DNA of 63,632 nt, counting the filler, from Collodictyon triciliatum (lineage: Eukaryota), in the NCBI GenBank assembly GCA_043381765.1. It is 14 parts of 14 records of this genome, joined end to end, with 100 filler letters (N's around TTAATTAATTAA, not from the genome) between each part and the next. Parts side by side here need not be neighbours in the genome. Positions count along the whole stretch, not along the records: positions 41,434 to 45,932 come from JBHJMP010006025.1; 13 more parts are not named here. One strand, 5' to 3'. Shown here one piece after another: positions 1 to 63,632 of the stretch. The position numbers were made by a program, and so were the translations under genes. Position 1 is the first letter of the stretch. Each line of letters opens with the position of its first letter. The notes beneath the pieces were generated by a model. The model had not been told where the DNA came from. It did not search any database and saw only the letters and a list, made by a program, of their open reading frames with translations.

Positions 1-12512: not shown

Positions 12513-13547
12513 TTAGGAGGCGACTTTCTACGATCGTATATTTATACGGGAGGGACTTCTCAACAAAATATCTGATAAGAATGAAGACGTTCGTTCGTAT
12601 CGATATTTCTTTTTGTTCTCAGACTCTTTAATAATCACATCCTTGATGAACCACCGCAAATCCCCCTTCAAAGTAAAATTCTAATCAATTTAGTTTAACA
12701 TCCTTTTTTATGGATATAATTATCTTTTCATACTTATATTTTCATTTCTAACAAATCTGTGTGGAAAACAAACCAACGAACTTAATTTAAAGGTTGTTCA
12801 AGAATTGCGCCTCAGCGAAATTCTTATTCAAACACATCCTGATACTCCAAGTATTTGGCGCATATTATATAATTAGCCGTCCATGTACACCCCTTTACCT
12901 ACTGTAAATCAGTTGTTTTTTTTTTTCAACAAAATTAAAAAAAGTATTGTTTTAACAGAGAATAACATTATTAGAACTCAAAAATATATTTGCTATTGTG
13001 ACGAACGGGACCAGTCCTCCTGAAAGGTTTTTAGCCACCACTGCTCACGAAAGGGATGAATGGATTAAAGAAATTAAGGTGATATTCATTTGTTAACTTG
13101 GGAGATTATTTTAAATTGGCTCTTGAAAACATTCAATGTGTCGTAGCTCCTTATGTGAATGTTTATTTTTCTTTTTAAAGAAATATGAGAAAAGATGAAT
13201 TTAATGCAAATGCTGAGATTTACATCAATCACTGAATTTTTTTTTGTTTTTATTGTCAATTTAATAATAGAATGCCATCGCAAAGCATATGAAGAAAACT
13301 TCCTCCACTGGCTCTGACAGAGGTGAATCCAGCCGCGACCAGTCGAAGATTTTGAGCAACTTTAGAAAGCTAAAAGTGATTATATTCATATTTGTTTTGA
13401 AATTTTAGTGGGACATACCTCAATCACCTTTTTAGGCTGTTTCATGAACATCTTAAATGAACTGTCGAAGCTCAATCACATATCACTTTGTATTTTATCA
13501 GAGCAATGCCTTCATGTCACGTAAAACTATTCAAGAGTCTAAATTGG
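9341..13547 (+). CDS. Dbl-family RhoGEF (Pro-rich N-terminus, IQ-like motif, DH-PH), multi-exon, partial
   Basis: IKVIQKWYRK (IQ-like); DH: IKDVIELERNYVKNL, EIEIIFMHID, SLSEIFLDF, EYFVYTENYPRA; PH: RIFIREGLL..RYFFLFSD, HERDEWIKEIK; GT-AG introns. Confidence 0.85.
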
Positions 13548-16500
13548 TACTGTCAAGCTCCATTTATTAGAATTTTGACATATGATTTCACCACTTCAGA
13601 ATAATCCCTGTTTTCTTTTTCTCTTTCTTTTTCTCTTTCTTTTTCTCTTTCTTTTTCTCTTTCTTTTTCTCTTTCTTTTTCTCTTTCTTTTTCTCTTTCT
13701 TTTTCTCTTTCTTTTTCTCTTTCNNNNNNNNNNNNNNNNNNNNNNNNNNNNNNNNNNNNNNNNNNNNTTAATTAATTAANNNNNNNNNNNNNNNNNNNNN
13801 NNNNNNNNNNNNNNNNNNNNNNNTTTTTATTTTTCATAACTATCCAACATCATAGTATTTTTCAAAAAATTGAATCAAAAAATAACATGGCTTATTTATT
13901 AATGAGGACCCCCCCCCCCCCGTTATTGATGACATTTTTTTCTGTTCAAATCGATACAAGAATAAAAGTCTCTCCTAGGATAGTATTCATATTTCATAGT
14001 CAATTTTTTTTTGAAAATTTAATTATGTATTTGTCTGGAAATAGGAGACGCCTTATTGAAGTTTTGAACTAGATTAACTTCAAGGATTTTTTTTTGCATA
14101 ACCTTCAATTATGTAATGAACTAATTAAATGGTTTCCCATAGAGTTAATAAATATCATATTTAATTCAATTTAATGCGTTTGTAAAGTTAACAATAGTGG
14201 TTGCTCCAGAAAATATAAACATTCTGTCAAAAAAAAAAAAAAGAAAGAGTGCATTTCACATAAAGGATACGACTATGTAACGCAAGATGACGTAAGAGTG
14301 ATATCAAAGCATGTGTCTTTCGAATACTGTTTCCATATTTCTCAAGTAAATATGCCTAAATCCAGTCTGATTTTCGAGTTATCTTTGAAGCGTGGTTATT
14401 TTGATGGTTTTGAATAAATGATCAGACTGGGTGCCATAATTCAAGGCTGGGTGGATTCAAATACAAATATTTCAACATAAAATTTTCATAATGCTAAGAT
14501 GAAGGAATTGATTGAAAAAACAAGAAAAAATACACCAAAGCGGCTATGTGGTTTCTTGTGTTTCCTCAGTTGGCATGGATAGCAACTATGTATGTCTGCA
14601 ATTTTAATAATTACAGATTCAGATTAATTCAGAAAAAGTTAGAAAAATTCATCATGAAAAGAAATTGACCTGTCCTTATATGTAAAGTAGGTCATGTTGG
14701 AGATATACTGAAATACAGTGGATTTGCACTTAAATTGCTAAAATCAAAAAAAAAAGCAAATCTGTTTATGATATTAAAACATAAATGACTGATTTTCAAA
14801 ACATATCACATGCATCCAGAGAAAAAATTAGATCGTAAAATTGCAAGTGTAAATTATTTTTATGCACGCATGGCATCGAAAGATCTAGGTTTGCTTCTTA
14901 ATTTAAAAAAGTTATAGTCCAGTGGTATAGCTGATATTAAAATATGGGATTATGTACTGAGAGATAAGAAGTACTTGCAGAAAAGAGCATACTCGTCTGC
15001 GACATCAGCCTTTCATTTTGTAATCCCGATTCAAAAAATGGACATATTTGACTCACTTTTCTGCGTTTTTTTATTTTGAGCAGGTGATTTTGGAAGTCTG
15101 CAAGCATCCAATTCATACGAGGATAAATTAAGCGGAGAAAAACTAGGTAATTTACATAAGACGAAAACGTCCGAAAGAATTGTAAAGAAAATTTTCAGCT
15201 TCCTATAAAGTAAATACGATGTGTTGGAGTGAGGTCTCGAACAATGAGTACGTGAATTAGCACCAGTGCGTTTTTTGCATTCCCCCCTGAGTAGGAAAAA
15301 GAATAGTGTGCTGATACAGCTCTCTTTTCCTTTATGTTTGATTTTCGTAAAAACTCTTCTACAACTAAGCATCGGTTTTGTACTTTATTTTCAAATTTAT
15401 GGGGAAAAATGAATGAAAATTAAGAGCAGTTCACTTACTACAGATTAATATAGAATAAAGTACTCATGTTTGTACTTTTCCTATAAAATAGAATATCGAA
15501 TTACTTTCAAAATACCAAATTTGCAAGTATAAATGCATTTCATAAAGTTGCTTCCCTTCCAGAAGGTACTCCTGAAAAGCAGTAAAGGTCATCATGAACA
15601 GGGCGATTACATGAGAAAATTATTCATGCATATCATATATGCTCTTTATACCGCACTGCATGCCTTCATCGCGAAACTGTAGATCTGCTACATACTTATC
15701 TGATGAGAAAGAAATACATCTGTGGATGATTCTTGATTATAACTGAAACAAAATGAATAGTTTGGGTAACAAGTATCCGCCAATATTTTGGTATAAATTC
15801 GATGATCTATTAAAAAAAAGCCTTTCATCTTCAGGAGGCTGGAATTGTCGATCCCAAATTTCTAATATTATAATATCAATATTTTTCTGAAGATATAAAT
15901 ATGGATGAAGAAGTACTCACTCGCACTTATAATAGAATCCTGCAAGCATACTATTCGCTGTTGGAACTTCACCTCACGCCATCAGGAAATATAGGAGCTG
16001 CCTATCTACCATGTTCTCATTATTCCTCCGTGTAGTAGATGCAAACAGTACCCCATTCCGACAAAATTTGTCATATGTCCCAATAGTTTTAATTGCAATT
16101 ACGTTTCATCGGTAACATGACGATTTTATTTACTTTCTGTTATAATGTGATTAGAATATCAAAGTAAGAGTGTTTAAGAATGATAATAACATATATTCGA
16201 CTCCTTAAAGTAATTAGAGTGAGGTATTGATGGAAGCGAAACCCGAGCCTTAACAAAGAGAAAATATAAAGTTTGAATAGTTTGCATATTCTATTTTTAA
16301 GATGGATTTATTACTGCCAAGGAATGTTCATGTGTTTGATTTTACATTGATTCGGTCTCATTTATTAGAATTATATATTTTTAGAATAATGTCAATTCTA
16401 GTTCAAGTATGTTCACAATGTCATACCCATCTTTTAGGAGAATTTTTCATCATATTGAGGGCAATCAGAAGAATATGGAGCTATCTCATAAACATATTGT

Positions 16501-18670
16501 TAGACTATTAGAATGACTTTTCAATTATTATGATTATTATTTGGTCATGGTGGTGTGATAGAGTAGCTAGATTTGATTTAGGTATTTTTTCCTTGAAAGT
16601 ATTCACGTTCGTATTAGCTTTTCTTTATACGGAAAGCAGTTTTTATCTTCCTGGAAAAAGTAACTCATAGAGTCTACCATCAATAATACGTGTATGTGAC
16701 CCAAGTTAGATTTATGGTTGGGTAGCAAGTTAAAATTATCCTCAGGGTTATGTTCGTAATACAAATCTAAAATGAAATGATTGAATTGACAATCCAGTAA
16801 ATTTTAATCAGATTTTCTTAATGTTCGAAAAACTAGACACTAGCATGTATTTTTTGGAATGAATCATTATGAAGAAGAAAAAGCTTACTGTTGCAAATTT
16901 CAACAATAAAGTGTCTTTCGTTTCCTTTTCTCCTCTTTCAGCAGAGCCATGAATTAATAATATCTTATATGTACCCTACGACAATATTTAATAGAAAGGG
17001 AATATCAAGAGTGTAAAATTAGTATAACTTGTAATTTTTTTATTATGTTTCAGTTCGTGAAAGATGGGGGGTTAGGCATTTGTCCGTATAGTATTATTTA
17101 CATACTTGAAAAAATTATTCCAGCATTAGTTATAAACATGTCTCATTAGGAATGTCATTTTTAAACTTGGATGCTTGTGGTACAGTTGTTTGGTTGAAGC
17201 TTCATGCTGGGCGACTCTTTTCGAACTATTTATGCCAACTGTCATTCATTTACAAAATCGCCAGCAGAAATATAAGTCGAATGGGATCCCAAAGAAAACT
17301 ATCATTAGATAATATCATTGTTCTTCTTACTGGCACAACTTAAACAGGTGTAGCTGTAAGAAATATGCATGTAGCTCGGTTCGATATAAAAAACCACAGT
17401 CACATACCGGATGTGACCAGGTGGATGAAATCTATTTCGAAGTTAAATAACAACTCACTATATATGAATTGCAAATCTTAAAAAATCCAGAACTTTGCTT
17501 GTTTTATGACTGTGTAGATTTAAGGCTCTTTTTCAGCGGCGGTGTTTATACGTGCGTGTAGTGATAAAAAATGCTTTAAGCTTAAAAGGAATTATGCTTT
17601 TAAATTTTCTAGTATGAAACAGAAAAACCCTCTGCATTTCTATTGAAAAAAAAAGGCATTCTAATGTGGTACAATCTCATTACTTGGAAATAGAATGACA
17701 AATGATGGGGTTTCCTTTACAATAGAGGCAGTCCCTCTATCTGAGGTTCTCCAGAGTTGCCATAGTTCACCATATTTTTATTTGATAGGTCATAAAGTAT
17801 AGTGTTATAGATTTCTGGCGATATTCGTACGGGAAAAACATCTTATTACCCTCATGTGTATGCTTCGGTGTGTAAATAACAATTTAGGCGTGATTTTTGT
17901 GATAATAATAAATGTGAATGAATGGGTAATCGTAGAACGAGGTAATTTCTTAACCTTTACTCATGATGCAGGCATTAGGACACAATGGAACATCACAGGA
18001 GTAAAATACATACTAAATACAAATAGATACCCTTGAGTATGATTTTGGGGGCGGTAGGACTAAGGAAAGAGATGAGGTAAACTTGATACCAAATGTCGCG
18101 GGATAATTCTGTGAAAAGTGTGGGGTGAATAAAGCCATTCAATCTGAAATCGAAACTACCGCAAATATAGTAATTTTAATACCAAAAGGTAAAAATACAA
18201 AGAGAAGAAAAGAAAAGAAAGAAAAAAAGAAAAGAAAGAAAAGAAAGAAAAGAAAGAAAAGAAAGAAAAGAAAGAAAAGAAAAGAAAAGAAAAGAAAAGA
18301 AAAGAAAAGAAAAGAAAAGAAAAGAANNNNNNNNNNNNNNNNNNNNNNNNNNNNNNNNNNNNNNNNNNNNTTAATTAATTAANNNNNNNNNNNNNNNNNN
18401 NNNNNNNNNNNNNNNNNNNNNNNNNNATTATCATTATCATTATCATTATCATTATCATTATCATTATCATTATCATTATCATTATCATTATCATTATCAT
18501 TATCATTATCATTATCATTATCATTATCATTATCATTATCATTAATCATTATCATTAATCATTAATCATTATCATTATCATTAATCATTAATCATTAATC
18601 ATTAATCATTATCATTATCATTATCATTATCAGAGATATTAAATAATTAACTATTATGGTGCATAAACAG

Positions 18671-21600
18671 AATAATTCATGCCCAATTGTTGGAATTTCA
18701 ATGCCAGAAAACAACCTTACTGGTGACATAAATAAAGCATGCTCAATTATGCAGAATTTTCCATTTTTATCTATATTGGATTTCAGTCACAATTCAATAT
18801 ATGGAGCCTTACCAGACTTCAATCTCCAAAGCATCGCTTTTTTGGTACTTTATTTGAATGAAATAACCGGGACAATATCTGATTTCCAAGGAATGCCAAG
18901 TATCATTCATCTAGAAATAGATGGAAATTCCTTAGAAGGTTCTGTTCCTGATTTTTCGGGAATGCACCTTATATCTACATTATATGTAGGTGCAAGTGAA
19001 AAAATATCAGGTAACTTTGGGGTTTTATGGATCAATATTTTATATAATTCAATTATTTTTGGGTAAAACGTTTACTAACTTCTTATGAAGGAACTTTACC
19101 TGATTTCTCTGGAATGGTCAATATTGAGACATTGTCAATTTATGAAAGCAAAATTTATGGCAAGTACACCTTAAAAATGAATACTAGTGAATTTATCAAT
19201 TAATAACCAGAATTTTTTTTAGCAAACATTCCAAAATTCAAGAACATTCCGTGTGTCAAAGAGATTGACCTTCAATCAAATCATCTAACTGGTGAGCTAC
19301 TTTTTACATTCGTACTTTGAATCCTATTCTAAATGGTTCTTGTAGGGACAGTTACAGACTTCGAATACATTCCGAACGTTCTATACATTTTCCTTTTAAG
19401 CAACAAACTGACTGGTTAATAAATTATGACAAAATATTATAAACCATATCTCTGTTTATTTTCATTGTGCCTTGGACCCGAATATAATGTCTTTTAAATA
19501 TTTTTAATTTATGAAACACAGGAACTTTACCCAATTTTAGTTCCATAAAAAATATTGAAAGATTTTCATTCTACGGGAATCAATTAAACGGTGAGATGAT
19601 AATAGCTATGATGCTGATAATGAATTAAGGGTAAAAAAGCTATGACATTGATTTAAATTCTTTCTAATAACGTGTGATAGGAACAATTCCAAATTTCAAT
19701 AACATTCCGAATGTTGCATCTATAAATCTATCCGGAAATCAATTTACTGGTGAGTCCTAGAAGCAAATAATTATTAATTTATTTTCATGTTACTAAATAA
19801 ATCCTGCAGGAACAATTCCAAACTTGAATTTTATACCCAAAATTCGAAAAATTCTGCTATTCGAAAACTACTTACATGGTTTGTTTATACAAATTATCTA
19901 ATTTTAGGACCAGTACTCAAAATAAACACTGTAGGCTCTATTCCAAGATTGGATGTAATCCCAAATGTCGAATGGATTTACTTGTATGGGAATCAATTGA
20001 ATGGTAAGCCTAAAAAATCCGTATTGGCAAAAGTAGAACAAGACTATAACTTTAATATCTAGGTTCGATTCCAGATCTTAGCCAAGCAGTGCAACTTACG
20101 CATATCTACCTTGATGACAATCGCTTGACAGGTTAGTTGAGCTTTATAGATATGAAAGGGTTATTGACCAAAATACATTATAGGTAGTATTATGGACACA
20201 TCCGCCCTTTATAAAGCCGAAATTTTTTCCGTTTCGATTAACGAAATCGAGGGGACTATTCCAGTTTTCAAAAATTGGATGAGCCTGAGAAAAATTATAC
20301 TATTTCGTAACTATTTATCGGGCACCCTTCCTTTATTCAACCTAGCATGTGTTACTACATTTGATGCCAGCGAAAACAAAATAACGGGGCCTTTGATGGG
20401 TGAATGGGAGTTTCCATCGATTGAATATCTGGACTTATCTAGGAACAATATGAATGGAACAGTACCAATTTTTTTTGAAAGTTTCTGTAAACTGAAATCA
20501 TTAACTTTATCACAAAATGAATTTTCTGGTAGTTTACCCGATGGATTTTGGAATCTACCTAATTTGGTCAGTTTGGATTTAAGAAGCAATATTTTCTCAG
20601 GGGATATTGGTACATTCATTGTGCCTGCCACAGACAAGTATAGCTATTTCTATGAAACCCTTTTGCTTGATTACAACGAAATATACGGAGAACTGGGGTG
20701 GAGGGTTTTTGATTTTTCAGAAAGGATAAAAAAATTAAGCCTGAAAGGTAATAAAATAACAAGACTTGGTGAACTCACTGCTTTCTTGGAAATTAATTAT
20801 CTTGAACTATCAGAGAATCCTATTGTTGGAAGTATTCCAGAATCCTATAGTAAATTCTCAAAGCTGGAGTATTTAAATTTCAAAGATACGTTGATGAATC
20901 ATGGACAATCTAATTTTTTACCTGGTTTTATGAATTACACCACAAAATATAACTTAGAGGATGAAAACAAGCTCTACATATGTCCTTCTATTGGTTCAAA
21001 ATCAGGACTAATTGAATTAGTCGTTGAAATGAATCCCATATATTATAGTTATGAGCTTTGCAAATGCTTGCCGGGATATTTTGGATATAGGAATAAATGT
21101 ACTCTATGTCCCAGAGAATGCAAATGTTTAGATGGTGTAACTTTGGAGTATTGTTATGCCTCTCCGAATGTGAATAGATTGAAATCTATTCTTCCATGTC
21201 CAAACCCTGAATCATGCAGAGTGGAAATACCTCATAAGGTCTCAAGATCCAATACAACTACCAAAATTGTTCGCTTTTGTGAGCGTGGGTATGAAGACCG
21301 CGCTTGCTCGAAATGTAAAAATGGATACGGAAGCAAAGGGAGGTCATGTTATGAATGCAATAAAGCAGTCTTATATTCATCTTTGATTCTTGGTTTGACA
21401 GGATTTTCAGTTTTTATAGGCTATATGTACCTTTCTGAAACATCAAAGTCAGGTGATTCCCTTACAAAAATGCTAACTATTACCATGTCATCTATATGTG
21501 GGAGTTAAAAATTTACTCGTATTTTTTTTTCCAGCGAAACTTCGAATCGCTATGTTTCATATGCAAACCCTATCCATCATATCATCTGGGCTGGTTCAAA

Positions 21601-22735
21601 CGGAGGATGCAACCAACTTTATAGAAATATTGTCTTCAATAAGCTCGGTTCAGTTTCCAAATCTTTCATGTGTGCTCGGATTGAATGACGCGTTTGATTC
21701 ACTCCTTTTCAGTTTCTCCAGAATACCAGCTTTTATAATGGCCGGCCTAGTCATGTATTTTTTCGGATATGGACATACGCGCAATAAGGTAAGATTAGAC
21801 TCTGTAAATTGCTGAGAAATTATTAACATATTTCTAAAAATGAAAATCACAATAGGCTGTTTTTATCACCTTGAACTTGCTGTTCTTCATATACTACTCG
21901 GTTTCAAGGGAAGTTTTTGGTGTATTTGGGTGTACTGTTTATGATTCTGGGGAGAATTCGTGGTATCTGAACTATCTTCCTTGGATTCGATGCAGTCCTG
22001 CTTCGGATGAATATCTCAAATTGGTCTCCATTTCACTTCCAGTTTTCGTCCTTTACATGATTGGACTACCATTATTTATTCGATGGAAAGTTAAAATTAT
22101 GATAGAAAAACCCGGGTACGAACCAGGAGCACGATATGGATTCCTTTATTTGCCCTATAAAGAGGTCTTTTAAAATTTTTGATATTTTTCCTTTGCCGTT
22201 TAGATACTCATATTATATTGAATTATAAATTCTCAAACCCATTCTAGAGCTTCCGTTTCTGGGAATTCGTTATAATTACACGCCGCATTGCTTTTTCATT
22301 CATCCTTAGTGTGGTTCCCTACACTAGCCCATCCATTTTCTTTCTGATGCTTGTCATAGTAATTCAGGTTTTAAATTGAATTCAATTATGAAATTAAGAA
22401 TTTCAGGACTAAATATCTTTTTAAAAATGATGCAGGGTTCCATCTGGATGCAAAAAGAATACAAGCCATACCAATCAAAAATTGAGAATCAAATGGAACT
22501 ATCTAGTTTATATGTTATATTTGTCTCCTTTTTTCTTGCCCTTTTATCAACGCTACTGGGCTCACAGATTTGGATAACCATCACACTCATTGGAATGAAT
22601 TCAATATGGCTTTTTTATTTCGCTGGTATCGCATTTGTTGCCCCAATTTTTCAGGATGGTCATTTGAAGCGAAAGTTAACTGAGATGAAGCATTTAAAAG
22701 ATAGGAATAAATCATTCGATCCTTTCTCCCAATAA
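18671..22735 (+). CDS. Extracellular LRR + Cys-rich + multi-transmembrane receptor-like protein, 5' partial
   Basis: Plant-type LRRs (LxxLxLxxNxLxGxIP), Cys-rich segment (CKCLPGYFG..CERGYEDRACSKC), then hydrophobic helices with RYGFLYLPYKE..FWEFVIITRR; exons reconstruct in frame. Confidence 0.9.
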
Positions 22736-22835
22736 ACTGAGACCTTCTCAGCCTCTTCTTTTTTAAAAAATTAACGTAAGTTACTAGAAAATAATTTGAG
22801 CTAACCTTCTTGGAAAACCTATCCCATGTATTTTG

Positions 22836-22929
<94 letters not shown>

Positions 22930-23339
22930 NNNNNNNNNNNNNNNNNNNNNNNNNNNNNNNNNNNNNNNNNNNNTTAATTAATTAANNNNNNNNNNNNNNN
23001 NNNNNNNNNNNNNNNNNNNNNNNNNNNNNTAATTTTCATAAGAAATGCAAGCGAGGAAGCATATCCAATACCGTGAGATGAATGGATACTCAGGGCGAGA
23101 ACCGTACGGACCGTACAAGCCAGTCAGAGTCAAACACCTTGTTCAGCCGCTTTAGTGCAACATCTGACATCAGGGAGCGAATATAAAATCTACCTTTTTT
23201 TTTTTTATGAGAGCATACAAGCGCACTGATTGCAAATATATCGGATAAGGGAACGGAACTGTGGTGAAAATCGAAGCATCCAGCGCGGGGTGAAGCTACA
23301 AGAGAAGTCTGGCTGAATCATCTGGAAAGTAATGAACAC

Positions 23340-26300
23340 AGGAGACGAAAACTAAGAGTGATAGTGCGACCTAGCGAGTCAACAAATGACAAAACCGAAC
23401 TCGGAGGATGAGGCACTTTCCTTAGAAGGCGCGAAACTGAAGTTTGATGTGCGATTATACACGCCCTCACATAAACAAATGGAAACATTAGAAGGGGCGA
23501 GGAGTTATGTTATTCTAAAACATTCAAGAACTTCTCTACCCAAAGACTGAGCGATACTGAAGTCTGAAAGATCATTAAAAAAATACTAACGGATTAAGAA
23601 GACAGAGTACCAAGAAGGAAACGCAGCGCAGCCTCAGGCCCCGTAGAACACAAGCCCAAAGGCAAAGACGAGTTTAATACTAACTACGGGGGAGAGGTTG
23701 ACACGGGACCCGGCCCGCCGGATCTAGCGACACCGCAGCCCGAACCCTACTTAAGTCCTAACCCGAGCCACAAGACCAGGGAAGAACGAGAACCCAATAG
23801 CCTCAAGCCCCAGGTGCTTTGAATGAGGAGATGCCAACAAGTAAATTCACAAGGTGCTCAACCGAAAGTTTGGAGTTCGAACTCAGGCAAATATAATGAG
23901 GCAGAGAATGAGAGACCACCAACACTCCACAACCTAGTACAAGAAAGCACAGCAAACAAATACAAATACGACGACTAAGTAGCAGCGAAAGTAAGACAAT
24001 GGCTTCAAAAACCCCTAGAAGAGGGAAAACACGAAGCTACAGAGAACAGGAAGAAAACAATTGGAATCCCAAGTCATAAAATAAGAAAGGATTCTCAACA
24101 AGATATAGATACTCAGATCGGAGAGTACCTTAACGAAGTCAAAGTAAGTGAGTAGCTAGACATCACTAATCTGGTAAATGTGATATATGGTGGCCAGCTG
24201 ACTTACCAAATACTCGCCTAAAGCAAAACCCAAATAGTGGATTGGTTGAAACATCTTAATAATAAGATAAAAAATCTGCAAGAAATCATCTAAATCCTAG
24301 ACTGAAAAATAGGTAACCAAATAAGTGGCAATAGGCAATGGAAAAGGACCAAATATATTGCGAGAGAGAAAGGTGGAAAACCAACAGTAAACGGAGACCT
24401 TCGAATCATAAGAAGCAGATATGAATAAAAATAGCAACTATCCAAATATGTATTGAAAACTCGATCAAGAGAATAGAATTTTCGAAAGAAATATTATTAT
24501 TCGATACATATAGACCCAGGTTCTACAGGAACCTCCAGGGGCAAAACTCTGTGGTCCAGAGATGTTGAACAGAGACAATGAAGTCCTCAGATTTTGGGAG
24601 AATCAGTGGAGAGGCTCCGAAAGACAAGCTGAATGGGACGGCCCACTGGACTTCCAAACGCAAGTAAGGGGGAGAGAATCCTGGAGCCTACCAGAGGAAA
24701 TGTGGATGGGAGTTATATGAGTCCTCACTGACTGGAAAACAGCTGGACCTGACCTGATACACAGCCTTTTCACCAAGAGACTTACAGTTACAATATCTTA
24801 CCTTAGAGAAGTCATGAATAGAGCAATAAAAAAACTTGAGGAATTACCAAGATAGTTTTTGCAGGAAGTAGCTACCTTATTCCAAAGAAAATTTTAGTGA
24901 ACGACCCATCGCAATTCAGACCAATTGCTTGCATAATCAACCTCTATAAGCTATTTACACTTGCCCTGACATGCAGACTCTCTGAACACCTATAGTTGAA
25001 CAAAATAATGTCGGAGAACCAAATAAGTTAAGGAAGGGAATCCAAATAGTCAAAGAACAAGCCCTTTTTGACAGAGCAATAAGTTATCAACGCGTACATA
25101 AGCTGCTCACAATGGCTAGATGTACAGAAAGCCTATAGTTCAGTCAGCCACGAGTACCTACTAAAAACACAAACAAACTCTGAGCACCTACCCATATAAC
25201 ACAATTCATGGAGAACGCAACAAATAGGTAAAAATTCAACTAAACCCACCTAGGAAAATGTCAGTAAAGGCTGAAGTGAAACAAGGTGATTGCAAGGAGA
25301 TATTTATCATCCCTACTTTTCATTCTGATTATGGAACTTATCACAAGATATAGAATCCATCGAAGTACCAAAAACAATCATCAACAGCGAGCAACAAGAA
25401 AAGAAGCTAAAAATCCGCTATTTGTGTATGATATTAAGTTTTATGAACCCACCAAAGAGGAATTAGAGACACTGCTAGAAATTACAGTCAGCGAGCTAAA
25501 GAAATTAGAGCTTGTAAGAAATAAATGGAAATCAGCGACACAATACCAGACCGACTCCCTCCACGCCTAGGAGATTGAACAAGATGGAACAAATAGATGC
25601 CTATTAGTATACAAAGACCAAGGAAACCAAATAGCAAAAACGATAAAGACATGTACTCAAGAAGAGATGCACGAACGAATCAAAAATATGCGAAACAAAC
25701 CTAAATACAAAATACCCCTTCTAAGCAATCAATTAGTTTTGCCTTTTCATTACTAAACTACTGCATCGGTCTGGTCTACTATAGCATGGATGAATTCAGA
25801 GAGATGGAGTCAAATGTACGAAACTTCCTTAGGAGCGAGAAAGTCTACTTTAAATCTGCAAGCACCTAAAGACTATATCTGCTCAGAAATGAAAGTAGAA
25901 GAGGATTTGCTAGCACTGAACACAAGTCAGAAAGATTATTCATTAACTTCCACCGGTACCTCAGCAATATCTCGATGAACTACGGAAAACATCTATCCTT
26001 ATGATATAGAAAAGGAAATATCTCGACCGCTCAAATTGAGGAAATACTAGCAGCTAAATACCCGAGGATTGACCTCAACAAGTTTAGTAACACGGAGCTA
26101 CAAAACGCTCAAGTTCAGCACCTAAAAGGAAGCAACAGTAAGAAAACACTTCACTTTCCATTCTATGAATCTCTAGAGGAAGAGAACATCCAAAAGAAAG
26201 AATTAAACAAATGGCTGAAGAAAGGTATTGGTTCCCCGAGGAAAGTAGCTACATGCTTCGCCCTACAAGATTACAACGTATTCTTAAATAAAATAGCAAA

Positions 26301-26892
26301 ATACGAGGCTTTAAAAATACAAAGGAGCCTTCCCCACGAAGGAGTAGCATGCACTCTAGATCCACCATACTTCACCAGACGCCATAATGAAGTAGTCCAA
26401 TGCACCCGCAAACACTTAACCCTCAAATACAACTTCTCGAAATACAAAAGACACAAAATTGAAAAAGTAACAGCAAACCAATACGCCACGATACACTCTG
26501 GCTGTAATTTTGACCCCGAATTCCAGACAACGGGTATTAGACCTGACTTAGAAGTCCACGATAAGATTTGCAAACCCATCACATAATTGATGTAGCAGTA
26601 GTGATGCCAGTAAACCAAGCCAAAAAAGAACAAAGATACGTGAGCAAGTATGAGACCCTAAGGAGAGACCTAGCCTAGAAACATCATGCGAAAACAGTGG
26701 TGCTGCCTTACATCATCTCCTGGGACGGTCATGTCACCAAGAAAAACCCCGGATATCAGACACATACTAGATATAACTAATAAAGTACACGCATATATCC
26801 AAAAAGTAATGATGAGAAAAACTATGGATATTGAATCCAGAACATTCAACCGCGAAAATGAATGGAAAAATGGGAAAAAGACGAAGACATAA
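23340..26892 (+). mobile_element. Degraded non-LTR retrotransposon with RT and restriction-like endonuclease (R4/NeSL/R2-type)
   Basis: RFYRNLQ; WKTAGPD; QFRPIACIINLYK; WLDVQKAY.SVSHEYL; QGDILSSLLFILIME; LFVYDIKFY (decayed xMDD); RRHNEVV; RPDL; KYETL; PYIISWDG. Many stops and frameshifts. Confidence 0.85.
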
Positions 26893-27148
26893 TCGCCAAT
26901 AGATTACCCAGACTATAAAGCAACGTTCCCAACGAACAACTCCACAAATTCCAATTCTCTCCAGATGAGTCATTAAAGCTTATTTACCAGAATCAATGAG
27001 ATATTAACCTCCACAAGATTAACAGAATAAATTGAAAGTCTTTCCATTACCACGCAAGAGAAATATTAGAGTTTATTTTCCACATGTAGTTATTGTACAA
27101 GAAAAACCAAGAACCAACGAACAATCCATTTTTCATTCTGCTTTCTCC

Positions 27149-27370
27149 AGGGTTTCTGGCTTCGGAATTTCTTCCGCTCTCCAACCGCCTGGCGACTATC
27201 GCACAAAGACTTTCGATGCAAAAGGTCAACTTTCAGTACGACCAAGCTCAAACCGGTGAATTTTCAAGGAAGCACAAGCACATGAGTTCTGCACAAGTTG
27301 TCTTCTCGGAAAATCCGCCGGCCTTTGTGAGACACTTAACCCTTGACCCAGTCGATGTCTCTGCTGCCGT
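27149..27370 (+). CDS. Isolated exon, possibly SCAR/WAVE-homology-like
   Basis: After a CAG acceptor: GFLASEFLPLSNRLATIAQRLS..SSAQVVFSENPPAFV, loosely like the WAVE N-terminal domain. Confidence 0.25.
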
Positions 27371-27631
27371 ACGCTCTTTCTCAATCTGTTTTTCTTTCTT
27401 TCTTTTTTTCTTTTTTCCTTTCTTTTTTTCTTTTTTTCTTTCTTTTTTTCTTTTTTTCTTTTTTTCTTTTTTTCTTTTTTTCTTTTTTTCTTTTTTTCTT
27501 TTTTTCTTTTTTTCTTTTTTTCTTTTTTTCTNNNNNNNNNNNNNNNNNNNNNNNNNNNNNNNNNNNNNNNNNNNNTTAATTAATTAANNNNNNNNNNNNN
27601 NNNNNNNNNNNNNNNNNNNNNNNNNNNNNNN

Positions 27632-28824
27632 GGAAGGTCGAAGAAAGGAAAACACGGATGACGCGCTCGTCAAAGACAATGAGCGGCAATGGTGTTGGTG
27701 TCACGTATCTTTGTGGAGCCGGATTCCACTTCTTGTATTGCCTTTCCTTCAGGTCTTCACGAGCAAGCTTCATCTGGTTTGAAAAGGACAATATATTTCA
27801 CATATTGGAAAGGATTTTGGTCAAATTTTAATTATTTTAATAAATTGTTATTTACCTTGTCAAGAAGAATGCAAGTGCGGATGAGCACAACAGAGCCTTT
27901 TTCTTCCAGACCAAGACCTGCATCAATATATAAATTTAATTTAGTTGAGAAATAAATACAAAGAAATCAATAAAAATAAAAAATAAAGATAAATCGAATT
28001 TCAACCATGGAATGGAAACGGGGCCTTTGCTCTTTCGTAGAGCTTCTTGGCAATATCGTACCTCTCACGGCATTTTTTCTACAATTTTTAACGATTGGAA
28101 ATTACATTTCGGCACGGTTCAAAAAATAAAAAAAAACCTTAAATATGAAAGATTAAAAGGAGGGGTTTTGTTACCCCAAGACTTCCCAAATGGCCAACAC
28201 TTTGCCCAATAAGATACTGGAGCATTCCATTGAGCAAATCTGTAAGTATATTTATATGTCAGTTACCCATACAAAACAAATGTATGATATATGAAAAGTT
28301 CCAAAATCAGTTCCCTTTAAAACCAATAAAGCAAACCAGCGTAATGGGCCTGGGAAGCAACAGCCTCATCATACACATTCAATTTCAGAAACCAATCAAC
28401 AATAATTTTTTGATTCTCGTCAACAAGAACCTCCTCCTCAATAGCTTTGTCACTGATATAAAAAGGGATTAAATACCAATCCATGAAACAAATAAACTAT
28501 AAATATAGTGAGTATAGTAAATAAATCATACGCAAACAAGCGGGAATGGTAGCTTCCCAAGGACTTTCCGGTAACCACCTCAATCAGCAAGGCCAAAAAA
28601 AATCCGTCCATTAAGTCATCGCGGATGTTCTTCGCCTTGAGCTCGATTTTTCCCAGGTGGTGGTTCACCCATTCGAGGACAGCCTGTACTCAGTTGCCAT
28701 GTTAAGTAATCAATCTTGACCAATAAACTAAATATTTCTTCAAGATAATGTATGCATTTGTACAGACTTCGTCAATGGTGACAAGGCTGACGTTGGCCTC
28801 GGTGCTTGTTTCGGTTGCAGACAT
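27632..28824 (-). CDS. Calponin-homology domain + start of DUF4062 domain, 3' truncated
   Basis: VLEWVNHHLGK..DDLMDGFFLALLIEVVTGK (parvin/filamin-type CH); last exon ends ERVIRVFLSSTF (DUF4062 start motif) at the contig edge. One internal exon phase is unresolved. Confidence 0.7.
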
Positions 28825-30984
28825 GTTTTGAATCTTCCTATTCCTTCGCGTGTGTTGCATAAAAACATCGTATTCATGGGTTATAATATATGACAATTAT
28901 CAATGAAGTTATTCTACTTTTTCATGAATGGAAGTTGTTTGATTTATCGATTCATATTTTGAATGCGTTTTGGATAGTTTCAATAGGCTAACCAAGCTCA
29001 AAGCTCAATATTATCAACTCTTAATATTTTTATCTTTGTTATGAAATGAACTGTTCGTGAATACATATATATCTCAATATGAAACAAATTCTATGCTTTT
29101 AATTGCTTTTTTGTAATAATATTGATATGATTTGCTTGCTTATGCATCATACAGCCACTAAACATTCTCTTAATGCTAAATATTTCGTATAATATACAAA
29201 TGTAATGTATGAAAGTCTGCGTGATATATTGATATTCTTCCAGGTCGAGTTAATATAATTCCTCTGAATCTATTCGAAATTGTGCAAATATCTCAAACTA
29301 TATGTGATGGTAAGTATGTTCCCGCAGAATGGCAAATTCACAAACAAAATAAAATTGTAAAACCGATACTCATGTAATACTCTCCGTTCATTATAGCCTG
29401 AGATTTTCATCGTGAAGGCTTTACGTGGGACAAAAAAAACCAAACCACCACCGCTTAAGTTTTCTAGGTTTAGGTGCTTGCCTTCCATTCAACTTATGCG
29501 TTTTTTTCCAAATGTGCCTTGGATTAACAGACAAATCATGAAAAATGCTTCGTTAAGAATTATCCTTGTATATTAATACTATTCCAATGAATAATTAAAC
29601 TTTCATTTTGCACGAAAATAAAAATAATTCTGACTTCATAATATTGCACCTGGGATTGTTTGTCCAGATTGTTTTGGTGTGAGGCGCGTGTCTCCAAGAA
29701 CCCGTCCGCTCTTTTTGGAAAGCTCTTGTGAAGGTTGCTCTTGCTTGAACGATGCTTATTCTTCCATAGCTCCGGGTGGTTGGGTTTAAAAGGGTCGACA
29801 TTGTCTTTCTATGATTGAAAGGTCGTTCTGTTAGTATTTGTGGCGGTGTTAACCATGATATTTTCTTTTGGCTTTTCCCTTGTGTTCTTGGACAGAGTAC
29901 GAAATAGAAGGGAAACGTAACATAGAATTTTTTTTATACTTTGGGTAGTTCTGATGTTGGATTCTTATCCAGCGCTTCATTCATCAAAAACACGTGTTAA
30001 CCCTTGAAGAATACTATAAGGATGAGTTGTTTGTTGTTTTTCAGGTACCTTCGATGTCGCCCTTGATGAAGCCCGGAGGAATGCGGCAAATAATGGGAAG
30101 CAAAGAGCTGGCCTCTCTCGTTAAGGGCACGGAAAAAAAGCGGTTAAGTATTATTTTACTCTCGTCTCTGCAATTTTTCTTTTGGGAAAGGTTGCTGTGT
30201 ATTCTTGAAGTTGATCGAATAGCTGGCTCATAGTCACCTCATTATGGCACTCAAGATCTTTCAGGACTTGGCTTATTCTTTCCCTTATCTGTATGTGGTG
30301 TGGTAGTTCTGGGGCATTTGTGCTTACCTCGAAGGTGGACGTGAGAGCCGATTCCGTACAGGCTCTGCTTCCAGGCGCTCTTTGTGGGCGATTAGGTGTA
30401 GTTAGGAACCTTTGGTCGAGCGGAGGGCTCCGTTCTTGTGTTCGGTTGTGTGTTTGCTTCAAGCCGGCGCTTTCTATCTCCACACTCGAGTCGGGCTCTA
30501 TGGTCTTGTTTCATTCCAAGGAATGAGCAGAGGCCATCGATGTTAATTCCACCCAAAAATCAGTAGGCTGATCTGGCCGAGTTGTATAACCCGACGAGGT
30601 TTAGTATTGTATTCGAGACTGACAGAGAGGAGGATAAAATTGTCAGGTCGATAAAAGTACCTCACAAATCAGTTACCTTAAAAACTATTTCAAGGAGTTT
30701 TTTACCTGTCTATGTCAGAGAATTATTATATTCTTCAATGCAAGTGTCATTTAAGTAAAGAGATGATATATAACAACAATTAGAGGTGTGGTTGAGCAAG
30801 GGATTGAAAGGTAAAACAATAACACAGGAATTATTCTTTACATTTGGTTATGTTGTGGTTGGTACAATCTTACAGCCATTAGCAATAATACCAGGAAGAA
30901 TATTCTAGAAGTTTGAGAAGTAACTTGTCTATGGTTAGATGTCGTGTGCAAGGTATTTCATTTGCGATGATGTTTTGGTGGATT

Positions 30985-30988
30985 CTAT

Positions 30989-31082
<94 letters not shown>
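30985..31082. repeat. (ATTT)n microsatellite
   Basis: Visible tetramer run. Confidence 0.9.
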
Positions 31083-31086
<4 letters not shown>

Positions 31087-32232
31087 TTTCTGTTTTTGTT
31101 TACGGTTGTTATTTGTTCGGATAACTATATCTAAAGTTTTCTTGACCCATTTTATATATATACGCATGTACTTTATGAGATAGGCTTCATATGCTTTTGG
31201 TTTCTTCGATACATTTTTAAGATTAGCGTCCAAGAAGTAACGTATGGGAGTAACACATCTCTCTAGGGTTTTATCTCGGCTTGGTCTCTCTTCAGGGTCT
31301 CATAATTACAAACGATCTTTTGCTGATTTATATTAGTTTTCTGGTTTCACAATAATCATATCGAATATTTGTAGGATTACATTTAATGTATTTAAATATT
31401 ATAATCCTATGTCAGGTCAAAATATCTTCGTCCTGTACAAATTAAGAGAAAAATAATAATAATTTACAATGCCATGCCATTACGCCGTGGTCTGGACCTA
31501 GTGGTCGGCGTCTGTATGGAGAGGATATTGGGGTCTCAAGAGACTAAGATGTTTTATTGTTCCCGCTAGGAGAAAGGGTAAAAGGTTGGTACAGCTGGGC
31601 GTAGGAGGGGCCTATAAGTATTGGGGTAGACGCATAGGTGTGGCTCATCCTTATTTAGGTCGCTTGTGTGTTGCTTCCGCGAAGTTGACGTGGCGTTCTT
31701 CCTCGAAATCATCCTGGTTAGCCGTACTCCAGAAATGTATAGTCCGTTGTAAAAGGGCGTTTGTTACAGCGCCACAGTTAGTGTGCATCGTGGGGTATTG
31801 ATTTGTTTTTTTTTTATTCTTAAAGTCTTAGCTGTCGAGCCCATCTCAACAATCTTTCATTCAACCATCAGGCAAGTAGTTCCAAAGTAGGCGGTGATGT
31901 AAGGGAGATAGACAAAAGAAAAACAGGGATAAAGATAAAAGGAAAAAAAGGGAAAAGAGAGGTCTTTGAGGCTTGATAAGAGACGCATGGATTTCTTTTG
32001 GGGACGCGTGATAGTGTCCCGCGAGTATGAGAAAAAAAAAAGGGACGGGTGATATTGATTGGATGGAGGTGGGGGAATACTGCTTTGATGGCGCAAGCTG
32101 TCGAAAAGGATGGTGAAAAGAGAAGTGAGGTTNNNNNNNNNNNNNNNNNNNNNNNNNNNNNNNNNNNNNNNNNNNNTTAATTAATTAANNNNNNNNNNNN
32201 NNNNNNNNNNNNNNNNNNNNNNNNNNNNNNNN

Positions 32233-32430
32233 ACAAAAACAACAAAAACAACAAAAACAACAAAAACAACAAAAACAACAAAAACAACAAAAACAACAAA
32301 AACAACAAAAACAACAAAAACAACAAAACAACAAAAACAACAAAAACAACAAAAACAACAAAAACAACAAAAACAACAAAAACAACAAAAACAACAAAAA
32401 CAACAAAAACAACAAAAACAACAAAAAAAA
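32233..32430. repeat. (CAAAAACAA)n repeat at contig start, likely intronic
   Basis: Visible 9-mer repeat ending just before an AG acceptor. Confidence 0.9.
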
Positions 32431-32436
32431 ATTAAG

Positions 32437-35400
32437 AAAATCTGGAACAAGTTTTTCGTGCCACTTTAAGTGATCTTGCTATCCACCATAGACTGAATGT
32501 ATTTGCCAAGGAAAATGATATTGAAATCGTCTTCATCGACTTGAGTTGGGGTGTATCAGGGTATTCCTTACAAGAACAGGTGAATCATTCTGTTTAATTT
32601 ATCTCTTAAAGACAGTTTGTATGTCTAATATCACAGACTAACATAAACGCCCCAACAATACCAAGTTAATCAAAGAAAATCAACAAAAACATACTATTTA
32701 TAAAGCTTTTTTTTTCAGTTAACGATGCATGTCCTTTTTTTCATTTTAACATGTTGGTATGATAATCATTTTTTTTCAACAAAAAACCTTCATGCGTTTT
32801 TCCATATAGATTCGACTGAAATTGGAAGCGATCGAGAAATGCACTTATTTCATAGGTATTTTGGGGAATCGTTATGGAGATATTCCCGACACGAACAATC
32901 CAAGTGAATGGAATGAAAGCATCGAAGAGCGATTCCCATCGTTAAGGCATTGTCACGGAAAAAGTGTATTGGAAATGGAGGTTTTATTCATGGATATTTG
33001 AATTGTGATTTTTGAATAGCATCAGAAAAAAAAAAGTACCTGAATTCATAAATTCTTTATATCATGCCATATAGGTATGTATAATATTTCAGTATCCTAC
33101 CCCAGACAATCTCTACTCATCGCAATATTCTGAAAATCAATTATAGAATTAATATTTTTTTTTATATATAATCTAGATACACTTATCATCCTTATGTGAG
33201 AAACCGACATCCTTTCGATCTCTGTTCTACAGCCAATCTCTCGATTACTTTACCAATGGAATAACGTCTGAGTTGGAAAAATCCAAATACATCTTTGACA
33301 TTAACGAGGAAGTATGCCTTTGTGACATTTATTAAAATATATTAAACTCTACAGTTTTTTCTCATGAATTTTTTTATTAAGTGATTTTGTCCATTACTTC
33401 TCTTTGTATTGCCTTGCCTACCTATAGGAACCCAAGTTAAATATGCTAGTTAGTACTGTAAAAGAAAAACACAGCGTGAGGTCTTTTCAAAGCCCTCAGC
33501 ATTTAACTGAAATTCTCATCGACGAAATCAAATCGTCAATTTCTCATGATTTCAGTTTTCTTTCGCAGGTTTTATGTCATGATGAAAAATAATTTGCTAG
33601 ATTATCAAATCAACTAAATAAGTATTACACAAGGTTGCCCACATTTTTTTTTTTTTAAAAAAAACCTGAAATTGAATCACACTACATAATAAATAATAAA
33701 TAAATAATCTAATAGGAACGTGTTGGAGATCCCGAGGAGAGAGCACATAAGCAATTTATGAATCACAGACTGACAAGCTTTGAGGGGAGAGAAGAGCTGC
33801 TTAACGAACTGATAGATAATGTATTATTCATTACATTTCATTTTTCATCTGATGACCACCAAAAAGCAATATTTTTGGACGGATTATAATTAATTGATTA
33901 ATTAATAGCTGTTCCTACATGGAATATCTATAGATATTCTGTTGTTTTTCCATGTTGTTCTAGGTCATACTAATAATCATAATGATAATATATTGATGAA
34001 TTAATTGGATATAACCCATATCTAAAGGTTAATCATCAGCTCGCGAATGACGCTACACCCATCTGTTGTATTTCAGCAGAATCAGGTGGGATAATATGTT
34101 TCTTGCACTTCGTTGACAACTTATTCAATATTTTCATGAGATTCCTCCTGGTAACCAATAACTTAGAATCTCTCTCCTGCGCATAACAGAATTGATAAAG
34201 TGGTTCATAATGACATTTAAAATTAAAGGCATCGGAAAATCATCCCTGATGGCTGCTCTTGTCAGAAATCTGAATGTATCGAATCCGGACTGTCACACGT
34301 TTTATCACTTTGTTGGATGTACAAATATGAGCAACTATGTTTACAGGTAGAGCGCTGGAAATAATCTTTTCTCATTTGAATGATTTTTTTTGTTTTGTTT
34401 TGCATTCGTATGATCTTTTCTCTAAATAATGATATTTTATGAAATGGTGAATTTCTTTTTTTGATAAAAAAAATATATATCAGCATCAACGAGCGAATGT
34501 CAGGGAAAGTTCGTTTCGCGATGAAACTAGCTTCGGACTCAAGTAGATACTATATTAAATTTAATCATATATATAATTAGTGTCTTTTAATCCAGAAACA
34601 CCAACTATTACATTTATTTGTTAATTTTTTCTTTTAAAAAAAGGAGACAAAGAGTTAAAAGCTGGCCTAGATGTTTTGTTGGAGCTTATAAAGACAGAAA
34701 ACAAAACGTATTTTCCATAATGATTCGGCAATTGAATGAATAATTTGTTCTATATTCGTTTCATGGGAGAACTTCCCATATTTATCATTTAAAGAACTAT
34801 TGTTAAATTGATTTTTTTTTAAATTCAGAAATCAAAAAATCATTATTATTATCGACGCAATCAACCAAATTCAATCAAGTCATGGGGCTCCTAATCCACA
34901 CACACTTTATTGGCTGCCGAAAGATACACCATTAAATGTTGCAATTGTCGTCTCTACAATACACACCCACTCTACAAATGAGGTTTGATGATATTTATTT
35001 TAAATCTTTTTTTTTTCCTTTATTCGATTCAAAGATTTATTTTAAATCATATTTTTATCTCCCAGTAAAGATGTACTATTTTTACAGACTAATAATGCAA
35101 AAATTTTTGATAAATCATTTTGAAAAGAAATCCAAGAATGAAAGTACCAAACCGGTCTATTTTTACAGATCGCCCAAAAAAACGGCTTTGCGACTTTTTC
35201 GGTCTCGCGTTTATCAAGTGAGGAGGCTTCAAAAGCAATCGTGTCTTACCTCCATAGATATGAGCAACACCTTAGTTCTGAATTACTCGATTATATTGTC
35301 AAGGAAGGAAAAGAAATAGGTAATTGCCTTTTTTTCTTCTTTTTTATTAATGCAATTAAGTAAAAGATAAAGCTCATAAAAAAAAAGTTTAAATCTAGTA

Positions 35401-36430
35401 TGCCTTTTATTACTCATTCTCATGTTTTTTATTTAAAAAAACTAATGAACAGGGGCTCCATGAACAGATTTCATGAGTCTTGTTACGTTTAATCCTTTAC
35501 GATGAAATTAAAAATCACAATAATGAACAACCACACAGGACATCCTCTTTACCTGAGAGTTTTGATGGAGCAATTGCGTATGGGAGTTGGAAGTGAAAAA
35601 CTTGTTCTAGAGATTCAAAGACTCCTATCAAACCCCACTGTCAGTGATTTATACGAATACGTTATTTCGATATGGGAGCTCCGTTATGGTGAGCACTTAC
35701 ATAAGTCTTTACATTTATTTTCTCACACACTACTGATTTTAGGTACAAATGAGAAAACATACCCTGAAACCATTTAGCAAGGTTCAATTTTCCTATCTGA
35801 TTTATTGTAAACTTGCGTTAAGGGCCTGAAATGGTTCAGTATACCCTCACATCATTGGCGATATCAAGAATGGGATTTTCTGAAAAGGAAATGGACAGGT
35901 TCATTCAATGTCAGCTGTCCACTCAATTTAAGATGAGTTTATGGTAATACTTGGCTACCGCCAGATTGTCTCACATGACTTCTAGCTCAACAAGATATAT
36001 GAATATTATAATCATGTTGTCACATGTAGTCAAATGATATTTTTGTGGATTATAATTTCAATCATCTTCCATAGGAAATCGTTTTTGTACACATTGATGG
36101 ACTCCCTTTTTATTCGTAATGGGAGGTAATGGGCTTCATTTGGATAAAAGAACTATTTACGTATTCATTTCTGACATATTTTCCACAAACTAATTCTACC
36201 TCCCAAACAGATATTCTTTTTTCCATCAATTATTTTTGGAATCTGTTACGTCAAAATACTTTATATCAAAAAAAGAATTGAACGAGGCACATTTACGCTA
36301 TGGATGCTGGCTTCTTTCACAGTTTGAACCAGATAGTGAAGACGATGAATGCTTCTCTGTCGAGATAGTCCACAATTTTATGAAGGCAGAAGATTTCAAT
36401 AGCGCTGTGCGAGTGCTCAGCTATCCTAAG
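32437..36430 (+). CDS. DUF4062 + NACHT/STAND NTPase protein (TEP1/NPHP3-like), multi-exon, partial
   Basis: IVFIDLSWGV, YFIGILGNRYG, KSVLEME (DUF4062); FEGREELL, Walker A AESGIGKS, YHFVG, Walker B IIIIDAINQ, WLP, GHPLYLR. Confidence 0.85.
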
Positions 36431-36615
36431 GTTAAGTTATTATATGTTCGGGCATATGCATTAAAAGTGATCCTATTTCTTTTGTTCAAAATAACTATGG
36501 CTATAAAAGAACAGAAAATGAAGTAATAATAAAACAGTGATACTATCATTGATAATATTTCCCCTTTATTCCATCTAAGGGATGCAACCAGTTATAATAT
36601 AATAGTCATAATGCC

Positions 36616-36733
36616 ATACATACATACATACATACATACATACATACATACATACATACATACATACATACATACATACATACATACATACATACATACA
36701 TACATACATACATACATACATACATACATACAT
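36616..36733. repeat. (TACA)n microsatellite
   Basis: Visible tetramer run at contig end. Confidence 0.95.
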
Positions 36734-36833
36734 NNNNNNNNNNNNNNNNNNNNNNNNNNNNNNNNNNNNNNNNNNNNTTAATTAATTAANNNNNNNNNNN
36801 NNNNNNNNNNNNNNNNNNNNNNNNNNNNNNNNN

Positions 36834-39800
36834 TTTTGGAGGCTCGTTTGTCATTTTGATAGAGTCTTGCAAAATTGAAAGAGGGAACTTTTCAGAGGGC
36901 ATCGACGTTAGCCAAAGTCTGAACGAAGGATGTGGCGTTATCCGACTAAAGTCATCGCATATCTTCTCAAGTTCTGGCATCCAACTCAGAGCGAGGTGAC
37001 AATTCTATCGCATATTCATAGTAAGTCTGGGTTGCTTGGCTTGTTTTTTAATACATAATTTTAGGACATATATGTGTTCTCACCTGTAAAATGACCCAAC
37101 CTCCAGTCTTTTGTGCACTTGCTATCATCTTTTCGGCTATGGGGCCTTGTCCCTGTCCCAATGAGACTCCTTGTATTTTTCTTCCCATTCCTTGGGATTC
37201 AGCAAGGCCATATAAGAGGCTCACCGGGTCTGCACCAGGGGACAGTACGAATAGTAGTGGGATACTATTTTTTTTTTAAGTTCAAGAGACGAATTCGTCG
37301 AGTTAGATTCGAAAGGAGACCGATGGACAAACAATCGACATATGCTTAACAGAAATAATCATAAGCAAAATAAATACTAACGTTGCAGCTGATTCTTTAT
37401 ATGACCCCAGCAAATCAAATCCTGGGGATTCCACAAACCGCTTTCCCATCTTTGATTGGACGAAATCTTGAATAACCTTTATTTTTTATTTTTTAAAAAC
37501 TAGATAAAGAACCTAAAAAGTGGAAAAACCATTCAAGAATTATATGTGTATGTAGAATACCGGCAGTATTTGGTCCATTCTGAGACTTCGCAAAACAAGC
37601 ATCTTCTGGAAAGGCGTCAGCTTCTTATCCCATTTCCCTGGGAGAACTCTGACTTTGGCATCAGTTGTTTGATAATATGTCCTCCAATCTTTGAGATTTG
37701 CTATTATATCATCTGGGAGTTCAGAAAAGGCAGACAAGCGCGAGAGCTCGAATATATCGGTCCAAGATTTTTCAGAAATCCAGCCAGGGGCGGGATTCGG
37801 TTTCTACAAGGGTGAATAGTGTGATTGAGTAATTCTTACATTTTATTTTTAAAATATAAAAGGGATATTTGTTCGCATGATTTAATATCATTATTTCCAT
37901 ATTTTTTTTTTGTGAAAGCACCTTTCCGTTTTCATCCAGTGCCAAACCACCAGTCAACAAGAATCTGAATTCGGTAGAATCGATTTCTCCACGGGATGCA
38001 AGAATAGATACGCACAATGAAAAAGAAAAGAGAAGCTTATCCTTTTCGAACAAAGAGCGACAGACGCCACAGTAAACAGCGTATGTGATATATTCATTGA
38101 GTATTTCAAGTCTTTGCTCCAAAGTATCCCCCTTCGGTGCCTCAGCGATACAGCGTATAAACAGAGATATAAACCACGCCAGCGAGTACTGGTACATAGG
38201 GTCAACCTATATATTGAAAAAAATAACATAAACAATGTAACAAAAAGTCAATCAATACTAACATAGTGTTATTACTCTGCAAAACATGTTCAATAATTTC
38301 ATGCGATATTATACGTTTGGCAGTTCGGCGATGCAAAAGAACAATGTGCTGGCTCTATTTGCAACTGGTCTGTATCCATTGCGAGTGTCTTCTGATGACT
38401 TTTCAAATGCATCGGCCTTCTGGACTTCAACTGTAATTTCATCAGATGTCTTCTTTGACACACCCAACGTGGTGATGAGTGTCTCATCCTCAAGAATATT
38501 TCCTTGGGCGTTGGATAGATACTGCAATATCCTGTCTTCAATATCCTGCAACTGTTTCTTGTATTCTGCATTCTGTTTCAAAATGTTCAATCGGACTTCT
38601 TCTAATTCAGGTCGTTCCTTTTCCATTACGATTCCCAACAACTGGTCTTCCAAGGCATCCGGTGTAGACATGAAGTTTACAATATTAACCTAAATGCGTT
38701 CCAGAGGTGTACATCATATTACAAACGAGAGGAATTTAAACTGATGGTTTTTCTCTCATGCAGTTCATTAATATGTACGGTTTTGTTATTAGTAACTTAA
38801 GATGATACCTTGACGAAAATCTCCGGTTTATAGTGAGGATTCCGCAACTTCGTAGTAATAAAGAACTTGAAATCGGGATGATACTCAACGATACTGTCTC
38901 CCAATTGAATAACATTGGCGCCTCCCTGATGTGGTGGATAGAGAATCTCAGCCGCAATATGACGAATTATACATGAATTTCCTTCTTTTTACATGCAATA
39001 TAAAATAATATGAAACAGAGTATTATCAAACAAACCTTTTTATAAATCTTTTTCAATAAAAGCGGCTCCAAGATGGGATGAAGTTCTTCTTGGACATTGG
39101 CCAGCAAGACCGGAGCCCCAAATGTGATTGCATTTTCCAAGTTTCTCAAGAAATCAGATTGCTCTTGATTCAGAATCATCAACTTTTCACTGTACATATT
39201 TTTCACCCATTTCACGGCTTGCCCTTGCGGGTCTATCATCAAGGGCCATCGGTTTGACTTTGTAGACATGATAGCGTTTTCGATAGAGAACTTATCATTT
39301 GGCAACCCTGCCAATACCCACTGGCGAATCCTGTTGGGTTCTCCCAGAACATTCAAGACCGAAAAATCAGCTGAACAAGGTATCTTCATCTCGTGTAACT
39401 GATTCATCCAATCATGCACGATTTTCTGGCGGTATGCATTCGTAAAAGCACCGGCATATGCGATGATGGCTGATGTCATCAGCACGTCACCTGTCAGATT
39501 GTCGTAGGCCTTTTGCAACTGCTCTGCGCGTAGAGTCCACCGCGTCTTTTCACCACCAAGACCACCAATGAGCTTTTGGGCTCGCTCTAATTGAACAGTA
39601 CATAGTTCAACCTCTCTTGTTAGGCTTTCTTTCTTTGCTTTCGAGGCAGCAAGATTATCCATCAAGTCTTTAATGCGGTCCTCCACTTCTTTCAGCTGAG
39701 CACGTTTTTCAGCGAGACTCTTTTCTGTTTCAGCAAGAGTGGACTCGGCCAGTTCCAAGGCCTGCTTCTTCGGCTTGACTGTTTGTGAGACATAGTAGTA

Positions 39801-41333
39801 AGTTTCCATAGCACGGACCCAAAGACATAATGAATGGGCGGCTTTTGATGCTTGTTTGATTTTTTCAGGTTGAAAATCCTCATTTTTCATGAAAGGTTGA
39901 AGTTTTTCAATTGCAGCTTTTGGAATATTCTCCTTGTCAAAATCATACAGGGATTTCAGAAAGGACATGTCGCCCATCATTTTTTGAGCTGCGGGCCAAT
40001 AATCATCGACCTTTGTCCCGGGTTTCGGACCAGGTATCTTGATAGGCTCATATCCCATCATCACGCAGACAGCACTTAGAGTGATGCGCACTCCGTTCGG
40101 TGGATTTTTCATGGCTTTAACCTCTGTGATGTCACTTTTGTTGAGGGTCTCAAGTGCTTTGATTGCAGCGTTTAAAGCGGGGATGGCAGCCGCAAGGTCA
40201 CTCTCACACTCTTCTTTGATGCTTTTGGCGGACTCAGCTTTTTTAGATGCCTCTGAAATAAATGATTGAAATGAGATTTCGATTTATTTACTCATTTAGA
40301 ATTACATATGACATGACAATTATGTCATAATAAAAACAAACCAGCCTCCTCTGCTGCAACAATTTTCTTTGTCTCATCAGCTTGCTGTTGTTCTCCCTCC
40401 AAGCGAATCATGAGTTCCGATGTATCAGCCTATTGAGTTATTTTTAATTTTTAGTTTTTTCGGTATTATTTCAATTAAAAAAAAGAAGCGTTATTGAGAC
40501 ATCATTACCTTCGACTTGACAAGGACAGGTTGCAAGTTTTCTAATTTAATTTGCATCTCCTTTACAGATGCTTCTGTCGAAAGCAGCTTTTGTAGCCCAA
40601 CTTCGTATCTCCGCTTTACATCATACACCTAAATGATAGGATTTAATTTTTTTTTAATAATTTTCTGAATATGAATAACTAAATGGTAAAAAGATAAATG
40701 GTATGCTAAATGATAAAACAGTGAGTAGTAATATAACAAAGCAATTCGCCAGAAACCTCCTTTCTCTTGGTTGAAAGCAATCCTGTTAATGTTTCCATGA
40801 GCTGCAAGTAGCTTGTTGGGGTCACATAATAATGTCTCCGCAGTTCGTGAAGGTACTGAGTGGCAAATCCTTGGATACTTCGATGGAAATAGACACACAG
40901 TTCAATCACACCTTTCCTTACCTAAATATATAATAAAATATTTAAGCAAACGTATTCTTAAGTATCAATGGTTTAAATTTAGAGAATATAAAGTTTACCT
41001 CCTCATCCATAGATATCTCTTCGAATTGTTTTGCAGCAACAGACCGTAGCGCATCAGCAGGCCATGGAGAGAACCAATCAATCACACAACAATTAACCAG
41101 CGAAGGAAAATTGCGAAGTCTATTTCGACTTTGCTCACCGATTGCGCTCATACAGAACACAATATGCACATTCTTTCTACATCTTTCCACAAACATGGCA
41201 AATGGCGTCAACCTTGTCTCCACTTTACCTGAAGCTTTCATCACTTGATTCATGCTATCATTGATTCTTGCGACTTCATCAGCAGCAAAAAGGTTTGGTA
41301 CTTCACCTTTGTTCAGAATATTATTGACATCCT
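36834..41333 (-). CDS. Axonemal dynein heavy chain (inner-arm type), internal fragment from AAA4 through stalk/MTBD and AAA5 to AAA6
   Basis: [126 protein letters not shown]. Confidence 0.97.
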
Positions 41334-41589
41334 NNNNNNNNNNNNNNNNNNNNNNNNNNNNNNNNNNNNNNNNNNNNTTAATTAATTAANNNNNNNNNNN
41401 NNNNNNNNNNNNNNNNNNNNNNNNNNNNNNNNNTCTTCTCTCTTCTCTCTTCTCTCTTCTCTCTTCTCTCTTCTCTCTTCTCTCTTCTCTCTTCTCTCTT
41501 CTCTCTTCTCTCTTCTCTGGGTTTTGCCAAACATCTCTCAGTTTCTCTGTTTTCAGAGCTGTTCTGTTCACCACTCACGTTAACCTAGG

Positions 41590-42346
41590 GTCCACACTGG
41601 GGAACCAGCCGCGGCCTTCTCTGGTGTGATAAATTTTCTTCATATAACAGTAACAGTAATAGTAATAATAGTAATAATAATAATAATAAATAAATAAATA
41701 AATAAATAAAAAACGCGCATATTGGGGTTTCCATTTCTCTTGCTATTTCTTGTTCCTCGTTTCGTATTTGAATGGTTATCTGATTATCTCATCACCTTGT
41801 CCAATTCTTGCAGTACTCCCTCACAACAGCAGGCCAAGTGAAGCAGTGGATTCCAAATATCAAAGGCGAAATCAGCTTCTGTCTTAGGCAGATAGAAGGG
41901 AATAGGAATTACCCGCCTCATAAGATCAAAGTAAGCCATGCTACACAATTCAACGTGTTTCTCTTCATTTATTGGTGGTTCATATTATCAATCTATGGTA
42001 TATCTTCTCTTTCTTTCTTCCTTTCTTTATTCACTCTTACAAGAAAGTGAGGATGAACTCTCAGTCCATGAACTGTCTAATCAACGAAATAATCTCCTGA
42101 ATATACACACATGACAGGAATTTGAGCGACGCTTACAGGAGCTCGAGGCTGAATACAAACGATGGGTTAAACGAGCACAGCAACTTGATCCTGATTCCCT
42201 CGGGACACCCGGTGAACCGCACGAGTATTTCAGCAAGAAGCGAATGGCCGAACTGGTTAGTCCCACTTCCTGTCGGATTATTGCAAACAGACGATCGACA
42301 AAATCTTTGAAAACGAATATACCAACTGAATCAAAAGATACCTTAT
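41590..42346 (+). CDS. Small Isy1-like helical protein, partial
   Basis: Spliced QPRPSL|YSLTTAGQVKQWIPNIKGEISFCLRQIEG..KIK|EFERRLQELEAEYKRWVKRAQQLDP, resembling the Isy1 RP..W...I..EI and L..E...W patterns; clean GT-AG phase-0 introns. Confidence 0.45.
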
Positions 42347-43623
42347 AACGAACAGTATAGTATTTCTATTATAAAACCGTGGCTTGCTTGGTCATATATT
42401 TGATAGTGAAGATAAAAATAAATTGGTCATCAATCAACCTTTATCTGCTAATTTAGAAACATGGCCATAATACCCCTTTGTTACTTATGACACCTGATCC
42501 GCACACTACCAAAGTATTTGAATTATTCCATCGTATTAATGAATATGACAATTTCAAATAAAGATATTTTATGTCGCCATGCAGAAGTATATAAAATTTA
42601 CGGGAATGTTGATATTTCATTAGAGTCTTGTTTCACCTCTACTTGCCATGGACGACAGACAGCAAGCCAAGAAAGCTAAAAAAGAGTATGTCCACATCGT
42701 GCGATACCCTCTTTGAAAAACAACTATATTATGGTGTTTACTTATTTCAGTATATGTTTGTATGATTTGCAGAATAAGCCAAACTGAAAGCCAAGTTACC
42801 ACCGACAAGACACCTCCAGAATCTGTTTGTAAGGTTAATCAAGAAGTCCAACCATCACTCTCTTCATTGTTGTCTATCGGTGATGCATATCCATCCAGTA
42901 GTGAGGACAGTTCGGAAAGAGAGCGGGAAACCAACCATAGAGACAACAAATGATAGATTAAAGAAACTTTGCATGAAATGAAAAAAAAAGGGGGTGGTTG
43001 ACTATATTGAAATGAAATCTTGGAGATAGTTATATATTTGATATCCTTATCTTGTACATTTGAAGTCATTGTAAATGCCTTATGTTTCCAGTACCAAAAT
43101 ATGAATACCATAAAAAGACCTATCAAATTCTTAATGAAATTTCGATTTATTTATTTACTTTACCCCTCACAAAGATTCCTCCACACATGTTTCCCTTTTT
43201 TCTATTTTCACCAATCCAAAGCTTTCTATTTTATTCAACACTATTCCAAAAAAAAACCATAAATACTGAGTATCTTTCAATGCCTAATTTATCGAATTGC
43301 ATTTGCATTTAGGTGCATCCTAAAAAAAATCTCCTAAGAGGAACATATTATAGCTAGAAAATTATTCATAATGATGATAATTATTATGATAGTAATTAAT
43401 TTGTTGAGTCGCGCATTAGCTCGTCCAGTTTTAGGAAAAGCTGGTATTATCATGTGTGAATATGATGACATTCAAAATCATCAATGTTCAAATTACTGAA
43501 CTTATACTCGACTAGACTAGATTATTGAGTGATTCTGATTTATTCCGAGCAGTCACTTTTCTTCCTCTAAATTCCGTTTATTCCTTGGTTGATTTTACTC
43601 TACCATCCTCCAGCACATTCTCA

Positions 43624-44971
43624 TTCAATCTTGCCCAACATTTGGATGCGGTGATTGTCCCAGTTGCAAACATAGAGCATCTAATTCGGCCCAAAGCAGA
43701 CTCTCATGGGTCATTAAAGTGCCCGTTATTTGACGAAGACTGCGACGATGTGCCGAATGTGTGTACAACAACGTTGTCTTTTGTCGAGTTATAAACGCGG
43801 GTGTGATGATTTCTGTATTCACTCACCACAGTTGTGTTGTTTGGGCCTTGTGCAATCGAAACACGATAATTTACTTTATTAATCTTCACCTTGCGTAGAA
43901 ATGTCCCCATCACATCGCAAACTTTGATTTTATCTCCACCGAATCCAATCACACACACTTCGTTTTCTTGCAGTAATATAAATGCCTTCTGGATTTGCGA
44001 TTCCTTTATCACCCAACGATGACTCTGCAGATGAGCGTTCGTACTCAAACACTCTAATGAACTTATCCACTTGATTCTTTCCCTGATTTCCAACGTAGAG
44101 ATTGCCTTCGCTGTCAAATCACATATTGTAGACCCAGAAAATCCCCCAAAGTCGCTCGGTGATGTGCTTTGTGAACTTCTGCGACCCGATTGGATTGCCT
44201 CATCAGATTGAAGTTTTCATCAAAGATTTGAACACGACAACTTCCACCCTGCTCTCCAATAGCAATGCGTCCGTGAAGTGAAATGGCGACTCCGATTGGA
44301 TTATCGAATTGACCAGGGCCCGAACCTTTCGTGCCGAACGTGCAACAAAAGCTCAAATCATCGTTGAGCACTTGAACTCGACAGTTATTGTACTCTACAA
44401 CAAATATTTGCTTTGTCTCTGGATGCGCTGTGATTCCCCACGGATTAGAAAACTGCTGCGTTCCGCCTCCATATGACCCGACCTTCTTCTGAAATGCATA
44501 GTCTTTAATGTTGCATCTCCATGCCTCCTGGTACAAGCCCGCACCCTTTCTCTTATCTTGCTTCTCCTCCCAAATAAAGGGAAAAAAATATTGCTTCTCC
44601 TCCACTTTTCTCTTCACTTCCTCTGCCTTTTTAATCTGCTCCTTCATAGCTCGATGCTCCTGCACTTCGCTTTCCAACTCTTTCATCTGCTTGTCTCTGT
44701 CATCCATGAGCCTCTGCAACTCTATATTTCCTCTCCGCAGCTCATCCAACTCCGATTCAATCTTTGCGTGGACCTCCTTCAACAAATTCGCTACGCTTTC
44801 TCCTATCACGACATCACCTTCCACCTGGATGCCTTCTTTAATTTTCTGCAAATTCACATTGTTGACTTCTTCGATATCTATCTGCAAAACCGTGTGAGCA
44901 AACATGGCACTTTTGAGAAGCTTTGTAACAGTGATATCCTGCTCGTATATTAAATAAAACTCTCTGAGCAT
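43624..44971 (-). pseudogene. Intronless coiled-coil + NHL-repeat protein, disrupted at the 3' end
   Basis: FSNPWGITA..NCRVQVL, FGTKGSGPGQFDNPIGVAI, FNDP*ESAFGPN*MLYVCNWDNHRIQ; frameshifts near 44115 and 43975; two stops. Confidence 0.8.
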
Positions 44972-45128
44972 GGAAATTGAGTGCCATAGAATGTTCTCAG
45001 ATGTCTGTAATATGTGCCGTGTTTACTCGACTTTGTCAACTGCTGGTTTGTAAAGAGAGCATATTGGGTCTCAAAAGACTTTGGTGTTTATTGTTGTCCC
45101 TAGGAGAAAAGATAGAAAGTGGGTGCTA

Positions 45129-45344
45129 CTAGGCATAGAGTGGTCCCGTTAAGTACGAGGCAGGTAGACCCTTCTAGAGGGTTCCCTGGATGCTAGGCCT
45201 TTCCGGAATATTCCCTAGGGCTCTTTCCTGGGAGCCTTCATCATCACACAGCCATGTGAAAAAAGTAGTGAGACGTTGGGTACTGGCGCACCAAGTTAAC
45301 TAATCAATATATTGGTATACATACCAGTTTGCACAATAAATGTC
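45129..45344 (+). ncRNA. Orphan omega-RNA-like scaffold / non-autonomous Fanzor-end derivative
   Basis: 45222-45304 matches the minus strand of 368-451 at 65/84 positions (manual alignment); similar 3' motif GCACAATAAATGTC vs GCAGAATAAAATGCC; no Fanzor coding sequence upstream. Confidence 0.6.
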
Positions 45345-45853
45345 TTATCCTATCATGCAAATACAATGACAGAATTCAAAAAATCAATGTTACATATATG
45401 TTCCAGAATTATGAACCGTTGAGTTTACTTTTCAGGGTGATGTCAACAAAACCCACATCAGAGAAAATCAACGCGGTCTGTGTTGACGACAAATCTGTGT
45501 TATTCAACACTCTCGTTAACGCCATGTTTCGAGACAAGTAATCAAACTACACTTTTGGACACAACCCCACTCGAAACCGAATCCACCGATCAGCCTCGTT
45601 TGCAAAGATCAGAGGCCCGCCGATTAACCACCCACTGAAAGTCATACCTTCGTTTCATTTTTCCGTTCTGTCTCGTGGCTGAGTCAACGCGCAGAGAATT
45701 GCGCCCGACTTATTCCCTGCTTCAGCCGGTTCATTTTGGGGTGATTGACCTTCCTCTCCCCTTATGCTTTGATCGAGTTGATAACATGTTTTTTTTTCTT
45801 CTTTGCTATGTATTTTGTATTTTACGTTCTTTTTTTTTTTTTTTTTTTTTAAC

Positions 45854-45896
<43 letters not shown>

Positions 45897-46032
45897 TTTT
45901 TTTACATGTTTTTATGTTTTTTTTTTTTTTTTNNNNNNNNNNNNNNNNNNNNNNNNNNNNNNNNNNNNNNNNNNNNTTAATTAATTAANNNNNNNNNNNN
46001 NNNNNNNNNNNNNNNNNNNNNNNNNNNNNNNN

Positions 46033-49000
46033 ATGCCCACACGAATTCTGTGAATAGTATAGTTGTTTCGGCTGATGGAACAAAAATCGTGTCAGGAAGC
46101 AGTGATAGCACAATAAAAATGTGGAATTTCTCGGATGGTTTATTATTGAAAACATTTAGTGGACATACTTCACCAGTTCGAAGCGCAGCAATAACATCGG
46201 ATAATTCTGTTTTAGTATCAGGAAGCGATGATATGAATATCAATATTTGGAGAGTTTCAGATGGAACTTTAACTCGTACCTTATTAAGTCATTCTAAAAG
46301 TGTGAATTCTGTTTTCATCATTCCAGATAATAGCAAAATCATATCAGGCAGTGCCGATTTTTCAATAAAAATATGGAATTTATCAGATGGAGCATTAATC
46401 GGAACCATAACAGGTCACGGAAATGCTGTCAGGTGTGTCATTACCTCTCCAGATGGAACAAGAATACTCTCTGGAAGCAGCGATAACACAATCAAAATTT
46501 GGAACATATCAGATGGCGTGTTAATTAGAACAATAAACGGACATACAAGTTCAGTAAATAGCATTTCAATATCACCGGATGGAACAAAATTATATTCTGG
46601 GAGCAGTGATAAATCAGTCAAAATTTGGACAATATCAGACGGAAGAGAAATTCGAACGCTTTTGAGTCACACAGATTCCGTCAATAGTGTTTTCGCTACC
46701 ACTGATTCAAAAATAATTTCAGCAAGCACGGATACATTCATTAAAGTCTGGAGTCCATGCCAAGGAGGATACTTTTTCAACCAACAATCAAATACATGCG
46801 AAAAATGTCTGTCTGGAACTTACAATAATGGAAATGAACTCACCTCTTGTTTATTATGTCCAACTGGAACTTACAACCCATCAACTGGTTCCACAAGCCT
46901 CAGAGATTGTCTTCTGTGTGAGGAAGGAACATATAATAACATTTTGGGTCAATCAATTTGCAAAAAATGCGAGGCTGGAACGTTTAATAACCTAAAGGGT
47001 CAAGTGGCATGTAGTAATTGCATTGCTGGTTTTTACAGCAACCTAGGAGATAAATTGTGTGCTCCATGCCCTGCAGGAACATTCAATCCAAGCATCAGAG
47101 GTGGTGGAAATTCATCCTGTCTGCTATGCGAACCAGGAACATACAACAGCGTCGATGGAAAGTCGAGCTGTTTTGATTGTCCTGCTGGTTTTTTCATCAA
47201 TGAGAAGGGAAAGCAATTTTGTAATCCATGCCCGACTGGAACTTACTCAAACAAAACAAAATCAATCACCTGTGAAAAATGCTCGGCTGGTTCCTACAAT
47301 CATAATGTCGCATCAACCAGTATCAACAACTGTCTGCCGTGTCCTAAAGGAAGGTTTTCATCAAAAACAGGCGAATCAACTTGTGAACTTTGTCAGCCTG
47401 GCTCATACAATCCACATAGTGGTCAACACTCGTGCATCAATTGTACATATGGCACTTATAATCCAAAGTTTGGTTCAACAAGCAACTTATCATGTATTAA
47501 TTGCCCACAAGGCACTTTTGGAAACAGTAACAGAGATGATTGCACATCATGTCCAGCTGGTACGTTCAATAACAAAACTGGCTCATTCAACCAATCATCA
47601 TGTCTATCATGTCCAAACGGAAGCTATAGCTCAGAGAGAAGCTCTTCATGCAATCTATGCTCATCAGGATTCTATCAAAAAGAAGGTGTGATAAAAGATT
47701 TACAATCATGCTATGCATGTCCAAAAGGCACATTCAACTCAAATTTCGGCTCATATGGAAACACATCATGTATTGAATGTCCGCAAGGTACTTGGAATAA
47801 TAAAGATGGTCAAGCATCATGCACATTGTGTCCAGCTGGTACATTTAGTAATAAAACTGGTTCATTTGATCAATCGTCATGCATTTCATGTCCAGACGGA
47901 AGCTACAGCTCAGAAAGAAGCGCATCATGTAGCTTATGCTCATCAGGATTCTATCAAAAAGAGGGAATCAAAAAAGATTCAAAATCATGCTATGCATGTC
48001 CAAAAGGTAAATTCAACTCAAACTCCGGCTCATATGGAAACACATCATGTATTAAATGTCCACAAGGGACTTGGAATGACAGAGATGGTCAAGCATCATG
48101 CACATCGTGTCCAGCTGGTACATTCAACAATAAAACTGGCTCATTCGATCAATCATCATGCATTGAATGTCCAAAAGGAAGCTACAGCCCAGAAAGAAGC
48201 TCATCATGCAGTTTGTGTTCCTCAGGATTCTATCAAAAAGAAGAAATCACAAAAGACTCGAAATCATGCTATACTTGTCCAAAAGGCACATTCAACTCAA
48301 ACTCTGGCTCTTATGGAAATGCATCATGCATTGAATGTTCACAAGGTACTTGGAATGATAGAGATGGTCAAGCATCATGCACAGCATGTCCCGCTGGTAC
48401 ATTCAACAACAAAATTGGTTTATTCAATCAATCATTGTGCATTTCATGTCCAGATGGAGGTTACAGCTCAGAAAGAAGCTCATCGTGCAATTTATGTCCA
48501 TCAGGATTCTATCAAAAAGAAGGTGTCATAAAAGACTCTAAATCATGCTATGCTTGTCCAAAAGGCACATTCAACTCAAACTCCGGCTCATATGGCAACA
48601 AATCGTGTATTGAATGTCCACAAGGCACTTGGAATGATAGAGATGGCCAAGCATCATGCCCATCATGTCCAGCTGGTACATTCAACAATAAATCTGGCTC
48701 ATTCGATCAATCATCATGCATTTCGTGTCCAAATGGAAGCTACAGCTCAGAAAGAAGCGCATCATGCAGCTTATGCTTATCAGGATTCTATCAAAAAGAA
48801 GGAATCATAAAAGACTCACAATCATGCTACGCTTGTCCAAAAGGCACATTCAACTCAAACTCCGGCTCATATGGAAATAAGTCATGCATTGAATGTCCAC
48901 AAGGCACTTGGAATGATAGAGATGGTCAAGCATCATGCACATCATGTCCAGCTGGTACATATAACGATAGAAGTGGTTCATTCGATCAATCATCATGCAT

Positions 49001-50530
49001 TTCGTGTCCAAATGGAAGCTACAGCACAGAAAGAAGCTCATCATGCAGTTTGTGTTCATCAGGATTATATCAAAAAGAAGACATCAGTAAAGACTCACAA
49101 TCATGCTACGCTTGTCCAAAAGGCACATTCAACTCAAACTCCGGCTCATATGGAAACATATCATGCATTGAATGTCCACAAGGTACTTGGAATGACAAGG
49201 AGGGTCAAGCATCATGCACATCATGTACAGCTGGTACACTTAACGATATAACTGGCTCATTTAATCAATCATCGTGCATTCCATGTCAAAATGGAAGCTA
49301 CAGCTCAGAAAGAAGTATATCATGCAGTTTATGTTCACCGGGATTATATCAAAAAGAAGGAATCACAAAAGACTCAAAATCATGCTACGCTTGTCCAAAA
49401 GGCACATTCAACTCAAACTCTGGCTCATATGGAAATAATTCATGCATTGAATGTCCACAAGGTACTTGGAATGATAGAGATGGTCAAGCATCATGCACAT
49501 CATGTTCAGCTGGTACATTCAACAATCAAACTGGCTCATTCAATCAATCATCATGCATTGAATGTCCAAAAGGAAGCTACAGCTCAGAAAGAAGCGCATC
49601 ATGCAGTTTGTGCTCATCAGGATTCTATCAAAAAGAAGACATAATGAAATACTCAAAATCATGCTACGCTTGTCCAAAAGGCTCATTCAACTCAAACTCC
49701 GGCTCATATGGAAACAAATCATGTATTGAATGTCCACAAGGTACTTGGAATGAAAGAGATGGTCAGGCATCATGCACATCATGTCCAGCTGGCACATTCA
49801 ACAACAAAACTGGCTCATTCAATCAATCATCATGCATTTCATGTCCAAATGGAAGCTACAGCTCAGAAAGAAGCGCATCATGCAGCTTATGCTTATCCGG
49901 ATTCTATCAAAAAGAGGGAATCAATAAAGACTCAAGCTCATGCTACGCTTGTCCAAAAGGCACATTCAACTCAAACTCCGGCTCATATGGAAACACATCA
50001 TGTATCGAATGTCCACAAGGAACCTGGAATGATAGAGATGGCCAAGCATCATGTACATCATGTCCAGCTGGTACATTCAACAATCAAACTGGCTCATTTA
50101 ATCAATCATCGTGCATTCCATGTCCAAATGGAAGCTACAGCTCAGTTGGGAGTTCATCATGCAGTCTATGCTTATCAGGATTCTATCAAAAAGAGGCAAA
50201 GATAAAAGACTCAAAATCATGTCAAGCTTGTCCAAGAGGTACATTCAATTCGAACTCCGGATCATATGGAAACATATCATGTATTGAATGTCCACAAGGT
50301 ACTTGGAATGATAGAGAGGGCCAAGCATCGTGTACATCATGTGCAGCTGGTACATTCAACAATCAAGCCGGCTCATTCAATCAATCATCATGTATCGCAT
50401 GTCCTAATGGAAGCTACAGCTCAGAAAGAAGCTCATCATGCAACTCATGTCCTACACGCTCAACAACAACCAAAAAAGGGTCTATATCAATCGATGAGTG
50501 CAAATGCAAAGATTCTTATGTGTCTTTTGG
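46033..50530 (+). CDS. Intronless WD40-repeat + Cys-rich (ephrin-receptor-like/GCC2_GCC3-type) repeat protein, open at both ends
   Basis: Uninterrupted ~1500-aa ORF: about six WD40 repeats (GH..V..V..S.DG..I.SGS.D..IKIW), then CxxCPxGT[FY] repeats. Confidence 0.92.
47540..50450 (+). repeat. In-frame tandem repeat, 279-bp (93-aa) unit, about 10.5 copies
   Basis: The AATCATGC anchor recurs near 47703, 47982, 48261, 48540 and onward at 279-bp spacing. Confidence 0.92.
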
Positions 50531-50630
50531 NNNNNNNNNNNNNNNNNNNNNNNNNNNNNNNNNNNNNNNNNNNNTTAATTAATTAANNNNNNNNNNNNNN
50601 NNNNNNNNNNNNNNNNNNNNNNNNNNNNNN

Positions 50631-52270
50631 CGGAGGACATCGAAGCTGAAAGACGAAAATGGGAATCACGACACATCAGGTACTACGAGCAAATCGACCG
50701 ATGGTTCTTCGGACTCGGCAAAGAAAAAGAAATGACGCTCTACCCTCCACTGCCAGAGTCAGACGAGAATGAACCGCTGCCACCTGAAGAGATTGGCAAA
50801 ACCAACATCCAAAACTTCTACGCCGATGTGTGGAAGAAACGAGACTTTGACCGTGCAACCCTCGAGCTGGTAACAAACAACTGCTCTGTGGCGAACGAAA
50901 GGGAGGCAGAATCCATGGTCAAAGACATTGATGACAGCGAATTGTGGAGCGCTATCAAGTCCATGCCGAAGCGCAAAGCACCAGGCCCTGACCGCCTACC
51001 TAGTGAAGCGTACGCCACCTTCTTCCAAGTCATCAAGACATCCCTCCTGGGACTCCTAAACAGCTTAATTGCAGATGCAGACAATATCCCGGATGGCTTT
51101 ACAGAAGCAATGGTGCGTCTAATCCCAAAGAAAGAGGATGCAACTGACCTCAGAGACTGGCGCCCGATATCGCTGCTCAACAACGACTACAAGATATTTG
51201 CCACAATCCTAAGAAACCGAATCTCTGATATCGCCGACAGGCTCATATCAAAGGAGCAAATAGGATTCATGCGCGGCAGGAACATCGACACAAACATATG
51301 GCTCGTGAACAAGGAATACATGGAATATCAAGTCTCCAAAGACCCACGCATCATGATATTCTACGACCTTGAGAAAGCATATGACTATGTGAACCATGAA
51401 GCCCTAGAAATCATCCTAAAAAAGCGAGGATTCTGCTCAAAGTTCACCACACTTATCAAGAAGCTACACGACAACGCCGCAACTAGGGTTCTGACTGCAC
51501 ACGGCCCTACTGACATAATCCAGAGACAAAGCGGCGTCTACCAAGGATGCCCTCTGGCGCCGCTTCTCTTTAACTTTATCACCGACTGCCTTGCAATACA
51601 CTTCAGAAAGGACAACAAAGTCCGCAACCAATTTCTCTTGCAATATGCCGACGATACAGCCTTCATTCTTCGCTCCCCTGAAGCCGCTATCCTGGCGAAT
51701 GAGTGCATGCAAGAATACAAATTCGTTCGCTCTTGAAGAAAATTAAATGTATTATAATGCACACTTTGCAGCAACGGTGATGAATCCATTGAGCACACAT
51801 ATTTGCAACGTCCCTTCAGTCAAAACCTGCGCGAAACAGCCGGCGAGATTCTTCGACTGACACTCAAGACGGCTGCAGCTGTTGGCTCAATCCAGGCGAT
51901 ATTTGGGCCTCTGCAACAGCTGCGTCCAGATGCAAAAACATTCTGGTCGGTGACGCGAGGCCATTTGCTATGGACTATGTGGATAGCGCGCATATACTCA
52001 CGCAAAACAAGATTCAACAACCAGCCGCCCATTCCTGATAACAGGCTGAATGACATCATACAAATCTCTTTCCTCAATAGCTTTCTTCACCACCTGCACG
52101 TTCTCTACTACTCAGACCCTGTGAGAAGAGACAGATGGAAAGAGGCCGAGAAAGGATATTAAACCTCGCCTTTTATCTATTATGCAAGCACAAGACTCTG
52201 GCTACAGGCCAAAGCGCAGGATGCAATTCATGATTACCGACTACTTCTCCGCCACCCGGCCACCAAGTAG
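50631..52270 (+). mobile_element. L1/Tx1-like non-LTR retrotransposon ORF2 remnant (RT to YADD, then zf-RVT-like tail)
   Basis: KAPGPDRLP, WRPISLLNNDYKIFA, EQIGFMRGRNI, DLEKAYDYVNH, GVYQGCPLAPLLF, QYADD; stop at 51736, then CTLC..DESIEHTY and LWTMWIAR. Confidence 0.9.
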
Positions 52271-52598
52271 CGTGCATGCAAACGATGGCTAGCGAAACAA
52301 AGCCAACATCTCCACCATCCTGCACAAAATTGAAAGGGAAGAATAAAAAGTATGACGGTAAGGTACTTCGTACAAATCGGTAGACTAAGATTTTCGGCTA
52401 AGTAAATTGCCAGTTAACCAATTCTAAATAATAACATTAATTCATGGGGGTTGAAAAAGGACTTTGACGATCCATTCATAGAGGCGATAATACATCAATA
52501 TCATTTTATTAGACTTTGAGATAATTTTCGGCTGAAATGGTAAATGCCCCCTCTTAGTTAGATGTCAAAAATGTATAGTGTTCTCCTTCTAATTGTTT

Positions 52599-54944
52599 TC
52601 AACTCTTTGACCAAGAGGCGCGTTGTGAGCGAACTTCTAGAAAAACTGCTGATGTATTCCAACCTTTCTCTTGCAGGGATTGGCGGAATTTTTCTTTGTT
52701 ATCGAGCGTAAAGCTTTTACTCTCTGCAATCATAGAATGTATCTGACTCCATCTTTCAGCAGCGTCTTCTGACAAAGTCGCAGAGCCCAGAAGCTGCTTC
52801 ATCTTCCCAGCGTGCAGAGAGGCCGCAAGAAGGTCAGGTGTTTGCGCTTTTTCATGGAATACCTGGTTTATATCACAAAATTATAAACAACCCATTTGAA
52901 AATATGAGACCGTTCATATATTTTTTTTTCTATCGTCAGGTGAGTCATCACAAGATGAAGGGTATTTCGCCGCATGCCCAGGATGTAGAAATCTTGCTCG
53001 AAAAGTTCGATGAGAGATGCGAGTTGGCCTGGAGTGTGAGTTATGCTGTCCACTCGGCTTCCCATCCTTAGGTGTGCGTGTGCAGGGCCCTAGATATTCG
53101 TGATGCTTCAATCATGCGCATATTTTGACGTGATTTTCTTTCTCATATATGTTTAATAATTTATTTTTTTGCTATGGTTTCTTTATGGTTTTGAAAGGCA
53201 AACCTTATCTATGGCGGGCAAGGGAAACTTCATGAAAGATTCACGATTCTGCATGAAATCTGGTGTCGGAACCGACTCGCCATTAACATAGCTGTTGACA
53301 AGGTGACCCATGCGCTCTGGATTTAAGGAACAGAGTCGCACATGTTGAAGAGCTTTTGAGACCGAGAAAAGATGGAGGCTTCCTAGGACAAAATACGCCT
53401 GCCGAAAAGAAAAAAAAATCAGGTATGCATGAATGATATTTCTATGAAAAAAGTCTTTTTTTTTTTAATTTTTACTGTACATCACAGAGGTTTTGCAAAG
53501 GAAGCATCGTGATAGAACCTGCAAGGATGGGACAAAAGAATTGCCCATAAATGAAGAAATAAGCAGCCCCATCCAAAGCCCAACCATATTTGACGCAATC
53601 AGTTGTGATGTTGCTTTTGCAGTGACTGAAAAGCGGGTGTAATTACTCGTGAAATCAGTCTCATTTCAATTTGAAAGTAATTGGCAAGTTGTTTATTATT
53701 ACATAGATAAAGGATATTTCAACATGTGTGCACTTACTATCGCCCATGTTCATCATTTTGGAAAAGCTAAAGTGGATGGCTGCTCTTGATGCACCACCTG
53801 CCGACCATGCAAGGCCTTTCATAAGGTTGGCTGTTGCACCCAGTGGCAGAAACAAGTGTGGTAGCAGAAGCGTCATGATTTCAAGGCCAATGCCCACCTT
53901 TAAAATGAGTTTGTCTTTGTATGAAAGAGAGAAATAAAGGGGAAAGATTCTGATATTGCTCTATGGTAAGAAAAAAAACTAAAACGAAGAGAAGTGTACA
54001 GCTATTTTATAAAATAAAGAGGCTATATTCAGATCCAAACGCACCTGCAGCATGATGTTGGAGCGAAAGGACCATCTTTTCGGGTACAAATCGAATCTGT
54101 TTCCTAGTTTTGATGCCACCAGAATATTTCCAAGCGAGCCAAGCCCGTCTTTGAGGACCCAGTTGATTCCAGCAGAAGCCACCTTCAAAGAACAGATGAG
54201 TTAGTATCATGCAATTTTGTCTCTCACTTTTTTTTTCATTTCATGACGGACAGTTTCAAAAATGAATTAAAATGAAATCGATAAGAATGGACAATTAAGC
54301 TATCTGCATCCTTCGTTCTTCGTATTTTTTTTTGTTTAAGCACTTAATGAGACAACAAAGGATGATATTATCGGCTAGTTACCTTTGCAGTTTGGTCACC
54401 GACGCCCACCGATGCAAGCAACGCCTGAGTCGCCAAGACTGCAATCATAGTACATAAATTTTAGCAAAATATACACATCGTCAACTGATTCATGTAATTG
54501 TGGTAAATCTTTTCAAGTTTCCATATTTTCATATCCACCTCCGCATGCAGACTCATTTTGGAGGTCGGGGTGCATTGTTTACAAATAATATTCAACAAAA
54601 GGATCATCAACGTGTGGTTCATTAAAAAGAAGCATTAAAAAAAAGAGGAAAAAAGAGACTAATAGTTCACCTCCTGCAGCAGAACTAAAGAGTGAGCCGC
54701 ACGCAATCCATGACACATATTGGGCGTAACCTTCCCCAACTGAATGCGGATATCCGTGTGGGAAAAAGGACTTGCGGATCTGCATTCGACCCCTTTCTAG
54801 CCATTTCCCTACCAGAGTCGGTGGGACTTCTGCTGTCCCGTCTTCTCTCAAACTCGAATGGTCGAGCCCAGCCTGGGTTTTGTCCATCGCATATTCCGGC
54901 TTATCCAGTAAAGTCTTGTCAGTATTCCACAAGTTACAATTCAT
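52599..54944 (-). CDS. RUS1/DUF647 (ROOT UVB SENSITIVE / C16orf58) family protein, multi-exon, 5' partial
   Basis: FFPHGYPHSVGEGY, VLATQALL..VGVG, INWVLKDGLG..G, FDLYPKRW, GIGLEI.T, ASRAAIHFSF..NMGDVTAKA.SQ, LNPER. Confidence 0.92.
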
Positions 54945-55051
54945 TCGATTTTTTTTGTTTTTTGTTTTTTTGTTTCTTTGTTTTTTTGTTTCTTTGTTTT
55001 TTTGTTTTTTTGTTTCTTTGTTTCTTTGTTTCTTAGTATCTTAGTTTCTTT

Positions 55052-55128
<77 letters not shown>

Positions 55129-57094
55129 NNNNNNNNNNNNNNNNNNNNNNNNNNNNNNNNNNNNNNNNNNNNNNNNNNNNNNNNNNNNNNNNNNNNNNNN
55201 NNNNNNNNNNNNNNNNNNNNNNNNNNNNNNNNNNNNNNNNNNNNNNNNNNNNNNNNNNNNNNNNNNNNNNNNNNNNNNNNNNNNNNNNNNNNNNNNNNNN
55301 NNNNNNNNNNNNNNNNNNNNNNNNNNNNNNNNNNNNNNNNNNNNNNNNNNNNNNNNNNNNNNNNNNNNNNNNNNNNNNNNNNNNNNNNNNNNNNNNNNNN
55401 NNNNNNNNNNNNNNNNNNNNNNNNNNNNNNNNNNNNNNNNNNNNNNNNNNNNNNNNNNNNNNNNNNNNNNNNNNNNNNNNNNNNNNNNNNNNNNNNNNNN
55501 NNNNTTTTTGTTTTTTGTTTTTTGTTTTTTTGTTTTTTGTTTTTTGTTTTTTGTTTTTTGTTTTTTGTTTTTTGTTTTTTTGTTTTTTGTTTGGTGGTTT
55601 CTTTTTTATTGACAGAGACAAACCTTTTCCGAGGAGGCCACGCGAGACAAGTGAAAGGCAACTTTGGACGAGCCGACGTTTTGCTGTATGTGGTAGGAGC
55701 GGACGAGACCGTGCGAGGAAGCGGCAAAGCAGCGGATTTGAGCCGCAGTCAGCTTCAGCATCCCGAGCAAGTCCTGGACGCTATTGCAGTCAGAAAGCGA
55801 GAGACTTGCGGGTGTGCGTGACTAAACACTCGCCAAAGAACAATACAACAGCGACAGCTATAGAGCAGCCAAAAAGAATGAAAAAAAAGGAGAAGAAGAA
55901 GAAGAAAAAGAAAAAGAAAAAGAAATACAGATGAATGGAAAAAAAAAATCAATCGGAAAAGACGTCAACGCGAATCCGACGCGGTTTCGTGTGTCATGTG
56001 TTGCGCGAGAAGGGTGGTTGAAAAGGCGTGTAATCAAAGAAGGGTGGTGCGAATCTTTCCTTCCCAACAGACACACGAAGCGCGTGAGACACACAGAGTT
56101 GTGCCGGACAAAGGAAGCTGCCTATAACGCTTGAAGCCGACTTGCCGAACAAAGTCGCAGAGAGGCCAAGCAAAGTGGAGGAGAAAGGGAGGAAATAAGG
56201 GGAACGAGTCGGCTTTGCGGATCGATTTACAAAGCAGCCGCACGCACAACCTAACGCCAAACACCTTCCACACAAAGCACACAAACATCTTTATGTGCGT
56301 ATATACATACGTGCATGCATATATGCACAAGTACTTAACGTCCCTTATCCCGTCGGCTCGATGCCTACAGAGGCTAATTATATGGCAGAGCCCAGCGGAC
56401 GCGACATCCCAAAGGCCTCTTCGAACTGCGGCTCTTCTGTCTTGTCTGAGTGGTATGTAACATCTCTTTTTGCGCCTCTTGCAAGGAATGTGATAAAAGA
56501 AAAGGCGAGTAGGGAGGATAGGTTGTCGTGTTTTCGCAGCGCCCCAGAGCTTATTTTGCTTGTGGTGGTCCTCTCTTTGTGTACAGCAAAGGAAGTCTCC
56601 GTCATTCACAAGCTCATGCATACCGATTCGACTCAGGGCCGCGCGAAGATCTCTCGAGTTCACAAGCCCGAGCCAAGGAAGTCGTTCCAACCCATCTTCG
56701 TACAAGACTGGAGAAAGTCCGCTCAGTCATAGTTCCCTCACAAGAAACACGTTGAAGGTTCACTTTCTTTTTTCTTTTTTCTTTTTTCTTTTTTCTTTTT
56801 TCTTTTTTCTTTTTTCTTTTTTCTTTTTTCTTTTTTCTTTTTTCTTTTTTCTTTTTTCTTTTTTTTATTTTTCTTTTTTCTTTTTTCTTTTTNNNNNNNN
56901 NNNNNNNNNNNNNNNNNNNNNNNNNNNNNNNNNNNNTTAATTAATTAANNNNNNNNNNNNNNNNNNNNNNNNNNNNNNNNNNNNNNNNNNNNTAATAGTA
57001 ATAGTAATAGTAATAGTAATAGTAATAGTAATAGTAATAGTAATAGTAATAGTAATAGTAATAGTAATAGTAATAGTAATAGTAATAATAATTA

Positions 57095-57246
57095 CTTTGT
57101 CTCTTTTGCTTTGGTTCCTTCTTTTCTGCCGGCTTTGCAGCTGCCGTTTTTCCTCGCCCACGAGTCTTGGGAGCTTCGGATACAGCTACAGAGGGCTCCA
57201 CAGGAGATAGCTCCACCTCGATGCCATCCGACCCGGAATCTGACAT
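57095..57246 (-). CDS. First exon of an unidentified Lys-rich protein, truncated by contig end
   Basis: MSDSGSDGIEVELSPVEPS..KPAEKKEPKQKRQ followed by a GT and a microsatellite. Confidence 0.35.
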
Positions 57247-58298
57247 TATTCGCGATGTATGATTGCGATTGCTATGCTATGGGCATAGTTAGATTGTGCC
57301 GTGTTCAGAGACTGTGTGTTTGTAACAGAAACAGGAACAGCCAGATATACGAAGTTGAATGCTGGTGCGATGTATAGGGTAATTTTGTATGCATTCTGTG
57401 TATCCCTTGTCCCAGGAAATGTTGATGGTGTTGTTGTTTTTCTTTGTTGTCTTTGTGACATATACCCTGCGCGTTGGAGCAATCGTATTTATAGCTTCGC
57501 AATGCAGCTCAAACGGCGGCTGGCTGGCAGGTGGCAGTTGCTCCCCTTATTTTCGGCGAACTGTCATCTGCAAATGTGGAATTTAAATAGCGATTCATCG
57601 ACGACCACAACCAATCTGCAAAGACCCTATACAAGCACCACAAATCATATGGCTGCATACAATGCATGCAGTAAAACAAAACATGGTGATTGTTACTCTG
57701 CCAATAGGTTGCTATTGCAAATATTGGACATGATGTGGTGATTATGATATCGTGGGCGCAAACACAAACCCAAAACAGCATTGAACGCCGTGCTGGAATG
57801 TCGTCAGGTGGATTCGTAACCAACTTCGTGAAGGCCCGGCCGGCACCACCCACACGCATCCCAGTCGCAACCAGAAGCTGCCTGTTTGTTGGGATAACGG
57901 GCCGACACTGAAGCATCCAAGATAAATCCGAGCCCACTAGCATCACACACAACAGACCATCCTGCGCAGGAAGAAATATTCATCAAGTCCCGCAGCAGCT
58001 TGTGAGGCAAGTGCCCAAACTGACGGAGCTTTCTGATTTCAATACGCTCCAGAACTAACGCACCAACAGCGGCTTGTTCCCTGTGTGCGACAAAAGAGCC
58101 AGAGCTTGTTGCATTGAATGCTTCCTTGAGGCAATGTCGAGTTATCCTGAGTGATTTTAGAGTATTCTGTGGGGGTATCAGAGCATGGGTTTACGGATAT
58201 GCCGCCTTTTGAGAGATATCACAGCTTCTTTCATGCCGATTAATCTTTGCCTATGCGTGCCTTGCTCTGTATAATGCCGCTGGTGAAGAAGACATCCG

Positions 58299-58497
58299 AT
58301 GGCATCTACACTTGCGTCTCGCATAGCCCAAGCGCTCTCCACAAACGCTGGCCGTAAAGCACAGCACGACCTATACAACGAGTTCTACTCTTTCCCTCCC
58401 GCAACGCGCGTTGCCATTCGCAATGAGGTATGCATTCCCTCCGATGCAGCTGTCATCAAAACCGATTATCTGGATAAACTCCATCACATATGAAAAG

Positions 58498-58594
<97 letters not shown>

Positions 58595-58917
58595 TTTCTG
58601 AAGTTTAAGGACGAGGTTTCTTATGACGAGCTGCCTATTCAAAAAAGATTCATCAGCCTTCTATTCAACCCATACTTTCTTTCCCCTTACCTGGTGGGGC
58701 GTTTTCCTTTTCTTCTTTTCTCCTCAAGATTATCAAGCAGCTTCCGCAAGACTTGGTCAAGTCCATCGGGTCCGAGTTCTCGCGCCCAGCCAACAACCCT
58801 GTCAAGCACATCTTGATAGCCGTCGGGCTCGGGTTGGGTGTTAGTCACTTCTGGTTCAGTGCCCACGCCGAAAATGTCAAGCGCGCCGAAGAATACTACG
58901 CCAATCTTGACAAGTAA
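58299..58917 (+). CDS. 135-aa protein with COX6C/Cox9/plant COX5C-like C-terminus (exons 58299-58427, 58604-58693, 58729-58917)
   Basis: Three in-frame GT-AG exons; C-terminus NPVKHILIAVGLGLGVSHFWFSAHAENVKRAEEYYANLDK* has the TM + W + (F/Y)Y pattern of this cytochrome c oxidase subunit family. Confidence 0.55.
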
Positions 58918-59400
58918 ACCAAGAAGCAAGCAAAGAAGAAAAAGGAAGAGAATGAGAGAAAGAATCAGAAAGCAGGATGATGAAACAGAGAAAGTATGAA
59001 ATAAAGATTGGCAAAATCCTTCACCCGACCTCAAAGCTCTCGCCAAGCTGGCTCTTGATGAGTTGGACAATACTGAAAGTCACTCCGTGCTAATGACTTG
59101 AACAGTAAGTATTTCGCTGTGCTCGATCTGTGCGGAGACAGGCTGAGATATATGTTCTTCAGTGACAAGTGATTTTATAAAACCAAAAAAAAATAATAAT
59201 AAGGAAAATAAAAAAGTTCATAGAGAATATCGCTATCAACCTCAATCCATACAGCTCAAAATAATCATTCAATATCACCACCGACAAATTGCGAAGGTAT
59301 GGACGACAATAGAATAAGCGCTTGGTTTCTTATTGTTTTTAAAGATGCATATGTCTGAGGATAAGTTTGATGTATTTGGGTTGTTTTGCGCCAGGGCATC

Positions 59401-61270
59401 CTATCGAACCCATGATTCAGGTCGCTTTGTGCCCATCAAAGAAATCAACACAGGGAAGAGCACCAGTCCATGTAGCAGACCAAAGAAGATGATTCCGAAC
59501 ATCATCTGAAAATTGTTGTTGTTAACAATACTAATGAATACCAACACCAATAATACTAAAAATCTTTTTGTAATAGCAATTGAAGAAAAGGCTGCATGAA
59601 TATACAAAAAATAGTTAATTATTGTCCTGAAACAGGCAGAATTGGTTTCCAGGTATGAGACAACAAACCTTAAAGAAAATGCGGAATCCCTCTGATGTGG
59701 TGAAGGCCAGCATGCTGATACCTAGGAGAGTACTCACTCCACCATTCAGAACAGACGCTCCTATTTCGGTCAAAGAGCCCACAGTCATGTCCTGCCTGAT
59801 GGAAAAGATTAGGTTGTACTCATGACCAACTTTTATAGACAGAGCACGAAAAATGATAATGTGGCGTATCACAAAACGTCCTGTGTTCTCCCTGGTATTT
59901 AACTAATCCGAATAATTGATGGAGTAGAAGCCAAATGTGAATAGGAATAGAATCACCTCGAGCCGGAGTGGTTAAAGTATGCGATTGCGATATGTGCACA
60001 GTAATCAACGGATAGACCTGTAGTTATAAGTTTTTTTTTTGTTTTTTTTTGTTTGATTGTCTGTCTTCCTTACATTAAGTGTCAGTCTGTCTGTTTGTCT
60101 CATCACGACTTTTTACCCTATACACCTTCAAAATAGCGATGCATATAATTATGCAGCAAACTGTATTCAGAGTGGGTTGTATGTTCGAGCCTACCGACAG
60201 CCATGGCGAGACAAATGAATGATGCAGCATCAAGGGGGACACCCCAACCCTTCATGATGATCCCAAAGATGTCGATATCTGAGTCCCAAAATCACACAAA
60301 TAAATACGCATAATTAAATACACATGATATATAATCATGTGTAAAACTTGCGAGCTACGGAAATGATAGGAAACAAATATACACCCTCGTCCCTGAGACT
60401 TGGGTTGATATGGCTATGTTGAATTATGAACACAAGTACCAATTAGAATCACGCAGGCCGTAACAATGAAGGCTGAGCGGACATCAAGGAACAGTAGGAG
60501 ACAGACCAGGACGGCAACTTTCAAATAAAAATTAAGATATGAATTCGCTAATACGGCAGGACTCATTCTGTGTATATAGAAAAGTGAGGAAAACTAAAAG
60601 AGAAAAATATTTAACATATGATGAAAAATATCCGATAATGCCGGGTATATCATAATCCCGATATGAAATCTCTGCGCACTCACGACAGGCCAATCCCAGA
60701 TTTTGGATGGTTATTTGCTGGATATTCCTATAGATAAAGTCAATATATAAATATATTAAATATTAAAATGGAGTTCAAAAGAAAGCAAGAATACAATTGC
60801 GCAAAAATCATCCTCACTCATCACGGTCAGCGTATATGAACCATTCACAATACAAGAATCCATCAAGACCAACGTTTTCAAATTTTTCCTCCACAGCATT
60901 CTTGTCATCGACTTCAGTGAATAAATTTTCAATTAATGATGGATTTCAACGATAGGATGGGAGAGAGCCTCTCATATAAATTAAATTTAGATATTTTATA
61001 ATGATTTGTTAATTACCTCTGTCTATTGGGTCATTTCGATATCGTATAAGGAGATTGATTCTGCTAGCCTTCAGCATTCCGTTGGAATCAAAAATCAAAT
61101 CGCGTTGGTATTTCCTGTTACATACATATACCAGAGAAAAAGAAAAAGAAAAAGAATTCAACTGAACTGGTTCATGTTTCGATGCATTTTTCCATTGTTT
61201 TTATGCAATATCACTATCATACTTGTAGCTCTCAATATCAAGGAATTCAGGCAGGGCTTCGTAGAATCCA
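59401..61270 (-). CDS. Patched/NPC1-family (RND) membrane protein, C-terminal part
   Basis: WGVPLDAASFICLAMAVGLSVDYCAHI, SLTEIGASVLNGGVSTLLGISMLAF..S..FRIFFKMMFGIIFFGLLHGLVLFPVL. Confidence 0.9.
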
Positions 61271-61587
61271 TCTCCAATAATACTAAATAATAAATAAATA
61301 AATTAGAGTTATGCTTATTTTCTTGTTTTCAATTAGTTATGTTAATTTACAAATAAGAAGCCTACTTTTACGATTTGACACGTACTAGAAGAGAGAGAAA
61401 GAGAGAGAAAGAGAGAGAAAGAGAGAGAAAGAGAGAGAAAGAGAGAGAAAGAGAGAGAAAGAGAGAGAAAGAGAGAGAAAGAGAGAGNNNNNNNNNNNNN
61501 NNNNNNNNNNNNNNNNNNNNNNNNNNNNNNNTTAATTAATTAANNNNNNNNNNNNNNNNNNNNNNNNNNNNNNNNNNNNNNNNNNNN

Positions 61588-61628
<41 letters not shown>

Positions 61629-61758
61629 AAAAAAACAAAAAAACAAAAAAACAAAAAAAACAAAAAAAACAAAAAAACAAAAACGAGAAAACAGAAAATC
61701 AGAAGTTATACATCATTTTCCCCCTTTATTCGATTCAAAGAGAAGTGACGTATCATAG

Positions 61759-62466
61759 ATGAACGATTCAGAAACTCATCAGTCCCTGGTACCGGCAACC
61801 GAAAAAGAGCCATGGGGCAGATTAATATTCATAGGCGGAGTAGAGAAACCCATCGACCTATTCAAAGAAGTTTGTTTTTCGTTGTAGAAAACATAAACCA
61901 TATTACTATTACTATTACCGTTACTATTGAATATTCTCGTTCGACCTACCGCTTCTTCTCTTGCCCAACCTGTGTAAATGATGGTTTATTGAAAGAAGAA
62001 TAAAAAAATGCGTAAATGGTTGTTCTTTAGGTAGAGACAGTTGGTAGAGAAACAACTAACACGTTCCAGATTAACGACTCACGGGTCAGCAGGACTCATT
62101 TTTCTATCAAAAGGAGTGGGACTGAAATCTTTTTGTACAACTCAGGAAGGTTTAGCTATATTTCCATCGCTCGAATTCTTGGGGGATACCAACACATATT
62201 GAGAGAGTTTTTTTTATCACCATCATATTGATTGATTGATTGAAGTATTCTTTCGATTCATATATACTACAGTAATGGCACCTTTGTCAATGGCGAGCAA
62301 GTGTTACATGGACAGTCAGTGTCTATAAGATCAGGAGACCAAATTACCGTCCTGTATAAAACAGTGGATGAGCTAAGAGAAGATCAAGCGAAAGGTGTTT
62401 TGAAAAATTACTTTTTCAAGTGCTTTCATGATTATTCTAATGAAAATCCTGGCAATCTACGCGAAC

Positions 62467-62509
<43 letters not shown>

Positions 62510-62513
62510 AAAA

Positions 62514-62563
<50 letters not shown>

Positions 62564-63527
62564 ATGGCCTTTTTACTTCGTATTAACTTATGAATTATGG
62601 GGTTTCATAGGGAACTCAAAGCATGTCCCCGTTTTTGAATTCCTTAACTATGAGGATTTATCGAGCAAAGATGGAGACTACTTTTCCACCGTATTTTTTT
62701 CATTTTAATCTCATTAGATTGATACTTGTGAGGTTAATCAATCATAACAACTCACCAAAGTATATCCAAAATCAAGGACAACTTTTTCCAAAAATATAAA
62801 ATAGAACGTGAATTAGGAAGGTATTAATATAATAAAATTTTATTGGTGTAAGATCCTTTTGTAACAATAAACGTGATATTTAATCGAAATCTGATTATTC
62901 TTTTTTTACTGCAAAATAACAATTTTATTGACGAAGTAATTTTATTATCGAAGTGGAACAAGTGGCGTGGTATCGAGGGGAATAAACAAGATCACGAAAG
63001 AAGTTGTTGCCATTAAAATAATAAAAAATATGATGAAGAAAAATGCTCCTTTGCACCTGGACCCAGTGATGAAAGAGGTGCATCGTCTGTTCATTTCCTG
63101 ACTATTCTTACATATTGTGCATTGATAAGCCTTCAAGTATTTTGTCATAACACCTTTTCTCTAAATTGTAGTTGGCAATCTTGCAAGAATTGAACCATCC
63201 ATACATCGCGAGAGTAATTGAATCGTTTAGGACTCAGAAAGAGTACCGTATAGTCATGGAATAGTTTGTTTCCTTTACATGGCTCCAAAACATTTATGAG
63301 CAGTTTGCTTTCCTATTCACCTACATTTTCTATCATTATTTACTCACTTTTGAATGAGCGATGGTGTAACGATATCATTTTATTACAGCGTCGAAGGCAT
63401 GGGTTTATTTGATTTTATTGAAAACGCTACATTATGCAATGAGCAAAATATAAGAATTGTGATGAAACAAATTCTGGAAGCTATATCCTATCTTCATCAA
63501 AAGGGAATAGCCCACCGTGATATCAAG
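61759..63527 (+). CDS. FHA-domain Ser/Thr kinase (Chk2/Rad53-like architecture), 3' truncated
   Basis: PWGRL, FHA motifs VGRE..SRVSRTH..SNGTFVNG; kinase motifs ELGSGTSGVV, VAIKII, LNHPYI, YLHQKGIAHRDIK. Confidence 0.92.
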
Positions 63528-63632
63528 GTTTCATCCATATCCCCCCCCCCCCCCCCCCCCCCGTTTTTTTTTTTTTTATAAACATATCACCACTCTCCAA
63601 CTGTTATCTGTATTTATTTTTTTTTTTTTTTT

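Follow-up and report, generated by a model that had tools for sequence, protein, structure and literature searches.

Results

Two homologous segments on separate contigs

The window analysed here, a stretch of 63,632 bases, comprises 15 pieces, most of them ~4.5 kb in length, with spacers of the form N44-TTAATTAATTAA-N44 between them; in total the analysis covered ~60 kb of the genome. G+C content ranges from 27 to 45% across the window in 2-kb steps, and microsatellites are present. One piece contains a run of 376 N (55129-55504) that is unlike the 44-N spacers and marks either a gap in the scaffold or sequence that has been masked or withheld. Two of the pieces share a segment of ~120 nt, referred to here as copy A (contig 1) and copy B (contig 10): the former shares its strand with a decayed Fanzor1-type gene, whose C-terminal tail it immediately follows and overlaps, and the latter has no such gene beside it (Table 1).

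Table 1. Coordinates of the features discussed in the text; positions are those of the window except where a locus name precedes them.
Feature	Position	Strand	Basis or remark
Contig 1	1-4505		Carries copy A and the Fanzor1-type pseudogene
Copy A, scaffold at the 3′ end of the Fanzor1-type pseudogene	329-454	-	Inside open frame 330-701 (-)
Core of A, equivalent of scaffold helices 2 and 3 in the relatives	403-433	-	R1 positions 37-66
Decayed Fanzor1-family gene (pseudogene)	474-2356	-	tblastn of P0006, an intact 634-aa relative
Contig 10	41434-45932		Carries copy B
Coiled-coil/NHL-repeat (TRIM-NHL-like) exon-like open frame	44114-45022	-	Pfam NHL, E 6e-8; context only
Copy B, orphan Fanzor1 right end with omegaRNA-like scaffold	45219-45340	+	Local alignment and blastn against copy A
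Core of B, corresponding to helices 2 and 3 and the A-rich strand	45239-45268	+	R1 positions 39-64
Place for a guide, were B transcribed as an omegaRNA	45341-45360	+	Flank past the A/B similarity; putative
Example elements of the metagenomic clade	L008:3351-3503; L009:4223-4374		Six-helix 3′ element of ~150 nt

The homology of A and B is real. Local alignment of copy B with the minus strand of copy A gave 93 identities in 120 aligned positions and a score of 50, compared with 11.5±1.4 (maximum 17) in 300 shuffles, and blastn reported 72.7% identity over 128 columns (E ~1e-15 in a window-sized database). The 65/84 identity of 45222-45304 with the minus strand of 451-368, on which the first-pass annotation of this DNA had been based, was reproduced exactly by global alignment, and the identical core that it described is a 12-nt block found once per copy, at 45255 (+) and, as the reverse complement, at 406; the two copies are also, as it stated, on different contigs. 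Similarity extends beyond those 84 positions, so that copy B runs from a first hairpin (GGCTC...GAGCC) through to a terminal ...CAATAAA, and it stops in both copies at ...(G/C)AATAAA with no continuation upstream into the Fanzor gene. Apart from low-complexity matches it is the sole similarity detected by blastn between contigs 10 and 1, and no third copy was found by blastn within the window; a tblastx comparison of the two contigs was set aside because low-complexity matches swamped the output. Two DNA patterns representing the A/B consensus gave 0 matches each in viral contigs and in prokaryote genome contigs, and no Rfam family matched the window at gathering scores.

Copy B is an orphan and a probable right end

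Earlier claims that copy B lacks a nuclease gene and that stops interrupt the sequence upstream of it were both borne out: six family proteins used as tblastn queries on contig 10 gave a best E of 2.7, and all three frames of the 196 nt upstream (45023-45218) carry 3-4 stops. Because the A/B similarity ends at the 5′ edge of the scaffold, copy B is not a uniformly decayed copy of a full element. The next feature upstream is the NHL-repeat frame, which is on the opposite strand and ends ~200 nt before copy B; the closest Atlas clusters to this frame are animal NHL/TRIM proteins with scores of at most 0.84, which we treat as a lead only. Two short blocks that resemble each other, GGTTCCCTGGATGC and GGCTCTTTCCTGGGAGC, lie ~40 nt apart within 45160-45240, just upstream of and at the 5′ edge of copy B, and may have arisen by a minor duplication at this site or be what is left of helix 1.

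Eight public sequencing runs contain the stretch around copy B, all of them DNA from freshwater or lake metagenomes in which it has a low share, and there is no RNA run containing it among the public runs listed. Four of these runs were aligned at 80% likeness, yielding five contig pieces with a depth of ~2; a raw-read run gave no reads, and no further copies came to light. The contig pieces differ from the window around copy B at 0-2 positions (X2 over 45065-315, X1 over 45098-248 and 45270-420, and X4 over 45211-466), with the 5′ edge of copy B spanned by one clear and one borderline piece and the 3′ edge by two. Since these contigs, which derive from independent public runs, cross both edges, the orphan context of copy B is not an assembly join, with the caveat that one of the runs may be the source of the window itself.

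No inverted partner of the last 17 nt of copy B was found in the window at up to 3 mismatches, nor one for the terminus of copy A, either at up to 3 mismatches in 17 nt or by repeat search. Contig 10 has only weak inverted repeats, rich in A/T and lacking collinearity, and a decayed left end at copy B is possible. A 24-nt inverted match of 75% between the core of A (405-428) and 3059-3082 was taken as chance among 48 pairs.

The gene beside copy A is a Fanzor1-type pseudogene

The intact relative P0006 aligned by tblastn to contig 1 over its whole length, in two blocks: residues 1-413 fall on 2356-1136 (E 2.3e-27), and the second block pairs residues 421-603 with 1010-474 (E 5.9e-43). A piece of the gene (705-1037 (-)) matched the solved Fanzor1 chains of Parasitella (9cf0, E 6.8e-4), Spizellomyces (8gkh, E 0.083) and Guillardia (9cer, E 0.2). 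The RuvC-III motif TRDFNSAKNI starts at 548 and the second CxxC of the zinc ribbon is present, within an open frame (330-701 (-)) that holds the motif and continues through the whole A segment to a stop at 332-330. There is no intact reading frame for the gene as a whole: 18 stops interrupt the frame of 2356-1136 and one that of 1010-474, and in the zinc ribbon (625-704 (-)) the first CxxC is legible only in the neighbouring frame, with a stop at 702-704. This frame slip and stop imply that conserved blocks have suffered two indels close together as well as a stop, which introns cannot explain.

Searching 333-701 (-) against 1.84 billion representatives with phmmer returned 14 matches at E ≤1e-3, and a PDB search with the same piece returned nothing relevant, as did Pfam on the Fanzor pieces. 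Among 77 candidate long proteins, none was close to the C-terminal piece of copy A at E ≤1e-3. The closest relative of that piece, at 69% identity, is P0001 (136 aa, from a 582-nt contig), in which a frame slip after the RuvC-III motif matches one alternative frame of copy A; P0001 is thus a second decayed copy of the same lineage in public data. Another match, P0009 (426 aa, from a 2.85-Mb contig), has a tandem-repeat unit that matched residues 97-121 of the read-through tail of A in six stretches (E 2.4e-4), which is probably chance or a satellite. Long (ATT/AAT)n microsatellites are situated at 2437-2540, a short way upstream of the start codon of the Fanzor gene (2356), and at 3420-3540, and they may have erased the left end of the element.

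Fanzor1 relatives carry a structured 3′ element

Scanning metagenome contigs with a query composed of the C-terminal piece of copy A and 15 aligned relatives (alignment A2) identified 29 loci, the proteins of which are 28-58% identical to that piece. Five further loci came from viral contigs, of which two are the same large contigs and one is labelled as a giant-virus MAG. The clade formed by L001-L021, L024, L026 and L028 comes from lake and marine metagenomes, and some of its members are on contigs of 173 kb and 254 kb that also exist as viral or giant-virus MAG records. When 330 nt from the RuvC-III motif onwards were aligned, the relatives proved to have a strongly conserved, structured element of 131-172 nt that starts ~66 nt past the motif and ends at a terminal TGTAAA, directly after which their sequences diverge.

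Alignment A3 was restricted to 15 of the 29 loci, leaving out those cut by a contig end (L005, L013), duplicates (L010, L021 and L026, of L008, L020 and L024 here), those with large indels or decay (L007, L018, L019, L028) and those without a scaffold of this type (L022, L023, L025, L027, L029). RNAalifold predicted 26 pairs for A3, 17 of them with compensatory changes, and the addition by eye of one pair and two helices gave a structure of 39 pairs in six helices. Over the 15 loci, 89.2% of cells in this structure are paired, compared with 75.5±1.1 in shuffles, and double-sided changes occur at 23 of the 39 pairs, compared with 14.3±2.1; none of 500 shuffles reached any of five measures, and sliding the partners by 1-3 columns lowers pairing to 37-48%. 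Pairing is lowest in helices 5 and 6, at 79.5% and 65.3%, due in part to poor MAFFT alignment of that half. G-U pairs are numerous, and they are compatible with the sense strand alone.

A covariance model built from A3 (R1), which contains neither copy A nor copy B, matched 24 of the 29 loci, with one match each, always on the gene strand and at the Fanzor 3′ end; for 15 of the loci the match is by construction, and nine are outside the model, three of the nine being duplicates. In most loci the ORF stops ~100 nt into the scaffold, and L001, L002 and L012-L014 stop earlier and still keep the scaffold. In this clade the scaffold overlaps the last ~34 codons of the gene. Retention of the scaffold whether or not it is translated argues for constraint at the RNA or DNA level. 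At the scaffold terminus, 24 nt constitute the right inverted repeat of the transposon in 7 of 15 loci (L003, L004, L008, L009, L016, L020, L021), where they are found again upstream in inverted orientation with at most 2 mismatches and mark elements of 2.3-3.3 kb; no such partner was found at up to 6 mismatches in the other 8, some of which have little upstream sequence. In a sister subgroup (L022, L023, L025) the protein tail differs and R1 has no match, and the 3′ region is conserved among all three.

By our analysis the element of the relatives matches the published Fanzor design, in which the omegaRNA overlaps or follows the end of the ORF and spans the right inverted repeat, with a flank-derived guide 3′ of the scaffold (Saito 2023, PMC10432273). 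Overlap of an omegaRNA with the coding tail is itself known, amounting to 17 aa in GtFz1 as described by Saito 2023, in contrast to ~34 codons in the clade described here, and the fRNA is likewise reported to overlap the TIR (Jiang 2023, PMC10530073).

Relationship of A and B to the element of the relatives

An unfiltered cmsearch of the window with R1 (127 kb searched) returned eight matches at E ≤10, among which the core of A ranked second (8.7 bits, E 1.6 over the window) and the core of B fifth (6.9 bits, E 4.6). Within the 301-nt regions where a match was expected, the corresponding E-values were 0.0074 for A (250-550) and 0.022 for B (45100-45400), all of these values being rough as calibration was shortened. 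Both matches are on the predicted strand and involve the same part of the model, namely outer helix 2, inner hairpin 3 and the A-rich 3′ strand; they are weak and span just 26-30 of its 155 positions. The core of A lies 115 nt past the RuvC-III motif, compared with ~106-110 nt in the relatives, and the tail of A aligns to their conserved tail motif. R1 recognised neither helices 1, 4, 5 and 6 nor the invariant linker of the relatives in A or B, and when A and B were compared with the 29 loci by blastn, the coding RuvC-III motif was the sole match and no scaffold similarity appeared. Read by eye, A and B carry hairpins at two equivalent positions, the first in place of helix 1 and a longer one in place of the invariant linker, and their terminal (G/C)AATAAA resembles the TGTAAA or TATAAA terminus of the relatives. 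We consider it likely that the A/B segment belongs to the same structured element. The first-pass annotation had called it an omega-RNA-like scaffold, and this description holds in so far as the segment occupies the same place as the covarying RNA of the relatives and both cores are found by R1, at scores that are weak.

Folded singly, the copies do no better than shuffled sequences, with z-scores of -0.87 for B and -0.39 for A, and of -0.51 and -0.35 for the opposite strands. RNAalifold applied to the A/B pair gave 23 pairs at -16.2 kcal/mol, compared with -5.7±2.7 in 500 column-shuffled alignments, none of which was as low, and the reverse complement of the pair folds nearly as well (-14.25). 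A fold common to A and B is plausible. An earlier argument that pairing had survived divergence through a compensatory swap (GGCTG/CAGCC vs GGCTC/GAGCC) could not be upheld: the swap hinges on the choice between two similarly good alignments of the 5′ edge, and the three double changes in the RNAalifold structure of the pair were equalled or exceeded in 47% of 500 column shuffles. A compensatory argument from two sequences carries no weight.

Discussion

Here we describe an orphan segment, copy B, that is homologous to the sequence at the 3′ end of a Fanzor1-type pseudogene on another contig. We interpret copy B as the solo right end, or omegaRNA-scaffold relic, of a Fanzor1-carrying DNA transposon, most likely decaying and probably not a working guide cassette, and assign this reading a probability of roughly 0.6. 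In an intact element the equivalent ~120-nt stretch encodes the omegaRNA scaffold and ends at the transposon terminus; when the element is active, transcription in the same direction as the Fanzor gene yields an RNA that folds into several hairpins bound by the nuclease and continues into ~15-20 nt of flanking DNA that act as the guide, a design established for SpuFz1 and other Fanzors. Deletion or truncation of a full element would have cost copy B both the nuclease gene and any left end that can be recognised. The A/B segment was presumably once an omegaRNA, and copy B is presumably now inactive. Both copies are old, and we favour a decaying relic because they have diverged by 23% and no Fanzor gene other than a pseudogene was seen. 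An intact Fanzor and further copies may lie in the genome beyond the ~60 kb covered. The position of the transposon boundary in the A/B lineage is one that we infer from the relatives only.

The AATAAA motif at which the A/B similarity stops is also a poly(A) signal. Copy B may therefore possibly have arisen as a 5′-truncated retrocopy of the 3′ end of the Fanzor mRNA. In a count by hand the 18 nt past AATAAA are identical between A and B at 8 positions, and an A-rich stretch comes next in B.

Comparison with known systems bears directly on how the relic should be named. Saito 2023 (PMC10432273) described 134 strongly conserved ghost Spu-1 loci in Spizellomyces punctatus, each with ~550 nt between two 30-nt inverted repeats, and the comparison in one figure legend of the same paper takes in ghost loci of three other species. 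Copy B resembles these loci, as described there, in having a Fanzor-like omegaRNA right end with no Fanzor ORF beside it. It differs in that the ghost Spu-1 loci are complete small elements with two repeats, whereas copy B has no detectable left repeat, and in that they exist in 134 copies and were shown to work with SpuFz1, whereas copy B is the sole orphan seen in ~60 kb, is 23% diverged from the Fanzor-linked copy and has a pseudogene as the only Fanzor gene seen. Without two inverted repeats, copy B is better named a solo right end than a ghost locus of the published type. As far as the published descriptions go, the canonical Fanzor1 omegaRNAs of SpuFz1, GtFz1 and PpFz1 (Saito 2023; Xu et al. 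2024, PMC11423790) are alike in their position at the ORF 3′ end, on the same strand, in running into the right inverted repeat and in taking a guide from the flank. Of the two copies, A alone occupies such a position, past the RuvC-III motif (548) and within frame 330-701 (-); A and B have no sequence or Rfam match to the canonical omegaRNAs and are known here from DNA alone. Taking in the viral loci, the metagenomic and giant-virus clade (L001-L034) is similar to A and B in the core formed by helices 2 and 3 and the A-rich strand and in the terminal motif, and dissimilar in that its helices 1, 4, 5 and 6, its invariant linker and its 24-nt terminal repeat are unrecognisable in them.

Copy B could alternatively be an active ghost omegaRNA locus: a transcript of the + strand would be processed to give the scaffold with a guide starting at 45341, and an intact Fanzor whose gene lies in another part of the genome would load it. 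Such loci are known to function, as ghost omegaRNAs that lack an adjacent Fz gene work with SpuFz1 in human cells (Saito 2023, PMC10432273), and copy B retains the common segment in full, its first hairpin and terminal motif included. The consensus fold of the A/B pair is compatible with activity, and in the model alignment the equivalent of helix 3 pairs without mismatch in B, where A has two non-standard pairs. However, B is a single orphan separated from A by considerable divergence, the one Fanzor gene seen is a pseudogene for which the 77 candidates include no close long relative, and a second inverted repeat was not found, in contrast to the published ghost loci. Covariation between A and B is within chance, and on our reading of the alignments two of the six pairs in the outer stem of A are broken in B. 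We therefore regard an active locus as unlikely. A further-reaching version, in which an animal-like freshwater eukaryote keeps a set of transcribed nuclease-free omegaRNA cassettes, copy B included, that are loaded in trans by an intact Fanzor1 and share a scaffold lineage with the Fanzor1 elements of giant viruses, strikes us as very improbable.

Two other explanations would dispense with a Fanzor right end at copy B. The A/B segment might be an unrelated dispersed repeat, such as a fragment of a SINE or MITE, that landed behind the Fanzor pseudogene by chance: just two copies are known, one of them not beside a Fanzor, and the link to the scaffold of the relatives consists of weak model matches over ~30 nt with no blastn similarity. 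Against this, the A segment is inside an open frame that continues from the RuvC-III motif and is unbroken at the would-be insertion site; the core of A is at the same distance from the motif as helices 2 and 3 of the relatives, both cores are on the right strand and rank second and fifth of eight in 127 kb, and the tail of A aligns to the conserved tail motif. Chance insertion thus appears quite unlikely. It is less probable still that the similarity reflects the protein-coding C-terminal tail only, with copy B a coding scrap rather than part of an RNA element. The whole A segment is indeed in frame with the gene up to its stop, and over the first 29 codons 7 of ~20 differences are synonymous third-position changes in a count by hand, but dN/dS is near 0.5 by a rough estimate that at these numbers is indistinguishable from 1. 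Moreover, 13 of the 14 phmmer matches end at query residue 59-76, whereas the A/B segment begins at about residue 83, and the fourteenth is the tandem-repeat protein P0009, taken for chance. We rejected the coding-only reading because copy B needs a frame shift and then meets an early stop, and because relatives that stop early (L001, L002, L012-L014) keep the scaffold. The solo right end of a decaying transposon accordingly is the reading that we prefer.

Neither nuclease-less omegaRNA loci nor the idea of guides acting in trans is new, since both have been published: Saito 2023 (PMC10432273) found ghost omegaRNAs to be active with SpuFz1 and proposed a trans-acting guide repertoire. As it stands, copy B is one more decayed transposon end. 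An active copy B would take ghost guide loci beyond a chytrid fungus and into an animal-like genome, offering a testable case of a Fanzor programmed in trans; and if a whole set of such cassettes were kept, each would aim the nuclease at its own flank, amounting to a natural multi-guide system in an animal. The more useful and reusable result is the well-supported six-helix scaffold of ~150 nt in the metagenomic and giant-virus Fanzor1 clade, the covariance model of which could be used to annotate Fanzor1 elements of this kind together with their nuclease-less derivatives.
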